DNA from: an uncultured Chloroflexia bacterium
GTDB taxonomy: Bacteria > Chloroflexota > Chloroflexia > QHBQ01 > JADMIH01
Direction: 5' to 3'
Length of the DNA stretch: 64,000 bases
Assembly: GCA_963837315.1 (NCBI GenBank)
Contig: CAWINE010000013.1
Location: forward strand, 7,099-71,098
Part shown: piece after piece, positions 1 to 64,000 of the stretch
Numbering within the stretch: position 1 is the first letter of the stretch
How the letters are laid out: each line of letters begins with the position of its first letter
Position numbers and translations under genes: made by a program
Notes under the pieces: model-generated
What the model saw: the letters and a program-made list of their open reading frames with translations, nothing else
The model's database searches: none
What the model was told of the DNA's origin: nothing

Positions 1-175
1 TAAAGCGTGATCGGCTTGTCAGCGCGGTCGGTGCGCTCCACAGACATCGAAACGAGCGCCTGGCCCAGCCGCTCGGCTGCATCGTCGGTGATGTCGCCCA
101 GGAAGTAGATACCATTGGCCTCAAGCTGGCGCTGGCGCTCAAGGTCATTTGGGCTAGTTTGTTGAGATCAATCAA
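1..175 (-). CDS. ClpP-family protease subunit, N-terminal part (runs off window start; probable frameshift near 150)
   Basis: Manual translation gives NDLERQRQLEANGIYFLGDITDDAAERLGQALVSM...DKPITL, resembling the ClpP IFLxGxIdD...kdIxLYINSPGG segment; AGGAG RBS precedes a TTG. Confidence 0.6.
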   Translation of the reverse strand, partial: MIDLNKLAQMTLSASASLRPMVSTSWATSPTMQPSGWARRSFRCLWSAPTALTSRSRF

Positions 176-448
176 AGCGGCTTTCTCCTGTTTGGGATAG
201 CCGCATTATAGTCCCCGGCGCGGAACGGTGTCAAAGAGGACGAGCCGACGCACCGTAAGACGTAAAACGTTGCAGGGGTTTCACGGTTAACCACGAAGAA
301 CACAAGGAACCGAGGACGAGGGTGGCTATGGTAGAAACATAGAAGGTGAAACGTGTATAGCTAGACAAATTCTGCGCTTCCGTCGCCTGGCATGTGCATA
401 CCTTCACGCTTGACGGAATTTTATTCGTTTTCGATTGGGCTTCACATT

Positions 449-1315
449 ATGGACATACTCTACTATGCCGGGCTTGCGGCGACCGGCTTTATCGCTGGAC
501 TGCTGGGAGCTCTGCTGGGCCTGGGAGGCGGGGTCTTTGTGGTGCCCGCGCTCGTGCTGGGTTTCAGGCTACCCGCACTCATGGCGGTGGGCACAAGCAA
601 CGTGGCCGTGATAGCCACCTCTATCACGGGCGCCTCCACATACGTGCGGACCGCCTCACCAATATCAGGCTGGCATTGATACTGCTTATTCCCACCACTA
701 TAGCCGCGCTTATAAGCTCTCTGATCGCATCGCTACTCCCGGGCAAGTTCTGAGCGGTCTGTTCGCGATCGTACTGCTCTATACCTCCTACACAATGTTC
801 CGCAGCCGCAAGGCCCCGCCACCCAGGACCGAGGAAACAGATAAAGGCAACGATGCAGCGCACCGACACGCTGGGCCTGAAGGCAGCGCACTACGATCCG
901 GCCAGCGGCACAGTCGAAAACTATACGCCGCGCAGGATAAGAGCGGGCATGGGCATCAGCGCGCTGGCGGGCGTGCGTGGCAGGGCTGCTGGGGGTGGGC
1001 GGAGGTATCGTGCAAATGCCCCTGATGAACTTGCTGATGGGCGTACCTCTGAAAGTGGCTACGGGCACAAGCAATTTCATGATCGGCGTTACGGCCACCA
1101 GCGCGGCGTTCGTCCGCTACGCCAACGGCGACATCGACCCGCTGATAGCAGTGCCTACCGCCCTCTTCGTCTTTTTAGGAGCCAGAGTAGGCTCATGGCT
1201 GGTTCCGCGCACGCCCAACGCCCTCTTGCGAAAGATCTTCGGCTGGGTAGCCCTGGTAATAGCGGCGCTAATGATATTACAGGCACTAGGGATCTACCAG
1301 CCGCCGAAAAGGTGA
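449..1315 (+). CDS. Sulfite exporter TauE/SafE family (frameshifted in this sequence)
   Basis: Two GxGGG repeats (GALLGLGGGVFVVP, AGLLGVGGGIVQMP) and ATGTSNF, spread over ORFs 392, 394, 853 and 977. Confidence 0.85.
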
Positions 1316-1364
1316 ATAGGGCTAGGAGCTAGGGGCTAGTAGACCGACGTTTCTTTTCAACGCC

Positions 1365-1540
1365 AAGACGCCAAGGATTTACGGTTTGAACCACAAAGAC
1401 ACAAAGATCACAAAGGTTTTATGGATTTGAATCACGAAGATCACGAAGATCACGAAGATCACGAAGGTTATTATGGGTTTGGATCACAGAGGATTTCCAT
1501 GGTTTTAAGCAATGATAATCTTGGCGTCTTGGCGGCTCCA
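1365..1540. repeat. Composite 9-mer repeat element (CGCCAAGA, CACAAAGA, CACGAAGAT units)
   Basis: aacgccaagacgccaag ... (cacgaagat)n ... cttggcgtcttggcgg; related copies at 30590, 35340 and 59010. Confidence 0.8.
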
Positions 1541-1573
1541 TCTCACGTCTCACCTACCACGACCGACGGTCTA

Positions 1574-1630
1574 CTGACAACTGACAACTGACAACTGACA
1601 ACTTGGTCACAAACTGACAACTGACAACTA
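1574..1630. repeat. (CTGACAA)n heptamer array
   Basis: Directly visible tandem units. Confidence 0.95.
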
Positions 1631-1634
1631 ACGC

Positions 1635-2465
1635 ATGGACTTCTGGCTACAATTGATTGGGTTCGTCCTATTTGGGATGGCGGTGGGCACCTACGGCACG
1701 CTGATCGGGGCGGGCGGTGGGTTCATTATCGTGCCTGTGCTGCTGCTGGTGCTGGGGTGGCCGCACCAGCAGGCGGTAGCTACATCGCTGATGGTGGTGA
1801 CGGCCAACGCGGCTAGCGGCTCTGTGTCTTACGCTCGGCAGAAGCGAATTGACTTTCGGACGGGCATCCGCTTCGCGGCGGCGACCCTACCGGGGGCCAT
1901 TATAGGCTCTTACGTGGTCCAGCTTCTTACAGGGCAGATATTTAATGTCATATTCGGGACGCTGCTTGTGGCAATTTCGGTCTATCTCATAATAAGGCCG
2001 GAGAGGCCGAGCTCGGAGGGCGCAAAGCTGGAACGCCCGGCGGGCCTTGCCGGGTGGGGTTGGACGGTCCGGCACCTTATCGATTCTCGTGGCGAGGCGT
2101 ACGATTACGGCTTTTCGCTGCCCTGGGGGATAATGCTTAGCTTCGTGGTGGGGTTCATGTCGAGCATACTCGGCATCGGCGGAGGCATCATCCACGTGCC
2201 TGCGCTGATTACGCTGTTCGATTTTCCGGCCCATATCGCCACCGCTACATCTCACTTCATCCTGGCGATCTCGGCGGCCACCGGCACCACCACGCAGCTT
2301 GTACTGGGCAATGTGCAGATCGTGCCTGGCCTGGAGATGGCGGCGGGCGCCCTTGTTGGCGCGCAAATCGGCGGGGCGATCTCGCACAGGGTCAAAGGAC
2401 GCTGGATAGTGAGGGGGCTGGCGGCGGCGCTGACCCTGGTAGGTATCAGGCTGATAATCGGCTAG
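1635..2465 (+). CDS. Sulfite exporter TauE/SafE family
   Basis: GTLIGAGGGFIIVP, SILGIGGGIIHVP, ATATSHF; about 8 TM segments. Confidence 0.92.
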   Translation: MDFWLQLIGFVLFGMAVGTYGTLIGAGGGFIIVPVLLLVLGWPHQQAVATSLMVVTANAASGSVSYARQKRIDFRTGIRFAAATLPGAIIGSYVVQLLTGQIFNVIFGTLLVAISVYLIIRPERPSSEGAKLERPAGLAGWGWTVRHLIDSRGEAYDYGFSLPWGIMLSFVVGFMSSILGIGGGIIHVPALITLFDFPAHIATATSHFILAISAATGTTTQLVLGNVQIVPGLEMAAGALVGAQIGGAISHRVKGRWIVRGLAAALTLVGIRLIIG

Positions 2466-2481
2466 CGCGAGCGGAGGGAAG

Positions 2482-2871
2482 TTGGAAGAAGTAAGGGCGG
2501 TTCCGAGCAAGGACCGGCAGACCTATGACTGGGCTGCGCGAACGCTGAGGCTCGGCATGTACGCCAGCTTCGGCGCGATGGTGATCGGGCTGGTCTGGTG
2601 GCTGGTGGAGTCGGCCGGAGGCCCTGAGGCTTCGCAAAACAAGGTGATCCCGCTCGACAGGATTCTACCCGAGCTTTTCGCGCTCAACCCTCTGGCCCTG
2701 CTCAATTTAGGCGTAGTGCTGCTGCTCATCACACCGGGCGTCACGCTGCTTACGCAGATCGCGACTTTTGCGGCGGCGCGCAACTGGCGCTTCGCCGGCA
2801 TTGCCACGGTGGTAGCGGTCATCCTCCTTTTGAGCCTGGCGATCTCGCTGAAGTGGATCGTGCTTTTCTAA
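2482..2871 (+). CDS. DUF1634-like membrane protein, usual TauE partner
   Basis: LRxG, then LGVVLLLITPG motif; 3 TM segments; lies downstream of tauE genes. Confidence 0.75.
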   Translation: MEEVRAVPSKDRQTYDWAARTLRLGMYASFGAMVIGLVWWLVESAGGPEASQNKVIPLDRILPELFALNPLALLNLGVVLLLITPGVTLLTQIATFAAARNWRFAGIATVVAVILLLSLAISLKWIVLF

Positions 2872-3056
2872 TAGCCTGTCATTTCGGAGAATATGCGAAG
2901 TAAAAAGACGTAAGAGGAGTTTTGGGCACCACAAACCACGGTGGGAGCAGGGTAGAGGCGCTTTGCAATGCGCCTCTACCCTGCTCCCAGGCACACGCAA
3001 CCAACGCCTGCTCTTTTCGTTTGCCTTAATGCAAGGACAATGCGAGGAGGCATACG

Positions 3057-4860
3057 ATGTTCAGGCTCAAGGCTAGACAGGTCGCGGCGATTGCTATGGC
3101 ACTCGCCGTATTCGTATTCGGTGTAGTTATTTTGAACACTCCTATGGTCTTGAGGGCTCAGGTGCAAGGCGAGCAATCGACCTGGGTGCCTGTACCTGGA
3201 GTGGTGATGCCTTACGATAATATCAACGCCATCTTTATGACCGGCGTGAACAGCGCGTGGCTGGCCGGGGACCAGACCAGCACCGGGGTGATTTACTACA
3301 TTGAGTGGCAGAGCGACCATTGGGCGCGCACCTATTCCAGCCCCGGCTTCAAATGCCCTCTCCGAGGTATCTCGGCAGTTTCTAACCAGAACGTGTGGGC
3401 AGTGGGCGATTGCGGCTTAATATTGCACGGCACTGCTTCCGGCTGGCAAGAGGTGTCCAACCCGCTGCCCAACACCAACCTGAACTTCAACCTGGACACG
3501 ATTCAGATGCTCGGTGACGGGAGCGAAGGTTGGGCAGGCGGATATATTCTCGACTACCGGAACGAAAATACCGCAGGGCCACTTTTGCTCCATTACAAGA
3601 ATAACCGGTGGAGTCAGGATACCTCTATTACCGGCCTGGGCCGCGTGACAAGTCTGCATTTTGCACAGGGTGGAGGCTGGGCAGCAGTTGGCCCGAATAT
3701 CTGGCAGTACGAGGATGGGAAGTGGTACCAGGAAACCCTATCGAGTCCATGCCCATACGCCGGCTGCTTTGCGGATTTCAACAGCGTGCGCGCAATCAGC
3801 GGCCAGGAAGCATGGGCAGTGGGTGACTTCGCGTCAACGTGCGGCATTTGTGTCCCTCAGGCCTACGTCTTGCATAAGTATGGCGGAATCTGGCAGTCAT
3901 GGCTCCCTAGCTCACCCAGTTCCTGGCTAAACCTTGACCCGCGCAATGCCTACTATCTAAACAGCGTCTATTTCACCGACTCGATATATGGATTGATGGT
4001 GGGCGGATATATACCGCACGATGCGAACCCTACCGACAGCCACCGTCCGCTGGTGCTCAGCGTCATAAACGGAGCAGTTGTGGACGAGAGGCCGCCTGAC
4101 GTCGTGGGAGACCTCAACGCCGTGGCGGCATACGAGCCGGGACATGCGCTGGCTGTGGGCACAAACGGCCTTATCTTGAGCAACGGCTACGGGTTCGAGC
4201 ACGCCCCGGGCCCCATACCGACCTATGTGCAACCCTTCTATACTCCGACGGCCACGCCCACACCCCTGCCCAGCACCCGCGTGGACGACCCGCATCACTC
4301 CGATATTACCTACTTCCCTCTGGTGGGCCACACCCTGTGGGGCGGCTTCCGCGACTATTGGAACGCCCATGGCGGGCTAGAGCAGTTCGGCTACCCCATA
4401 ACCGAGCAGTTCCAGGAGGCGAGCCCCACCGACGGCAAGTCGTACACCGTACAATACTTCGAGAGAGCACGCTTTGAGTGGCACCCCGAGAACAAGTCGC
4501 CTTACGACGTGCTGCTCGGCCTGCTTGGGCGCACTATCACGCACGGCCGCGAGAACGAAGCACCTTTCCTCCCTGCGCAACCGCAAACGGGCGCAGGATT
4601 TTCTGTTCTTCCAGGCCAGCGGGCATAATATAGCACCGCAGTTTGCACAATACTGGCAGGAGCACGGTGGACTGCCTGTGTACGGCTACCCGATAAGCGA
4701 GGCATTTATGGAGACGAGCGAAGCGGACGGCAAGCCGCATCTTGTGCAATACTTCGAGCGCAACCGCCTGGAATACCACCCGGAGCTTCCTCAGGCATAC
4801 AGTGTCAGCCTGGGGCTGCTGGGCACGGAAGTGCTCAGGGCCAGAGGATGGGTACAATGA
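3057..4860 (+). CDS. Secreted beta-propeller (BNR/YVTN-like) protein with C-terminal Chloroflexi-type YFPxxGH...FxxYW...GGL..FGYP repeats (frameshift near 4600)
   Basis: Signal peptide; WAVG repeats; PT linker; two GYPI(T/S)E...VQYFER.R.E repeats. Confidence 0.8.
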
Positions 4861-4889
4861 GCGGCAAGCGATAGTAGCTGATATTCGAA

Positions 4890-5453
4890 TTACATGTCTT
4901 CTATCGGACCCTGGGCGAGGGCCAATCTGTCACGCCGGACGCCCCGAAGCAGGGCGATGGCGATCACGACTAAGATCAGAAAGGTGAAGGCTCCCGAAAG
5001 TATAAACGGGATTGTCTCTCCGGTGACTGCACTATCGAATGGTTCCCCTACCGGATAGCCAGCGTCCGGACTGCCGGGTGGGTAGCTTACTGTGATCTGG
5101 GTGCCGGTTGGTACGGTCTGCATCCAACTCTGGTCGGGCACTTGCCATCTAGCGTTGTAGATCCTGCCATCTGCCGGATTCAGATAGGTGAACTTCAGGA
5201 GGTAGATAGTGTGAGCGGGTATTCGGGCGCTTCCTGGATCAATCTGGGAGTCATAGCCGGTGACACGCCCGCTAACGCGCACGCCATCTGACTGGGCATT
5301 AAGCCGCCCGGTCGCGTCCAAGGCCACCACCAACAGGACAATCAAGCTCAGGACCAACAAGCCTACAGCGACAGCAATCCGCGTGCTGGGCCGACGCAGA
5401 CGAGACGTAGGGAGATCAGGTGCTGACGCTGAGTTTCTGCTCGCTTTTTTCAT
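4890..5453 (-). CDS. DUF3592-like membrane protein
   Basis: Two TM segments flanking V.GRVT...Y...FTY...G..ITV.YPP..P. Confidence 0.65.
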   Translation of the reverse strand: MKKASRNSASAPDLPTSRLRRPSTRIAVAVGLLVLSLIVLLVVALDATGRLNAQSDGVRVSGRVTGYDSQIDPGSARIPAHTIYLLKFTYLNPADGRIYNARWQVPDQSWMQTVPTGTQITVSYPPGSPDAGYPVGEPFDSAVTGETIPFILSGAFTFLILVVIAIALLRGVRRDRLALAQGPIEDM

Positions 5454-5600
5454 GGCGGCAAGTCATTTTGCTATGAGGCGCGACTAAAGGAACCTCGACA
5501 TATTCCAATGAGGGTTTCTATTATATAGCACAAAAGGAGACCGAGCAGGCAGAATGACGCGGCATTTATTGCTCGAACCTCACATAGCTGTTATTAGCTG

Positions 5601-6818
5601 TCAGCGCCCGGGCTTGTAAATAGTGTCGAGCGTGGGTAGCAGGCTATCCCAGGCGTAGCGGGTGGTGACCAGTTCGCGGGCCGAGTCGCCGAGGCTGCGG
5701 CGCTGCTCGGGGTCGTCAAGCAGATGCAATACAGAGGCGGCGAACTCGGCTGCCGTGCGAGCCATGAGCATATCCACGCCGGGCCGCGCCTGGATGCCCT
5801 CAGCGCCCATAGGCGTCGATACGATGGCGCGGCCCATTGACATGGCCTGCAAGACCTTCAGCCGCACGCCACCGCCCATCCGGATCGGCACGACATATAC
5901 CGACGCGCCCGCCACCCAGGGGCGCATATCATCTACCGGCCCCGTGACGGTGATGCCTGGGATGTCGGCCAGGGCCTGCACTTCAGGCACGGGGTTGCGG
6001 CCCACTATATAAAAGCGGGCGTCGGGGTGTTCATGCCGCACAAGGGGCCATACCTGGGAAGCGAACCATTTCACGGCGTCCACGTTGGGGCGGAAGTCCA
6101 TCGTGCCGTCGAAGACAAGCGATTCTGCTATCATCATCGGCTCAGGCGTCACTTCATCCGACGACCAGTAATCAGGGTCAACACCGTTTGGCAGCAGAGT
6201 GATGCGGTCGCGCAGGCGCAAAGATAGACGGGCGAGCGCAGCCATGTCGGCGGGCGATACAGTGATGACGTGCCTGCTTATGCCGGCGATGCGGCTTTCG
6301 TAGCGGCGCAAGCGCCACCACTGGTTCAGCGAATAAATACCCCGCAGAAACCTGCGTGCATGCGGTATGTCTGTGGTGAAGGCGCGGCGCTGCAGAAGAT
6401 ATTCGGCGTTGTGCGCATCGTAGGTCATCCAGGCCAGCGGGTCGAGCTTGAGCGCCATCAAGCCGTAAGGCACCATCTCGATGCCTTCCACATGTATTGC
6501 ATCGAAATATGAGTTACCGCACACCTCTTCGAGGCGGCGCTCCATCGCATCGGACTGCATGCGCCAGGCCATATCGGGCAAAACCGAGGTTGCAAACTGC
6601 AAAAGGCGGCGGGGCGTGCTTCGCCTGGGCATGGGCAGGGCTTCCGCGAGGTCGCAGATTTCGGTGAGGCTGGAGAGATCCATCGGGCCGTCGGGGCGGA
6701 AAGTGAGCAGTGTGACTTTGTGGCGCTTCGCCAGGTACTGAAGAATGTGCAGGTTACGAATAGACGCACCCTGGCGCGAGGGGTCGGGCCACTGGGGAGC
6801 CAGCACAAGTATCTTCAT
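5601..6818 (-). CDS. Glycosyltransferase family 4
   Basis: HNAEY, PNGVD, PNVDAVKWF, GGGVRLKVLQAM motifs. Confidence 0.92.
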   Translation of the reverse strand: MKILVLAPQWPDPSRQGASIRNLHILQYLAKRHKVTLLTFRPDGPMDLSSLTEICDLAEALPMPRRSTPRRLLQFATSVLPDMAWRMQSDAMERRLEEVCGNSYFDAIHVEGIEMVPYGLMALKLDPLAWMTYDAHNAEYLLQRRAFTTDIPHARRFLRGIYSLNQWWRLRRYESRIAGISRHVITVSPADMAALARLSLRLRDRITLLPNGVDPDYWSSDEVTPEPMMIAESLVFDGTMDFRPNVDAVKWFASQVWPLVRHEHPDARFYIVGRNPVPEVQALADIPGITVTGPVDDMRPWVAGASVYVVPIRMGGGVRLKVLQAMSMGRAIVSTPMGAEGIQARPGVDMLMARTAAEFAASVLHLLDDPEQRRSLGDSARELVTTRYAWDSLLPTLDTIYKPGR

Positions 6819-6830
6819 GGGCGGCAGCCT

Positions 6831-8018
6831 TTAGCTCCTCACGCCAGGCTTGCCGCCCTGAACGAACGATCTATCGGCTTCCTGTCCTATCTCTTCAAGC
6901 GTTTGCTCGGCCTCAAGCCCGGCCCGCCGCTCGACCGGACGTATCTCGGAGAACGAGAGGTTCTGCGTCCAGAAAGCAATCGCACCCACTATCAGCGTGA
7001 CCACCAACTGCCCGACGTGGAAGATCAGCGCGAAGGCCACCGCAAGTTGTTTGTCCACATTGAAGACGGCCATAGCGGCGACACATAGCAGCTCGTAAGT
7101 GCCGACGTTGCCGGGGAGCGCAGGCACGAGCAAGCCGAGATTGACCAGCGCCGTCATGAACATTATGCCCGCCAGACCGGTCAACTGAACGGGAAAGGGC
7201 GATTGAAACGACATGAGCGCGGTGAGAAACATCAGGGCCACAACCACCCACACCAGCAGCGAAATAGAGGCTGCATAGATAAGTGGGCGAGGGTTCTTGA
7301 AGACATGCATTCCACTCGCAAACGTCTCGATGAGACGCACGATGAGCTTTTCCAATCGTCGGGGCAGCGGAAGCCGGTCGAATATTCGCTCCACCAGGCG
7401 GGCGAGGTGATCGCTGTACCTGTAAAAGAGCACAAGCCCACCGATAGCAATCACCAACCCGGCTCCCGCCGCCCAGGCAAGCTGGTCGGGCGCCACGCCG
7501 CCCGTGCCCGAGGCCTCGGAAGTCGCCGAGGGGAGGAGCACCAGGCTCAACAGAAGCATCAGCAGAAGTGCCACGCCATCGAACGCCTTCTCTATGACGA
7601 TAGTGGCAAGCACAGTGGTCTTGCGAAGGCCGGTCTCGCGCCCCAGCAGATAGGCCCGCACCACGTCGCCCGCCCTGGCCGGGAAGAATGCGTTGAAGAA
7701 ATAGCCTGTCAGCACCTTGGCGTAGAGAGGCAAGAGGCCGGGTTGCGGGTTGCGGATTGCGGATTGCGGATTGAGCTTTTCACTCTGGTCGTCCTTCGTC
7801 CCGTCGACGCCTGGTAGCTCAAGCGGGGCGAGCAGATGCTGCCAGCGCCAGGTCATGAGGAAATAGGCGACGAGCATAAGCAGCATCGCAACGAGGAACA
7901 AAGGAATATTGACCTGGCTGAGGTGCACCCACACTTTGCCCCAGTCTACTCCTCGTACCACGAAGTAGAGACAGACAACGCTGACCACTATGCCCAGGGC
8001 TATGCGGCGGATGTTCAT
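6831..8018 (-). CDS. Lysylphosphatidylglycerol-synthase TM / flippase-like protein
   Basis: RW..LL, GYFFNAFFPARAGDVVR, PG.VGTYE; in-frame NPQSAIR repeat insert. Confidence 0.88.
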   Translation of the reverse strand: MNIRRIALGIVVSVVCLYFVVRGVDWGKVWVHLSQVNIPLFLVAMLLMLVAYFLMTWRWQHLLAPLELPGVDGTKDDQSEKLNPQSAIRNPQPGLLPLYAKVLTGYFFNAFFPARAGDVVRAYLLGRETGLRKTTVLATIVIEKAFDGVALLLMLLLSLVLLPSATSEASGTGGVAPDQLAWAAGAGLVIAIGGLVLFYRYSDHLARLVERIFDRLPLPRRLEKLIVRLIETFASGMHVFKNPRPLIYAASISLLVWVVVALMFLTALMSFQSPFPVQLTGLAGIMFMTALVNLGLLVPALPGNVGTYELLCVAAMAVFNVDKQLAVAFALIFHVGQLVVTLIVGAIAFWTQNLSFSEIRPVERRAGLEAEQTLEEIGQEADRSFVQGGKPGVRS

Positions 8019-8037
8019 GGGGGTAAACGTAGGCGAA

Positions 8038-8092
8038 GTTGTCAGTTGTCAGTTGTCAGTAGACCGGCTACCGGCAACTGACAACTGACAAC
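8038..8092. repeat. Inverted (TTGTCAG)n / (CTGACAA)n heptamer pair
   Basis: agttgtcagttgtcagttgtcagtagaccgg...caactgacaactgacaact. Confidence 0.95.
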
Positions 8093-8097
8093 TTCGT

Positions 8098-8652
8098 CTA
8101 CGCATTAGTAGCGACCACGAACAACGGTTGGCCGTATTCGACCGGCTGGGCGTTCTGGACAAGTATACGGACGACACGGCCTCCTATCTCGGACTCGATC
8201 TGGTTCATCATTTTCATCGCCTCGATTATGCCAACTACTTGCCCCGGCTCGACTTCGTCGCCTTCAGCGATGTAAGGAGGCTCGCTGGGGTTAGGAGCGG
8301 AATAAAAGGTGCCGACCATATCCGCTACGATCAACTCCTCCCCCTCAGCCAGAATGACTTCTCCGCCGTGTGCCGGGGAGTGGCCGATCAGGTTTACCAC
8401 GCTGGAGCTTTCAGGTATCGCCAGTGTGGGTGGCGGCGTGTAGACGGTGTTCTGGGGAACCTGAACGTGGACAGGGGCCGGGCCGCCACGCTTGATAATG
8501 ATACGCACAGGCCCGCTCTCAATATGCACCTCATGTATGTCGGTGGACGAGATAAGCCGTACGAGCTCTTTCACCTCCTGGCTCAAAGCCGCCAGGGTCG
8601 GCAAACCTTCATATCCCGAATCGTCGGCGCCTTTATCCGGCAATCGTACCAT
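8098..8652 (-). CDS. accB: Acetyl-CoA carboxylase biotin carboxyl carrier protein
   Basis: MVGTFY and the EAMKM biotinylation motif; follows efp; start moved downstream of the repeat-derived extension. Confidence 0.95.
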   Translation of the reverse strand: MVRLPDKGADDSGYEGLPTLAALSQEVKELVRLISSTDIHEVHIESGPVRIIIKRGGPAPVHVQVPQNTVYTPPPTLAIPESSSVVNLIGHSPAHGGEVILAEGEELIVADMVGTFYSAPNPSEPPYIAEGDEVEPGQVVGIIEAMKMMNQIESEIGGRVVRILVQNAQPVEYGQPLFVVATNA

Positions 8653-8764
8653 CACAACCCCCAGGTCGATTGCGGAATTGCGGATTGCGGATTGCGGATT
8701 ATGAAGTATAACGCAATCAGGCATCTGCATTCCGCATTCCGCATTCCACATCCGCAATCCGCAA

Positions 8765-9328
8765 TTACGACACTCGCTCAAGGTATTTGCCGGTGCGGGT
8801 ATCTACTTTGACACGGTCACCTTCGTTGACGAAGAGAGGGACGTTGACAGTGAGGCCGGTTTCGAGGGTGGCGGGCTTTGTCGCGCCGGTGGCGGTGTCA
8901 CCGCGCACGCCGGGGTCGCTCGACGTGATGGTCAATACGACCGCGGCTGGCAGGTCGATGTCCACGAAATCGTCGCCATGCATCAGCACATCAACAGTAT
9001 CGTTTTCCTTGATATAGTTGACGGCGTCGCCCAGCAAGCTGGCGTTGAGACTGCTCTGCTCGTACGATTCGGGGTCCATGAAGTTGTACTCGTCGCCATC
9101 GGCATACATGAATTGCAACTGGCGGCGATCAAGGCGCACGTCATCGAACTTGGCTCCCGCCTGGTAGCTCCGCTCAACGTTGGACCCCGTGCGCAGGTTC
9201 TTGAGCGTCAGCCGCACCTGCGCGCTGCCGCGTCCCTGCTTGTTGTGAGCCCAATCGGTCACTTTGTACAGCTCTCCGTCGAGCATAATGGTCAATCCCT
9301 TGCGAATCTCGCTTGTAGTTACGGTCAT
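8765..9328 (-). CDS. efp: Elongation factor P
   Basis: KQGRGSA loop (Arg at the modified position); PGVRGDTATGATKPATLETG; VDTRTGKYLERV. Confidence 0.97.
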   Translation of the reverse strand: MTVTTSEIRKGLTIMLDGELYKVTDWAHNKQGRGSAQVRLTLKNLRTGSNVERSYQAGAKFDDVRLDRRQLQFMYADGDEYNFMDPESYEQSSLNASLLGDAVNYIKENDTVDVLMHGDDFVDIDLPAAVVLTITSSDPGVRGDTATGATKPATLETGLTVNVPLFVNEGDRVKVDTRTGKYLERVS

Positions 9329-9433
9329 GATTCGTTTTCTCCTGAAAGAAAGTTGTCTGACCAAGTTGTCAGTGCGTTAGTCGTCAGTCGTCCGTTTATG
9401 CTGCATCGGTCAACTGACAACTGACAACTGGCC

Positions 9434-10602
9434 TCAATACTCCAAATGCTTGTCTGCTTGCGTCAGCACTTCCACGTCATTGTGCGCGGAAGAGGATGAG
9501 GTCTTCGATGCGGACGCCGCCCCAGCCCTCTATATAGATGCCGGGCTCGTTGCTGGTGATTTCGTTCTCCTGCAGGGTGTCCTCGGAAAGGGCGCTGAGG
9601 CTTGGGCCTTCGTGCACTTCGAGGCCGATGCCATGGCCCAGGCCATGGTTGAATTGGTCGCCGTAGCCCGCCGCGGCAATTACGTCTCGGGCGATCTGGT
9701 TGATCTCGACGCCGGTCATGCCCGGCCTTCGATTGGCGCGACACTTCGAGGTTTGCTTTCAGGACGATGTTATAAATCTCGCGGAACTTGTCGGTAGGCT
9801 CGCCCAGGATGATGGTGCGGGTCATATCGGAGTTGTAGCCGTCCAGGTGTGCACCCATGTCGATCACGATAGGCTCGCCTTCACTGGATGATGCGTTTGC
9901 CGGGCACCGCATGGGCCATCGCGCCATTCGGCCCGGACCCGATGATGCGCCGAACGCACGCTCGTCGGCCCCGAGCTCGCGCATGGTCTTTTCGATATCC
10001 CAGGCGACCTGAGTCTCGGTCATGCCAGGCTCAATTCGGCTGCTAACGATATTGAACGCCTGGTCGGAGATTTCGATAGCGCGGCGCATGATGCGTGACT
10101 CATCCTGGTCCTTGATGAGGCGCAGAGGCTCGACCATCTTCGCGATAGGAATCAGCTCGGTGTCGGGCAGCGACTTGTCGAGGGCGCGCCAGAGCATGTG
10201 GAGTAGATGGGCGGTCTCGAAGCCGAGGCGCTTGCATTTGCGAGCGCTGATTTGCTCGGCGAGGGCCGTGCTGAGCTTGCCCGTGCGGGCCACTACCTTG
10301 ATGCCCAGCTCTGGATAAAGCTCACCCTCGCACTGGATGACATAGCGACCGTCGGTAACAAGGCAAAGGTCGTCAGGGCCGATGAGGAGGATGCCCGCCG
10401 TGTCGAGGGGAGGCTGGTCATGTCCGCCAAAGCCGATCAAATAGTTGCGATTGTATGGGTGGGACACCATCATGCTGTCCACACCCTTCTCGTGCATGGC
10501 GGCGCGCACCTGCTCGATGCGGCGTGCCAGGGTGTCCAGGCTATATAGTCTTTCGGGAGCGGGGTTTGTCACCTCCGCCGGGTTCGGTGCGAGTTGTACC
10601 AT
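9434..10602 (-). CDS. Xaa-Pro aminopeptidase (M24), frameshifted in this sequence
   Basis: DMGAHLDGYNSDMTRT, HGLGHGIGLEVHE, EPGIY...GGVRIED; conserved pepQ-efp-accB order. Confidence 0.92.
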
Positions 10603-10839
10603 TGCGCTGTACTCCTATGTACAATACACCTTTGTACTGGCGTAATTCAGCCCAACCCAAGTGCATGGGCGTTCAAATAGAAATTATAACAGATAGCCCC
10701 AACATGACCAAACCTAGCAGCTCTGCAAGAGTTCAGATCTACGGTGGGTCTGCCCCTACGCCCGAAAATAGATCCGGTCGGAACGACGAAGCGCGCTGAC
10801 CGGTCTGGCCAGCGCGCTTCGGAATATATTCTATTGTCT

Positions 10840-11634
10840 TTACTGGATCGTGAAGACGACCACGCCGTCCATGCTGCTGCGCAGACCGTGCGCCACCAGC
10901 GAGTAGGTGCCGCTGGGAAGCCCGGATGTATTCAACGTGTAGCTGAACGCGCCGTTACTGTCGGCACTTGTCATACCGTCCAGTGGAATCACGGCTCCAA
11001 CCATGCGCGTATCCGTCTGGCCTAGAGTGTCGCTGGAGACGGTAATCCCGGCTGGGACGTTGATCCAGAGACTGACAGGCTCGTTAGGCTCGTAGGAAGT
11101 AGCGTTGATGGCTAGCATGGTGCCTGCCGTGATGGTCGTTCCCCCGGCAGGCGCGAGAGGTGCAGCCGGTCCGCCGGTGACGGCGAAGTCATACACATCC
11201 TCTTTCGCGGTGCTGAGGCCATGAGCCACCAGTGAATAGCTTCCGGCGGGTAGACCGCTTGTATTGAGAGTGTAGGTAAACGCGCCGTTAGCGTCGGCTC
11301 CTAAGATGTTGTCCAGCGGGATCACCGTCCCGACGACGTGACTATCGGTCTGCCCAAGTGAATAGCCTGGGATTGTGGTTCCGGCAGGAACATTAATCCA
11401 GAAGCTTACCTTCTCGTCAGCGCCGTAAGAGGCACCGGTTACAGTGATTGTAGAGCCCGAGACAACACTTGTGCTACTTCCGGACAGGCTTTGCACCGTA
11501 TAGATATTACCGGTTACGGGTGAGCTTGCGATCAATGTCTGTGCAGATGCGCTTCCAACTCCTGCCAGGTTTGCGACCAGCGCCAGGGCGAGGCCTGTGC
11601 CTGCCACCCAGCGACTTGCTATTTTGCTAAACAT
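10840..11634 (-). CDS. Secreted hypothetical protein with a tandem-duplicated beta-rich domain
   Basis: Signal peptide ending ASA; two copies of E.VS.WINVPAG...LGQTD...VIPLD...AD.NGAF.YTLNTSGLP.G.YSLVAHGL. Confidence 0.8.
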   Translation of the reverse strand: MFSKIASRWVAGTGLALALVANLAGVGSASAQTLIASSPVTGNIYTVQSLSGSSTSVVSGSTITVTGASYGADEKVSFWINVPAGTTIPGYSLGQTDSHVVGTVIPLDNILGADANGAFTYTLNTSGLPAGSYSLVAHGLSTAKEDVYDFAVTGGPAAPLAPAGGTTITAGTMLAINATSYEPNEPVSLWINVPAGITVSSDTLGQTDTRMVGAVIPLDGMTSADSNGAFSYTLNTSGLPSGTYSLVAHGLRSSMDGVVVFTIQ

Positions 11635-11861
11635 TTGTTTGTCTCCTTAAGTCATTTATCGACTCTGTTCTTTTGACGCCGCTAGTCGTTCTTTATCCAT
11701 TTGGGGCGTGCCCATGCTATATCTGATTTCCCTTATTTCCATGTCTGCGATGAGGGGCATAAGGTTATTTACTGGCGACGCCAGAATAACAAAAAGTATG
11801 TGAAGAACTTGCGATGATAGGATTAGAAACGGATTAGAACTGTAACAGGTGCAAAACCATG

Positions 11862-11890
11862 TTGACACCCGGAAGCCCAAAGCTTATAAT
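11862..11890 (+). promoter_or_regulatory. Consensus sigma70 promoter of the pyr operon
   Basis: TTGACA-17 nt-TATAAT, an exact match. Confidence 0.9.
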
Positions 11891-11940
11891 ATTAGGTAGC
11901 TGGAAGCATGGTGCGCCATGCGCGATCCGGCCCGGAACGA

Positions 11941-12034
11941 CCTTTAAAGCCGGCCCAGAGAGGCCGATAAGGTTGGTGTAAAGCATAAGATAGACACAAT
12001 GCCCTGCCAACCTTGCCCTGTGCAAGGTTTTTTT
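11941..12034 (+). promoter_or_regulatory. PyrR-binding attenuator (binding loop, antiterminator, terminator)
   Basis: CCTTTAA..GGCCCAGAGAGGCC..AAGG binding loop; AAGGTTGG (11969) pairs with CCAACCTT (12007); terminator AACCTTGC-CCTGT-GCAAGGTT followed by a T run. Confidence 0.88.
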
Positions 12035-12125
12035 GTAGCCACCGGCTGAGTACAGAGTACCGTTGCCGGTGAAGCAGTAAGCAGGATGCAGTATGCTAAA
12101 CACCGGCCAGGCCCGGAGGACAAAG

Positions 12126-13116
12126 TTGAATATCCCACCAACCCATTACACTCCACCCGCGACCCGGGCAGCGCTGCTCGAATTCATCGCGTTGGAGCGA
12201 AGGGGCCAACGTCGCGAAGGTGAAGGCCGCTCTGTTGCGCACCGCCCAGGATGCGCTCGACGCTGAAGGCTTCACGCAGGTAATGGCTCCCATCCTGACG
12301 GAGCTTTCCGGCGCGTGCGGCGAGCCGGGTACCCTTATCCCGGTCAGCGTGCGTGGACGCCAGGGCTATTTACGCCAGACTTCGCAGCTCCACCTCGAGC
12401 CGCTGATGCGCGAGCTTGGGCGAGTCTACTCGGTAGGAAGCTCGTTCAGGGCTGAGCGCAGGAGCAGCGACCGCCATCTCACCGAGTTCACACTGATAGA
12501 GGCCGAGGCTGCAGACTGGAGCCTCCCCGAGCTTATGTCGCTCATGGAGCAAATGACGGTCAAGATGCTCCACCACGCCGCCACCACCGCGCCCGTCCAG
12601 TTGCGCGCCCTGGGCGCCGACCCCAACGAGATGCTGGCGGTACAGGCCCCTTTCAAGCGGATGACGTATGACGAGGCTATCGTGGCCCTCCAACGAGCCG
12701 GACATTTCATCGAGTGGGGCGAAGACCTCTCCAACCGGCACGAGATTGCGCTGGCCGAGATGGCGGGCGGCCCGCTCTTCGTGACGCGCTACCCGGTCGA
12801 AACTCGCTTCTTCACTATGAAGGTGTGCCGACACGATCCGCGCGTGGTCGAGTGCTGCGACCTGATCCTGCCTGGCGTGGGCGAGGTGATGGGTGCATCC
12901 GAAACCGAGCCGGACGCCGCCCTGCTCGAAGCGCGCATGCACTCATCACGTAACATCCGCCAGATTGTTGACCTGGGCGGCGACGCGAGCGATTACGCCT
13001 GGTACGTCGAAATGCATCGCGCAAGCAGCACCCGCCAGGCAGGCTTCGGTCTTGGCTTCGAGCGCCTCGTGCGCTACGTGTGCAAGCTGGAGACCATACA
13101 GCAGACAGTCAGTTGA
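12126..13116 (+). CDS. AsnRS/AspRS-like class IIb catalytic domain lacking the OB-fold anticodon domain (probable TTG start at 12126, frameshift before 12220)
   Basis: Motif 1 GFTQVMAPIL; YLRQTSQLHLE; motif 2 FRAE..SDRHLTEF; motif 3 GFGLGFERL; GGAGGA RBS at 12115. Confidence 0.88.
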
Positions 13117-13159
13117 ATGCGGAATGCGGAATGCGGAATAGTCTCCGAAATACCTTATA

Positions 13160-14350
13160 ATGCAAAGAAATGAAAACATCGGTAAATCGAGCCTGACTTT
13201 GACAAAATCATTCCGCATTCCGCATTCCACATTCCGCATTCCTTTCTATGATCCCGCCCTCTCCTACCAGCAGAACTACGACCTGGGGCCGTTCGGGGCA
13301 TTCGGAGGGGAGCCCTCGGCTGACGAGGTATCGGCACTCCAATTGCCGGAGAGCGAATGGGCCACAGTGGCGGGGCTTACGGTCAGGAGGCCGGTAGGTA
13401 TTCCGTCGGGGCCGCTGCTCAACGCCAAATTCGTGACGGCGGCCTTCAGGTGGGGATTCGATCTTTGCCATTATAAGACTGTGCGCAGCCGCCAATGGCC
13501 CTCGCACCCTGCCCCCAACGTGCTTCGCGTCGATGCGACTGCGCCGATACCGCCTTCGCAGATTGGGCACGATACCCTCACCGCCCGGCCATTTCATGAA
13601 GGCGAGCCTGTCGACCTTGCGACCCTGAGCATCACCAATTCGTTCGGGATGCCCGCCCAGCCGCCTGACGTGTGGCAGAGCAGACATGGAGCAGGCTGCC
13701 GCGCCGCGCGGGAGGGGCAGGCCCTGATCGCCAGCGTGACCGGCACTGCCGACTCGAACAATGATCCGGCGGCATTTGTGGCCGATCACGCTCGTGCAGC
13801 CGCTATGTGCGCCGAGACGGGCGCGCACGCAATCGAAGTGAACCTGTCATGCCCCAACCTGGGCGGCCACGGCCTCGTATGCCAGGACCCCGAGGCATCG
13901 GCACGGATCTGCAGGGCGGCGAAAGAAGCCATAGGAAACCTCCCTCTATTTGCCAAGCTGGGCAGCTACACGCCGGACGAAGCGGGCGATGCGCTCCTCC
14001 TCAGCATCGTGAAAGCTACCGCGCCCTACATAGCCGGTTACGGCGCGGTAAACGCCGTGCCTGTGCCCATCGCGACCCAGGAAGGCGCGCAGGCGCTGCC
14101 GGGCGTCGGGAGGAACATGGCTGGCGTGTGCGGAACTGCATTGCGCGCCACCGGCCTCGATGTGGTGAGTCGCCTCGCCCGCCTTCGCGCCGCGCACGGC
14201 TACGACTATGCGATTATCGGCGTGGGCGGCATGATCACGCCTGCCGACTACTTCGCCTACCGCCGGGCTGGAGCAGACGCGGTGCAGGGCGCAACCGGGC
14301 CGATGTGGAACCACAGGCTGGCGGTAGAGATTGCACTGGCAGGAAGCTAG
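13160..14350 (+). CDS. pyrD: Atypical dihydroorotate dehydrogenase family protein (FMN TIM barrel)
   Basis: PVGIPSGPLLN, YKTVRS, NSFGMP, EVNLSCPN with catalytic Cys, GVGG; under PyrR control. Confidence 0.8.
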   Translation: MQRNENIGKSSLTLTKSFRIPHSTFRIPFYDPALSYQQNYDLGPFGAFGGEPSADEVSALQLPESEWATVAGLTVRRPVGIPSGPLLNAKFVTAAFRWGFDLCHYKTVRSRQWPSHPAPNVLRVDATAPIPPSQIGHDTLTARPFHEGEPVDLATLSITNSFGMPAQPPDVWQSRHGAGCRAAREGQALIASVTGTADSNNDPAAFVADHARAAAMCAETGAHAIEVNLSCPNLGGHGLVCQDPEASARICRAAKEAIGNLPLFAKLGSYTPDEAGDALLLSIVKATAPYIAGYGAVNAVPVPIATQEGAQALPGVGRNMAGVCGTALRATGLDVVSRLARLRAAHGYDYAIIGVGGMITPADYFAYRRAGADAVQGATGPMWNHRLAVEIALAGS

Positions 14351-14361
14351 GCACTATTCCC

Positions 14362-14724
14362 ATGACCCTCAAATCGCCCGAACTCGCCGAAGCAAGAGCC
14401 AGGCAGACGATACTGGCCGCCCAGGTATTTCTATCAAACGCGAGCGCCATCAGCGACCACTGCAACTGGGCGCAAGAAGATCAGGTAGTTATTGCCGTGG
14501 TAAAACGCGACCTCACCTTCGACGGGGCAATTATCGCGCCCTTGAGCCGGCTACGCGAAGAGGTAATGTCGCGCCTGAATAGCGGCTGGACGCTCGTGTT
14601 TTCTCCCGGCACAACGGAAAGGGATATTGTGGTGCGGTGCGATAAGATGGCACAACTGGCCCAGGCAAGGTTGGATGTGATAAGGCGATGGAGAGACAAA
14701 CGATCTGACCAAAATAATGGATGA
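14362..14724 (+). CDS. Hypothetical 120-aa soluble protein in the pyr operon
   Basis: ATG 11 nt after the pyrD stop; protein-like composition (MTLKSPELAEARARQ...). Confidence 0.65.
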   Translation: MTLKSPELAEARARQTILAAQVFLSNASAISDHCNWAQEDQVVIAVVKRDLTFDGAIIAPLSRLREEVMSRLNSGWTLVFSPGTTERDIVVRCDKMAQLAQARLDVIRRWRDKRSDQNNG

Positions 14725-14767
14725 TAAAGTTGTAGTACAACTTTATCATCCATTATTTTGGTCAGAT
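14703..14767. repeat. Perfect 32-bp-arm palindrome with a 1-nt spacer
   Basis: atctgaccaaaataatggatgataaagttgta-g-tacaactttatcatccattattttggtcagat. Confidence 0.95.
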
Positions 14768-14807
14768 TGAGGTAATTCAGAGTTTCACAAAGAAGGAGAA
14801 AAGCCTG

Positions 14808-16298
14808 ATGCAGATAGATAGCGTCGAAGCGAGCACCGAAGCAACCCTCACCTGGGCCGAGCGCCTGCAGGAGGCCATCGTGAGCCAGCAGAGCATCCTC
14901 TGCGTGGGCCTCGACCCCATCTACGAGAAGATGCCCTCAGAGCGCAAGACGGGCGACGTGGCGGGCGATATATTCGAGTACAACAAAGGCATAATAGATG
15001 GTGCCGCGCCTTTCGCCGCTGCTTTCAAGCCGCAGTACAAGTGCTATTCCGCCGAAGGCGAAGCCGGCATCACGGCCCTGCGCCGCACCTGCGCTTATAT
15101 CAAGGAAAACTACCCGCATATCCCGGTGATCCTGGACGCCAAGTACGCCGATATCGGGCATGTGCTTGAGCGCTGCGCGCACGAGGCGTTTGATATGCTG
15201 GGAGTCGACGCCGTGACCGCCATGCCCGCGCCAGGCCGGCAGGCGTTATCGCCTCTGATTTCGAGGCGAGGTAAGGGCTGTTTTATGGTGGTGCGGACCT
15301 CTAACCCCGGAGCCGGCGAATTGCAGGACATAGAGGTAGAGGGCGGCGAGCCGCTCTATATTGCCATAGCGCGCAAGATAGCCGAAGGCTGGGATCAAGG
15401 CGGAAGCGTGGGGCTGGTCGCCCCCGCCACCGATCCCGCCGTGCTCGCAGCGGTAAGAGAGGCTGCACCTTACTTGCCAATCCTCTGCCCGGGCGTGGGA
15501 GCACAAGGAGGCGACCTTGTCGCGGCTGTGGAGGCAGGGCTGGATGCAAACGGTGCGGGGCTGGTGATCAACGTATCACGAGCGATCATGGAAGCACCTG
15601 ACCCCGGCAAGGCAGCTCGTGAATGGCGCGACCTCATGGAAGCCGCGAGACTGGGGCGGAGCGAAGCGCGAAACGCGAACCATAAATCGGCCCTGGAAGA
15701 AGTGGTGTTAGAAATGTTCAAGATCGGGGCGATACAGTTCAAGCCCGTGACTCTGAAATCGGGGCTGGTGTCGCCCTACTACAACAACCTCAGGCTACTC
15801 TCCTCGTACCCTCGCCTGCTTCGGAAAGTTGCCGCTCTTATGTCAAGCAAGATGGCAGAGGTTTCGCTCAAGCCCGATATCGTGGTGGGCATTGCGATGG
15901 CCGGTATACCGTTGGCGGTGGCGCTTTCGCAATATACAGGTATTCCAGGAGGCTACGTGCGTACCGAGGCCAAAGGGCATGGCACAAAGCAGATGGTGGA
16001 AGGCGTCTGGCCCCAAGGCGCAACGGCGGTGCTTGTGGACGACGTGGTATCGGACGGAGCTAGCAAGCTCGAAGTGATCGGTCATCTCGAAGAGGCGGGC
16101 CTCAAAGCGCAGGACATAGTCGTGCTAGTGGACCGGGGCCAGGGCGGACCTGCCCTCATGGCGCGGCATGGCCTGAAGTGCCACGCGGTCGCCACTATGG
16201 ACCAGGTGCTCGATATTCTCCTGGGGGAAGGGCTTATCACGGAAACTCAGGTGGGAGAATCGCGCAAATTCATGAAGGATGCGCAGGCGCAAAGCTAG
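14808..16298 (+). CDS. pyrF: Bifunctional OMP decarboxylase / orotate phosphoribosyltransferase (PyrF-PyrE fusion)
   Basis: LCVGLDP, ILDAKYADIG, RTSNPG, PGVGAQGG; C-terminal LKSG..SPYY and the PRPP motif LVDDVVSDGAS. Confidence 0.95.
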   Translation: MQIDSVEASTEATLTWAERLQEAIVSQQSILCVGLDPIYEKMPSERKTGDVAGDIFEYNKGIIDGAAPFAAAFKPQYKCYSAEGEAGITALRRTCAYIKENYPHIPVILDAKYADIGHVLERCAHEAFDMLGVDAVTAMPAPGRQALSPLISRRGKGCFMVVRTSNPGAGELQDIEVEGGEPLYIAIARKIAEGWDQGGSVGLVAPATDPAVLAAVREAAPYLPILCPGVGAQGGDLVAAVEAGLDANGAGLVINVSRAIMEAPDPGKAAREWRDLMEAARLGRSEARNANHKSALEEVVLEMFKIGAIQFKPVTLKSGLVSPYYNNLRLLSSYPRLLRKVAALMSSKMAEVSLKPDIVVGIAMAGIPLAVALSQYTGIPGGYVRTEAKGHGTKQMVEGVWPQGATAVLVDDVVSDGASKLEVIGHLEEAGLKAQDIVVLVDRGQGGPALMARHGLKCHAVATMDQVLDILLGEGLITETQVGESRKFMKDAQAQS

Positions 16299-16302
16299 GA
16301 TC

Positions 16303-16356
16303 GTGTAAGCATGAAAAATCGGGCGCGCTTTGCGCGCCATTTTTTCATGCTTACAC
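16303..16356. terminator. Bidirectional terminator between convergent genes
   Basis: gtgtaagcatgaaaaa..ggcgcgc-ttt-gcgcgcc..tttttcatgcttacac. Confidence 0.85.
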
Positions 16357-16360
16357 TAAA

Positions 16361-17200
16361 TCAAAAGATGAACGAGCCGAGAAGGAACCCGCTCACCAGC
16401 AGCAGCACAAGGCCGTTGATGGCGTGCCACCAGCCGAGGTGGCCGAGCAGCCACTGGCTGAGAGGCACAGGGTACTCGCCGCGCAGCACCGAGATCCCGC
16501 CCATGATGGCAGGCACTCCGCGAGCCACGCCATAGACCATGCCAAGGAGCACGGCAGCTTGCAGCGACACCGCGCCCGCGGCGATCTCCCACATGAGCAG
16601 GAGGTAGAAGCCGGCGAACGGGATAAATGTGAAGATGCCCGCGCCCAGCACGATACCGTAAAGAGTGTTGCCCAACACCCTGCTGGGCCGCATCCAGCTT
16701 GCAGGCACCTGCCAGCCGATTTGAAGGGTTCGTATCTTTAGAATATTGAGCTCTTTGAGTGCGAAGATGAGTGCGAACAGACCCAATATGCCTACAGCCC
16801 ACGAGTAGCTGAACCAGGGGAGCAGCGCATGCAGGCCCTGACCTACCCAGCCAAGCAAAAGAGCCAGCAGGGCCGCGCCCACGACCGAGCCGGCGGTGTA
16901 CATGAATACCCGCCAGAGCCAGTTGATTACCTGCGGAGCCGCCTTCCCGAGGGGCACGATCACGAAGATCATGTTGAGCCCTCAGGCAGAAGATGTCTTT
17001 GACAACCCCACAACGAGCGCCAGGCCCATAGCTATCACGAAGGTCAGGCCGGTCCAGGGCCGAGCCACACCATCAATTGTGCCCGCGAGCAGAATGCCCG
17101 CAACCAGCATCAACGACGCCGTAACCAGGATACCCGTAACCCACGCCCGGACCCTGCTCGCGCTGGGCCCACTAGCCTGGTCTGCTACACTATTTGCCAA
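16361..17200 (-). CDS. MauF/DsbD-like membrane protein read through an in-frame UGA (16984-16982); candidate selenoprotein
   Basis: ORFs 16982-17200 and 16361-16972 share a frame: KTSSA-UGA-GLNMIF; QVP..W...YG..LGAG motif; next to mauE. Confidence 0.7.
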
Positions 17201-17281
17201 TCCTAGTCACCCCTTCCGATTGCGGATTGACGGATTGCTTACCTGCTGCTTATTCCGTAATTCGTAATTCGTAATTCGTAA

Positions 17282-17905
17282 TTATCTAAACCCCAGCCCT
17301 CGCAAAGTATTGCGGACTGTCGATACTGCCTGGCCGCCGAACACTATTATTACTACTGTGAAGAACGATAAGAGCACCAAAGGAACGGCAGTGGCTCCGT
17401 CGGGCGGGGAGATCGCGCTGATATGGCGTGCCAGTAAAGGGAGGTTGCCGTTGGTGGCACTATCGAGAGCCGAGTCGAGTGAGAGCCAGCCATCGAAGAG
17501 CAAGACCAGGAGGATGGAGAGCGCCATTAAAAAGACATTACGCACAACGGCCATGGGAGTAAGCTTATCGTCCGAAAGCTTGCCGAAGCAATGACACGAC
17601 TGGTCCTTGCCTCTTGAGAGATCGTAGATAATCAGGACTGTAAAGAGGATAAAAAGGAGAAACGCCCCCACCGCAGCCAGCCGTGTGAGCAGGCCGAATA
17701 TGAGTGCCAGGCCAACCGCCATTTCGAGGGGCGGAAAGACATTAGCGATAAAACGCCCCGAACCCTTCGGCAGGAATAGATACTTACTCATGCCCGCCTC
17801 GGTGCCCGGCTTGTCCACCCATTTGCCGAGGCCCGAAATGATAAATACCCCGCCCACGCAGAGCCGGGCAAAGAGCAAAAGATAGGAAGAGGTAAGAAAG
17901 TCCAT
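17282..17905 (-). CDS. mauE: MauE/DoxX family redox-associated membrane protein
   Basis: F..SG.GK, E...GL.L, SCHCFG, VRN motifs. Confidence 0.85.
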   Translation of the reverse strand: MDFLTSSYLLLFARLCVGGVFIISGLGKWVDKPGTEAGMSKYLFLPKGSGRFIANVFPPLEMAVGLALIFGLLTRLAAVGAFLLFILFTVLIIYDLSRGKDQSCHCFGKLSDDKLTPMAVVRNVFLMALSILLVLLFDGWLSLDSALDSATNGNLPLLARHISAISPPDGATAVPLVLLSFFTVVIIVFGGQAVSTVRNTLRGLGFR

Positions 17906-18055
17906 AGCGAGCACCGAAATACAAAATGCGTGCGTCTAGATGGCCAGGCGATAGAAGGCCGGTAAGCCTGCCCACCCATTATAAGGATGCACCCGCTAAC
18001 ACGTCAAGCGTCGTACGGTGAGGTAAATGTGCAGATTTATGGTGGAGAAGATCTT

Positions 18056-18138
18056 GTAGGGGCAGACCCACGTGTCTGCCCTGGTCGGATAGAGAATCTG
18101 CAACCCCACCAGGGCAGACACGTGGGTCTGCCCCTACA
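18056..18138. repeat. GTAG-type REP inverted pair (REPIN-like)
   Basis: GTAGGGGCAGACCCACGTGTCTGCCCTGG and its reverse complement; further copies near 10744, 23410 and 52402. Confidence 0.88.
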
Positions 18139-18173
18139 CCTCTAATCTGAACTCATACCATCGTGAGGTAACA

Positions 18174-18507
18174 GAGCTGATGCAAAGTCGGTGTACAGAG
18201 TGCCAGGGTTGGCCTTGTCATTCTGAGTGCTGTGCCAACTAATTTATTGGGGGTAAGAGGGCATCTCTTTTGTCATTCCGAGGGGAGCGAGGAATCACTA
18301 TGGGGAGAGGGCGCTTGGATCCAGGCATAGAAGTGCCCATCGGGATTCCTCGCTCCGCTCGGAATGACAAGGCTAAGCTGGCCCTCTTTCCTCGAACGAT
18401 TTGGTACGTATGGTGAGAGTACTGATCTACAGGGCAGTCACGGACGAATCCAGACAAGGGTGTAGTTGGGTGGCTCCTCCCAAGCATTTTCTCGACTTTG
18501 CATCAGC
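18174..18507. mobile_element. Nested inverted-repeat MITE-like element
   Basis: Outer GCTGATGCAAAGTCG / CGACTTTGCATCAGC; inner TGTCATTCCGAG..GGAATC / GATTCC..CTCGGAATGACA. Confidence 0.7.
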
Positions 18508-18781
18508 CCCGATCTGGATAGTCGGAGCACTCGTTGCCCACACTTTTAATCAAATCTTAATAATTCCCACTCGCACTTAAGCCTATTCCAATATGCAGGA
18601 TTTACGATAAGAATGACCGGCATAGTCACCTTTCTTGGCTGGAAAGCTAACGCTCGTGGCATACGGCAGGATAGCCGGGAAGAACGGGATTTCGCGGCAA
18701 CTGGCACGGGGTTTGCATGATTGTTAGTTGCGACGGCTAGATAGATTATGCAGGAAGAGGTCCTGGCGGAGGCAACATGCG

Positions 18782-19432
18782 ATGAAACGAATTACGAGAG
18801 GGGCAGCTCTAGTTTTGATGTTGCCGGTCGTGCTTACAACGTTCTTCACACAACCTGCACAAACTGAAGCAGCCCCCAACGCGACAATCATAAAGGGATT
18901 TCCCTCGGTCCAACAATGGTACAATCTCAGCTGCGAGTATGCGTCTGCTGCAGCGGTTACCCTTTACTGGGGCAACCTTGTGTCCCAAAATACCTTTATC
19001 CGCGAGGTGCCGAGCAGCCCCGACCCACATATCGGCTTCAGAGGCGATATCAACGCGCCGTTCGGCGGGATCGCCGACTACGGGGTGTACGCCGAGCCGC
19101 TGGCTACCGTGCTGCAAAATCACGGATATAATGCCACCGTGTTCTATAACGACCTGGGCAGTCTGAAATCAAATATTGACGCGGGCAACCCGGCGGTAGT
19201 GTGGCTGACAGTCGGCCAGAACGAGGATAGGCCTTCATACTACCATGAACTGGACGGGCAGCGGTTCAAGCTGGTGCCAGGCGAGCACGCCGTGGTAGCT
19301 TACGGGTACGATGACACAGGCATCTACTTGATGGACGTGTCGGATGGCGGTTTTTACCACACCCCGTGGGACTCATTCCTGCGCCGCTGGGGCTATTTCG
19401 ACGATATGACGCTCGTTATCACGCCACAGTAA
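18782..19432 (+). CDS. Secreted C39-like cysteine peptidase
   Basis: Q.YNLSCEYAS, EHAVVAYGYD, MD triad pattern; signal peptide. Confidence 0.85.
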   Translation: MKRITRGAALVLMLPVVLTTFFTQPAQTEAAPNATIIKGFPSVQQWYNLSCEYASAAAVTLYWGNLVSQNTFIREVPSSPDPHIGFRGDINAPFGGIADYGVYAEPLATVLQNHGYNATVFYNDLGSLKSNIDAGNPAVVWLTVGQNEDRPSYYHELDGQRFKLVPGEHAVVAYGYDDTGIYLMDVSDGGFYHTPWDSFLRRWGYFDDMTLVITPQ

Positions 19433-19443
19433 CTATTCGTATA

Positions 19444-19491
19444 TTAAGAAGAACAGGGGAGCTATGGCCATAGCTCCCCTGTTCTTCTTAA
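19444..19491. terminator. 48-bp perfect palindrome / bidirectional terminator
   Basis: ttaagaagaacaggggagctatgg|ccatagctcccctgttcttcttaa between convergent genes. Confidence 0.85.
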
Positions 19492-19495
19492 CAAA

Positions 19496-20005
19496 CTAAA
19501 CTTGCTTGAACTGCTCGAACGGCTGGCGGCAATTGCGGCAGTAATATATTGCCCGGCAGAGGGTGGGGCCGAAGGCGTTTTCCATCGTAGTGTTGCGCGA
19601 GTTGCAGTAGGGGCATTCGACCACCGGCATTAGCTGGATCAGGTTGCGGCGAGCGGGCATCTCGCGCAAGAGCGGGGGAGGCGCGAAGCCGGATCTCTTG
19701 AGGATGGCGCGACCATGCTCCGATATTCGATCGGAGGTCCAGGGCTCATCGAAAGTCACTTTGATATTCACCGCGTAACCAGGGGCCAGGTCGCCGAGGC
19801 GCTCGCGCACTCCATCTTTCATCACTTCAAGGGCCGGGCACCCGACAAAAGTCGGCATCAACTCCACTGATATCACTTCGCTGGATACCTCTACGCTACG
19901 GAGTATGCCCAGGTCAACTATGGAAAGGTTGGGTATCTCCGGGTCCATTACGTCAGTAAGGGCGTCCCGGACTTCGCTTTCAGTTATGCTATGTGTTGTT
20001 TTCAT
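19496..20005 (-). CDS. paaD: Phenylacetyl-CoA epoxidase subunit PaaD (PaaJ)
   Basis: V.DPEIP, PTFVGCPA, PWTSDRI, CPYC...FGPTLCRA.YYC..CRQPFEQFK. Confidence 0.95.
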   Translation of the reverse strand: MKTTHSITESEVRDALTDVMDPEIPNLSIVDLGILRSVEVSSEVISVELMPTFVGCPALEVMKDGVRERLGDLAPGYAVNIKVTFDEPWTSDRISEHGRAILKRSGFAPPPLLREMPARRNLIQLMPVVECPYCNSRNTTMENAFGPTLCRAIYYCRNCRQPFEQFKQV

Positions 20006-20061
20006 ATTTACTCCTTTAGCTTTCAGCCGTCAGCTTTCAGCTTTTTCTTTGCGAAATTACC

Positions 20062-20399
20062 CTAGGATAGTCCAACCCTCACGCTGAGCATATTGGTAAA
20101 AAAGGCAACAAGTATCTCGGCAACCAACATCAGAGCTAGCGCTCCCAGCGTCTCAACGGCCATCCGGCGCGCCATGCGCCCCGCAGCCGAGCTGCTGGCC
20201 TGCCAGAGAGCGACCAGCGCGAGAGCCAGGCACCAGAACCAGATGGGAGCCATACGACTGCACCAAACAGGAAACCCTCCGTGCCTATCAGGGTGCCAAG
20301 AATCATACCTAGCACGAAAAGCGCCGTAGCGGCAAAGAGGAAGCGGCGGCTCCATTGGGCGATTTGGAGGGCTGGAGAAATCACTGTCTTACTTGACAA
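20062..20399 (-). CDS. Small hypothetical membrane protein inside the paa operon (frameshifted)
   Basis: TTG abuts the paaC stop; three hydrophobic segments across two ORFs. Confidence 0.55.
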
Positions 20400-21197
20400 C
20401 TACCAGACCGCCTCCGGGTCCAGCCTGTACACGGAGGTCATCTCTTCCCACAGGCCCGTGAATTCCGGTGTATGCTGACCGCGCCTGCCGCCTGATGCCG
20501 GATCGACGGTGGGGTTGTAGAGAAGGGTGTCCGGGTCCTGGACTGCCGGAAATGGAAGATCAAGGTTCTGGAAGTAGGGCGCTATCTGGTCCAGCCATTC
20601 GGCCAACATACGGCTGCTGGGCTGGATGAGGATGCCTTGCTCGAGCATCTCGGTTTCGCCGGGCAATTCCTCGAATATACCGAGCGCGTCGGGCCAGATG
20701 ATGTCGAGCGCGTCTATCAATCTCCGGCGCGAGTCGGCGCTGAGGGTGGCGAGGCGGTTCAACCACATATCGCCGTGCATCAGGTGGTACTTCTCTTCGC
20801 GCAGGATCTTCTGCGAAGCGTTGGCGAGCGGCTCGTACGAGGAATGAGACAGCACCTCAAGCCGCACATGGTCGGCGGTGTCATAGAGGAATTGGCGTGC
20901 CACCGCATGCGCCCAGTCGAGCCTGCGGTGCTCTACCAGATTGCAGCAAAGGAACTCTTCGGGCTGGCGGGCGTAGGCGATCTTATCGGCGGTTATGCCC
21001 GTCTCGGCCTCAAGCATCTGATACATGAGGCGAGCGTGCCCGATCTCGTCTTGCGCCATCGAGGAGAACGCTACATCCTCTTCGAGCATTGGTGCGATGC
21101 CTGTCCACTCCGAATTGCGGTAGCCCATGATGAATTCATCGTCGGCCAGGGCGAGAAGGAGAAGATATAGAGGTTTCCGGGTTAGTTCTGCAAACAT
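20400..21197 (-). CDS. paaC: Phenylacetyl-CoA epoxidase subunit PaaC (PaaI)
   Basis: LADD...SEW.G.AP.LEEDVA...QDEIGHAR, EE.YH, GGR.G.HT, P.AVW. Confidence 0.95.
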   Translation of the reverse strand: MFAELTRKPLYLLLLALADDEFIMGYRNSEWTGIAPMLEEDVAFSSMAQDEIGHARLMYQMLEAETGITADKIAYARQPEEFLCCNLVEHRRLDWAHAVARQFLYDTADHVRLEVLSHSSYEPLANASQKILREEKYHLMHGDMWLNRLATLSADSRRRLIDALDIIWPDALGIFEELPGETEMLEQGILIQPSSRMLAEWLDQIAPYFQNLDLPFPAVQDPDTLLYNPTVDPASGGRRGQHTPEFTGLWEEMTSVYRLDPEAVW

Positions 21198-21251
21198 TGT
21201 TCTCTCAATAAAAGAAAGGGAAAGAGATATGCGATTCGCTTTCGCCCCTCG

Positions 21252-21551
21252 TCAATCGGGTTGTTGGCTCCCTGCAACCGCGCCACGGGTTGCGCGCAAC
21301 GTATCTCGCAGGGAATACCCCGCGACCGTGCGGTAAGAGCGATCGACTGCGGGTGGGTGGAGCAAGTCGGGATCGTTTATCTCGACGATAGAATTGCGGG
21401 GCACGATCCAGATGCGTACGCTCTCCTGCCGCCGTCCATAGAACTCTCGTGCGTACAGGATCGCCATCTCCGGGTCGGGCGCGACCACGTTGCCGCCATG
21501 CTCGAACGGCTTGCCCTCGCGGGCCTGTGTGAATACTTCGAATACTGGCAA
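21252..21551 (-). CDS. paaB: Phenylacetyl-CoA epoxidase subunit PaaB
   Basis: FEVF...H.G.V.APD.EMA..ARE.Y.RRQE...IW.VPR. Confidence 0.93.
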   Translation of the reverse strand: MPVFEVFTQAREGKPFEHGGNVVAPDPEMAILYAREFYGRRQESVRIWIVPRNSIVEINDPDLLHPPAVDRSYRTVAGYSLRDTLRATRGAVAGSQQPD

Positions 21552-21558
21552 GGCAATG

Positions 21559-21632
21559 TAATTACGAATTACGAATTACGAATTACGAATTGGCCAAACC
21601 ATTCGTAATTCGTAATTCGTAATTCGTAATTC
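21559..21632. repeat. Inverted (TTACGAA)n / (TTCGTAA)n heptamer pair
   Basis: Visible between paaA and paaB. Confidence 0.95.
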
Positions 21633-21635
21633 CTC

Positions 21636-22547
21636 CTAGGCTGCTTTCTCGACAAGGATCATGTCGCGCACCCACTGGGTGTCGGCGTAGGCCATGCGGC
21701 GCAAATCAAGACGTTCCTGGCTCCTGGGGCCATGCCCTGTGACTACCATCTTTAGCTCATTCCAGTCGGGCTCGGTGTAGTGCCATGCGTTCGCCTCGGT
21801 GTCGAATTGGAGTTCAGGATCAGGGATGGTGAGACCAAGCTCCAGTATCTTCGGGATATACTTCGAGAAGAACTCCTGGCGCAAGATGGCATTGTGTTTG
21901 GCTTTAATGCGGAAATAGAGATCGCGATCCTTCTCGACAGGTGTGGGCGGGCCGTGGAACATCACCAGGGGCGACCACCACCTGTTGAGCGCATCCTGGA
22001 TCATGTCTCGCTGCACTCTGGAGCCGTTCATCATCGTCACGACCATGTCGTAGCCGTGCTTGATGTGGAAGCTCTCTTCCCAGCAGATTTTCTGCATGGT
22101 GCGGGCGTAAGGCGCATAAGACGAGTCGAGCAGCGCCTTCTGCGACTGGATAGCAGCGGCGTCCACAAGCCACGCGATAATGGCGGCATCGCCCCAGTTA
22201 TAGGTGGGATAGTGGAACACGTTATGGAACTTGGTTTTGCCCGCCAGCAGGTCGGCCAGCATATCTTCGCGGCTTTTGCCGAGGTCTTCGGCCACGCGGT
22301 AGAGTAGCTGGGAGTGCCCTACCTCGTCCTGCACCTTGGCAGTGAGAGCCAGCTTGCGCTTGAGGGTGGGGGCCTTGTTGATCCACTCGCGCTCAGGGAG
22401 CACGCCCATCAGCTCAGAGTTGGCATGCATCTCCACAAATTTGAGCACATGCATCCGGTATTCCTCAGGCATCCAGTCGCCTGCTTCTACCTTGCCACCC
22501 TTCTGCACGTACCGTGTGAACTCTTCAACTCGATTGGGATCGTCCAT
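21636..22547 (-). CDS. paaA: Phenylacetyl-CoA epoxidase subunit PaaA
   Basis: DWMPEEYR, HANSE, AKVQDEVGH, ICWEESFH diiron motifs. Confidence 0.97.
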   Translation of the reverse strand: MDDPNRVEEFTRYVQKGGKVEAGDWMPEEYRMHVLKFVEMHANSELMGVLPEREWINKAPTLKRKLALTAKVQDEVGHSQLLYRVAEDLGKSREDMLADLLAGKTKFHNVFHYPTYNWGDAAIIAWLVDAAAIQSQKALLDSSYAPYARTMQKICWEESFHIKHGYDMVVTMMNGSRVQRDMIQDALNRWWSPLVMFHGPPTPVEKDRDLYFRIKAKHNAILRQEFFSKYIPKILELGLTIPDPELQFDTEANAWHYTEPDWNELKMVVTGHGPRSQERLDLRRMAYADTQWVRDMILVEKAA

Positions 22548-22678
22548 TGTTCCTCCTTGTGACGCAGTTGTCAGTTGTCAGTTGTCAGTTGTCAGTAGAC
22601 CGTAGCTACCAGCTATCAGTGGTCGTCTGCTAGCCCCTAGCCCCTAGCCCCTAGGCTCCGTCGTCCGTCAACTGACAA

Positions 22679-23252
22679 CTACCGACGCTCCAATCCTCTC
22701 AACACCAATTCACTAAAGCTATCCGCGACCTGTGCGGGCGATAATGGGCCGGCTGGATTATACCACTGGGGCATCCAGTTGACGGCGGACAGCACGAGCA
22801 GGGTTGCCATTTTGGGATCGGTAGGGGCGAATTCGCCAGAGGTGATGCCATCCTCAACCACGCGACGATAGAGACTCTCGTAGTGATTGCGGCGCTCGGC
22901 GATCTCTCGTTGGCGCTCGTCGTCCCAGGAACTTCCATTCGTGCAGGAAGATGGTCGCCTCGGCCAGGTTAGTGGCCACTACGCCCACGTGAGCGCGCAC
23001 AAGCTCGCGCAGCTTCTCGGTCGGAGACAAATCGGAGGCCGCGATAGGCTCGGCGGCATCCAGAAACTGGTCCGCAGCGTGATTGACTATCTCCCAGAGC
23101 ACATCTTCCTTGGACTCGATGTGCGCATAAAGCGAACCCGCCTGCATGTTCATTTCGCGGGCGATGTCGCGCACCGTGGTGGCCGGATAACCCCTCTCGC
23201 GGAAGAGGGAGCGGGCTGTGGAATATATTTGCTCTTTGCGGTCTACTGCCAT
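22679..23252 (-). CDS. paaR: TetR-family regulator, PaaR-like (frameshift near 22920)
   Basis: LF.ERGY.ATTVRDIA...GSLYAH..SKE helix-turn-helix; NW..QWY.P.G C-terminus; heads the paa operon. Confidence 0.85.
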
Positions 23253-23293
23253 GATGGGTTACTTACTGCTTATATCTTACTGCTTAGATGAGA

Positions 23294-23310
23294 GAAACAA
23301 ACGCTTGTTA
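23294..23310. promoter_or_regulatory. Probable PaaR/TetR operator
   Basis: Imperfect palindrome AACAAACGCTTGTT about 45 nt upstream of the tetR start. Confidence 0.55.
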
Positions 23311-23492
23311 GGGTATAAAGTATTATATGCTTGTTAGCATTGCTGTGTCAAGGGGCGATAGTTGACCCAGGGTGTACGCGTTCTCGGCAATGGGCAGGCA
23401 GCCGGGATCGTAGGGGCAGACCCACGTGTCTGCCCTGGTCAAAACCCCGATGTTTCCAACCGAGAATGCATAGTCCCTGAGCTGACCCGTCA

Positions 23493-23856
23493 GTGCTGAT
23501 GCAAAATCGGTGCCTGGCGCGTCCTCTTGACCATGTCATTCTGAGCGAAGCGAAGAATCTCGTCCCTCGAGCTGACCTTGGGGTTTGTACAATGTCAATG
23601 AGACTGTCTGAAAACCGCTGCCCGGCGACTAAAGTGGCGGGCTCAGGTACAAAGTCGCCCTTCGGCGACTTACGGTCAGTCCGCGTAGGCGGACTTCGTA
23701 TTCCTAGCCCGCGACTTTAGTCGCCGGGCGGTGTCGGCTCTGAGTTTTCAGACACTCTCAAAGAGAATCTGTAGCGACGAGATTTTTCACTTCGCTCAGA
23801 ATGACATGGTGTAGGCGGGCGGTGCATCCCAAGCGGGCCCTCGACTTTGCTTCCGC
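23493..23856. mobile_element. Four-layer nested inverted-repeat element
   Basis: Arm pairs 23493/23842, 23531/23776, 23599/23744, 23620/23706. Confidence 0.8.
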
Positions 23857-24004
23857 CCTGGTTGACGCATAGGATTGAAGATGGGTACCTGCCGCGCCAA
23901 GGTGGCTTGTCAGGGGAATCATTTCGACGCTGTATCAGCCATGATCTGGCACCTGGGAAACCTTACTCTCGCCTCAATCCGAACTGAGCTATAATCATAC
24001 ATCT

Positions 24005-24889
24005 ATGCGCAACCGGATACTGAAAATCTCGCTCATACTCGCTGTGCTGTTCGTTGTGACGTACATCGGCGTTTGCCTGGTCGCAGCTTACACTCTCACC
24101 CACCCAACCCGGTTGCCGCTCAAGACCACACCCACGCAGTACGGCCTGGAATATCAGGATGTGAGTTTCAAAAGCACGGGTGATGAGGTGCCACTCAGCG
24201 GCTGGCTCGTCAATCCGGGCGGCAATCCCACGGTCGTAATCATGCACGGCAGCGGTAGTAACCGCGCTAACTATATCAATATGGAAGTATCGAAGGCGTT
24301 GGTGGGCCGTGGTTACCGGGTCTTTCTCTTCGACTTCAGGGGCCAGGGCGCCTCGGGCGGCGATACGGGCGGCCTCGGCGCGTGGGAGACACGCGACCTC
24401 GCGGGTGCTCTTGCCTATTTGAAAACGCGCGGCGTCGCGCAGGTAGGTACGCTCGGCTACTCGATGGGAGCGGCTACTGCGCTCCTTGCCGCACCTGATC
24501 GCCCCGAAATGCGCGCCATCGTAGCCGACTCATCATATTCCGACCTCTTTTCGATGATCGATCGAGAGCGCGAGAGCATGGGCGCTCCCAACATCTTCGA
24601 TCCAGGCGTAGTCTTCACGGCAAAGACATTGTTCGGTCTCGATATAGCGGCTGCCAGCCCGAAGCAATCGGTTGCCCGACTGGGCGACCGTCCGGTGCTC
24701 CTCATCCACGCTACCGGCGACGACCTGATACCGCCGAGCGAAGCAGTCGAGCTACAGCAGGCCGGAGCCGCAGACCCCAACCTCCAGCTATGGCTCGCCC
24801 CCGCAACAGGGCACGTCGCAGCCTTCGCCGACAACAAGGAAGAATACCTGAGCCGAGTGATAGGTTTCTTTGATAAGTATCTGCGTTAG
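24005..24889 (+). CDS. Alpha/beta hydrolase with an N-terminal membrane anchor
   Basis: HG, FDFRGQG, GYSMG nucleophile, D and H triad residues. Confidence 0.92.
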   Translation: MRNRILKISLILAVLFVVTYIGVCLVAAYTLTHPTRLPLKTTPTQYGLEYQDVSFKSTGDEVPLSGWLVNPGGNPTVVIMHGSGSNRANYINMEVSKALVGRGYRVFLFDFRGQGASGGDTGGLGAWETRDLAGALAYLKTRGVAQVGTLGYSMGAATALLAAPDRPEMRAIVADSSYSDLFSMIDRERESMGAPNIFDPGVVFTAKTLFGLDIAAASPKQSVARLGDRPVLLIHATGDDLIPPSEAVELQQAGAADPNLQLWLAPATGHVAAFADNKEEYLSRVIGFFDKYLR

Positions 24890-24968
24890 TGGCTAACCTC
24901 TAACCACTGGTCACTGGTCACTGGTCACTGATCCCCCACAACTACTCCATAAATACCCAAATTGCTTG

Positions 24969-24997
24969 TTGACATAAGCCTATAGCAGTGCTAGAAT
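24969..24997 (+). promoter_or_regulatory. Sigma70 promoter upstream of xerD
   Basis: TTGACA-17-TAGAAT with extended TG. Confidence 0.75.
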
Positions 24998-25087
24998 AGT
25001 GAGACTCTCAAGCGATTTTCCACGCGAACACATCCTTCTGATTAGAGAAGTGGCATCATAGCGTCGGTGGCAGATGGTGGACGATAG

Positions 25088-26101
25088 ATGCCGCACTGGA
25101 GAAACTTCGTGCTCAACAGGGAGCTGATTGAACAGTTTCTCACAACATTACAGGCCCAGAAGGGCTTCTCCGGCAATACGCTGGCGGCCTACCGCAACGA
25201 CCTCTCTCAGTTCGCCGATTACATGGACGAAGGGCAGGATGTGGAGCGATTCGGCGGGCGACCGGATAATTGGGCGAGCGTAACCCGCAACAATATCGTA
25301 GCGTTCCTTCTATACCTCAAAGAGGCACACAAAGCCGCCACCACCGTAGCGCGCAAGCAGGCGGCAATTAAGTCGTTCTTCAAGTTCCTCTCGGCACGCG
25401 GTATGGTTTCCTCCAATCCCGTCGAAGACCTCGCGTCACCCCATGTGGACCGCGCACTCCCGCAGACCATCAACGCAAGCGAAGTCGAGCGGCTCCTGCA
25501 CGAAATGAACATTGCGCCCGACAGCGCCGAGGTGCTGCGCGACCGCGCCATGATGCAGTTGCTTTACGCCACCGGCTTGCGTGTAGGTGAGACCGTGGCT
25601 CTCGACGTACACGATGTGGACCTTACAGACAACAGTGTGAGCACAACCGGACGTGGCAAGACGCGTCGCGTGTCCATCGGCTCAATGGATACGCTCAGCG
25701 CGCTGGCAAGCTACCTGGCGAAAGGGCGCCCTGTATTGGCCCGAAATACGGAGAATAGCGGCCCGGCTCTTGCTGAGAACGACGACAACCGGGCGTTGTT
25801 CCTCAACCACAGAGGCAAGAGGTTGACGCGGCAAGGGTTCTGGCTTATTCTAAAGAGATACGCAAAATCGGCAGGCCTCGACGAAATTAGTCCCCACACT
25901 TTACGCCACTCGTTCGCGGCCCAGAAGCTGAATAGCGGCACCGATATGCGTGACTTGCAACAAATCCTGGGACACGCTAATATTTCCACGACCCAAGTCT
26001 ACGCTCGTATCGGACAAAAGCAGGAGCGTAGCAATACTAAAAGAGGAACAGGGGGAAGCGGGGGCAGAGCGGCCCAGCCAAGAAAGAAGGCGGTTTCGTA
26101 A
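25088..26101 (+). CDS. xerD: Tyrosine recombinase, XerD-like
   Basis: NTLAAYRNDL, YATGLRVGE, LTRQGFWLILK, SPHTLRHSFA, LGHANISTTQVY. Confidence 0.88.
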   Translation: MPHWRNFVLNRELIEQFLTTLQAQKGFSGNTLAAYRNDLSQFADYMDEGQDVERFGGRPDNWASVTRNNIVAFLLYLKEAHKAATTVARKQAAIKSFFKFLSARGMVSSNPVEDLASPHVDRALPQTINASEVERLLHEMNIAPDSAEVLRDRAMMQLLYATGLRVGETVALDVHDVDLTDNSVSTTGRGKTRRVSIGSMDTLSALASYLAKGRPVLARNTENSGPALAENDDNRALFLNHRGKRLTRQGFWLILKRYAKSAGLDEISPHTLRHSFAAQKLNSGTDMRDLQQILGHANISTTQVYARIGQKQERSNTKRGTGGSGGRAAQPRKKAVS

Positions 26102-26152
26102 ACAACCACGATCCCGCCCGATATGCAACCCTATACAGGAGGAACGAAGGAG

Positions 26153-26713
26153 ATGGATAGCCACACGCCCGATATGCCGGTAGACGAAAACGCCAACGCC
26201 GATGCAATGGAGGACGATGAGGAGTTTGAGGTAACACGCGAAGAGCTGATCGAAGCCCTGCAGCAGGTCGTCACCGACCTCTCTAACGGCTTGAAAGGCG
26301 ACGAGCGTGACGCCCACCTGGGTGCAGACGACCTCGCTCAGAACGACTGGTTCTTCGCGGGCGTGTCCGACGAGGACGGCCAGTACGCCGTCACCATGTG
26401 GCCCGCCGAGGGTGAAGAGGATATGCTCCGCATCGACATCGGCACCGAGGATGACGTGCACGCCCTCGCGGGCAGTCCCGACCAGATCGCTGCTCTCACC
26501 GACGACTTCATCGAAGCGATGAGCGAAGACTTCGAGGAATACGAAGAATACGAGGAAGAGGACGACGAGGACGACGAGGAAGAAGACGAAGAAGAAGACG
26601 AAGGGGAAGAAGAGTTCGAGGAAGAAGGTGAAGAAGACGACTACGATGAGGAAGACGAAGAAGCTGAAGAGGACGAGGGCGTCAGCCACAACGGTAATAG
26701 ACCTCCTCACTAG
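26153..26713 (+). CDS. Extremely acidic hypothetical protein
   Basis: AAGGAG RBS; globular-looking core followed by a long E/D tail. Confidence 0.8.
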   Translation: MDSHTPDMPVDENANADAMEDDEEFEVTREELIEALQQVVTDLSNGLKGDERDAHLGADDLAQNDWFFAGVSDEDGQYAVTMWPAEGEEDMLRIDIGTEDDVHALAGSPDQIAALTDDFIEAMSEDFEEYEEYEEEDDEDDEEEDEEEDEGEEEFEEEGEEDDYDEEDEEAEEDEGVSHNGNRPPH

Positions 26714-26835
26714 TCGCTGATCATCAGTCCGTGCAACTATCAAATGACCGCCCTGCACAGGGTGGTCATTCTTGTTCATAGATTACATGGCGATTTAATG
26801 TCCCGGCGCTGTCTGCCCAACAGGAGGTGCAGGTT

Positions 26836-27231
26836 ATGCATAGGAATGCTGAAGAAGGGGAGTTTTCGGAGCTTGACAGGCACGAATATATCAACCTGAT
26901 TACCTTCCGGCGCGATAGCTCTGCCGTACATACGACCGTGCGCTTTGTGGCGATCGGGGACTACATTTACATCCAGACGCCTTGCAGGTCGGGCAAGACG
27001 AAGAGGATAGAGGCCACCGGGCGCGTGCTGGTCGCTCCAAGCAACAGCGAGGGCGCGCCCTTGACGCGCACGCGGCTCGGATTGGGCCGCAAGGTCGAAG
27101 GCAAAGCGGCCGAGGCAGCCGGTAACGCCTTGCTGGCCAAGTACGGCCAGGTGCACTTCGACTTCCTTGTTGAGATAGCCCGGGAAGCAGAGGAGTGGGA
27201 GATTATTGAGATCAGGCCCTGGGACGAGTGA
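26836..27231 (+). CDS. PPOX-class F420-dependent oxidoreductase-like protein
   Basis: YINLITFRRD...T.V.F...SGK.KRI...V.VAP; AGGAGG RBS. Confidence 0.85.
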   Translation: MHRNAEEGEFSELDRHEYINLITFRRDSSAVHTTVRFVAIGDYIYIQTPCRSGKTKRIEATGRVLVAPSNSEGAPLTRTRLGLGRKVEGKAAEAAGNALLAKYGQVHFDFLVEIAREAEEWEIIEIRPWDE

Positions 27232-27314
27232 GCGCCGATAGTATGCACAGAAAAGAGAAGTCGCTTCCTCGGACGGAAGCGATTTCTTTTTCTATGATCG
27301 GCCTTTGCGTGAGA

Positions 27315-27703
27315 TCAAGCTCTACCAAAAGCAGCTTTCACGCCGGGGGTAAGAGGTAATAGAGAATGATGCCGGCAGATCACGATACCGACAATCTACG
27401 CTCGCGATCGTGCCATTGCCGAGAATGAAGGCGATTATGACAGGATCACTTGAGCCGTGCCTCGAACGCCAACGCCTACAGGTCCAGGCCCAGGGCTTGA
27501 GAGTCCAGCGCCGATGCCAAAGGCAAGCTCACCTACCGCTTGAACGAGAGCGACCGAGGCAACGCTGATAAAGAGGCCACTCATCTCGACCCACCGCACT
27601 TCCTAAGAGCGCAAGCCGACCGAGGATCCCAAGTACTCCGCCGAATACAGCCAAGAACCGCAAGAATTGTTACACCCGTAGGACGAGCCGATGTAGTTTG
27701 CAT
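27315..27703 (-). CDS. Small 4-TM membrane protein (RPTGVTILAVL...LKPWAW...P.VKAAFGR), heavily frameshifted and absent from the ORF track
   Basis: Manual reverse-strand reading: MQTTSARPTGVTILAVL...ELAFGIG...LKPWAW...GIILYYL..PGVKAAFGRA-stop; GGGGAG RBS. Confidence 0.7.
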
Positions 27704-27832
27704 CTCCCCAGTACCTCCATTTGCTTTGCTAACTCGTGGGCTTTGTGGCGACAGGCCCCACGTCAGGTATACCCCAACACCCGGATAAACATACGCCTCA
27801 CATCAGCGTACAGCCAATTATCCGGTGGACGG

Positions 27833-27910
27833 AATATACCAGATAGCAACACGCAAGTCAATACTTTTCCACATAAATTTCTTGACAATCAGGCACGCTT
27901 TCCATATACT
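27833..27910. promoter_or_regulatory. Back-to-back divergent sigma70 promoters
   Basis: Minus strand TTGACT-17-TATATT (27861-27833); plus strand TTGACA-17-TATACT (27882-27910). Confidence 0.7.
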
Positions 27911-27972
27911 CAGGCCGACTCGTGGTACGTAGTGTGTAGTCCGTAGTACGTAGTACGTAACCCATAGAAACC

Positions 27973-30582
27973 TTGGCGGAACCTGGCGTCTTGGCGGTTA
28001 CGGAAACACGCACTACGCACTACATAAAGCCTTCTCCCACCTTGAGACTAACTATCCAGAGGCGCACACTTACCATCACGGCGATCTCGCTGGCTTTCGC
28101 CGTCGTTTCGGTCATTCTGCTGGTGTTGCGCTGGCAGGTCGCACCCACCTCGTCGGTGAGCCTCAACCTGGGCGACCCCGGAACCTCGGCAAGCCATTTC
28201 TATGGCGTCGAGAGTACGGATGCCTTCGCATACCGCTGGAGCCGGACCACTTCAGCCGTATCGCTGCCTGCTCTCTCTACCAGCCAGGTCATCAGCATCA
28301 CCCTCGATCCGGCGCGCCCGCCCAACAGCCCGCCCGCCTTTTTCCGCCTGTCGGTGGGCGACCAGACTCTCGGCAGCTATCGCGCAATCCCTGGCCTCAA
28401 CACATATACCGCCACGGTGGGGCCAGGGCTCAGCCCCGACGTACGCCTGATCGTCGATAGCGACACCTTCTACCCAGGTGCGAGCGACAGGCGCAAGCTT
28501 GGCATGGCCGTGACTGAGATCGGCACAGAGCCTCGCGAAGGCAGGGCGGGACTGCAACTGCCGCCGTACCTCTGGCTGCTGGTGGCTGCCCTCACTCCGG
28601 CGCTTGTCTATTTGCTGGTGAGACCGCGCCGGGGCGATTACAGCCTGGTGCTTGGGCCCATTTTTACGGTCGTGCCAACCGTCTGGAGCCTCCTTGCGCC
28701 GCCCGCCTGGGCGTTGCCCTCGGCAGGGTGGGCGGTGGGCCTCACTATGCTCGCTCTCTTTTTGAGGAAGGCATATGAGCTGGCTCGCAACGACAATGGG
28801 CCGTTCGAGCGGCTCGCCGGGGTGCTGCGGTCGCGATGGGAGCTGCCCTCGGTGGCCGCGCTGGTGGGCGCGCTGGCAGTAGCGCAGACCTGGCCGCTTG
28901 TCACGCGCCTGGGCACGTCAATACCAGGCTGGCCTATGGATAACTTTGCCTTCCTGTATAAGCTCTGGTGGTTTCGCACAGCCCTGGTCGTGCAACACAC
29001 ATCTCCCCTCTTCGACCCCAACAGCTATGCCCCTTTCGGCTTCGACCTGGGCCAGGGCGAGCCTACCCTGGCGAATACTCTTCCGGGTGTGCTAATAGGC
29101 ACCCTCACCAACGACGTCGTCTCGTACAACCTGTTGATGCTGCTATCGTTCGTGGTGGCAGGTCTGGGCGCATACTTGCTGGTGAAAGAGCTTACCGGCA
29201 GCCAATCTGCTGCCCTGCTAGCGGCAGTGGCGTTCGCTTTCGCCCCTTACCACATGGCGCAGATGGTGGGCCACCTGCAACTGATGGGCACAGGCTGGAT
29301 CGCTTTCTCCTTCTATTTCCTGGAGCGGACCCTCAAAACGCGGTCATGGCGGGACGGCGCGCTGACCGGCTTGATGCTATCCCTGACGGCCCTATCGGCC
29401 TGGTATTACGCTTACATGGTCGGTATGGCGCTGCTGGCGTATGCGCTCGTGCGGCTCTGGATGCTGCGCGGGGAGATACCAGTAAGGAGCCTGGTTAAGC
29501 CCATAATAGCAGCGGGGCTGATCGTGCTGGCACTGGGCGGGGTGGCAGCCATACCATCGCTGCGCCTTTGGAGCGAGGGGCAACTGAGCCATAGCGCGAA
29601 AGCTGCCGACGAATCGTCAGCCGAGCCGCTCGACTACATCATTCCGAGCGAGCTGCAGCCCCTATGGGGCGAGCCTTCTATGCGCGCTCACTCAAGCGAG
29701 AACCTCATCGAAAGCAATCTTTACCTGGGTGTCGTCGTGGTCGGGATAGCAGTGGCAGGGTGGGTCATGGCGAGGCGCGCAAAGGCGCAACCCAACAGGG
29801 CGGGGCGGGCGTGGCTGGGCATATTTATTGTGGCAGCGATACTTTCGCTCGGCCTGACCCTGCACGGTCCCAACGGGCAGGTAAAGGGGCCGGTCCCGCT
29901 GCCGGGGCAGTTGTTGTATGACTGGTTGCCTTTCTATTCATCTATGCGGGCATACGCACGCTTCGGGGTGCTCGTCAGCCTTGCGTCGATCGTGCTCATG
30001 GGGATCGGATGGACCGCAGTACTTGGGGCCGGGAAAGACTGGATAAAACGAAACCGGAGGTGGCTGACGCTGGCGGCGATGTGCCTGTTGCTGGCCGATT
30101 TTTGGACCTCGCCACCCGTTTATTCGTGGGGCACAACACGGGTTGAAGTGTCCGAAACGGCCAAATTCCTCGCGGCGCAACCTCCGGGAATTGTGATGCA
30201 GATGCCTCTCATGTCCTCTCAGTCCGGCCCTCTACTCTACCAGCGGATAAACTATGGCAAACCGATCGCCTACGGCTACGACACCTTCGAGCCCGTCGCC
30301 TGGAGCGCCCAGCGCGGCAACCTCGCCTTGTTCCCCGACACAAAGGCGCTCGACGTTCTGCAATCCTGGAACGTCCGGTATGTAGTGGTGAGCTCCAACG
30401 CCTACGGAGCCGACTGGCCCGGCACATTCACCTACCTGCAAACCCTTCCACGCCTCAAGCACCTTCAAGACATCCAGGAGCACCGCACCTGGGACGTAGA
30501 TCCAGGGGTGCTGGACGCCCAACCCTTCCTCCTCCAGTACGTCGAACCCGATACTATGTCGATATTTGAATTGGTATATTAG
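27973..30582 (+). CDS. Large polytopic membrane protein, YfhO-like / GT-C fold (true start may be near 28042)
   Basis: About 13 TM segments; AFAFAPYH, YLG, R..ARF, YVVV motifs; N-terminal YRWS extracellular domain. Confidence 0.75.
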   Translation: MAEPGVLAVTETRTTHYIKPSPTLRLTIQRRTLTITAISLAFAVVSVILLVLRWQVAPTSSVSLNLGDPGTSASHFYGVESTDAFAYRWSRTTSAVSLPALSTSQVISITLDPARPPNSPPAFFRLSVGDQTLGSYRAIPGLNTYTATVGPGLSPDVRLIVDSDTFYPGASDRRKLGMAVTEIGTEPREGRAGLQLPPYLWLLVAALTPALVYLLVRPRRGDYSLVLGPIFTVVPTVWSLLAPPAWALPSAGWAVGLTMLALFLRKAYELARNDNGPFERLAGVLRSRWELPSVAALVGALAVAQTWPLVTRLGTSIPGWPMDNFAFLYKLWWFRTALVVQHTSPLFDPNSYAPFGFDLGQGEPTLANTLPGVLIGTLTNDVVSYNLLMLLSFVVAGLGAYLLVKELTGSQSAALLAAVAFAFAPYHMAQMVGHLQLMGTGWIAFSFYFLERTLKTRSWRDGALTGLMLSLTALSAWYYAYMVGMALLAYALVRLWMLRGEIPVRSLVKPIIAAGLIVLALGGVAAIPSLRLWSEGQLSHSAKAADESSAEPLDYIIPSELQPLWGEPSMRAHSSENLIESNLYLGVVVVGIAVAGWVMARRAKAQPNRAGRAWLGIFIVAAILSLGLTLHGPNGQVKGPVPLPGQLLYDWLPFYSSMRAYARFGVLVSLASIVLMGIGWTAVLGAGKDWIKRNRRWLTLAAMCLLLADFWTSPPVYSWGTTRVEVSETAKFLAAQPPGIVMQMPLMSSQSGPLLYQRINYGKPIAYGYDTFEPVAWSAQRGNLALFPDTKALDVLQSWNVRYVVVSSNAYGADWPGTFTYLQTLPRLKHLQDIQEHRTWDVDPGVLDAQPFLLQYVEPDTMSIFELVY

Positions 30583-30589
30583 GGCTTTT

Positions 30590-30712
30590 ATCACGAAGAA
30601 CACAAAGATTCATATGGTTTTTGCTTCTGAACAAGGCAGATGACATGTCACAAAATGAACAATAAGAACCTTCGTGATCTTTGTGTCCTTCGTGCTCCTC
30701 GTGATTCAAACG
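30590..30712. repeat. Inverted 9-mer composite repeat
   Basis: cacgaagaacacaaag ... cttcgtgatctttgtgtccttcgtgctcctcgtg. Confidence 0.75.
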
Positions 30713-30745
30713 CTAATTTAAACGCCAATTCAAACGCCAACCATC

Positions 30746-30774
30746 TTGCCAAAAGCGCAATGATTGCTTATAAT
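30746..30774 (+). promoter_or_regulatory. Sigma70 promoter of the glyQS leader
   Basis: TTGCCA-17-TATAAT. Confidence 0.75.
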
Positions 30775-30799
30775 GGCGAACACAATCGAATAGTACGCA

Positions 30800-31036
30800 G
30801 TCGGAAGCGGCGATGAAGGAGAACAGGTAGCCGCCTATGCAGACAGAGAGCGGAGGCCTCATGGGAGGGTGCGAGCCACCGCCTGCTAAACGGTGAAAAG
30901 GCGCTCCGGAGCAGAGCACCGGCCAACCCACAAGGGGGCACGGCACAGGAAAAGGCCGCGCCAAGTAGGGTGGAACCGCGGGAGCTATACGCCTCTCGTC
31001 CCTATGCTTAGATGCAGGGATGGGGGGATTTTTGTT
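30800..31036 (+). ncRNA. Glycine T-box riboswitch
   Basis: GA motif GCGATGAA; AGAGA; GGC specifier near 30900; T-box AAGTAGGGTGGAACCGCG; terminator plus T run; upstream of GlyRS. Confidence 0.92.
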
Positions 31037-31135
31037 GCCGGTTGTCAGTAGACGACCGACCGCCGGTCACTGGTGCTACTGACAACTGACAACTGGCAAC
31101 TGACAACTACGTCACAACAATAACTGGAGCAGACA

Positions 31136-32438
31136 ATGACAACCGTCTCAATGGACACAATCGTCTCGTTGGCGAAGCGAAGAGGCTTCGTCTTTCCTTC
31201 CAGCGAGATTTATGGCGGCTTCTCTTCGACGTGGGACTACGGACCGCTCGGTGTGGAGATGAAGCGTAACGTCAAAAACCTCTGGTGGCGCGACATGGTG
31301 CAGTTGCGCGATGACATCGTGGGCCTCGATTCGGCTATCCTGATGTCGCCGCTCATCTGGCAGGCTTCGGGCCATCTCACCGAGTTTGCCGACCCGATGG
31401 TGGACTGCAAGGTGTGCCAGCACCGCTTCCGTGCCGACGATGTCGAGGGGAGCAAATGCCCCGACTGCGGCGGCGAATTGACCGAAGTGCGGCGCTTCAA
31501 CCTGATGTTCAAGACCTTTGTGGGCCCGCTGGAGGACGATGCGGCGGTGGCCTACTTGCGCCCGGAAACAGCGCAAGGGTATCTTCGTCAACTTCTTCAA
31601 CGTGCAGCAGTCTATGAGACGCAAGCTCCCCTTTGGTATAGCTCAGCAAGGCAAGGCGTTCCGCAACGAGATCACGCCCGGTAACTTCATCTTCCGCACC
31701 CGCGAGTTCGAGCAGATGGAGATGGAGTTTTTCGTCAGGCCCGGCAGCGAGCTTGAATGGTATCGCCAATGGATCGATATCAGGTACAACTGGTTCCTCA
31801 AATACGGCGTCAAACCCGATGACCTGCGCCTGCGCGAGCATGAAAAAGAGGAGCTTGCCCACTACTCAAACGGCACGACCGACATCGAGTACAAGTTCCC
31901 CTGGGGCTGGGGCGAGCTTGAGGGTATCGCCAGCCGCACCGACTTCGACCTGGGCCGCCACTCGGCTGCCAGCAACAAAGACCTCACCTATTTCGACGAA
32001 GAAACGAGCGAGCATATCACGCCCTACGTGATCGAGCCTGCCGTGGGCGTGGACAGAAGCACGCTCGTGTTCCTGCTTAACGCCTACGACGAGGAACCGG
32101 ACAAGGACGAGACACGCGTGGTGCTCCGCTTCCACCCAGAGATCGCTCCAATAAAGGTGGCTGTGCTGCCTCTATCCAAAAAGCTGGCCGATGAAGCGAA
32201 GAAGGTCCACGCCCTGGTGCGACCCCACCTCATGAGCCAGTACGACGACACAGGCTCGATAGGCAAGCGCTACCGCCGCCAGGACGAGATCGGCACGCCT
32301 CTCTGCGTAACCGTGGACTTCGAGACCTTGAACGACCACGCCGTCACCATCCGAGACCGCGACAGCATGGGCCAGGTGCGCGTGCCGGTCGAAGAGCTTG
32401 TGCCCAGGCTAAGGGATATGTTGAAGCTGGGGATGTAG
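31136..32438 (+). CDS. glyQS: Glycine--tRNA ligase, alpha2 type (frameshift near 31580)
   Basis: [59 protein letters not shown]. Confidence 0.96.
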
Positions 32439-32488
32439 TATGCAAGAGAGGTCTCGCCGTCGCCGAGACCTCTCTTGCATACTACATC
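32432..32488. terminator. 25-bp-arm hairpin overlapping the glyQS stop
   Basis: gatgtagtatgcaagagaggtctcg-ccgtcgc-cgagacctctcttgcatactacatc. Confidence 0.8.
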
Positions 32489-32494
32489 GATTGA

Positions 32495-33643
32495 GTGAGG
32501 CAATCCGCAATCCGCAATCCGCAATCCGCAATCGGAATAGACGCCAGCCGCGCCGTGCTCACTCAGCGCACGGGCACCGAGCACTATTCGGCCAGCCTTC
32601 TAAGTGCCCTCGCCGAATTGCCGGAGGCCCAAAAGCGTCCGATCACGCTGTATGTCAACCTCCGCAATCCACAATCCGCAATCCGCAATCTACAATTCGA
32701 TCTACCGGCCGCCTGGCGTGTGCGCGCCATTCCTTTCCCGCGCCTCTGGACGCACGCGCGCCTATCGTGGGAGATGCTCACGAGGCCACCCCGCACGCTC
32801 TTCGTGCCCTCTCACGTCGTGCCGCTATGGCACCCGCGACGCACGGTTGTGACGGTGCACGACCTTGGCTACCTCGAATATCCACAGGCTCACACTCGCA
32901 TGTCGAGACTTTATCTTCACCTATCAACGTGGTTCAGCGCTCATGCTGCCAGCCGCGTGATAGCGATCTCGGAGGCGACGAAGCGCGACCTGATAAAGCA
33001 CTACAAGATAAAGCCGGGCAAGATCGAGGTCATTTACCATGGGCGCGACCCAATCTTCATTCCTGTGACGGACCGGAGCAAGATTGAGGGGATGCTCGGG
33101 AAATATGGCATCACACAGCCATACTGCATCCATGTCGGTACGCTGCAGCCGCGCAAGAACCTGGGCATCCTGGTGGAAGCCTGGGATATGTTGCGCGCCA
33201 GGAGAGATAGCCCGCCTATGCTCCTGCTGGCCGGCAAGCGGGGCTGGCTCTACGATAGCCTGCTGCAGTCGGTTCAGAGCCGAGGGCTGGGCGACTTCGT
33301 CAAGTTCGCTGACTACGTGGAACGCGATGATCTGCCCGCTCTCTATTCCGGTGCGCTCGCCCTGACCTTTCCATCGCTCTACGAGGGCTTCGGTCTGCCG
33401 CCCCTGGAAGCGATGTCGTGCGGCACGCCCGTGCTGGCATCTAACTCTTCGTCGGTGCCGGAGGTAGTTGGCGATGCAGGCATACTGCTCGACCCAAAGG
33501 ATGCGCACGCCTGGGCAGATGCTGTAGAGCGAATTATGCGAGACGGCGTGCTAAGAGACGAATTGTCGCGCAAAGGGCTTTCAAGGGCTGCGCAATTTAC
33601 CTGGGAGCGATGCGCCACAAGTACTCTGAACGCGCTCTTATAA
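32495..33643 (+). CDS. Glycosyltransferase family 4
   Basis: IGIDAS, VTVHDL, GTLQPRKN, PSLYEGFGLPPLEAM. Confidence 0.94.
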   Translation: MRQSAIRNPQSAIGIDASRAVLTQRTGTEHYSASLLSALAELPEAQKRPITLYVNLRNPQSAIRNLQFDLPAAWRVRAIPFPRLWTHARLSWEMLTRPPRTLFVPSHVVPLWHPRRTVVTVHDLGYLEYPQAHTRMSRLYLHLSTWFSAHAASRVIAISEATKRDLIKHYKIKPGKIEVIYHGRDPIFIPVTDRSKIEGMLGKYGITQPYCIHVGTLQPRKNLGILVEAWDMLRARRDSPPMLLLAGKRGWLYDSLLQSVQSRGLGDFVKFADYVERDDLPALYSGALALTFPSLYEGFGLPPLEAMSCGTPVLASNSSSVPEVVGDAGILLDPKDAHAWADAVERIMRDGVLRDELSRKGLSRAAQFTWERCATSTLNALL

Positions 33644-33666
33644 TAGACCGGCGATTTCCACCCGCC

Positions 33667-34090
33667 TTATACCCTGAAGAACCTCGTTGGCCTGATCTTT
33701 ATTGGCTCGCTGTATTCCTGGGCCATCGACTCGCCTGTCCACTTAGAGCTGTCAAGAAGGGACTGGTATTTCTCGATGTAGGCAGGTTGGGTTGTAAGAG
33801 CTTCTTCGCGGGGGAGAAGAGTGGCCTCACCTGACGCAAAGATCGGGTCCTCGCCGCCCTTGCTGTCATCGAGAGCGAGCATAACGGCTCTATTATGCTG
33901 TAAGTTGCGGATTTTCTGGTCGGGCTTGGAGTAGATATAGGACAAAATCGCCATCCCAGAGGAACCACACCGGCACAATATGGGGCGTGCCGTCGGGCTT
34001 TACCGTGCTGAGCCAGATCATAATATCTGAGCGTAGGCGCGCGTCTACATGGGCATCTCTTTTTTTCGTCATGTCGAGCATCTTATTCAC
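33667..34090 (-). CDS. PPOX-class F420-dependent oxidoreductase (frameshifted)
   Basis: WLSTVKPDGTPHIVPVWFLWDG plus YSKP...KIRN...EYS..I.I.P. Confidence 0.85.
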
Positions 34091-34109
34091 CTTTATGTTT
34101 ACGGGATTC

Positions 34110-35243
34110 TTATATAGTTGCGGACGCCGCCATACTGGGGATTATTAGGGGGTCGCTTCTCTCTACGAAAGAAGGGAGGTTAAGGTCGGGCTTACTCTTG
34201 ACCAGACCTGCGCAGGCCGCCAGCACGTCACTTTCTTCGAGGTACTGCATGCACGACCCCTGGATCAGGGTGCGGCACGTGTCGTCCTCGTATTTGAAGT
34301 GCTTCCAGCAGCCGCCACAACTGGACTCTTTCTGGAAAGGAGCAACCAGACCTGCGCCGCCTTTGGGGTTATATGGCCCCGTTACTTCCGGGTTGGTAGG
34401 CCCGAAGAGCCCCGCCCAAGGTATATCGAGGGCAGCAGCCATGTGAAGAAGACCTGTATCAACGCTTACGACCAGGTCGCACCGCGCCAGCAACCCGGCG
34501 ACATTATCAAGCTGAGTGAAGACCGGTATCGCGCTTGCGCTACGATCGCGCCCTGCCCTCGCGAAGGCTCTCTCTTGCGAGCTATCAGGCTTGTCACAGA
34601 ATAAAAGGGTCTTGAGACCCATCTCGCGCAAATGCTCGTCAAGCTGTAGCCAGCTCTGCATCGGCCAGCGCTTGATCAACATGTTGGACGATGGCACAAG
34701 GCCTACCACACGCTCGCCCTCAAGGTCGTGCTCGGTCCAGAATCGCGATGCCCATCTCAGGGCAGATGGCCTCAGCAAAAGTCGCGGTTGGCGCTGCTCG
34801 CTTGTGATAGTTATGTCAAGTTGGCGTTCTATCTCGTCAGCCAGAAAATCTAGAGAGTGCTGCGCACCGGGCACGGGAGGTAGCTGGGGCGTCCAGTACG
34901 TTTTAAACGCCATGCCTCGCTCCCAGGCGTAGAAAAAGTTGATGACGAGGTCGAACGGCCCAAGCTCGCGATCAAACATCGGCCCTGTCATCCAGGCGAG
35001 CAGTTTCTGGGGAAGAAGCGGCCGCAAAGCGATTGCAAGTCTACCCGGCTCGTAGTTGAACCCAGAAGGCTTCACCACTTCGATGGTGGGGTCATTAATA
35101 AGCTGGTTACCGTGCTCGGAAGCCGCAACGGTGAAAGCCGCCTCCGGGAAGATTCTCTTCAACGCCGCAAGCAAAGGCTGCACGTTGATGAAGTCCCCAA
35201 TGCCGTCGGCAAAAGGAATCACAAGTACGCTATCGGTTCTCAT
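34110..35243 (-). CDS. Glycosyltransferase family 9 (heptosyltransferase-like)
   Basis: GIGD, KRWP, DTGLLHMAAA, LFGPT; C-terminal CxxC..C..C. Confidence 0.9.
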   Translation of the reverse strand: MRTDSVLVIPFADGIGDFINVQPLLAALKRIFPEAAFTVAASEHGNQLINDPTIEVVKPSGFNYEPGRLAIALRPLLPQKLLAWMTGPMFDRELGPFDLVINFFYAWERGMAFKTYWTPQLPPVPGAQHSLDFLADEIERQLDITITSEQRQPRLLLRPSALRWASRFWTEHDLEGERVVGLVPSSNMLIKRWPMQSWLQLDEHLREMGLKTLLFCDKPDSSQERAFARAGRDRSASAIPVFTQLDNVAGLLARCDLVVSVDTGLLHMAAALDIPWAGLFGPTNPEVTGPYNPKGGAGLVAPFQKESSCGGCWKHFKYEDDTCRTLIQGSCMQYLEESDVLAACAGLVKSKPDLNLPSFVERSDPLIIPSMAASATI

Positions 35244-35339
35244 TCGCTGCCTGCTCCAATTACTATCATCATGCCCCCGCCAATTCTACCACAGGCCCGC
35301 CTGTGGCGCAATCGGTCCAATTGCGGATTTCGAATACTT

Positions 35340-35595
35340 TTCACCGCAAAGATTTCTACGGATTGAACCACAAAGACACGAAGATCACGAAGATCACGAA
35401 GATCACGAAGATCACGAAGGTTTTCATGGTTTTGAATCAGAGTTCGCGGTCTGGACGGCACCCCGCTCATGAGCACAGCGTGCTCAGAGATCAGAGATGA
35501 GCGAAGCGAACTACTTCGCTCATGGATTTTTATGGTCTTAAACTATAGAAATCTTGGCGGACCTTGGCGGACCTTGGCGTCTTGGCGGTTACGTA
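35340..35595. repeat. Composite 9-mer repeat element between the divergent GT9 genes
   Basis: (cacgaagat)x4-5 and (cttggcgga/cttggcgt)n. Confidence 0.85.
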
Positions 35596-35665
35596 CGTTA
35601 CGTGTTACGTTTTACGTTCTATGCTATCTTCCTTCGTCCTTCGTCGATCATTGTATAATGTCCTC

Positions 35666-36823
35666 ATGCCCTTTACAGAGGCCCAGGACGGTCCTGGATA
35701 CAGGCGCATACTTGCAATTAAGCTGGCCGACCTGGGAGATTTGCTCACGGTTACGCCTGCTTTGCAGGCGCTACATGCGGCCAACCCTTCCACCCAGATA
35801 GACCTGCTTGTCCCTCCAGCATCGGCACGCCTGTTGATGGGTGCTCCCTATATCAACGACATCATCAGCTTCGATAAATTCCCGTTTGATAATCTGCGCG
35901 GGATATTCGATCCTGGCAAGGTTATCAGCACGCTTCGCTTTTTGCTGAGGCTGAGGTTGTCAAAGTACGATGCGCTTGCCATCTTCCACCACTTCACGTT
36001 ACGGTGGGGCAGCGTCAAGTTCGCCGCGCTTGCGCTTGCCAGCGGTGCCGGTGCGAGAGCGGGGCTGGATAACGGTCGGGGCCGGTTCCTCACCCTCCGC
36101 GTGCCTGACCGCGGCTTCGGCACCATGCACGAGGCCGAATACTGGCTGCACGTGGCTGCCTTACTGGGGGCCGATACAAGAGGTGAGTGGCAAACGCACA
36201 TTCCACTGACAGAAGCCAATCGCTCCTTCGCAGCCAACCTGATTAATAATGTGGGCACGAACCATGCCACCACCCTCGTGGCGCTCCACCCTGGCGCAGG
36301 CGCATACAGCAAGGCGCGCATCTGGCCCGTGGAGCGCTTTGCCGATGTGGCGCAAAATATTATCGAGAGGTATCATGCGTCAATTATTATCGTGGGCGGC
36401 CCCGACGAGGTGGACGCAGCTGCGTCCCTCGAAAGGCTCGTAAATAGCCCGGCAGTACACAACCTGGCGGGCAAGACCACCGTGCACGAAACGGCGGCGC
36501 TGATAGAGCGCTGCAGCCTGTTTATAGGCAACGATAGCGGCCCGATGCATATTGCTGCGGCAGTCGGCACGCCTGTGGTGGCTGTATTCGGCCCGTCCAA
36601 CAAAGATGCGTGGGGGCCATACACACCTCCCGGCAAACATAACCCGCACCGCATCGTCACTCGCCATTTGCCCTGCCAGCCATGCTTCTATCGTGCCCAT
36701 TCCCTCGGCCTGCGCGAAGGTTGCGGCCCCCGCCCATGCCTCACCGGCCTCCACTCAGACCCCGTGCTGGCGGCATGTGAGGCTGCTCTTGGCCACCGGG
36801 AATCCGATACCAAGTCATTGTGA
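35666..36823 (+). CDS. Glycosyltransferase family 9 (heptosyltransferase-like)
   Basis: LGDLL..PAL, HPGA, GNDSGPMHIAAAVGTP, CQPC..C..C. Confidence 0.92.
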   Translation: MPFTEAQDGPGYRRILAIKLADLGDLLTVTPALQALHAANPSTQIDLLVPPASARLLMGAPYINDIISFDKFPFDNLRGIFDPGKVISTLRFLLRLRLSKYDALAIFHHFTLRWGSVKFAALALASGAGARAGLDNGRGRFLTLRVPDRGFGTMHEAEYWLHVAALLGADTRGEWQTHIPLTEANRSFAANLINNVGTNHATTLVALHPGAGAYSKARIWPVERFADVAQNIIERYHASIIIVGGPDEVDAAASLERLVNSPAVHNLAGKTTVHETAALIERCSLFIGNDSGPMHIAAAVGTPVVAVFGPSNKDAWGPYTPPGKHNPHRIVTRHLPCQPCFYRAHSLGLREGCGPRPCLTGLHSDPVLAACEAALGHRESDTKSL

Positions 36824-36950
36824 GTGATCATTACCCCTGCGGGCTACCACCGCCAACCAAAATAGGAAAGGATGCCTGTGGAGGACGAGAAGATCGTGTG
36901 CCTGGGCCATAACACGACAATGGGCGTTTGTGCTATACTACTCTCCACCT

Positions 36951-38210
36951 ATGCCCCGACGCCAACCCGCCACGCCCGGACAGCAACGGCTGCCGGGTCT
37001 TGATGAGGAGAAGTTAATGGTGCCCGAATGGGAGGTAGTGCAGCGCGTAATCGACCGCGATCTAGAGGAGCGCCCTCAGGCCTGGGCCAATTTCGCGGTG
37101 TGCCGGGAGGTCGAGGTTTACACGGATGGCTCGTGCCCTGTAAGGAACCCCGGCGGGCCGGCGGGCTTCGCGGCAGTAGTCGTGGGCTTCCAGGAAGATT
37201 TAGATACCGAGAATCCCGGGCGCCCCGAGCCGCACGCCCGGCTTGACCTGGGCGGGTATCTGGCTCGGCGCGCCAGCGAGCCTCCCACCAGCAACAACCG
37301 GGCGGAAGTCGCGGGCATCCTGGCGGCGTGCGAGGCGTTGCGCAGGCTCGGTTTGCGCGGCTACGGCTTTCGGCGCGTGACAGTGTGGAGCGACAGCCAG
37401 TATGCGGTCTACTGCGCCAACGGTGTGTGGCAGCGCAAGAAGAATACCGACCTCTGGCCTATCTTCGATCAGGTTGCGCGCGAAGTAGTAGATTGGGCCC
37501 CACAATTCGCGCTCAAATGGGTGAGAGGACACGCGGGAAACCGCTTCAACGAGGCAGCCGACGAGCTGGCAACGCGCGCCGCTTTTGATTTCGACCCGGG
37601 ACAATACATGGCATTTCGTGCCGCCCAGCGAGCAGCCGGCAAGGAAATGCCCGGCCAATATTCTGCTATTGCGCAAACACCCGCGTCCGCCATACCCATC
37701 CCCTCGTTACCCTCTCAGCCTGTCACAGCAACTAGCCCGCCCACTCCGGCGACGGCAGTTCCCCAGGTCAAGACAAATCCGGCAAGCTGGCTGAACGGGG
37801 CCGACTATACGCTCGTGCTTTATACCCACGTCAATAAAGGCGACCACCCTCTTCGCGGGCCGCACATCGGGGACTATCGCCTCTGGGCGAAGGACGGGCG
37901 AAGCCGCTCGCACACTATCCACCACGAAGGCGGGCACCCAAACGACGAAGCAGAATATCTCACCTTGATTGGAGCCCTCACCGACATTGCCGACCGCATC
38001 ACGAAATCGGGTCGCGACCCAGGCAACTATAACCTGTTGGTTTATAGCCGCCAGGATCTAATGGTCAAGCAGCTTCGGGGCGAATACAAGGTGAGAGCGC
38101 TGGCCCTCCAGTACGTCTACAACCAGGCAACAGCCCTGTTGCAGCGCTTCAAGAGCGTGACCCTATCGTATCGAGACGTAGCGGCGATACGGGAGATGAT
38201 GGAAGAATAA
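36951..38210 (+). CDS. rnhA: Ribonuclease HI with a second, degenerate RNase H-like domain
   Basis: YTDGS, SNNRAE, SDSQY, WVRGHAG..NE.AD; Pro-rich linker; NDEAEY...LMVKQL.G.YKV. Confidence 0.8.
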   Translation: MPRRQPATPGQQRLPGLDEEKLMVPEWEVVQRVIDRDLEERPQAWANFAVCREVEVYTDGSCPVRNPGGPAGFAAVVVGFQEDLDTENPGRPEPHARLDLGGYLARRASEPPTSNNRAEVAGILAACEALRRLGLRGYGFRRVTVWSDSQYAVYCANGVWQRKKNTDLWPIFDQVAREVVDWAPQFALKWVRGHAGNRFNEAADELATRAAFDFDPGQYMAFRAAQRAAGKEMPGQYSAIAQTPASAIPIPSLPSQPVTATSPPTPATAVPQVKTNPASWLNGADYTLVLYTHVNKGDHPLRGPHIGDYRLWAKDGRSRSHTIHHEGGHPNDEAEYLTLIGALTDIADRITKSGRDPGNYNLLVYSRQDLMVKQLRGEYKVRALALQYVYNQATALLQRFKSVTLSYRDVAAIREMMEE

Positions 38211-38285
38211 AGGACAAAAAGGTACTACTTAGCGACCCCACAATAATCTTATTCCACGGCTTATATACCCTGCTATAATCTTGGC

Positions 38286-39980
38286 ATGAGTAGTACCGCC
38301 AGCTCGCTTCCTGCCAGCGCGCCCGCCGAGCCAGCCGAAGCTGCGTCCACCGACGTAGTAGAACAATCCGCAATCCGCAACGCCCAGAGGGCACCCGAAT
38401 CCGCAATCACGTCGGTCGACGTTGCAGAACAATCCGCAATTGCAAAGGCCGGCTTGCGGCGCGAGCACCTGTGGGCAATAATCCCTTTCACCATTGCCTG
38501 GTTCGCGGCCAGCATCGATATGATCGAGCCATTCGACTTCTGGTGGAACGTCAAGAGCGGCCAGATCATGGTACTGAGCCATAGCTTCCTCTCAGTCGAT
38601 GTGCTGGCGTGGTCGCCGGTGCGCGAGCCTTACTACAATCCGCAGTGGCTATCGCAGATACTCTTTTACGCGTTCTACCATATCTCGCCCTATTTGCTGC
38701 TAACGGTGAGAGCCGTTATCATCACGCTGTCTGTAGGCATTCTGCTCCGGCTCTGCATATGGCGCTCGGGATCACTGCGGGCAGGCGCGCTGGCCGCGCT
38801 GGTGGCATATTTCGTCGCCTGGACCAATTACGGAATGCGCCCACAGCTCTTTGCGTTCCTACCATTCCTGGCTTTCCTGTTCCTGCTCGAGCGCAAGGAT
38901 AGCTACCCGAAGTCTCTGCCGCTGCTTGTACCGGTCATGCTCTTCTGGGTGAACATACATGGTTCGTTCTTCCTGGGGGTGGCGCTGCTTGGAATCTATG
39001 CGTTTGGCACCTTGCTGGAGAAAATAGGCGACCACGAAGGTCGCGCATGGCTCCGCTCGCGCGCCGCTCTATGGCAGGCTTTCTGGATAGCCGCCGCCGC
39101 TGCAACCACCCTGCTCAATCCTTACCTGACCGGCATTTACAACTATTTCTTCATCGCCACCAACGACCCCATAGCACGAGCGCTCAACGTTGAATGGCAG
39201 CCGCCCACCCTGAACGACGGCACAGGCCAGCTCTTCTATGCGCAGGTGCTGATATTCCTCGCGTCGGTATATTTCGGCAAGCGCCGGATGCGCATCACCG
39301 AGCTGCTGCTTATCCTGGCTTTCGGCTATTTGTCCCTTACCTCCCTCCGCAACGTCATGTGGTGGGGCTGGGTGACGGCCCCCATCATGGCCGCCAACTT
39401 CGCGGCCTGCGGGGAGCGATGGCGGGAGTGGCGACGGGTAAGGGACGAAGGCCGAAGGACGACCGACGCAGGCATGGCGAACTAATCCGCAATCCGCAAT
39501 CCGCAATCCGCAATTCCGAAGCGGCCTGTATTGAACTGGGGCATCGCGATCATCCTGCTTGGCAGCGCGGTGCTGTTCACTCCTTTGTGGCGTCAGAATA
39601 ATCCACTGGTGCCCGCGCCCGCCAGGGTGGCGCTTTCACCCACCACGCCCGAGAAGATTGCAACGTTCCTCAAGGACAGCGACGTGCCCACACCGATCTT
39701 CAACTATATGGAATGGGGCGGCTACCTGGAATGGGCTCTCTACCCGCAGTACCAGATGTTCATAGATGGGCGCTTTGAGGCCCGCCAGATTCCCGTCTGG
39801 AACGATTATCTCTCTATTTCCCGTGCCCGCGCCGACTGGCAGCAGACGCTTGATAAATACAACATTCGCACCCTTGTCCTCTCCAAAGACTTCCACGCCG
39901 AGCTAATCACGTTCGTCTCAGCCTCTCCGACCTGGAGAAAAGTCTACGAGGACAAGCAGGGCGTGGTGTTTGTTCGGTAG
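38286..39980 (+). CDS. Polytopic membrane protein (D.WW..K.G, RPQ, WVNIHG, FIDGR), GT-C-like, split at a repeat cluster near 39485
   Basis: ORFs 38286-39485 and 39531-39980 are the two halves of one recognisable family pattern. Confidence 0.75.
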
Positions 39981-40217
39981 TTGTCGGTTGTCAGTTGTCA
40001 GTGTGTCAGTAGACCGACGACGACGACCGACGACGGACGAAGTAAAGCGTAATACTGACAACTGACAACTAACAACTGACAACTTGGTCACAAACTAGGA
40101 CTAAACACCCATCCCAAAGGGTACAAATGGCGCATTGTTCCGCCTACGTAGCGGGTGTTAAGATTAGGGTGCTAATCTGGCAACCTATACGCATTATTCA
40201 GGAGAGGTGGCTCAAGA

Positions 40218-41408
40218 ATGTCCGTAAGCCAACAAGCCCCGGATGGGGCGATGCGCGACAGTTCATCGCGAAGCACCGGAACCGACGAGTTCCGAGGCAA
40301 AGTAAACCAGCTATTGGGCGAGTTACGCGTCGAGTCGGAGGCGCTTGCCCGCGAGAGTAGCGAAATCGAGATGCTCCTGCGCCAGACAAACGGCGAGGTG
40401 GAAAAACTCGCAAACCGCGAGCTTGGCATGACCAATCGAGTGCGTGACATGGAGCTAAACCTCGACAACTACAGCCGCTCGGACATGAAGACCATCTACA
40501 ACTCGGCCCACGAGATACAAATGCGCCTTTTCATGATGCGCGCCCAGGTCGAGCAACTTGAGGCCAAGCGCAACAGCATGAAAACATTGCAGCAGCGCAT
40601 CCAGAAAGTGACAGGCGTGCTTGCTCGCAGTGCCCGACGATTACAACCCCGCCGGCTCGACATTCAGCAGAAACCACATCTCGGCACCGCTAGGGCGCAC
40701 CTATAGCGAAACCAGCGGCATTCTCAACAACAACGACGTGAGTGTGAACAGCAAGCAGGTAATCAGCCAGGTGATACAGGCCCAAGAGAACGAGCGCCTT
40801 TGGGTGTCGAGGCAGATACACGACGGCCCGGCTCAAACCATGACCAACCTTGTGCTGCGCGCCGAAATCTGCGAGCGATTGCTCGACCTGGATATAGCCC
40901 GCGCCAAGAGCGAGCTTTCGGGTCTGAAGAGCATAGTCAACACCACACTGCAGGATACCCGCCGCTTCATCTTCGATCTGCGTCCTATGATCCTCGACGA
41001 CCTTGGCCTTGAGCCGACCTTGCGCCGCTATATCCAACAGTTCACCGACAAGTTCAAGGTTGAAGTGGGCGTCACTATAAACGGCATGAACGGGCGACTA
41101 CCGAGCCAGCTCGAGGTGGCTATCTTCCGAATTGTGCAGGAAGCGCTCATGAACGTCGCCAAGCATGCCCATGCCAACCACGCTGCAGGTCTCCATTGAA
41201 GTGAACGGCGATGCGGTAGGCGTGACAGTAGAGGACGATGGCACAGGCTTCAACGTCGACGAATTCGACCTTGAACGATCCAAAGTTCAGAGGGACTCAC
41301 GACCATGAGCCAGCGTGTAGAGATGTTTGGCGGCCAATTTACATCGATACCGCGCCGGGACGAGGCACAAGGGTCATAGTGAACTTACCGTCGGAGCTCG
41401 ATGCCTAG
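40218..41408 (+). CDS. degS: DegS-like soluble sensor histidine kinase (HisKA_3), frameshifted
   Basis: N-terminal coiled coil; SRQIHDGPAQ; FDLRPMILDDLGL; FRIVQEAL.N..KHA; DDG.GF. Confidence 0.82.
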
Positions 41409-41657
41409 GCTAGCGTAGATTGCCTATTGCGAACACGGGTTTCTTGTGCTAATATGGCGGCACAAGAGCACGCGGAAGTCCGTGCACCATGCAATAGTAC
41501 TTTGGTACTAAACAGGTCCGGGGTACCTAAGTACCCTGACAAATAACAACTAACGCTATTGATTAATAGCATGCATAAAGCCCTATATTAAATCTGGGGC
41601 AACATGCTTCGGCGCGTAAAGCATAATTTTGGGCTAGCAACGAAAGGGGGGATCAAA

Positions 41658-41855
41658 GTGGGCGCAATAACGCCTAAAACAAGGCCAAAATGGAACTCAA
41701 AGCTGCAGAAACAGGGGCAGGGTCTGGTCGAATATGCCCTGATCCTGGTTATGATGGCTATCGTGATCATCGTCATCCTGACTTATATCGGCCAGATGGT
41801 GTTCGTCAATATGTACTCGAAGATCACCAGCGGAATGGGCAAAGCCGGGGGTTAG
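41658..41855 (+). CDS. flp: Flp type IVb pilin
   Basis: GQGLVEYALIL cleavage/Flp motif plus hydrophobic helix; purine-rich RBS before GTG. Confidence 0.88.
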   Translation: MGAITPKTRPKWNSKLQKQGQGLVEYALILVMMAIVIIVILTYIGQMVFVNMYSKITSGMGKAGG

Positions 41856-41967
41856 TAACGAGGGCCCGACCGCCATCACGCTATCAAGCTTCCGAACAGC
41901 ACGCAACATTTAAGGACAGGGCAATTAATCATTCATTCGCACTCATCTAATTCTTCCAAGCTAATAT

Positions 41968-42005
41968 AATCAAGAGAGCCGCCGCTAATGGCGGCTCTCT
42001 TGATT
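41968..42005. terminator. Terminator-like hairpin between the pilins
   Basis: aatcaagagagccgcc-gctaat-ggcggctctcttgatt. Confidence 0.75.
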
Positions 42006-42205
42006 GTTCGGGCAAGGAGTATCCAAAAGTCCCGCCAAGGGCATAGGACTATGTTGCTAAATCAAGTAGCATCCTTTTAGGACTAGTGGGCTATTTTGCA
42101 CTCTTCGCACAAAAGGTAAGATAGCTATGGAAGTTGATGCACTTATAGCATCGCAGAAATCAATTCGAGCCATAATTCGGTAAGTTTCCATAGGAGGCAA
42201 AATAA

Positions 42206-42367
42206 ATGCGCGCTAAGATCGAGCAGTTGAAGAAGAAAGGCCAGGGCCTGGTAGAGTACGCTCTAATTCTGGTCCTCATCGCCATAGTCGTGATCCTGAT
42301 CCTGACCTTCCTGGGCCAGCAGGTGAACAGCACATTCTCCAAGATCGGCTCCGGCCTCGGAGGTTGA
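42206..42367 (+). CDS. flp: Flp type IVb pilin (53 aa, below the ORF-track cutoff)
   Basis: MRAKIEQLKKKGQGLVEYALILVLIAIVVILILTFLGQQVNSTFSKIGSGLGG; AGGAGG RBS. Confidence 0.93.
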   Translation: MRAKIEQLKKKGQGLVEYALILVLIAIVVILILTFLGQQVNSTFSKIGSGLGG

Positions 42368-42420
42368 TCCTTTTCAAAGAGATGTGCACTGAGCCGCTTA
42401 CTCGCGGCTCTTTTTATTTA

Positions 42421-42460
42421 CATCGAAAAGGAGCGGGCGAGCGGCCCGCTCCTTTTCGAT
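42421..42460. terminator. Bidirectional terminator
   Basis: atcgaaaaggagcgggc-gagcg-gcccgctccttttcgat. Confidence 0.8.
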
Positions 42461-42466
42461 ATGTAA

Positions 42467-43635
42467 TCAGCAAATGTCATGGGGTTGGCGACCCAGATGC
42501 AGATCGTCCCGAATTTGCAGCCACCTTATCAGGTGCGCCCTGGTGAGGATGCCCACCAGGTGGCCGGACGCGATCGACCACCGGTAGCTGGTCGAAGTCT
42601 CCCTCTTGTAGAAGCTGGAAGGCACGGTCAAGGCTGTCGTTGGGAGAGACCACACGCAATTTGTCCGGGCCGGTCATCTTCTGCTCCACCGTCACGATAC
42701 CCCATTCGTCCTGGGGCACATCTTTTATGTCACCAAGGGTGACGATACCGACCAGCTTGCCCATCTGGTCGGCCACCGGCACGGCGCGCAAGTTATATGG
42801 GAGGATATAGCCGCTCAGCAGGTGGGCCAGCGTGCTCTGCGGTTGGATTGAAGGCGGAGCAGGCTCCATCGCCTGCTGTACGATCACGCCGCGAAATGTC
42901 TGGCGCACTCCCGCGCCCGATACGCTCTGTTGGGCCGCATTCAGCAGGAACCAGCCGATGAACGCAATCCAGAGGCCGCTGAGATCGCCCGCCCCGAAGG
43001 TCTGGAAGAGGCCCCACAGGATGAACCCGTAAGCCACAATCTGGCCGATAACGCCGGCAATTCGCGTGGACCGCTGGAAATTGCGCGTGATCCCCCAGAT
43101 GATAGAGCGCAGCACGCGCCCGCCGTCCAGGGGGAAGCCGGGTATCATATTGAACAAGCCGAGCAAGACGTTGATGAGAGTCAGGTATTGAAGTATGGCT
43201 GCCACGCTGGCGCCCGCCGTCCGCACAGGTGGAGTCACCAAGCTGCAAAAGGCCGAAGCAGATCCCGGCGATGAGGAAGCTCATGAGCGGGCCTACCACT
43301 GCGATAAGGAACTCGTCGCCGGCTTTCCTGGGCTCTTCCTCGATGTTTGAAACCCCGCCCAAGATGAAGAGGACGATTTCGCTCACCTTGTAGCCGCGTA
43401 AGCGGGCTACCAGAGAATGGCTCAGCTCATGGAGCAGCACCGATACGAAGAAGATGATCGCGGTAATCAGGCCCAGCGCCCAGTATAATAGATCGCTTTC
43501 ACCCGGCACCAATGTAGGAAAATCAAGGGTTGCAAGCTGTATGGTGAGTAGCAGCGCGATCCCCGCCAGGCTCCAATGGAGCTTGATAGCGATGCCGCCG
43601 ATAGTGGCGATCGTCAGTGAGCCCTTTGTCCCCAT
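42467..43635 (-). CDS. Site-2 protease (M50) with two CBS domains, frameshifted
   Basis: HELSH, AVVGP, FNMIPGFPLDGGR, CBS repeats. Confidence 0.92.
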
Positions 43636-43658
43636 AACGGCCCTTCGGGAATTACGAA

Positions 43659-43930
43659 TTACGAATAACAGCGCTCCAATGGAATTCGTAATTCGTAATT
43701 CGTATTACCTCTCTCTATCTGGTCGGGTATCTCGGCTGCGTAACCTGGGTAAGCCGAGCGGTCGGGCATACGATACTCAGGATCGCCCAGCATGTACCGC
43801 TTGAACTTGACATATTCGTCAGGCGGCAGCTTGCGCTCCATGTAGACCATCATCGCGTACACAACTTTCTCGGCGGTAGCCCAGTCGAGAGCCGCCAATC
43901 GTAAACGGCGCGTGTAAGCTCACTTAGCAT
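43659..43930 (-). CDS. Small hypothetical protein (ends uncertain)
   Basis: GGAGGA RBS near 43940; helical ALDWATAEKVVYAMMVYMERKLP segment. Confidence 0.45.
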
Positions 43931-44108
43931 CGATCATTCCTCCCATGAGTGCGAAAGGGTTATTGTGCATAAGATACCACATGCGATCATGGGACGCAAC
44001 AGCCCGCCGCGTGGAGCTAACAAAAATAGCCATCGGAACCGTGGGGGTGGTCCGATGGCTATTTTCAAACAATGAACAGGCTACCTGGGCCTGTTGCTCC
44101 TCTGTGGC

Positions 44109-44300
44109 CTAGTCGGCGCAAAGCTCCGCGCCGTATGCCTCTTCAGGATCCAGCCTGTCGGCCAACACGCGCAACGACTTTGCCAGACGCTCTTGCAGCC
44201 CGGGCCGCTGGGCTCGTAAGGGTGCACCACCGAACTTGTATCTCTCGTTTGCTTCTTTGCGCAATTCCTCTTCGCGATCGTGTGCTATCGTTTGGATCAT
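44109..44300 (-). CDS. Small hypothetical protein
   Basis: AGGAGG RBS upstream; MIQTIAHDREEELRKEA...LRVLADRLDP. Confidence 0.55.
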   Translation of the reverse strand: MIQTIAHDREEELRKEANERYKFGGAPLRAQRPGLQERLAKSLRVLADRLDPEEAYGAELCAD

Positions 44301-44626
44301 GGTAAATGTGGGAATCAATTCGCGTCGCCTCCTATTTCTTGTGGGTTCTTCGCAGCAGGACGGTTGCCTTGATAAGAATAGACCCAATACCTCAAACATA
44401 GTGTATCAGAGTCCCACGCTCAGGAAATCTGGCGGAAGACAGATTTATGATGGTACTGGGGGAGTAACAATAACGGCAGTGACAGCGACTTGGGGGGTAT
44501 CAATAATGGCAATAACAGCGACTTGAGGAGTATCAGGGGGACAGTCGGAAGAGGTAGAGAGGCACCGGCCTGAATACCTAGTGCAAGATAGGGTTATGCA
44601 AGCGCGGCAACCAGGGAAAACAGCGA

Positions 44627-45301
44627 CTATTGCCCGTTATCCACCGGCGTTTCTTCGGCACTCCGGCGCGACGGTGGGCCGAACTTGGTCCAGAGACGGC
44701 GGGCAACGAAGGCGACTACCAGCAGGATGATAATGCCATACACTATAGGCCCGAAAGGGGCAATCCAGCCCTGCACCTGATCCCAGTTCTTGCCGAGGAA
44801 GTAGCCGGCACCCACAAGAAAGCCGTTCCAGACACAGCTCCCTATCGCGGTCAGTATGACAAAGCGCGGATAGGGCATCAACACCAGCCCGGCGGGTATC
44901 GACACGAACGTGCGCATACCGGGCAGTACGCGTGCCACCAGCACAGCCCAGGTGCCGTGTTTACCGAACCAATCACGCGTGGTATAAAGGTCACTGCTGC
45001 TGAGCAACAGCCACTTGCCGTAGCGGTCGAGCCAGCCCGCGATTCGTTCCTCACCGCCCCAGCGGCCAACGCTGTAAAGGAGTGTCGCGCCCATGCACGA
45101 GCCGATAACGGCCGAGAGGAGCACCAGGAAGGGGTTGAATGTGCCGTTCGCGGCGAGGCTCCCGCCCAGAGGTAATATGATCTCTGAGGGAACAGGAGGA
45201 AAGACAGCCTCAAGGGCTATCAGGAAGGCAATGCCAGGATAGCCGATAGTACGTATTACATCGGTGGCCCAGGTGACAAGCTGCGGTATCAGATCGCCCA
45301 T
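44627..45301 (-). CDS. DedA family membrane protein
   Basis: LE.VFPP.PSE, WF..HG, R.LPG.RT..SIPAG. Confidence 0.93.
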   Translation of the reverse strand: MGDLIPQLVTWATDVIRTIGYPGIAFLIALEAVFPPVPSEIILPLGGSLAANGTFNPFLVLLSAVIGSCMGATLLYSVGRWGGEERIAGWLDRYGKWLLLSSSDLYTTRDWFGKHGTWAVLVARVLPGMRTFVSIPAGLVLMPYPRFVILTAIGSCVWNGFLVGAGYFLGKNWDQVQGWIAPFGPIVYGIIILLVVAFVARRLWTKFGPPSRRSAEETPVDNGQ

Positions 45302-45322
45302 TCGCCTGATTATAACACGGAA

Positions 45323-47968
45323 CTAATCGTCCTCGATCTCGCTGAAGCTCTGCGGGTAGGCGCGCGTATCGGGCGCGCCAAGCAATACTTCGCGGGGGCG
45401 ACTGCGGTTGTCGCTGTCGGCGGGCGCAATCAGGCCCATCTCTTCCATCTGCTCGACCAGGCGGGCCGCCCGGTTGTAGCCGACGCGCAGCTTGCGCTGA
45501 AGCATTGAGGTCGAGACGTAGGTGGTCTTCTTCACGAGCTCGATAGCCTGCTCGAGCAATTCGCTATCCTCGTTTGGGCTAGAGCTATTGAGCCAGTCGG
45601 GCATCTGCATCGGCTGAAGGGGTGCGACCACACCGTTGCTCTCCAGCTCTTCTTCGCTCGGCAGTTGCTTGCGCCAGAAGTTCACTACCCTATCGGCTTC
45701 CTTATCCGATACGTAGGTGCCCTGGATGCGCACAGGCTTGCTCTCATCAGACGCGTTATAGAGCATGTCGCCGCGCCCAAGGAGCTTTTCCGCTCCGCCG
45801 CTGTCCAGGATGACTTTGCTGTCCACCTGCGAAGTGACCGCGAAAGCGGCCCGCGCCGGGAAGTTGGCCTTGATGAGGCCGGTCACAACGTCCACGGAAG
45901 GGCGCTGGGTGGCGACTACAAGGTGGATACCGGTGGCGCGGGCAAGCTGGGCCAGCCGGCACAGCGACGTCTCCACCTCTTCAGGTGCGGTGAGCATCAG
46001 GTCGGCCAGCTCGTCAATGATTATGACGATGTAGGGGATATGCTCCATCTTCACATCGGGGTTGTCGCGCACGAAGTCGCGGTACATCTCGATATTGCGG
46101 AACTGCTTGAGCATCCCGCCCGAGTTGCGCTGGCCCTTCTCGAATAGCTTGTAGCGCCGCTCCATCTCCCAAAGCGCCCACTTGAGCGCCTCCACAGCGG
46201 TCAACGGCCGCTCTCTGTCACTCTGGGTCTTCGATTTCTGATTCTGCTTTTCCTTGTCCATGCGGATGTCCGTGACCACAGGGCGGAGGAGATGCGGGAT
46301 GCCGTTGAAGCTGGTCAGCTCGACACGCTTGGGGTCGATCATCAGCATGCGCAGGTCGTCGGGGGTGAACTGAAGGAGGAAGCCGATCACCATCGAGTTG
46401 AGGAAGACCGATTTACCGCTGCCTGTAGAGCCCGCCACCAGCATGTGGGGCAGCTTGGCGAGGTCGGTTACGACAGGCTGGCCGTGGGTATCGCGGCCCA
46501 GGGCTATCTTGAGACGCCCTTTCGCTCCATGGAAATGGTCGGATTCGAGAATGCTGCGCAGGCCGACAACCTGTAGTGACGGGTTCGGCACCTCGATGCC
46601 GACGCGTGATTGGCCGGGTATTGGCGCTTCGATGCGGATTCCGGGCGCGGCGAGGGCCAACGCCAGGTCTTTGTCCAGGCCGGTGATCTTGTTGACGCGC
46701 ACACCCACACCCGGCTCGACCGCGAATTGCGTGACGGCTGGGCCTGTGTTCACCTCTCGCACCACCGCCTCAACATTGAACGACTGGAAAGCGTCCTCGA
46801 TTATCTTGATCTTGACTTTGAGGTCGGCCTGGCTGATCTTCACCTCGCTCACATTTTCGAGCAGGGTGGTCGAGGGAATATTCCAGACGTAACCGAGAGG
46901 TGATTGTATAGGCTCATGAGGGGAGGTCGATTCCGAGGACTTATTACTAGACGAGCCTGGCAGATTGATCACAGGCTCAGGCCGCAACTTCTTGGGGGCA
47001 GCCTGGGCCGCTGAAAGGGACTCCTGGCCGAGCAGGTTCACGACCTCGGTGGGCATGGAATGAGAATCGGGGAGGCGGACCGTAGGGGCAACCGGCGGAG
47101 CCTCGTCTACGACCGGAATTGGAGGCGCGTCGTCCACAACAACTTGCTGGCCGTTTATCCGGACGGGGCCTCGAGAGACAGTTTGCGACGCCTCCTGGGC
47201 CTTGAGCAAGCGTGACACGCCGGAACCTGCGAAGCGCCCGAGCGCTATTGTGGGCTGGCCAACGCCGCGCACCAGTTGAGCAAGCGATAGACCGAAAGCC
47301 AGCATGAAGCCGGAAAGCATCACAGCAAAGAGCACCACGCCCGCGCCCGCTTTCGTAAGGTACTGGGTGAGAATAGTTGAAAGGGCCAGGCCAATGTAGC
47401 CGCCGCCCTGCCCTGCGTCGGCGGCAGGCTGGCCGCTGGTGAAGATATGGGCGAATCCCATCAACCCGAGCAGCGACAGCGAGAGGCCGATAGGCACAAG
47501 GGGCGATAAACCCTCTGCGGAGGTACGCGCTCTGAAGAGGAGCAGTGCCCCGCCCGCCAGGGCCAACGGGATCAGCCAGGCCGCCACCCCGAACAACTGC
47601 GCCAGTACGCCACCCATCACGCCCACGGTGCTGTCCTGCGAGCCGCCCAGCCATGCCATGAGACCCAGCACAAAGAGCGCAGCCACCACCAGCAGCCCAA
47701 GCGCGGTCATCTCACGCCGCACGTGAGCGGGGATCTCGATCGGCGGGCTTGACGCCCTGGCTTTGCGAATAGGAGTAGGCTTGCGAGCTACCGAGCTGCG
47801 CGATGCCCCCGATGCCCCCCTTCTGGGCGCAGCTTTGGAGGCAGGTTTGGCAGCCGTGCGGGTGGCGGCAGGCTTAGAAGCTGCCTGCTTCGATTTGCCG
47901 CCTTCTATCTTCGACCAGGTTGGCCCGGAAGGCTTAGACGTCTTTTTCGCCGCTGCTGATTGGGGCAT
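45323..47968 (-). CDS. ftsK: DNA translocase FtsK/SpoIIIE
   Basis: 4 TM segments; PHMLVAGSTGSGKS; IDELADLM; ATQRPSVDV; gamma domain LQRKLRVGYNRAAR. Confidence 0.97.
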   Translation of the reverse strand: MPQSAAAKKTSKPSGPTWSKIEGGKSKQAASKPAATRTAAKPASKAAPRRGASGASRSSVARKPTPIRKARASSPPIEIPAHVRREMTALGLLVVAALFVLGLMAWLGGSQDSTVGVMGGVLAQLFGVAAWLIPLALAGGALLLFRARTSAEGLSPLVPIGLSLSLLGLMGFAHIFTSGQPAADAGQGGGYIGLALSTILTQYLTKAGAGVVLFAVMLSGFMLAFGLSLAQLVRGVGQPTIALGRFAGSGVSRLLKAQEASQTVSRGPVRINGQQVVVDDAPPIPVVDEAPPVAPTVRLPDSHSMPTEVVNLLGQESLSAAQAAPKKLRPEPVINLPGSSSNKSSESTSPHEPIQSPLGYVWNIPSTTLLENVSEVKISQADLKVKIKIIEDAFQSFNVEAVVREVNTGPAVTQFAVEPGVGVRVNKITGLDKDLALALAAPGIRIEAPIPGQSRVGIEVPNPSLQVVGLRSILESDHFHGAKGRLKIALGRDTHGQPVVTDLAKLPHMLVAGSTGSGKSVFLNSMVIGFLLQFTPDDLRMLMIDPKRVELTSFNGIPHLLRPVVTDIRMDKEKQNQKSKTQSDRERPLTAVEALKWALWEMERRYKLFEKGQRNSGGMLKQFRNIEMYRDFVRDNPDVKMEHIPYIVIIIDELADLMLTAPEEVETSLCRLAQLARATGIHLVVATQRPSVDVVTGLIKANFPARAAFAVTSQVDSKVILDSGGAEKLLGRGDMLYNASDESKPVRIQGTYVSDKEADRVVNFWRKQLPSEEELESNGVVAPLQPMQMPDWLNSSSPNEDSELLEQAIELVKKTTYVSTSMLQRKLRVGYNRAARLVEQMEEMGLIAPADSDNRSRPREVLLGAPDTRAYPQSFSEIEDD

Positions 47969-48101
47969 GTATTAGCACCTCTGGTGCGAGCTAACGAACC
48001 GGCGGTAACCACGTCTCACCGGGCACCGACCGCCGGTATTAGCACGTATGTTTGGGTGCTAACATTATAGCATGGGGATGTGGGGTTGGGGAAAACTCGC
48101 G

Positions 48102-48572
48102 CTATACACCCACCACCTGCTTCACCATCCTGAGCAGGAAATGCGCGAAGGTCTTGTGGACTTCCTCGAAGGCCTGTTCCTCAAAGGACATTTCGGGAAT
48201 CCACTGGACTATGGGGCACTCGCCCGGGTAGTCGGCGCTGGCGCGAGAAGTGGCCAGGCAGAGAATGTCGCCCTCACCCGTGTCCTGGATCACAACCAGG
48301 TCGACAGGAAACCAATCGTCTTGCTCCTGCAGAGAGTGGGTAGCCCACACCACGTGAGGCAGTCCGTCGTCCGGCACGCCCAACCCGTACACGATCTGCC
48401 CACCGAATGAACCCGAGCCATACTTCTGGAGGAAGTCGCGGTAAGATTCGGGGAAGGTCACGCCAAGCCCTTGCTCCGCGACCCACACCTCCTCGAATGG
48501 CACGCCACCCACGAAATCGGCAAGGTCGGAATGCTCAGCGATGATTTCAGCGGCTTTAGCGATTGTAGCCAT
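48102..48572 (-). CDS. SMI1/KNR4 (SUKH) family protein
   Basis: AE..LG..FP.SY..FL..YG.G; CP.V.W; F..FL; AGGAGG RBS. Confidence 0.88.
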   Translation of the reverse strand: MATIAKAAEIIAEHSDLADFVGGVPFEEVWVAEQGLGVTFPESYRDFLQKYGSGSFGGQIVYGLGVPDDGLPHVVWATHSLQEQDDWFPVDLVVIQDTGEGDILCLATSRASADYPGECPIVQWIPEMSFEEQAFEEVHKTFAHFLLRMVKQVVGV

Positions 48573-48583
48573 GTGTCCTCCTG

Positions 48584-48665
48584 TGAATGCGGAATGCGGA
48601 GTTCGGAATGCGGAATAAGGTCGGTCGTCTTTATTCCGCATTCCGAACTCCGCATTCCGCATTCC
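48584..48665. repeat. Inverted (GAATGCG)n / (CATTCCG)n heptamer pair
   Basis: Visible between rnj and the SMI1 gene. Confidence 0.93.
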
Positions 48666-50357
48666 TCAGATTTCCATCACGACGGGCAGCACCATCGGGC
48701 GACGCTTGGTCTGGTCATAGAGATACTGGCTTACAGTGTCGCGGATCTTCTTGTTGAGGTAGTTCCATTCTGGCGCGGTGGCACCATTCTGGTGGTTGAG
48801 GGCGAGTTTCACCCTGTCTTTGGTCTCATCGAGGAGCGCGCCCGCTTCGGCAGCATATACGAAGCCGCGAGTCACGATGTCGGGGCCTGCCACAAGCTGG
48901 CCGCTCTGCTTATCGATTGTTACCACCACCAGCAGCACGCCGTCACGCGCCAGCAACTGGCGGTCGCGGATCACCACGTGTCCCACGCCGCCCACGCTCA
49001 GGCCATCTACAAACACCTGGCCCGCGGGCACGCGACCTGTCACCTCGGCCATATCGGAGTTCATCTCCACGACGTAGCCGTTGTCCACCAGGAAGATATT
49101 GTCTCTGGGTATGCCCAGCCCTTGCGCCAACTTGGAGTACGTTACCAGGTGGCGCATCTCGCCATGGATGGGGGTGACGTAGCGCGGGCGCAGCAGGTTC
49201 AGCATCAGCTTGTGCTCTTCCTGGCTCGCATGGCCGGACACATGCACCTGCGCCACCGAGGTATAGATCACCTCCGCGCCCTTGGCGAACAGGTTGTTGA
49301 TCACACGGCCCACGCTCGTCTCGTTGCCGGGGATGGGCGTGGCCGACAGGATATAGGTGTCGCCAGGCTTGGCGGTCCAGTACCTGCTGTCGTCGTTGGC
49401 GATCCGCGAGAGAGCCGAAGTAGGCTCTCCCTGCGCCCCCGTGCAGATAACGAGCACCCGGTTATTGTGAAGATTGGCGGTCTCGGCCACATCCACGATC
49501 AGGCCGGGCGGTATGTTCAGATAACCAAGCTCGACTGCCACGCGCACGTTGTTTTCGAGGCTGCGGCCAAGCAGAGCAACCTTGCGGTCGTGCTTAGCGG
49601 CTATATCCATTATCTGCTGCACGCGCGATATGAGGGAGGCGAAGGTGGCAATGATAACGCGGCCCGGAGCGTCAGCGATGATGCGGGTGAGGGTTCTGCC
49701 CACCACTTGCTCGGAGGGCGTATAGCCAGGCGTCTCCACATGCACGCAGTCGGTGAAGAGGCCGAGCACGCCCTCGGCACCAAGGCGAGCCAGCGTCTCG
49801 TAGTCGGTCAGGTATCCGTCCACCGGGGTGGGGTCGAGCTTGAAGTCGCCCGTATGGACGATAGTGCCCAGGGGCGTGTGGATGGCGAGAAGGCAGGCAT
49901 CGGGTATCGAGTGGCAGACATGGACGAACTCCACGCGAAACGCGCCAAGCTCGACGATGTCGCCCGCCTGCACCACATTAAGGGTAGCCTCATCGAGCAG
50001 ATTGCGCTCTCGCAGCTTGTTCTTGATGAGGCCGATAGTGAGCGGGGTAGCATAAATCGGCGCGTTCACCTGCGGCAATAGCCAGGGTATGCCGCCGATA
50101 TGGTCTTCGTGGCCATGCGTGATGCAGATACCACGGATGCGGCTTTCCTTGCCTTCCAGGTACTTGAGATCGGGCAAGACCAGGTCCACGCCGAACATCT
50201 CTTCTTCAGGGAAGCCCATGCCCATATCAATCAGAATCATATCTTCGCCGTATTCAACTACGGCCATATTTTTGCCGACCTCGCCCAGGCCGCCGATAGG
50301 TATGAACCGTATCCGGTCCTCGGTCGGCTGGGGGTCTATAAATTCAGGGATTTGCAT
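48666..50357 (-). CDS. rnj: Ribonuclease J
   Basis: GGLGEVGKN, THGHEDHIG, HSIPD, HTGDFKLD, HVSGHA. Confidence 0.97.
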   Translation of the reverse strand: MQIPEFIDPQPTEDRIRFIPIGGLGEVGKNMAVVEYGEDMILIDMGMGFPEEEMFGVDLVLPDLKYLEGKESRIRGICITHGHEDHIGGIPWLLPQVNAPIYATPLTIGLIKNKLRERNLLDEATLNVVQAGDIVELGAFRVEFVHVCHSIPDACLLAIHTPLGTIVHTGDFKLDPTPVDGYLTDYETLARLGAEGVLGLFTDCVHVETPGYTPSEQVVGRTLTRIIADAPGRVIIATFASLISRVQQIMDIAAKHDRKVALLGRSLENNVRVAVELGYLNIPPGLIVDVAETANLHNNRVLVICTGAQGEPTSALSRIANDDSRYWTAKPGDTYILSATPIPGNETSVGRVINNLFAKGAEVIYTSVAQVHVSGHASQEEHKLMLNLLRPRYVTPIHGEMRHLVTYSKLAQGLGIPRDNIFLVDNGYVVEMNSDMAEVTGRVPAGQVFVDGLSVGGVGHVVIRDRQLLARDGVLLVVVTIDKQSGQLVAGPDIVTRGFVYAAEAGALLDETKDRVKLALNHQNGATAPEWNYLNKKIRDTVSQYLYDQTKRRPMVLPVVMEI

Positions 50358-50373
50358 TCTTTCCTTTGGTTAT

Positions 50374-50470
50374 CAGTTGTCAGTTGTCAGTTGTCAGTTG
50401 TCAGTAGACGATAGACAGTAAGCGGTTGTCGGTTGTCGGTTGTCGGTCTACTGACAACTGACAACTGACA
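50374..50470. repeat. Inverted (TTGTCAG)n / (CTGACAA)n heptamer pair
   Basis: Directly visible. Confidence 0.95.
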
Positions 50471-50471
50471 C

Positions 50472-51197
50472 CTACGCACCGATATGCGAAGAGATTTCGC
50501 TAAGAAGTGCCATGCGATTCTCTAGCCCGCCGTAGATTGGCAAATCGTTGCCGTGGGCTTGCTTGTGCAAGAACCTGACAACGGGATTGGCGATCTGGGG
50601 TGTGAGATCTTTGCGTACGGTGAGGAGCATCGTGTCAGGCTCGTCGTCCGGCGGCGTCTCTTCGTCTTCGTCTTTGCCCGTTTTGACTACGGGGGTATTC
50701 TCCTCTGTGTCGATTGATTTGCTTTTGCTATTGTCGCTATCGTCGTCGCCCAGGAAGAACCGGGCGATACGACCTTTGCGTCCTTTATCTTTGAATCCGG
50801 CTATATCAGCCCACGAATATGCGAGCCTGATACCGCCGATGGTGCTGTAAGTTATTCCCGCATCATCCGCGATAACGCGGCTATTAGCCTCTTCCAGGAG
50901 GGTCCATGCGACCACCGGGGCCACTACAAGTATGCCGAGCATCAGCAGGCCGGTCACCCATTCAACGCCCGAGATGCCGTCAGGCAGCATGGCGATGAGG
51001 CTCCAGAGAGCGAACACCCATATACTAATCACGCCCAGGAGCAGGATGATAGACTGCCTCCTGCCTTCTTTCGACATAGGGTAGGTGTGGGGCGCTACAA
51101 TTGCGGATTGCGGATTGCGGATTGCGGATTGCGGGCTTTCGATTGTTGAATCAGTAGATGCGGGGACTGCTACTGGTTCTGCTTCTGCGTTGGACAT
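50472..51197 (-). CDS. Hypothetical 2-TM protein with a PH-like soluble domain
   Basis: Two TM segments followed by GITY...W.DI; in-frame PQSAIRNPQSAI insert. Confidence 0.7.
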   Translation of the reverse strand: MSNAEAEPVAVPASTDSTIESPQSAIRNPQSAIVAPHTYPMSKEGRRQSIILLLGVISIWVFALWSLIAMLPDGISGVEWVTGLLMLGILVVAPVVAWTLLEEANSRVIADDAGITYSTIGGIRLAYSWADIAGFKDKGRKGRIARFFLGDDDSDNSKSKSIDTEENTPVVKTGKDEDEETPPDDEPDTMLLTVRKDLTPQIANPVVRFLHKQAHGNDLPIYGGLENRMALLSEISSHIGA

Positions 51198-51211
51198 AGA
51201 GTTTTATGATA

Positions 51212-52110
51212 TTACATGTCTAAGAAAGAAATCTGCTTGTAGTCTTCCTTTTTAGCGGCAGGTTTCTTCGGTCTGGCACTGGCCTTCCCGGCAGGAGTAG
51301 TTATCTCCTGCGTGTCTACCGGCGCTGGTTGGGGCGCGGGTGTTGTGTCTTCACTTACATTATACACGGTGGACGCTTCCTGCACGATAGAAGGCTCTTC
51401 TTGGTGAGCCAATATTTCAGGGCCAGGAGCCACCGATTTTTCGGATGGGCCAGGTTCGGCCACGTCTTCGGCGGTAGGAGGGGTGTCGGAGCCAGGATCT
51501 TACCCGCTTGCTCGATGTAAACCGGCAACAAGCGGAAATCGGAGCGGATCACGTCGGCCAGGCTCGCCTGGTGCAGTCCGGCGGCAGGGTGATACATTGC
51601 CACACAGAGCCGCCCGTCTACCATGCGGGCCGTGCCGTGTATCTGGCTGATCTTCTCGCCTGGGAAGAACTTCGCCATCGAATAGCGGCCCAGGGTCACA
51701 ATGATGCGCGGGTTGATGAGGGCGATTTGCCGCTCGAGGTATGGCGCGCAGGCGGCCATTTCGATAGGCTCGGGATCGCGGTTATTTGGCGGACGACATT
51801 TCACCACGTTCGTGATGAAGACCCCATCACGCGAGAGGCCCGCTATCGACAGAAGCTCGTTGAGGAACTGCCCTGCCGGGCCGACAAAAGGGCGGCCTTG
51901 CTTGTCTTCGTGGTAGCCGGGGCCTTCGCCGATGAGCATCACCTCGGCCTGGAAGCTGCCCTCACCCGGCACCGCCCTGGTGCGCGTCTTCGCGAGCTTG
52001 CATAGCTGGCAGACTTTAACCTGGGCCTCGATCTCCCTGAGGCCCGCCGCTGCAATCAGCGGCACCGCACGCCCACTTCTATTGCCGCTACTCGCCGCTC
52101 CCTCTGACAT
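51212..52110 (-). CDS. udg: Uracil-DNA glycosylase family 4 with a low-complexity tail (frameshift near 51470)
   Basis: CxxC, GEGPG..ED..G.PFVG, NVVKCRPP.NRDP, YHPAA. Confidence 0.93.
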
Positions 52111-52534
52111 ACCCGCACTCGCGAACCACGCCTTATAAGGCCAATATCCACGTCCATTCAATCTGATTCGATTATACGCCATGAGGAAATGGGTCGCAAG
52201 GAATCAAGTCCGCGTCGTGGGGCCGGTACATAAGTCGAGTTCCTGTCGACGCACATCTTGCCCTGTCATTCTGAACGCAGTGAAGAATTCGTCCCTCGTG
52301 TCTTCTGGTGTGGATTGACGCTAAAACAAGATGATCTGAAAAGCGAACGAAATTCTCGCTCAGTTGTGATCCGGTAAGTTCGTGGTAAGGAACTCGTAAG
52401 TTGGCAGACCCGGTGTCTGCCCTGGTTCGGATTTGAACTCGCGTGATAATCTGACGTCGAGTCAAGATGGGCAGACACTCGAGGTCATCTAGTTCACAAG
52501 GTAATTAGGTAGGCGGGCTAATCGTCATCGGCAG

Positions 52535-52751
52535 TTAATACCGCTGCATGGACTTACGAAGTAGCCTGACCAATGTACCAATCGTGATTATCAGACCAAC
52601 CATGGCATGCCCGCTATCAAGCATGCCAATCGAGGCGATCAGCAGGCCAGCGGTAAGCAGGTTTTGTAGACGAGTAGTAACGCAGCGATTTATCCACTCC
52701 TCGAGGATGGTCGCTGCTATCTCTTCTGCTATTACTTGCAGTTATTGACAC
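52535..52751 (-). CDS. Small putative membrane protein (frameshifted)
   Basis: AGGAGG RBS then GTG; QVIAEEIAATILEEWINR...LLTAGLLIASIG...LIITIGTLVRLL. Confidence 0.4.
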
Positions 52752-52973
52752 TCGTATATTTCCTCCTATAGACAGCTTGTCATAATGTTACACGCACTTG
52801 CCGATGACCGCCATAATAACAGGCATCAACCGGATACTCTTCCTATTATTTCATCGTATACGTATCAGCCTCTAGCCCACTGGTTCCGAATTGCTTCTGA
52901 ATTAGAATCCAGGGAACCTTTCACCATAGCACTTGCATACTATACTGTGAGGAACTCATTCGTGGAGGGGTGG

Positions 52974-53531
52974 ATGGAAGAAAGCAAGCTGATAATGCTC
53001 GCCCAAACAGGCGATAGGGACGCCTTTCGCCGGCTGGTCGAAACATACTCGGAGGTGGCGGGCCGCACCGCTCGGGTGCTGCTGGCCAATCGTGCCGATG
53101 CCGAGGACGCCGAGCAGGAGGCATGGCTGGACGCATGGAAGGCGTTACCCCGCTTCCAGGCGGAGCGCCCTTTCCGCCCGTGGCTGCTCGCAATCGTGGC
53201 GAACCGCTGCCGGATGAAGGCGCGGAAATACCAACCCATTACAGAGGCATTCAACGATGAGATTGGCGACCGTCTGGTCGCCCCCAGCCTCGAAGACCGA
53301 TACGATGAAGAGCTTGAATGCGCACTCGGCAAGCTGGACGCGGACCAGAGAAAAGTGCTGGCATTGCGCTTTTACGCGGACTTGCAGCTTGACGAGATAG
53401 CCGAGCTTATAGAGGTGCCGCATCGGCACCGTGAAATCGCGCTTACACAGGGCAATCGCCGCTTTGAGAACAAGCCTCACAGAAAAGAGCCTGGCAAGGA
53501 AGGCGAAGGAGTAGACAGATGGACCACATAG
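52974..53531 (+). CDS. ECF sigma-70 factor (region 4 frameshifted)
   Basis: GD..AF..LV, DAED..QE.W, F.PWL..I..N, EIAE. Confidence 0.9.
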   Translation: MEESKLIMLAQTGDRDAFRRLVETYSEVAGRTARVLLANRADAEDAEQEAWLDAWKALPRFQAERPFRPWLLAIVANRCRMKARKYQPITEAFNDEIGDRLVAPSLEDRYDEELECALGKLDADQRKVLALRFYADLQLDEIAELIEVPHRHREIALTQGNRRFENKPHRKEPGKEGEGVDRWTT

Positions 53532-55473
53532 AGCAGACAGATAACGAGCCGGAAATCGATATCGAGATGGAGCACAGGCTCCAGGCACACTTTGCCGCCC
53601 AATACGGCAGCCCACGCAAGGCAGGCGAGCTATGGCAGGCTATCTCGGCGCAACTTGGCGAGCAGGATGTGCCCGCTTCCGCACAGGTTGCCGCGAGCTT
53701 GAACGGCGCATACAAAGGAGGAGAACAGAAGGTTGGCGAGATGCATGAATTGCTCAGGCCGGCGCAAGCAAGGCCGCAAGCACCGCCCAGGCGGCGATGG
53801 GCCATCTGGAATCCCGCGATAGCAGCGACGCTCGTGCTGACTCTAGGTGGCCTTTTGGTAATTATGCTAACCGTCGCCAATGGCACTCATTTAGGCCTAC
53901 CATTTCCTGTAACATCAGTGCCAACATCTACAACAATTGCAGGGTCCCCTATCCAGGCGCTGAGCGAAATTACAATCACAAATCCAGGCTTCGAAGATGG
54001 TCTAAGCGGCTGGGGCTACGGCTCGACAGCATTCGTTGGCGCCGCCATTGATAACACCACGGCCCACAGCGGCAAGTCGAGCATCACAATGCAGATTAGC
54101 GATCCCAGCATCGGCAGCATTCCTATAAACCAGGGAATCGATGCCTCAAAGCTACGGGGCGAGAGGGTGCGCCTTTCCGCATACATCAAGACGAAGGATA
54201 CTCGCTACGCCGGGCTTTGGATGCGCGTTGACGCTGCGTTACAGGCGGGCAGCACATATCCGCGAGTGCTCACTTTCGACAATATGTTGGACCGTCCGGT
54301 AGTGGCACCAACAATTGGCAGCGCGAAGAAGTTGTGCTGGATGTGCCTGCCGAGGCCAATAAACTTACGTTTGGTGCGCTGCTGATAGGTACAGGCCAGG
54401 TGTGGGCAGACGATTTCAAGCTGGAGGTAGTGAGCAAAGATGTGCCCAGCACCGATATATTGAGCGTCTCCCAGCCGGGCAATATGGACTTTGAAAACGG
54501 GCAAGCACGACATTGGTTCCCGAGCGGCGCGGTATATCCAATACTATCAGGCCGGCATCGATAGCCAGATGTCGCACGGCGGCAGCGCCAGCGGCTACAT
54601 CAATTCAACGACCGCCGCGAGCGACCAGCAATGCGGGTTGACCCAGACTTTATACGCGCCAGGACTACGCCGGTAAGCGGGTGCGCTTTACCGCCTATCT
54701 AAAGACTGACAATGTCGAAGGATGGGCAGGTCTTGAGATGGAAGCGGTAAGCGCCTTCGGCAATTATTCTTCACAGGATCGGATGGAACGGAGGCCCGTC
54801 TACGGAACTACGGACTGGCAAAAGTACGAGATCGTTCTTGATGTTCCGGCGGATAGCAGGACTATAATGTTCGGGGCTCACCTCGAGGGCAGAGGCGAAA
54901 TCTGGATAGACGACGCGCAGCTTGAGGTGGTGGGCAACGATGTGCCTGTGACAACCTTCCCAGCGCTCGATACAGCAAGCAACCTGGGCTTCGAGAATGC
55001 GCTGGACGGCTGGTACCTCGATAGCAACGCGCCACACTCCTTCCAAATCGGCACAAACCCAAGCACGGCGCACAGCGGAAACCAGGGCGCTTATATCAAA
55101 GTGGCCGGGGACGACCGATGACCATCTGGAGGGCGGCATCGTCCAGAATATCAGCGCACAGCCCTACCTGGGCAAGAGGATACGCCTCACCGGCTATATA
55201 AACGCCGGCCAGGTGGTGGATAGAGCGCGTCTATGGCTGAAGATACTGACCCCGCAGGCGCAGGACACCGGTTATCTCGAACAATATACTTACGTTATTA
55301 AAGGGCTGGGCGGCTACCAGGGCGGCTGGACGAAGAGCCAGGTGGAGATGGACGTGCCTACCACCGCGACCGATATCTCCTTCGGCGTCAGGATGACAGG
55401 GCCGGGAGAAGTGTGGGCGGACGATTTGCAAATAGAGGTCGTGCCGAACGTGACCCCCACGCCGACCCGATAA
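53519..55473 (+). CDS. Anti-sigma-like membrane protein with three tandem CBM/galactose-binding-like domains (several frameshifts)
   Basis: One TM segment; three repeats N.gFE...W...HSG...G.R.R...Y...W......DVP......FG....G.G.vW.DD..LEVV. Confidence 0.78.
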
Positions 55474-55485
55474 CTTGTGACTTCA

Positions 55486-55528
55486 TCACAAACAAAAGCG
55501 GCCCTATCGAGGCCGCTTTTGTTTGTGA
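55486..55528. terminator. Bidirectional terminator
   Basis: tcacaaacaaaagcggcc-ctatcga-ggccgcttttgtttgtga. Confidence 0.85.
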
Positions 55529-55529
55529 G

Positions 55530-56552
55530 CTATACTCTCGCCCGCCAGTAATCCAGCAAGTCGCGCAGGGTTTGCTCGTAGGGGATAACGGCCTGCCAGC
55601 CTGTGGCTTCCTTGAACTTGGAGCAGTCGGCCCAGAGGATTTTAACGTCCGAGGGGCGCAGGCGGGTGGGGTCCACGTGCACTTTCACGTCTATCTTCGT
55701 CAGGCTGAGCAGTTGGTCCAGCACTTCCTGCATCGAGCGGGTGTTCTCTGAGCCGATGTTATAAACTTCGCCGGGAGTGCATTTTTCGAGCAGCATCCAA
55801 TAGCCGCGCACCATATCGCGCACGTCGGTGAAGTCGCGCTTGCTGCTCAGTTCGCCCACGTAGATAACAGGCTCCTGCAGGCCCTTCTCGATGAGGGCAA
55901 TCTGGCGAGCGAACGATGAATTGACGAAGTTCTCGCCCCGGCGCGGGCCGCTATGGTTGAAGCCGCGCGATGTGATGGTCTTGAGGCCATAGCTCTGGTG
56001 GTACTGGTAGGCGAGCATCTCCTGGGTCACCTTGCTCACCGCGTAGGGCGACAGAGGGCGGAGCGGGTTCGACTCTTTCATAGGCACTTCGTCGGGATAG
56101 ACCATGCCGTACTCTTCCGAGGAGCCCGCGATCTGGATTAGCGGGTCGATACCGGCCTGGCGCACAGCCTCGAAGAGGTTGAGCTGGCCCAGAATGTTGT
56201 CTTCGAGGGTGGCGGCGGGCGCATTCCAGGAGGTAGGCACGTGGCTCTGCGCGGCCAGGTGGAAGATGCGGTCCGGGCGAACCGCGCCGACCAGCTTGTG
56301 CGTGCTGAAGGCATCGAGCAGGTCACAGTCAATAATGTTGATCTTCCCGGGATCAAGCGCTTTCTCCAGGGTGTCAATGTTGGAGACCCCCGGCTCGATC
56401 ATCTTCAACTTCTCGGCCACGTGGGCGAGATGGTCCAGGCGGCTGCGGCGGCGATATATGCCGTATATCTCTACCTCAGGGTGCTCCGCCATCAGGTAAT
56501 CCATCAGATGGCTGCCAGCGAAGCCCGTGATACCCGTAATCAGAACTCTCAA
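55530..56552 (-). CDS. GDP-mannose 4,6-dehydratase / GDP-6-deoxy-hexulose reductase-like extended SDR
   Basis: GITGFAG, HLAAQSHV, SSEEYG, YAVSK, FNHSGPRR. Confidence 0.9.
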   Translation of the reverse strand: MRVLITGITGFAGSHLMDYLMAEHPEVEIYGIYRRRSRLDHLAHVAEKLKMIEPGVSNIDTLEKALDPGKINIIDCDLLDAFSTHKLVGAVRPDRIFHLAAQSHVPTSWNAPAATLEDNILGQLNLFEAVRQAGIDPLIQIAGSSEEYGMVYPDEVPMKESNPLRPLSPYAVSKVTQEMLAYQYHQSYGLKTITSRGFNHSGPRRGENFVNSSFARQIALIEKGLQEPVIYVGELSSKRDFTDVRDMVRGYWMLLEKCTPGEVYNIGSENTRSMQEVLDQLLSLTKIDVKVHVDPTRLRPSDVKILWADCSKFKEATGWQAVIPYEQTLRDLLDYWRARV

Positions 56553-56724
56553 AAGGCCCTCCAGATTTTGTTCACATTATTATAGGGTATAAATGAAGAA
56601 GGGGCAAAGCGGATTGCGGATTGCGGATTGCAGGATTGCGGATTGCATTAGTCTTTGTTAGGCTTTCATTCCATGTGCTACAATCTTTAGAACGTGCTAA
56701 CAGCAATCCGGTCGCAAAGTCACG

Positions 56725-57534
56725 ATGAATAAGCAATCCGCAATCCACAATCCGCAATCCGCAATTGGAACGTCCGCGATTCAACTTGTCTTCATTCATG
56801 GGGCGGGCTCAAATAGCGATTTCTGGTACTGGCAGCGCCCGGCCTTTCCGCAAGGGCACTATCTCGATCTGCCGGGTCACGGCAGCAATCCGCAATCCGC
56901 AATCCGCAATCCGCAATTGGAACGTCCGCAATTCGCAAGGGGCTTACGCTGATTGGGTTGAAAAGTACGTCGAGACTGCCGGGCTTAGCGACGTGGTGCT
57001 GAACGGGCATTCGATGGGCGGGGCGATCGCCCTCATCCTCGCGTTGAGACGGCCTGCATGGCTTCGCGCACTGGTCCTGACCGGCACGGGGGCACGACTG
57101 CGTGTGTCACCGGCGTTGCTTGAGCTGCTGCGGATTGATTATAAGGCGGCTGTTGACGCTATCGTGGAGGCGAGCTTCGCGCCGGCAAACGGGCCTCTTA
57201 CCTACGCTCAGAAAGTGAGGCGGAACGGCACTCGCCGCCAGCTTTTGCGCACACCGCAGCAAGTAACTCTGTCGGACTACGAGGCATGCGACCAATTCGA
57301 TATCAAGGAGCGGTGCGCGAGATCAGCCTGCCCGCCCTGTGCATCGTAGGCGCGGAGGATGCCATGACCCCGGTGAAATACAGCGACTATCTGCGCACCG
57401 CGATGCGTGGCTCGCGTCTTGAGGTAATAGAGGAGGCAGGGCACATGCTGCCTCTTGAGAGGCCCGACGAGTATAACCGCAAGATTAGAGAATTCCTGAG
57501 CAGCCTGGCTGAGAGCAAGAATGAACACCAGTAA
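56725..57534 (+). CDS. Alpha/beta hydrolase with two AATCCGC arrays (frameshifted)
   Basis: FIHGAG, DLPGHG, GHSMGG, G..D..TP, AGHM. Confidence 0.85.
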
Positions 57535-58150
57535 TGAACACCAGTGAAGAGGAATCCGCAGAATTACGGCAGGTAGTTGCGTTTATGGCCGGCTTTGTTC
57601 GCCCCTGGTTTGTGGCCGGAGGCTGGGCACTCGACCTCTACCTGGGACGAAAATCAAGAGAGCACGAAGACGTGGATGTCGCCATTTTCCGCTCCGACCA
57701 GCTTGCGATGCAGGACTACCTGACAGGCTGGCATCTTCAGAAGGTCAGGGAGAGAAAGCTTGAGGAGTGGCGACCCGGCGAATGGCTGGCGTTACCAATA
57801 CACGAGATTCACGTCCGCCGCGAAGTTGGCGATCCAAAGAAGTTGGAGATACTTTTGGATCAGCGCGACGCTAATATATGGCGATACCGCAAAAATCTCC
57901 AGGTTACGAGGCCGGTTGAAAAGATGGCAATGCACACAGCATCGGCATACCCTATCTTGCCCCGGAAGTGGCCTTACTCTATAAAGCCTCCTCCCGCCTT
58001 TTAGCCTGTCCGCAACCCGGCGCTGCCCGGGAGAAAGACCAGGGCGACTTCGAAAGTGCACTGCCGTGCCTGGATACCGAGCGGCGCTGGTGGCTGAAGC
58101 TGGCTATCGAAGTATGCTACCCAGGTCACCCGTGGCTGACGAAACTCTGA
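57534..58150 (+). CDS. ANT(2'')/Lnu-like nucleotidyltransferase family protein (frameshifted)
   Basis: W.VAGGWALDL.LG...REH.DVD; PE..LLYKA; KD..DF; HPW. Confidence 0.85.
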
Positions 58151-58183
58151 ATGCCTGATAGACAAAGGAGATAGACAAACAGA

Positions 58184-58990
58184 ATGGACACAGCAGAGAA
58201 AACATCTAAACAAACAGCGCTCATCACAGGAGCATCAGGTGGCATCGGGCTTGAGCTAACCAAGCTACTTGCGCGAGAGGGCTATAAGCTTGTGCTGGTG
58301 GCTCGCAACGAGGGCAGGCTGCAGGGATTGAAAGCCGAGCTTGAGAAGCGGAGGGGCGTGTCGGTGAGGGTGATCCCGAAGGATCTCTCCGATCCCGGCG
58401 CACCAAAGGAAATCTATGACGAGCTTGACCGCGATGGAGTGCAGATTGATGTGCTGGTGAACAACGCCGGTTACGCCCTCTTCGGCCCCTTCGTCGAGAG
58501 CGACGAAAAAGAAGTGCTGGCGATGCTCCAGGTGAACATCGTGGCCCTCACCCAACTGACGAGGCTGTTCCTACCAGGCATGGTGAAACATGGGCATGGG
58601 CGAGTGTTGAACGTGGCATCCACCGCCGCCTTCCTACCTGGCCCGCTCATGGCAATATATTACGCGAGCAAAGCATACGTGCTGTCGTTCAGCGAGGCCA
58701 TCGCCAATGAAGTGAAGGGCACGGGCGTAACCGTCACGGCCCTATGCCCGGGCTCCACAGAAACAGGCTTCCAGAAGCGCGCCAATATGGAGGATTCGAA
58801 GCTGGTGAGCGGCAAGCGTCTCATGGAACCGTCCACGGTCGCGCGAGCGGGCTACAAGGCGATGATGGCCGGCAAGGCGGTCGAGGTGCCCGGCCTGGGG
58901 AACAAAATGGTCCCGCTGATGGCCAGGCTCTCTCCGCGCAGCCTCGTGCCCATGGTTGTGAGGCGGAGCCAGGAGAGGAGTAAGACGTGA
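58184..58990 (+). CDS. Short-chain dehydrogenase/reductase
   Basis: TGASGGIG, NNAG, YYASK. Confidence 0.95.
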   Translation: MDTAEKTSKQTALITGASGGIGLELTKLLAREGYKLVLVARNEGRLQGLKAELEKRRGVSVRVIPKDLSDPGAPKEIYDELDRDGVQIDVLVNNAGYALFGPFVESDEKEVLAMLQVNIVALTQLTRLFLPGMVKHGHGRVLNVASTAAFLPGPLMAIYYASKAYVLSFSEAIANEVKGTGVTVTALCPGSTETGFQKRANMEDSKLVSGKRLMEPSTVARAGYKAMMAGKAVEVPGLGNKMVPLMARLSPRSLVPMVVRRSQERSKT

Positions 58991-59180
58991 AACGTGAAAC
59001 GTGAAACGTAACCGCCAAGACGCAAAGAGCGCAAAGGTTCGCCAAGGTTTTTATGGGTTTAGATCATACAAATCCTCTGTGATCTCTGTGATTCTAAACC
59101 CACAAAACCTTCGTGCTCTTTGTGACCTTCGTGCCTTTGTGGTTCAAACCGTAACCGTACGATCCCTGGCGTCTTGGCAG
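58985..59180. repeat. (GTGAAAC)n followed by a composite 9-mer element
   Basis: acgtgaaacgtgaaacgtgaaacg; cgccaagacgcaaag; cttcgtg/ctttgtg units; ctggcgtcttggc. Confidence 0.8.
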
Positions 59181-59210
59181 ACACGGCTTGCGTTTTATGC
59201 TCGCACAAGG

Positions 59211-59621
59211 TTAGAACTTGTTCATCTCGTCCCCGCCATCGAGCCCGGCCTCGGCCAGGGCAGCGTCCAGCGTGTCGTAGCGGGCATATTGCGTAACCCG
59301 CCCTTCGTCGACCCTAAAGCGAGAAGCGACGTCGCGCTCTCCGGTCGGATCGCCACTCTCTGTGGACTGCCAGACGCCATGCTGCGCCAGCACAACCGTC
59401 TCGCCACGCACAAAGGCGCGTTGCGTCTGGAGGCTCAGCCCCGAGCGGGCAAGCCAATCGCGCAGCAGTTGGTAGCCTCGGCCCGACCCCTTTGGTCCAA
59501 TTATTTCGATATCAGGGTCCGATAGCTCAAGCAAGCGATCTATATCCCGGCGGTTGGCGGCGTCCTGCCAGGCGTGCACGACAGGGAGCGGGCTGTCAAA
59601 CTGGATGCTATCCTCTTCCAT
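59211..59621 (-). CDS. NTF2/SnoaL-like protein
   Basis: W..A.N..D...L....PD; F.V..G.V. Confidence 0.85.
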   Translation of the reverse strand: MEEDSIQFDSPLPVVHAWQDAANRRDIDRLLELSDPDIEIIGPKGSGRGYQLLRDWLARSGLSLQTQRAFVRGETVVLAQHGVWQSTESGDPTGERDVASRFRVDEGRVTQYARYDTLDAALAEAGLDGGDEMNKF

Positions 59622-59629
59622 AGCTTCCT

Positions 59630-60208
59630 CTACTTTTGTCCTGCCGTTAGCCGCGCTCGCAGCCTGTCATACGTCGTCTCGAGCAGCTCAGGCATGACTT
59701 TGGTCGCGCCCACGATGGGCATGAAGTTGGTATCGCCCGCCCAGCGTGGCACCACGTGAAGGTGCAGATGGTCGGCCACTCCCGCGCCCGCCACTCGGCC
59801 CAGGTTCATACCCAGGTTGAAGCCCTCAGGGTGGTATTCGTCGCCAATGACCCCTACCATCTTCTGCGCCAACGAGGTCATCTCGGCCAGCGTTTCAGGC
59901 TCCAGGCCGAGGAAATCCGCCGTGTGCCGGTAGGGCACTATCATCAGGTGAGCGGAGTTATATGGGTAGAGATTCAGGATCACGAAGGTGTGCTCGGCTC
60001 TCAGCAGAATCAGGCTAGCGCGGTCGTGAGATTCGGGAAGGCGCACGCGGTCGCAAAAGACGCAACCTGTGCTTTCCATCTTTGGCTGAGCCTCTTCGGG
60101 CACAGCTTCATCAGTAGCGACAGGGCTCTCAGGGGCAGAGCCGCCGGACTCGCCGCTTGCGCCTGCGATATAGTTCATTCGCCACGGTGTCCAGAGATAG
60201 CTGCTCAT
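59630..60208 (-). CDS. HIT family hydrolase
   Basis: LW.PWR..YI, CVFC, N.YPY..H, HLHLHVVPRW.GD.NF. Confidence 0.95.
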   Translation of the reverse strand: MSSYLWTPWRMNYIAGASGESGGSAPESPVATDEAVPEEAQPKMESTGCVFCDRVRLPESHDRASLILLRAEHTFVILNLYPYNSAHLMIVPYRHTADFLGLEPETLAEMTSLAQKMVGVIGDEYHPEGFNLGMNLGRVAGAGVADHLHLHVVPRWAGDTNFMPIVGATKVMPELLETTYDRLRARLTAGQK

Positions 60209-61153
60209 TCAGAAGCCCGATCCAACCTGGCTCGGCAGGGTATATCCCTGCTTGTACAGCAGCAAAATAATGAAAAAGAGCAATATCACGTTCAGTCCGA
60301 TGAGGGCTGCACCGAGCCACGAGAGGGTGCTCTTGTTGGTGTTGACTATCTGCCTCACAAGCGGGTTCCTCCACTCGCCCAGTCGATAGCGAGGGCAGAG
60401 CATGAAGCCCACTGCAGTGCCCGCAAGCAGACCGCCGATGTGAGCCGAGTTGTCGATCGGGAAAATGCCCGACACGCCAAGGCCCAGGTTCAGCACGATC
60501 ACTATTATGATATTCCAGAATTGGAGGTTGCCCCTCTTCCCAAACATCGAGCGGTTAATTCCATAGAAGACCGCCAGAGCACCGATAAGGCCGAAGATAG
60601 CGCCCGACGCGCCGACGCCTACCGCGAAGTATGGCGTGAACGCGAAGCTTGCGACGCTTCCGGCGAGCCCTGCGATCGCATACACAGCGGCGAAACGCCA
60701 GCGACCAAAGAAGGTCTCAAGGTCCATGCCGATGATATAGAGTGCCCAACCGTTCAGCGCGATATGGAGGAAGCCGGCATGCAGGAAGGTTGCCGTGATG
60801 AGCCGCCACCAATCGCCTTGCACCACAAGGTCGTTCTCTTTGGCACCCATCCGCAACAGGACATTTGTGTTTTCGCTGGAGTCTATTGAGCCGCCGACCA
60901 GGGTCGTGATGATGAAGACGATTACCAGCACAGCCAGTATGCCGATCGTAAGCACCGGCTTCTCGGACGGTATACGGAACCAGAGGCGCTGTGGCGTTCG
61001 TAGCTCTGCAAGAGCGTCCGATGGTGGCACTGGAGGGGGTAGATAAGCGGGCGGCTTCGGAAGGGCAGATTTGAGTCGTCCTGTATCGTACCCAGGAGTT
61101 GAGGGGTATTCCCAGCCTAATTTAGCCTGCTGAGAAGGTTGTGATGGATACAT
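60209..61153 (-). CDS. Rhomboid intramembrane serine protease
   Basis: WWRL, H...HI..N, GASG, AHIGG. Confidence 0.95.
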   Translation of the reverse strand: MYPSQPSQQAKLGWEYPSTPGYDTGRLKSALPKPPAYLPPPVPPSDALAELRTPQRLWFRIPSEKPVLTIGILAVLVIVFIITTLVGGSIDSSENTNVLLRMGAKENDLVVQGDWWRLITATFLHAGFLHIALNGWALYIIGMDLETFFGRWRFAAVYAIAGLAGSVASFAFTPYFAVGVGASGAIFGLIGALAVFYGINRSMFGKRGNLQFWNIIIVIVLNLGLGVSGIFPIDNSAHIGGLLAGTAVGFMLCPRYRLGEWRNPLVRQIVNTNKSTLSWLGAALIGLNVILLFFIILLLYKQGYTLPSQVGSGF

Positions 61154-61461
61154 GATCCATTATACCAGTTATGAGACGGCAAACCATTCCCCATTATTCA
61201 CCCATAGACAAGCGCAAAGGGCGAGGGTTGGAGGAGCAAAGACCAAAGACGGCTCTGCAGTTGCCATCCCTCGTCCTTTATCCCCCAACCTTCGCCCTCT
61301 GCGCTGTCGCTCAAGCAGCTTCTATCAGCCCTTGAGGAGCGACCACCCTTCTGATGCTTCGTCCAACCGGTACCTCGATGAATATGAGCATTTTCTCTGA
61401 ACAGGAGCGGCTCCGCAGCCCGGACAGTCGCAGCTTGGTCGTGACGGTGCCGGTACCGTAC

Positions 61462-64000
61462 TTATCTCCCGGATGGCGTCTCACAGCCTGGAAAGAACGT
61501 ATTCGACACGATCTTCGAGGTCTGCCCTCTCGTTGCATCATTGTTCGGCCTGAAGTATGGCCTATCGTCCGGGGGCACGCACGGCTCTCCCCGCCCGCCG
61601 CATTGATATCCGCTCATATACCCCCTCGAAGCAAGGCGCTGGATGAAGTCATAGAAGACAGTTCCAGGAGCTACATCCTCGAATATCTGCGCGCCCGGTG
61701 GGTCGTTCAGGCCTGCAGCGTTGGAAACTATCTTTGATATCTCCCCTCTGGTGGCGGCGTTGTTTGGCCTGAAGTAAGGCAAATTGCCCGGTGGCAAGCA
61801 GGGCTCGCCGGTCCCCCCACAAGCGTAGCCGTTGATGTATCCCCTGGTAACCAGGCGACCTATGTACTGGAAGAAGGTAGAGCCTATGGGTACATCCTGG
61901 AATCTCTGGACAGTCTGGTTGTCCGAGAAGCCTGCTGAGTTCGACACGATCTTGGACAACTGCCCTCGGGTGACGTTGCTGTTAGGCCGGAACGTGCCGT
62001 CGGGGTAGCCGTTGATGATATCGCGGCAAGCCAGGCACCGCACGTACGGATAGAAGGTGCTTCCCGGTGGCACATCCGAGAACGTGAGCGTGCAGGCAGT
62101 TGGCGTGACCGTCGAGGCGCCTGGGGTCTGGCTAGGCAAAGGCGTGTCTGTGGCTGTAAGCGGTGGCGTGTTGGTAGGAGAGGAAGCGGAGGTAGGAGTT
62201 GAAGTGCTCGATGGACCGGTGGTTGGCGTATGTGTAGAAGCATCCCGTAGGATCAGGAGCGGACGTCTGCGTGGGTGAAGCGGAAGAGATAGTTGTGGCT
62301 GTGGCCGAGCTAGTCGCCGTAGCCGTCGAACTTGACTGAATAGTTGGCGTTGACGTGCGTGTGGTGGTTGCAGTTCCGGTTGCCCCACTTGTGACAGTTG
62401 AGGTGGGCGTTGTCGTACTCGTATTTGTGCCCGTCGCCGTGCGGCTAGGTGTGCTTGTGGGCGTCTGGGTTTGGGTAGGTGTGTGGGTGGGCGTGTTCGT
62501 CCCGGTGGCTGTGCCGGTACCTGTGGCTGTCGCGTGTAAGCAGGTGTGCTTGTATTTGTCGATGAGGGCGTCGTGGTTGAGGTATCGGTTGGCGTCATAG
62601 TGGGCGTGTTGGTTGCTGTGCCGGTTGGTGTGTTCGTAGGTGTGTTTGTCGGCGTACTAGTCCTGGTGGACGTGTCAGTTGGTGAGCTTGTGCTCGTGCT
62701 CGTTGGAGTATTGGTCGGTGTTGTATTGGTGGGGTGTTGGTTGGGGTATGTGGTTGGTGTATTGGTTGGCGTGTTTGTCGGCGTGATTGTGGGTGTCGTA
62801 TTGTTGGTGTATTTGTCGGTGTATTTGTGCGGGTTGGTGTGCTGGTGGGCGTGTTAGTCGGTGTGTTGGTTGGCGTGCTCGTTGGGGTATTGGTCGGTGT
62901 ATTGGTAATAGTCGGTGTGTTGGTTGATTGTGTTGGTGTCGTTGGTCGTATGTGCTTGGTGCTCGTTGGTGTTATGGTGTGGTGTATTGGTGCGTGTGTT
63001 AGTGCCGGTCGGCGTGGTTGTGGGTGTATTTGTGGGCGTGTTGGTCGGCGTGTTGGTCGGCGTCAGCGTGCCGGTGTTAGTGGGTGTGTTCGTTGGACTG
63101 TTTGTATTCGTTGGCGTGCTAGTAGTTGTGGGCGCGGTCGGTGGGAGTATATGGTCGGCGTATTGGTAGAGGTCTGAGTAGGCGTATTGGTTGGGGTATT
63201 GGTCGGCGTATTGGTTGGCGTGTTGGTCGGCGTGTTCGTCGGCGTATTGGTCCTGGTGTCGGCGTGTTGGTCGGCGTGTTCGCGTCGGCGTGCTGGTCGG
63301 CGTATTGGTTCGGCGTGTTGGTCGGCGTGTTGGTCGGCGTGTTTGTATTCGTCGGGGTATTGGTCGGCGTGTTGGTCGGCGTCGGCGTGTCGGTGTTTGT
63401 CGGCGTATTGGTCGCGTAGTGTGGTGTGGCGTGTTGGTCGGCGTGTCTGTGGTCGTGCGTATTGGTCGGCGTGATGGTCGGGTGTATTCGTGGGCGTATT
63501 GGTCGGGTTGGTGTGCTGGTTGGCGTGTTGGTCGGCGTGTTGGTTGGCGTATTGGTGTAATCGTTGGTGTGTTGGTTGGCGTGTTGGTGCTCGTTGGGGT
63601 ATTGGTCGGCGTGTTGGTACTGGCGTGTGTGGTCGGTGTATTGGTTGGTGTGTTAGTCGGTGTGTTCGTGCTCGTTGGTGTTATTGGTCGGCGTATTGGT
63701 CGGCGTGTTGCGTGTAGTGTTAGTGTTGGTCGGCGTGTTCGTGGGTGTATTGGTTGGCGTGTTGGTCGGCGTGTTGGTGGATGTATTGGTCGGCGTTGGA
63801 CGTGAAGCCAATGATATGGATAGTCTCGATCTGCGTAAAGCGCCGGGTTGCTCACGGTGTTGCTGCCGGTATCGGTGATCTTGCTGTTACGATTGGCAGG
63901 GGCGGGAGGAGAGAACTGCCAGTGAACTACCGCATCGCCCGCCGTGCTTGCGCAGAAGCTGATCTGTGCGACCCGGAAGTCGCTGCCTGGAGGCGCACCA
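61462..64000 (-). CDS. Large secreted protein, C-terminal part: long (TNTP)n linker plus SLH domains; many frameshifts; start lies outside the window
   Basis: FSDVP..S.FY..V.CLACR.II.GY.DGTFRPN..VTRGQ..KIVSN repeated; about 1.5 kb of accaacacgccg-like 12-mers. Confidence 0.88.

Follow-up and report, generated by a model that had tools for sequence, protein, structure and literature searches.

Why would an operon for the last steps of pyrimidine synthesis begin with a shortened copy of the enzyme that charges tRNA with asparagine? This question was raised by a 64,000-nucleotide stretch of DNA (the window) from an uncultured Chloroflexia bacterium (assembly GCA_963837315.1, contig CAWINE010000013.1, positions 7,099 to 71,098), in which a promoter and a putative PyrR attenuator precede four genes, the first of which, here called X, encodes an AsnRS-like catalytic core with no anticodon domain. 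The original prediction was that X occupies the slot of the early pyrimidine enzymes, where it might, for example, replace PyrC; no pyrB, pyrC or carAB was seen in the operon or the window. To answer it, we first established the anatomy of the locus, with positions numbered from the first letter of the window, as follows.

11862–11890, plus strand: sigma-70-type promoter, TTGACA-17 nt-TATAAT, matching 12 of 12 consensus positions.
11937–12036, plus strand: predicted PyrR attenuator, with a PyrR-binding hairpin at about 11940–11975 carrying the loop CCAGAGAGG at 11954–11962, an antiterminator pairing of 11970–11977 with 12007–12014, and a terminator stem at 12009–12029 followed by a T-run to 12036.
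12126–13116, plus strand: X, a truncated AsnRS-like catalytic core with no anticodon-binding domain.
13115–13242, no strand assigned: 25-nt inverted repeat built of GGAATGC units, with arms at 13115–13139, in the X-pyrD spacer, and 13210–13242, inside the first codons of pyrD, that are 96% complementary.
13160–14350, plus strand: divergent dihydroorotate dehydrogenase (DHODH, PyrD*) with a class-1-like NLSCPN motif and an extra N-terminal region.
14362–14724, plus strand: 120-aa ORF of unknown function, variable within the genus.
14719–14751, plus strand: perfect 15-bp hairpin with a 3-nt loop, read from the sequence, overlapping the stop codon of the 120-aa ORF and flagged as palindromic promoter-like sites on both strands.
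14808–16298, plus strand: bifunctional PyrF-PyrE (OMP decarboxylase subfamily 2 fused to orotate phosphoribosyltransferase).
16322–16338, plus strand: operon terminator, a 7-bp G+C stem followed by a T-run.

The observation behind the original prediction was confirmed, as all of the elements it described are present at the stated coordinates, with four corrections. First, X most likely starts at TTG 12126, behind GGAGG at 12115–12119, and not at GTG 12220, from which the uninterrupted frame runs; comparison of the N-terminus with the 91%-identical protein P0006, and with a relative's contig that lacks base 12181, showed that this assembly carries one extra base at 12181 that shifts the frame, so that X could be damaged in this strain. 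Second, the covariance-model match of the leader to the Rfam PyrR family (RF00515), although it covers the full model length, scores 42.2 bits (E 1.9e-4 locally), below the gathering score of 54. Third, the absence of pyrB, pyrC and carAB is true of the window, but these genes exist elsewhere in the genome or genus. Fourth, the 120-aa ORF is dispensable, as homologs, at 41–48% identity, occur in only 3 of 14 genus loci; in G013 the ORF is tightly packed between pyrD and pyrFE; no Pfam family matched it and a search of the Atlas protein clusters returned no usable hit.

Despite its sub-threshold score, the leader is the only RF00515 match at E ≤ 1 in the whole 5.44-Mb genome (E 4.1e-4), and the binding hairpin, antiterminator, terminator and T-run are legible in all 15 leaders printed, the window plus 14 genus loci, with base changes in the upper stem. 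The alternative pairings were read from the sequence. A pyrR gene is present elsewhere in the genome (contig C27, 110727–111248; NF003549, 235 bits against a cut-off of 138). These results support the claim of the original prediction that the leader is a PyrR attenuator, with PyrR binding itself inferred from sequence alone.

The two downstream enzymes were identified by profile searches. The DHODH matches PF01180 at 66.3 bits against a cut-off of 27 but falls far below the NCBIfam equivalog cut-offs (59 against 270), and it is the only DHO_dh hit over the cut-off in the genome. Full-length relatives at 39–44% identity were found in 10 of 10 genomes of a family designated f6, and in both f6 loci scanned the gene directly follows a carbamoyltransferase gene. 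The fusion protein contains both domains (PF00215, 105.8 bits; PF00156, 55.4 bits) and passes TIGR02127 at 200 bits against 110.6, but not NF004034 (253 against 656) or TIGR00336 (100.2 against 106.8); it is the only OMPdecase hit in the genome. As the DHODH and PyrF-PyrE are the only copies found in this 84%-complete genome, this is the housekeeping late-pyrimidine operon.

We next asked what X is. The only Pfam domain found was PF00152 (158.8 bits), with no OB-fold. X lies below all NCBIfam cut-offs, including those for asparagine--tRNA ligase (TIGR00457, 198.5 against 342.6; NF003037, 206.5 against 414) and for archaeal asparagine synthetase A (NF005052 to NF005055, 126.6/368, 83.2/309, 45/322 and 35/389), and none of 7 other family members reaches a cut-off of the latter. 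No match to AsnA-type asparagine synthetase (PF03590) was found on X or anywhere in the genome. The best PDB sequence match was Pyrococcus horikoshii AsnRS at 169 bits, while the archaeal asparagine synthetase scored 29.5 bits, and an AF2 model of the ortholog P0025 (pLDDT 89.8) gave AsnRS 1X54 as its best fold match (TM 0.82). Homologs are 320–335 aa long, the open frame extends at most 94 aa upstream of the core in the 22 complete truncated loci, and the first 21 residues of the model are disordered, leaving no sign of an anticodon module. The class II motifs are retained, as R113, R121, E130, E132, D250, E258 and R318, which include the motif-2 and motif-3 arginines and the D/E pair in DLLLP..GE, are invariant in 32 of 32 aligned family members. 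Of the Asn side-chain pocket of Thermus thermophilus AsnRS (Glu225 and Arg368), the Glu is kept, but the residue aligned with Arg368 is Thr in GASETE in all six genus sequences read, while the wider family keeps the Arg, so conclusions drawn from the wider family may not transfer to this genus. X is under constraint, with orthologs 64–84% identical, compared to 62–77% for PyrD and 68–72% for PyrFE. X belongs to an uncharacterised family of truncated AsnRS-like proteins, of which full-text literature searches found no description.

Given the absence of the early genes from the window, we tested whether X could be standing in for them. The genome has pyrB (321 bits against a cut-off of 237) and a dihydroorotase-type gene (271 bits against a cut-off of 279), the ortholog of which sits in a pyrC-pyrD-pyrE-pyrF cluster in G005, a congener that lacks X. 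PyrC-type genes were found in 23 of 24 congeners and in 6 of 6 other X-bearing genomes tested, and carB was found in 19 of 24 congeners. There is therefore no anticorrelation with pyrB or pyrC, and the idea that X replaces early enzymes is not supported.

The second expectation, that homologs should be linked to pyr genes elsewhere, had been set out beforehand as a test and came out positive in about eight lineages of Bacteria and Archaea, in which family members lie beside pyrD, pyrE, pyrF or pyrR. In the genus, X is followed by pyrD in 13 of 14 loci and by pyrFE in 10 of 14. In Ktedonobacteria, linkage was found in 11 of 11 loci, ten with pyrF nearby, with the order X-pyrE-pyrF-pyrD read in locus L079, and one with pyrR-X. 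X-pyrF·E was found in a Terraquivivens archaeon, X-PRTase-pyrD-pyrC-pyrB-pyrI in a woesearchaeote, X with pyrK·D, pyrF and pyrE in Sericytochromatia and bacterium L100, an X gene abutting a pyrD·pyrK fusion gene in Chloroflexota genome G144, and pyrF 0.8 kb downstream of X in metagenome locus L151. However, many archaeal family members are not next to pyr genes, which applies to 8 of 13 non-Ktedonobacteria truncated genome loci and to 5 of 6 metagenome loci whose immediate neighbours were scanned, so the family as a whole may have a general role such as asparagine synthesis. No fusion of X to a pyr domain was seen among 10 long representatives. Taken together, the interpretation offered in the original prediction was supported in part: the attenuator and the linkage hold, while the replacement of missing early enzymes does not find support.

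Our preferred reading, to which we assign a probability of roughly 0.55 in the absence of any biochemical data, is that the locus is the housekeeping operon for the last three steps of UMP synthesis (dihydroorotate to orotate to OMP to UMP) and that X is an added accessory enzyme of the orotate branch that does not replace CarAB, PyrB or PyrC. In this view, inferred from sequence, transcription starts at the consensus promoter and is gated by the attenuator: PyrR would hold the binding hairpin at 11940–11975 when uridine nucleotides are high, so that the terminator at 12009–12036 forms, and when they are low 11970–11977 would pair with 12007–12014 and transcription would read through. X would be a catalytically competent AsnRS catalytic core that probably works without tRNA, adenylating the carboxyl group of an Asn/Asp-like substrate and passing the acyl group to a small nucleophile in a reaction that serves pyrD/pyrE/pyrF. 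What the analysis establishes is the operon anatomy, the attenuator elements, the family placement, the retained ATP motifs, the gene linkage across lineages and the presence of the canonical early genes, whereas PyrR binding and nucleotide-dependent termination, catalysis by X, its independence from tRNA, and its actual substrate and product are inferred.

The alternative that survives best, though we consider it unlikely, is that X is an ordinary ammonia-dependent asparagine synthetase (Asp + NH3 + ATP), a second, independent AsnRS-derived synthetase alongside the archaeal one, with its position beside pyr genes reflecting shared use of aspartate or inherited synteny, not a pyrimidine function. 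Truncated AsnRS/AspRS paralogs with this activity are known, the similarity of X to NF005052 is weak but full-length, the Atlas clusters nearest to X carry the automatic name 'asparagine synthetase A', and most archaeal members have unrelated neighbours. All 5 X-bearing genomes tested keep full-length PF00152 paralogs that could use free Asn, and the 3 archaeal genomes among them have no AsnB match over the cut-off. However, the two bacterial genomes tested have AsnB over the cut-off and the window's genome has at least four AsnB-type loci, making X redundant for Asn there. The failed cut-offs, the low score against the solved archaeal enzyme and the loss of the pocket arginine in the genus also count against this reading, switching on an aspartate-consuming enzyme during pyrimidine starvation is hard to rationalise, and linkage to pyr genes in about eight lineages with different gene orders argues for functional coupling.

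A more far-reaching possibility, which we regard as doubtful but not excluded, is that the family, or its bacterial pyr-linked branch, catalyses a so far unknown ATP-dependent step of de novo pyrimidine synthesis, the most concrete candidate being a carbamoyl-aspartate cyclo-ligase ('dihydroorotate synthetase') that would drive ring closure through a beta-acyl-adenylate and feed DHODH, as an energy-coupled alternative or booster to the reversible, zinc-dependent dihydroorotase. The narrower form of this idea, a weakened version of the original prediction and slightly less likely still, is that X adenylates the beta-carboxyl of N-carbamoyl-aspartate and the ureido nitrogen closes the ring, pulling the unfavourable dihydroorotase equilibrium beside PyrC rather than instead of it. 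This would be consistent with X being most often linked to pyrD, directly upstream of it in the genus and in G144 and in a shared cluster in Ktedonobacteria, L100 and the loci L096 and L093 (the latter the woesearchaeote), as well as with its predicted PyrR control, its intact ATP motifs and the parallel with beta-aspartyl-AMP formation by asparagine synthetases. Against it, there is no anticorrelation with PyrC, X and pyrC share a cluster in L093, the residues that bind a free alpha-amino group in class IIb enzymes (QTxQLxLE) are kept, and in L088 and L078 X stands with pyrF·E or pyrR and no pyrD. Least likely, a non-catalytic or regulatory partnership with a phosphoribosyltransferase-fold protein (PyrE or PyrR) or DHODH, in the manner of HisZ, a HisRS paralog that regulates HisG, is suggested by the position of X directly next to PyrE in L079, a 346-aa PRTase in L093, PyrF·E in L088 and PyrR in L078, and by a PRTase-domain fusion two genes upstream in L133, but HisZ has lost the catalytic motifs, whereas the retention of the motif-2 and motif-3 arginines and the metal-binding acidic residues in X points to an enzyme.

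De novo UMP synthesis is regarded as a closed six-step pathway. A conserved, catalytically intact aaRS paralog, as judged from its motifs, and with predicted nucleotide regulation, in front of pyrD/pyrE/pyrF in Chloroflexota, Sericytochromatia and some archaea would mean either that there is an extra enzymatic step or bypass, or that this is a new case of an aaRS core recruited into metabolism, as happened with AsnA, AS-AR and HisZ. Databases currently name these genes 'asparaginyl-tRNA synthetase' or 'asparagine synthetase A', a naming that is probably wrong for translation and unproven for asparagine synthesis.

Compared to Bacillus-type attenuation by PyrR (RF00515), the leader shares the binding hairpin with the CCAGAGAGG-type loop, the competing antiterminator and terminator, and a pyrR gene in the genome, but it scores below the gathering threshold and is the only such site in the genome, in front of the late genes, while pyrB and pyrC stand alone without a detectable site. 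Like HisZ, X is an aaRS catalytic-domain paralog without an anticodon domain, and HisZ is likewise encoded next to a phosphoribosyltransferase in a biosynthetic operon, but X keeps its catalytic motifs. With asparaginyl-tRNA synthetase (P. horikoshii 1X54, T. thermophilus 5ZG8), X shares the class IIb catalytic fold, with 36% identity to 1X54, but it differs in its missing OB-fold, in about 10 extra residues before the DFxWYL segment, in the signatures TGAC and KFFNMRQN, in an acidic residue before RHL in the motif-2 loop, and, in this genus, in the Thr at the Arg368 position. The archaeal asparagine synthetase AS-AR (Pyrococcus abyssi 3P8T) is likewise a truncated AsnRS/AspRS-like core; it works without tRNA, as is inferred for X, and is the precedent for adenylate chemistry on Asp, a comparison that holds only by analogy, since X is much closer to genuine AsnRS, represents a different truncation lineage and is linked to pyrimidine genes.

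To establish the anatomy of the locus, the window (C13:7099-71098 of the genome G000, a 5.44-Mb, 28-contig, 83.9%-complete assembly whose proteins have public relatives labelled Chloroflexia or Chloroflexota MAGs) was scanned for promoters, terminators, RNA families, protein families and repeats. The features, in order, are as follows.

11862-11890, + strand, promoter TTGACA-17-TATAAT
11937-12036, + strand, match to the PyrR binding site model RF00515, within a 235-nt leader
12126-13116, + strand, X, the truncated AsnRS-like gene, with one extra base in this assembly
13115-13139 and 13210-13242, arms of a 25-nt inverted repeat (96% complementary) made of GGAATGC units
13160-14350, + strand, DHODH-like gene
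14362-14724, + strand, 120-aa ORF
14719-14751, perfect 15-bp hairpin with a 3-nt loop
14808-16298, + strand, PyrF-PyrE fusion
16322-16338, + strand, G+C-rich terminator

The promoter matches the consensus at 12 of 12 positions, whereas shuffles of the 5-kb region gave 1.8 promoter-like sites on average at the scan's threshold of 9 of 12. The inverted repeat brackets the start of the DHODH gene, its 3′ arm encodes FRIPHSTFRIP, and it could fold over the pyrD start region or be a small repeat element. The hairpin overlaps the stop codon of the 120-aa ORF, 56 nt before pyrF-pyrE, and could be an RNA processing, stability or partial termination site. The 120-aa ORF itself gave no Pfam family and no Atlas hit. 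The original prediction, that a consensus promoter and a PyrR attenuator precede a truncated AsnRS-like gene, a divergent DHODH, a 120-aa ORF and a PyrF-PyrE fusion, is borne out by these scans.

Rfam at the gathering threshold found nothing in the window. With an E-value threshold, RF00515 matched 11937-12036 over the whole model at 42.2 bits, against a gathering score of 54, with E 1.9e-4, and in a scan of the whole genome this was the only match at E<=1 (E 4.1e-4). As read from the sequence, the hairpin at 11940-11975 carries the loop CCAGAGAGG, and its 3′ half (AAGGTTGG, 11970-11977) can instead pair with CCAACCTT at 12007-12014, which overlaps the 5′ arm of the terminator at 12009-12029, followed by seven T. 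This is the classic anti-antiterminator, antiterminator and terminator arrangement. The same elements were present in all 15 leaders compared, 14 orthologous leaders from the same genus plus the window: ACCTTTAA, a stem, CC[A/C/T]G[A/T/C]GAGG, the stem's return, AAGGTTGG (AAGGTC in the genus locus L043), a C+A-rich 5′ arm ending in CCTTGC, a loop, its complement ending in AGGT, and a run of T. The upper stem shows base changes on both sides. A pyrR gene is present in the genome at 235 bits against a cut-off of 138. We accept the attenuator, although binding by PyrR is inferred from sequence alone.

The uninterrupted frame of X starts at GTG 12220 and gives 298 aa, while database relatives are 320-335 aa. 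The 91%-identical protein P0006 begins LNIPPTGYTPPATRAAMLDSSRWSEGANV. In the window, the frame opening at TTG 12126, six bases behind GGAGG, gives MNIPPTHYTPPATRAALL, whereas the GTG frame gives SSRWSEGANV, and the two frames meet at the 'gaa' of 12180-12182. In a soil run, a 347-nt contig of a relative of about 91% identity spans 11927-12275 and lacks exactly base 12181; without that base the reading becomes ...AALLDSSRW..., as in P0006, indicating that X is 12126-13116 with one extra base in this assembly. A 99.5%-identical contig starts at 12183 and does not bridge the site. Several other genes of this assembly are also split into adjacent frames (C21:16132-17065, C18:241426-242769, C5:515496-517179, C8:7842-9492 and C8:359251-361048), namely the canonical asnS on C21, another class IIb synthetase (a PF00152 gene on C18, in three pieces) and three AsnB-type genes. 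This suggests an indel-prone assembly, and we suspect an assembly error at 12181, but a real frameshift in this strain is not excluded. The N-terminal ~30 residues are variable among relatives and disordered in the predicted structure.

X-type hits of at least 63% identity occurred in 21 of 24 other genomes of the genus, one of them a partial hit, and the three without were G003 (71% complete), G005 (91%) and G006 (57%). None of 16 genomes outside the genus had a hit above 39% identity. In 14 fetched genus loci, X is followed by the DHODH in 13, and in the fourteenth the contig ends. PyrF-PyrE follows in 10; three of the four misses end within ~0.5 kb, and the locus L031 has 2.3 kb of sequence without it. 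The 120-aa ORF has a homolog in 3 of the 14, and in the congener G013 the four genes are tightly packed. Identities to the window are 64-84% for X, 62-77% for the DHODH and 68-72% for PyrF-PyrE, indicating that X is as constrained as its housekeeping neighbours. The congener tallies for X, for PyrC-type genes and for carB, those for the DHODH in a second family and for the phylum-wide sample below, and the loci L029, L042, L044, L059 and L063, include the unpublished genomes G017, G022, G023, G032 and G304, but no conclusion rests on these alone.

Given that the original prediction placed X in the slot of missing early enzymes, possibly in place of PyrC, we searched for these genes elsewhere. 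The window's DHODH and PyrF-PyrE are the only DHO_dh and OMPdecase hits over the cut-off in the genome. A pyrB gene stands alone on C18 (locus L012, 8970-10121), at 321 bits against a cut-off of 237; its product is 383 aa and matches the ATCase model in two stretches, with an insertion near profile position 239, and no pyrI or pyrC lies next to it. No PyrR site was found near this pyrB or elsewhere in the genome. A dihydroorotase-type gene on C17 scores 271 bits against 279, and its best matches are all dihydroorotases. Its orthologs occur in 23 of 24 congeners. The one in G005, which lacks X, lies in that genome's pyr cluster, where a canonical pyrD is flanked by the pyrC-type gene and by separate pyrE and pyrF. 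A search for carB found none in the window's own genome, but carB is present in 19 of 24 congeners, and we put the miss down to incompleteness. PyrC-type genes were present in 6 of 6 other X-bearing genomes tested, at E<=1e-56. X as a replacement for PyrC, PyrB or CarAB was therefore rejected on gene content, and the pathway is complete without X. X as the only route to asparagine was likewise rejected, since the genome has at least four AsnB-type loci. The divergent DHODH is itself a lineage form, with full-length relatives at 39-44% identity in 10 of 10 genomes of another family of the class. In both loci of that family that were scanned (L068 and L070), it directly follows a carbamoyltransferase (pyrB-like) gene, with no pyrC between them and no X.

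Linkage of X to pyrimidine genes outside the genus was examined with P0112, the Ktedonobacteria form. A scan of genome contigs gave 27 loci, of which 24 encode truncated forms, two of them cut by a contig end, and 3 encode full-length AsnRS. All 11 Ktedonobacteria loci are pyr-associated. Ten have pyrF downstream, and in one locus, L079, the order is X, a 196-aa PRTase (PyrE), pyrF and pyrD, with gaps of 10 nt or less. The locus L078 (7135-10187), from a Ktedonobacterales MAG, has a weak PyrR site, pyrR and then X, followed by a ZnuA/ZnuC/ZnuB zinc-uptake set. If co-regulated, this single locus would fit a zinc-sparing role beside the zinc enzyme PyrC. Of the other 13 truncated loci, 5 are pyr-linked. 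In L088, from a Terraquivivens archaeon, the stop of X abuts a PyrF-PyrE fusion, and this genome holds, in addition to X and two full-length genes, a second truncated PF00152 paralog with a 328-aa open frame (G376:C46:4593-5528). In L093, from a Woesearchaeote, the order is X, a PRTase, pyrD with a C-terminal extension, pyrC, pyrB and pyrI. In L094 and L096, from Sericytochromatia, and in the bacterial locus L100, X is found with a ~620-aa DHODH that carries an N-terminal extension, plus pyrF and pyrE. Eight loci gave no pyr hit with our queries, the DPANN loci (Micrarchaeota, Woesearchaeota, Nanoarchaeota) and the unclassified archaeal MAGs among them.

A sample of 301 genomes of the phylum searched with P0112 gave mostly full-length AsnRS and one truncated hit, in G144, which belongs to another Chloroflexota family. 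Here the X gene abuts a 563-aa gene whose product has an N-terminal half that is a DHODH, 36% identical to that of L100, and a C-terminal half carrying PyrK-like GGGTG and CGxGxCGxC strings. Two tightly packed ORFs of 264 and 220 aa upstream of X-pyrD·pyrK (L184, G144:C119, 5695-7126, minus strand) have no PDB relative and no BLASTP likeness to PyrF-PyrE. Of 80 metagenome loci, six had their immediate neighbours scanned (13 ORFs), and of these only L151 has a pyr gene, an OMP decarboxylase 0.8 kb downstream of X, while the others have unrelated, archaeal-looking neighbours. A further locus, L133, encodes at 51-1715 a 554-aa protein that joins a prenyltransferase/terpene-cyclase-like toroid to a C-terminal phosphoribosyltransferase domain, two genes upstream of the truncated AsnRS-like gene. 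A search for informative fusions returned nothing of use, as 10 long representatives were canonical AsnRS with OB-folds or carried unrelated N-terminal domains. Taken together, the bacterial members examined are pyr-linked in every lineage looked at, while archaeal members mostly are not. Full-text literature searches found no paper that links an AsnRS-like paralog to pyrimidine genes, and a comparative study of RNA-motif regulons that includes PyrR (PMC3766115) does not contain the word stem 'asparagin' in its main text, although supplementary regulon tables could list such a gene.

The anatomy of the operon, the leader elements, the presence of the early genes and the recurrent linkage are shown by these sequence data, whereas PyrR binding, any catalytic activity of X, including asparagine or dihydroorotate formation, its independence from tRNA and its role in the pathway are inferred. 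Three points favor a pyrimidine-specific accessory role for the bacterial forms and for this locus: AsnB is redundant there, X is under inferred PyrR control, and the pyr linkage is recurrent, with varied gene orders. We put this reading at a probability of about 0.55. The interpretation in the original prediction is thus supported only in part, since linkage of homologs to pyr genes, which it had set as a test, was found elsewhere, but replacement of the early enzymes was not supported. A plain asparagine synthetase is the default by analogy and may well describe the archaeal members, as three archaeal X-bearing genomes keep full-length PF00152 paralogs and have no AsnB match over the cut-off, but for this locus we consider it unlikely. 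Within the pyrimidine-specific reading, the most concrete mechanism is ATP-driven closure of carbamoyl-aspartate to dihydroorotate as a booster to PyrC. It fits the frequent adjacency to pyrD and is contradicted only in its replacement form, yet it remains doubtful. A complex prediction for X with PyrF-PyrE scored 0.00 against a mark of 0.32, which is neither for nor against binding. A role for X as a regulatory partner is very unlikely, given the retained ATP and metal residues.

Alignments place X in a family of ~300-360-aa proteins that share features absent from the full-length AsnRS in the same alignments: TGAC(E) with an invariant Cys, QTxQLxLE, an acidic residue two or three positions before RHLxEF in the motif-2 loop, KFFNM(R/K), DLLLPxxGExxGxxERE, and an insertion of about ten residues before DFxWYL. 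The motif-2 and motif-3 arginines and the acidic pair are invariant in 32 of 32 sequences. The family has two flavours of motif 3, GFGxGFERL in this genus, Ktedonobacteria and some metagenome proteins, and (A/S)G(C/A)GIGxxR in archaea, Sericytochromatia and L100.

Compared with known systems, the retained ATP and metal residues argue for an enzyme rather than a HisZ-like pseudo-enzyme, while the missing OB-fold and the acidic motif-2 loop argue against tRNA charging. Pfam finds only tRNA-synt_2 in X, at 158.8 bits, and every NCBIfam equivalog is missed: AsnRS at 206.5 against 414 and 198.5 against 342.6, AspRS(Asn) at 141.6 against 353, and archaeal 'asparagine synthetase A' at 126.6 against 368. 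None of 8 family members scanned, including P0006, reaches any NCBIfam cut-off. The archaeal asparagine synthetase 3P8T, of the AS-AR type (Roy 2003; Blaise 2011), scores 29.5 bits, whereas the closest solved protein is P. horikoshii AsnRS at 169 bits, and an AlphaFold model of the ortholog P0025 (pLDDT 89.8) superposes on AsnRS 1X54 with TM 0.82 and 36% identity. The genus form is derived. In T. thermophilus AsnRS, Glu225 and Arg368 hold the Asn carboxamide, and in the alignment to this enzyme the Glu is kept but Arg368 aligns with Thr (GASETE against GGSQR). All six genus sequences read have ASETE, while the rest of the family keeps the Arg, which is at least 90% conserved.

Follow-up and report, generated by a model that had tools for sequence, protein, structure and literature searches.

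A predicted selenocysteine-containing MauF homologue encoded next to mauE in an uncultured Chloroflexia bacterium

The stretch of DNA analysed here (the window, 64,000 nucleotides of a contig from an uncultured Chloroflexia bacterium) carries on its minus strand two neighbouring genes that resemble mauE and mauF of methylamine dehydrogenase (MADH) gene clusters. The mauE-like gene (17282-17905) starts with an ATG at position 17905, in agreement with its homologues, and encodes a protein of 207 amino acyl residues that matches PF07291 with an E value of 4.2e-29. Its C-H-C-F-G motif contains cysteines C104 and C106, which all 27 aligned sequences share, and the CxC that a preliminary description of this DNA had attributed to the upstream MauE is thereby borne out. 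Downstream of mauE, positions 16361-17200 form a single frame of 279 codons, which begins with a TTG at 17200, ends with a TGA terminator at 16361-16363 and is interrupted solely by another TGA at 16982-16984. Gene prediction had divided this frame into two ORFs of 72 (16982-17200) and 203 (16361-16972) amino acyl residues, and the preliminary description had already recognised them as one reading frame split only by the TGA; reading the codons again gives the same TCT TCT GCC TGA GGG CTC AAC ATG (SSA*GLNM). The range that it had named, 16361-17905, spans both the mauE-like and the mauF-like gene. If the TGA at codon 73 is read as selenocysteine (Sec), the resulting protein of 279 residues contains one Sec and no cysteine, and AF2 models it as a bundle of membrane helices (pLDDT 84.6). 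The start of the mauF-like gene is kept in homologues as M-A-N/E-S/T, encoded by ATG in 23, GTG in 5 and TTG in 2 of 30 genes, and every locus examined from the same genus has mauE as the immediate upstream neighbour of the Sec gene, in the same orientation.

A sigma-70-like promoter (TTGACG-18-TATAAT; 17978-18007, minus strand) is proposed upstream of mauE from its consensus match alone; it agrees at 11 of 12 consensus positions and is the sole promoter-like site between 16200 and 18300 (shuffle mean 1.1). At the other end, a bidirectional intrinsic terminator with a 7-bp all-GC stem and T-runs on both strands (16322-16338) would be common to the mauF-like gene and the convergent upstream gene. 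Judging from this layout and the consensus matches, promoter, mauE, mauF-like gene and terminator may constitute a two-gene unit. The spacer between both genes contains four tandem CGTAATT heptamers (17256-17283; no strand assigned; period 7, 4.0 copies, 100% match). The same heptamer is dispersed throughout the genome at 68 merged sites, and the repeats probably lie outside the mauE-mauF system.

The in-frame TGA is strongly conserved. It occurs in the same motif, (S/A)xT(S/T)SA-TGA-G(L/V)NMI, at 33 of 34 related loci. When 61 relatives were searched, matches were obtained in 37 genomes, with exactly one TGA in 37 of the 39 matched places, and these one-TGA matches extend down to 38% identity and across three families. 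Of 301 genomes sampled across the phylum, 8 match, and all five matches that span the Sec column have one TGA. The internal codon is TGA in each of 30 aligned genes, whose terminators are TAG (14), TAA (8) or TGA (8). A scan of metagenomes with an alignment of six sequences as query detected a distant subgroup with the motif xWSP-U-G-x-S-M-V-G-T-I, aligned members of which are 22-26% identical to the window protein; there the Sec column is encoded by TGA at 32 of 33 loci and by TGC at one (L101). Cysteine is found at this column in P0131, in P0147 (the protein with the TGC of L101) and in MauF of Paracoccus denitrificans. The preliminary description had proposed to look for cysteine or a conserved TGA at this column in homologues, and both are encountered. 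Sec appears to be commoner than Cys among the relatives sampled.

Codon variation in 20 genes from the same genus, expressed as entropy at codon positions 1/2/3, points to translation of both sides of the TGA. Codons 17-72 of the N-terminal part show the values 0.85/0.56/1.38, and the three codons that separate the TGA from the following ATG give 0/0/1.25. As variation in these three codons is confined to third positions, they are translated, and this pattern shows that translation crosses the TGA. The residues that follow the UGA are G-(L/V)-N or G-x-S, and the corresponding segments of Cys forms read C-G-Y-S and C-G-C-S.

Also the RNA around the UGA is under constraint. The preliminary description had noticed a hairpin 3' of the UGA, and RNAfold recovers it in a larger version (16943-16989, minus strand), in which the lower stem CCUGAGGG/CCCUCGGG (16979-16986 with 16946-16953) encloses the UGA itself. 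The upper stem CAUGAUC/GAUCGUG (16967-16973 with 16955-16961) carries an apical loop UUCGU at 16962-16966, which starts 17 nt past the UGA. With a predicted energy of -26.2 kcal/mol, z = -2.05 and 7 of 200 shuffled sequences folding equally well or better, the fold of the single sequence is modest evidence, and the weight of the hairpin as evidence comes from its conservation in the alignment. There, 94.1% of 544 cells are paired, compared with 38-51% when the partner strand is slid, and the pair closing the loop changes from C-G to U-A in two sequences. Codons 77-87 show entropies of 0.17/0.16/0.12, compared with 0.75/0.39/1.35 downstream, meaning that each position of these eleven codons is frozen, the third included; normalised codon entropy is 0.41 compared with 0.74 (Mann-Whitney p 1e-4).

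In the distant subgroup, two hairpins are predicted 3' of the UGA, which differ in sequence from the window hairpin and occupy comparable positions. They are paired in 93.4% of cells (36-53% when slid), with 42 compensatory cells, and in the second one, located some 30 nt into the downstream ORF, four of six pairs covary. The published model for bacterial SECIS elements requires a G in the first two positions of the loop. Loops of the window subgroup (NNNGU) fail this rule, as the G is the fourth of five loop nucleotides, and a caveat to this effect in the preliminary description remains valid, whereas in the distant subgroup the loops of hairpin 1 (NGGN) and hairpin 2 (CGUGU) obey it. Like SECIS elements of the fdhF/selD type, the window hairpin is located within the coding region immediately 3' of the UGA and has an apical loop containing G-U; unlike them, it pairs the UGA itself in its lower stem and has its loop G at position 4 of 5, off the published consensus. 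In selD of the same genome, a hairpin with a GUU loop is found 33 nt past its UGA. Altogether, sequence and pairing of the hairpin enclosing the UGA are consistent with a SECIS element. A loop outside the usual search rule may explain why SECIS-based screens have missed this family.

The genome of the bacterium encodes selA, selB, selD and tRNA-Sec, each above its cut-off; ARAGORN identifies a tRNA-SeC(tca), and selD has an in-frame TGA of its own and is itself predicted to encode a Sec-containing protein. The Sec machinery that the preliminary description had asked for is therefore present. As 58 of 61 relatives have selA above the cut-off and nearly the whole class possesses the machinery, co-occurrence with it does not discriminate. 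The UGA that splits this membrane protein gene almost certainly encodes selenocysteine, as judged from comparative sequence data, and would be decoded by tRNA-Sec and SelB under the guidance of the hairpin at 16943-16989.

Three other explanations for the TGA were weighed. A sequencing or assembly error, or a recent pseudogene, has nothing to recommend it except that a metagenome-assembled genome shows a stop codon here, and it is refuted by the conservation of the TGA: dozens of genomes and metagenome contigs that were assembled independently have the same codon, and both halves of the gene are under purifying selection. As an approximation to inspecting raw reads, which the preliminary description had suggested as a check for sequencing errors, soil contigs from four independent runs were compared; they cover the TGA, and none of the 40 difference rows listed (of 82) falls on it. 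For sequencing runs with this sequence, all shares are 0.13 or less, and no RNA run is listed. We consider the probability of such an artefact negligible. It is also conceivable that the UGA is read through as Trp or Cys by a near-cognate tRNA, or is recoded locally, giving a full-length protein without selenium, since the evidence for translation leaves the inserted residue unspecified. Yet the genome possesses complete Sec machinery, a conserved hairpin is situated where bacterial SECIS elements sit, and homologues have at this column cysteine, the usual counterpart of Sec. Furthermore, TGA terminates 8 of the 30 aligned genes, the window gene among them, and is thus not generally reassigned. 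Such selenium-free read-through seems very improbable.

Somewhat more can be said for a split gene, in which the TGA would be a true stop ending a two-helix peptide of 72 residues, and the 203-residue protein would be made separately or by re-initiation at the ATG located 9 nt downstream, with the GAGG within UGAGGG as ribosome-binding site and the RNA structure tuning the coupling. The GAGG precedes the invariant ATG (Met77) by 7 nt and might be a Shine-Dalgarno sequence; gene calls in databases begin at Met77 in 88 of the best 150 representatives; and since two of the three Cys forms, MauF and P0131, have Ser or Ala where Met77 would stand, this Met looks specific for TGA forms. The loss of Met77 in Cys forms fits a split gene and a SECIS stem equally well. 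What speaks against two separate products is that the three codons between TGA and ATG vary in third positions alone and match the residues of Cys forms, that neither TAA nor TAG takes the place of the TGA in any of the 30 genes or 32 more loci, and that a natural close relative, L101, has TGC in the same context. Moreover, the break would have to coincide with the only invariant cysteine of the family, and the second covarying hairpin of the distant subgroup is placed well into the downstream ORF. A split gene is therefore judged unlikely, and selenocysteine is retained as the meaning of the UGA.

To our knowledge, the function of MauF, the product of an accessory gene in methylamine dehydrogenase clusters, has remained unknown since the early 1990s. 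When the family alignment was compared by hhalign with MauF of P. denitrificans, a probability of 97.9% and an E value of 6.1e-13 were obtained over 234 columns, and the Sec column was aligned with the cysteine of the MauF motif STWSPCGY. The preliminary description was right in calling the protein MauF-like and in placing Sec at the position of the family cysteine. In addition, the family member P0122, whose cluster is named after a sequence from the cultured Fictibacillus phosphorivorans (WP_426859696.1), matches an annotated MauF directly (tblastn, E 3e-6). With MauF of P. denitrificans PD1222 (WP_011750949.1, encoded in mauRFBEDACJG) the window protein shares a similar length (279 versus 277 residues for MauF), the segment S-K-T-S-S-A-U-G, which corresponds to S-T-W-S-P-C-G, the motif L-P-x-P-Q-x-x-x-Q-V-P, and the linkage to MauE, in relatives also to MauD and a MauA-like protein. 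It differs from MauF in having Sec for the conserved Cys and in being paired only with mauE in its genome. From these comparisons it is highly probable that 16361-17200 encodes a polytopic MauF homologue in which the single conserved cysteine of the family is replaced by Sec. Since Sec occupies the one invariant cysteine of MauF, this residue is marked as catalytic and redox-active, which provides a first clue to the function of MauF.

Other searches contributed little to the identification. With the read-through protein, no family of Pfam or NCBIfam was obtained at E <= 0.1, and no model of either collection matches Paracoccus MauF. A tblastn search with the window protein against plasmids gave no match, a sequence search against solved structures yielded a chance match only (E 0.9), and Foldseek with the model against PDB returned nothing at E <= 1e-3. 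The best matches of VIA-align are weak (RnfA, Z 6.9; NqrE, Z 6.7; RnfE; range Z 5.3-6.9). These values are below what is meaningful for helical bundles, and the matches to RnfA, NqrE and RnfE were set aside as not diagnostic. CcdA was recovered by neither of the two fold searches.

The relationship to DsbD is less direct than the preliminary description had assumed. DsbD possesses two membrane-embedded redox cysteines, one in TM1 and the other in TM4. The window protein has no match above the curated cut-offs of PF02683 and PF13386, and only part of the DsbD likeness holds, in that the Cys-containing relative P0147 passes PF13386 (DsbD_2) with 34.4 bits (cut-off 24.9). Four other relatives (P0110, P0122, P0211, and P0257) stay under this cut-off with 18-24 bits, and, on sequence grounds, membership of the window protein in DsbD_2 would be transitive only, by way of P0147. 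Members of the DsbD/CcdA/DsbD_2 group are likewise polytopic, their redox-type residue being located where a helix is broken and a segment with Pro follows, and an extracytoplasmic thioredoxin-fold partner, which here would be MauD, is common to DsbD/CcdA as well. In contrast to DsbD/CcdA, Sec-MauF has a single Sec and no Cys at its TM4-equivalent G-x-G-x-F-T-F-I-P, and no second conserved Cys was found in the alignment. A DsbD-type relation in the sense of the preliminary description is thus to be corrected, because the family has one redox residue and lacks the DsbD-type pair of cysteines. For such a protein to operate in a relay, a different protein would have to supply the second thiol, and the CxC of MauE is the obvious candidate.

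The preliminary description had also stated that no methylamine dehydrogenase genes are nearby. Whereas this applies to the window, a MauD-like gene is located on another contig of the same genome, next to a gene for a Tat-exported Cys-rich protein, and in relatives all four genes are united in a single operon, as at the loci L044 and L046, where mauE is followed by the MauD-like gene, the gene for the Tat Cys-rich protein and the Sec gene. In the metagenomes, mauE, mauD, mauA-like and Sec-mauF follow one another in this order at 11 of 36 loci, and more loci carry part of the set. A mauA-like gene directly precedes Sec-mauF in 10 of those 11, and the MauA-like proteins of the metagenome loci reach E values as low as 1e-15 with Paracoccus MauA. 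MauB-like ORFs are present 3' of the Sec gene at 2 of the 36 loci. In the 83.9%-complete genome of the window, no match to the Pfam model for the MADH light chain or to MauG (PF03150) was detected; the MADH heavy chain (PF06433) was not detected either, which is a weak negative as the control matched in no genome. Given that heavy chain, light-chain Pfam match and MauG were not detected, the analogy with MADH is incomplete in this genome. Different from the MauF system, the substrates that come into question here are divergent Tat proteins rich in Cys, with five or six paralogues, which stay under the Pfam model of the MADH light chain. The Cys-rich Tat protein is weakly similar to MauA (BLASTP E 3e-4, 25% identity), and an assignment of these proteins as MADH light chains was rejected, as the similarity is weak and unconfirmed by Pfam.

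Combining these observations, a mechanism can be proposed in which the membrane-embedded selenol of MauF would exchange with the invariant CxC of MauE. Together, the MauE-MauF pair might form a split DsbD/CcdA-like conduit that passes reducing equivalents across the membrane to an anchored thioredoxin-like MauD, which in turn could rearrange disulfides, or reduce them, in MauA-like proteins that are rich in Cys and exported by the Tat route. Contact between the proteins, electron direction and substrate are all deduced, and we consider the chances that such a selenol-thiol relay of MauF, MauE and MauD is the function to be about even. With Sec at this position, the relay with MauE and MauD becomes a specific, testable mechanism.

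Alternatively, the protein might still be a selenoprotein and transport a soft metal or chalcogen species (Cu(I), Hg, sulfide, or selenide), as a carrier or channel with Sec as ligand, in the manner of transporters of the DsbD_2/LysE type. A single Sec unaccompanied by a second Cys, unlike the two-Cys relay of DsbD/CcdA, would suit a carrier, relatives match PF13386 DsbD_2 and not DsbD_TM, and the best, albeit weak, fold matches RnfA, NqrE and RnfE are ion-motive. Catalogued membrane selenoproteins such as MerT-like proteins, YeeE/YedE and SO_0444 are putative metal or sulfur transporters (PMC13188914). On the other hand, linkage to the CxC of MauE, to thioredoxin-fold MauD and to a secreted protein with at least 12 cysteines is kept across distant lineages and points to protein thiol chemistry, and the inspected loci showed neither metal-binding nor chaperone genes. 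Transport of this kind is regarded as a minor possibility. Extending the selenol-thiol relay further, one might speculate that Sec-MauF and MauE are a selenium-dependent two-protein 'split DsbD', that Sec predominates in soil MauF, and that selenium is needed for maturing quinoprotein amine-dehydrogenase light chains and, in the Chloroflexia considered here, a new family of Cys-rich Tat proteins produced in the absence of MauB or MauG; this wider proposal we hold to be tentative and rather doubtful as a whole.

Table 1 of a catalogue of 119 selenoprotein families from 2026 lists membrane selenoproteins including MerT-like proteins, YeeE/YedE (GUxSG), SaoP, SO_0444 and the rhodanese/DsbD-fusion TsoB, and has no entry naming MauF, MauE or DsbD_2 (PMC13188914). 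Sec-MauF resembles these proteins, which are small and transporter-like, in that Sec is located in or beside a TM segment and that Sec and Cys alternate in homologues. When NCBIfam and Pfam models of the catalogued membrane selenoproteins were compared with the window protein, no match at E <= 0.1 was obtained. A literature search yielded no report of a Sec-containing MauF, and supplementary lists such as BSepDB may bear on its novelty. With respect to the table of 119 families, Pfam and NCBIfam, Sec-MauF is an uncatalogued selenoprotein family, and it adds a rare case of a membrane-embedded selenoprotein. In public databases, Sec-MauF forms are systematically mis-annotated as shortened proteins: all 115 close matches are annotated without the N-terminal part, and nearly all of them are 203-residue fragments.

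The in-frame TGA at 16982-16984 is the sole interruption between two minus-strand ORFs of the same frame, 16982-17200 (72 aa) and 16361-16972 (203 aa), and reading through it gives a hydrophobic product of 279 residues (16361-17200) with one selenocysteine (Sec) and no cysteine. Directly upstream on the same strand lies a MauE/DoxX-family gene (17282-17905; PF07291, E 4e-29), whose C-H-C-F-G motif has both Cys invariant in 27/27 aligned homologues. A sigma-70-like promoter (18007-17978; 11/12 consensus matches) and a GC-rich bidirectional terminator (16322-16338) frame the two genes as a unit, mauE-mauF. On ORF reading and the PF07291 match, the preliminary description of the locus as a single frame split by TGA, with mauE upstream, is accurate.

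The TGA is conserved. A six-frame search finds the Sec gene in 37 of 61 related genomes (33/57 without the four unpublished carriers G017, G022, G023, and G033), in 39 matched places that cover three families of the order at identities down to 38%; exactly one TGA is present in 37 of these. The two exceptions are a weak partial match and a match to the second half of a gene, the TGA lying in its first half. Among 34 fetched loci, 33 show the motif (S/A)xT(S/T)SA-TGA-G(L/V)NMI, the remaining one being a paralogue with its own in-frame TGA. This distant paralogue (locus L051, G014:C43, about 336-2240; about 30% identity) has its TGA in L-V-G-L-U-G-Q-S and a MauE-like gene about 1 kb upstream. 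In 30 full-length genes the internal codon is TGA 30 times, while the true terminators are TAG (14), TAA (8), and TGA (8). Across 301 genomes sampled evenly over the phylum, just 8 have a match, and all five matches spanning the Sec column, one of them from an unpublished genome (G283), have one TGA.

The TGA is also translated. Entropies at codon positions 1/2/3, computed on 20 same-genus genes, give an ordinary coding signature for the N-terminal codons 17-72 (0.85/0.56/1.38) and again for codons 88-279 (0.75/0.39/1.35). Codons 74-76, between the TGA and the next ATG, vary at third positions alone (0/0/1.25) and are therefore read in this frame. In codons 77-87, where the values drop to 0.17/0.16/0.12, fixation extends to six-fold Leu and to four-fold Gly and Val codons, and the normalised codon entropy of conserved residues is 0.41 near the TGA versus 0.74 elsewhere (30 genes; Mann-Whitney p 1e-4), so that a constraint at the RNA level acts downstream of the TGA. 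The frozen stretch folds as a hairpin (-26.2 kcal/mol, z -2.05) with a lower stem CCUGAGGG/CCCUCGGG, containing the UGA, an upper stem CAUGAUC/GAUCGUG, and a loop UUCGU. Pairing is kept in 94.1% of cells (32 sequences) versus 38-51% after sliding of the 3' partners, and the loop-closing pair C-G is replaced by U-A in two sequences. The earlier reservation about the loop holds: it is NNNGU in all sequences of the window subgroup, with G-U present yet outside the first two positions.

At E <= 1e-3 a profile of the 30 proteins retrieves 2775 cluster representatives, of which 952 reach E <= 1e-10. Within the best 150, 88 start exactly at the Met following Sec and 60 have later starts or are fragments; only P0131 and P0147 are full length, each with Cys at the Sec column. 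A metagenome scan with a distant subgroup, whose aligned members are 22-26% identical to the window protein, yields 36 loci, and the codon at the Sec column was read in the 33 that match from residue 1. It is TGA in 32 and TGC in one (about 25 independent loci, several being near-duplicates), in the context xWSP-U-G-x-S-M-V-G-T-I, and upstream of it the frame stays open through a hydrophobic N-terminal extension. In this subgroup the UGA is followed by two hairpins (93.4% of cells paired versus 36-53% slid; 29 distinct sequences), with 42 compensatory cells and covariation at 4/6 pairs of the second hairpin. RNA structure is thus held at the same place despite sequence change, as a SECIS predicts and a mere ribosome-binding site does not. 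The sole natural Cys form among the 33 (L101, 3480-3551) retains both hairpins, which suggests a recent Sec-to-Cys change.

The genome of the window encodes selD (348 bits), selA (560 bits), selB (369 bits), and a tRNA-Sec (68.7 bits; ARAGORN, tRNA-SeC with anticodon tca). Every carrier of the Sec gene is able to make Sec, yet the association is non-discriminating, selA being above cut-off in 58 of 61 relatives. The selD of this genome (C23:38748-39725, locus L001) is itself a selenoprotein gene, with an in-frame TGA in S-C-A-G-U-A-S-K and a hairpin with loop GUU 33 nt past the UGA.

The serious rival for the TGA holds that the gene is split and that translation re-initiates at Met77; in its favour, a GAGG lies 7 nt upstream of the ATG and Met77 is invariant in TGA forms only. 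However, the three intervening codons vary solely at third positions and match the C-G-x-S of Cys forms, TAA and TAG are absent at the site, a TGC form occurs in an otherwise identical context, and the second distant hairpin covaries; we consider re-initiation improbable. Read-through of the UGA without Sec seems more improbable still. Contigs from four independent soil-metagenome runs span the TGA, with no difference there in the 40 of 82 difference rows covered, and a sequencing error or pseudogene has hardly any likelihood. In the favoured reading, SelB would insert Sec at residue 73.

The window protein has no Pfam or NCBIfam match. AF2 models it confidently as a helical bundle (pLDDT 84.6), with the lowest confidence in the segment around Sec, and fold searches returned nothing diagnostic. 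Its Cys relative P0147 passes PF13386 DsbD_2 (34.4 bits, cut-off 24.9), four other relatives being slightly under. Gene context is the decisive link to MauF. In two related families of the order, the gene order is MauE, MauD-like, one or two Tat-signal Cys-rich proteins, and the Sec gene. The MauD-like protein, membrane-anchored and thioredoxin-like (best model TIGR02661 (MauD), E 1e-23, under the equivalog cut-off), gave the route to genuine plasmid mau clusters and to mauRFBEDACJG as annotated in Paracoccus denitrificans. Homology to MauF follows from hhalign of a 30-sequence alignment with P. denitrificans MauF (probability 97.9%, E 6.1e-13, 234 columns), in which the Cys of S-T-W-S-P-C-G-Y occupies the Sec column, and a Fictibacillus family member matches annotated MauF directly (E 3e-6). 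In 11 of the 36 distant loci, mauE, mauD, a mauA-like gene, and Sec-mauF occur in that order, the mauA-like gene (E down to 1e-15 against Paracoccus MauA) immediately preceding Sec-mauF in 10; in two of the 36, a weak MauB-like ORF comes after Sec-mauF.

None of the 119 families in Table 1 of a 2026 review of prokaryotic selenoproteomes (PMC13188914) is MauF, MauE-linked, or DsbD_2; the passages searched in the deep-Sep and BSepDB papers mention neither methylamine, DsbD, nor membrane; and the literature searched, outside supplementary family tables that may hold an entry, links no MauF with selenocysteine. On these grounds we file it as a new selenoprotein family, the Sec form of a known, functionally uncharacterised protein, MauF.

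Within the window, mauE and mauF are the only mau-type genes. A MauD-like gene on another contig adjoins a 154-aa Tat-signal Cys-rich protein, and four or five paralogues of the latter are scattered through the genome. This family of five or six (C23:62674-63817, L094 5660-6833; C11:14871-15293; C20:9326-9745; C8:212136-212570; C8:216039-216484) has about 150 aa, a C-C-D-C-x-C motif, no Pfam family, and only faint resemblance to MauA; the member paired with the MauD-like thioredoxin adjoins giant Kelch-like secreted proteins. They are likely substrates of the MauE/MauF/MauD set. The 83.9%-complete assembly shows no Pfam light-chain match, no MauG, and no heavy chain, the last a weak negative since the control for that search gave no signal in any genome. 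The trio seems to serve divergent Cys-rich secreted proteins, not a classical methylamine dehydrogenase. The membrane-embedded selenol of MauF might exchange with the CxC of MauE, and the pair, resembling a split DsbD/CcdA, could feed reducing power to MauD, which would then handle disulfides in the Cys-rich exported proteins; we give this relay about an even chance. A soft-metal or chalcogen carrier, compatible with the single Sec and the DsbD_2-type relatives, is the main functional rival and appears rather unlikely.

Convergent with mauF lies a 496-aa ORF (14808-16298, plus strand), which by eye resembles an orotidine-5'-phosphate decarboxylase-orotate phosphoribosyltransferase fusion. The mauE promoter is closely preceded by two long inverted repeats, both near-perfect (18055-18138, 34 nt with 97% complementarity; 18270-18370, 35 nt with 91%), which could represent an operator or else a MITE or REP-like element. 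Tandem arrays of the heptamer AATTACG/CGTAATT, with 3-7 copies each, are present at 17256-17283 and about 21560-21630, and at 68 merged sites genome-wide. The arrays, a dispersed REP-like element, are very often inverted pairs, (AATTACG)n-short spacer-(CGTAATT)n, from which long intergenic hairpins would arise; the depth of 750-2200 that the array draws in soil-metagenome contigs indicates that it is common beyond this genome.
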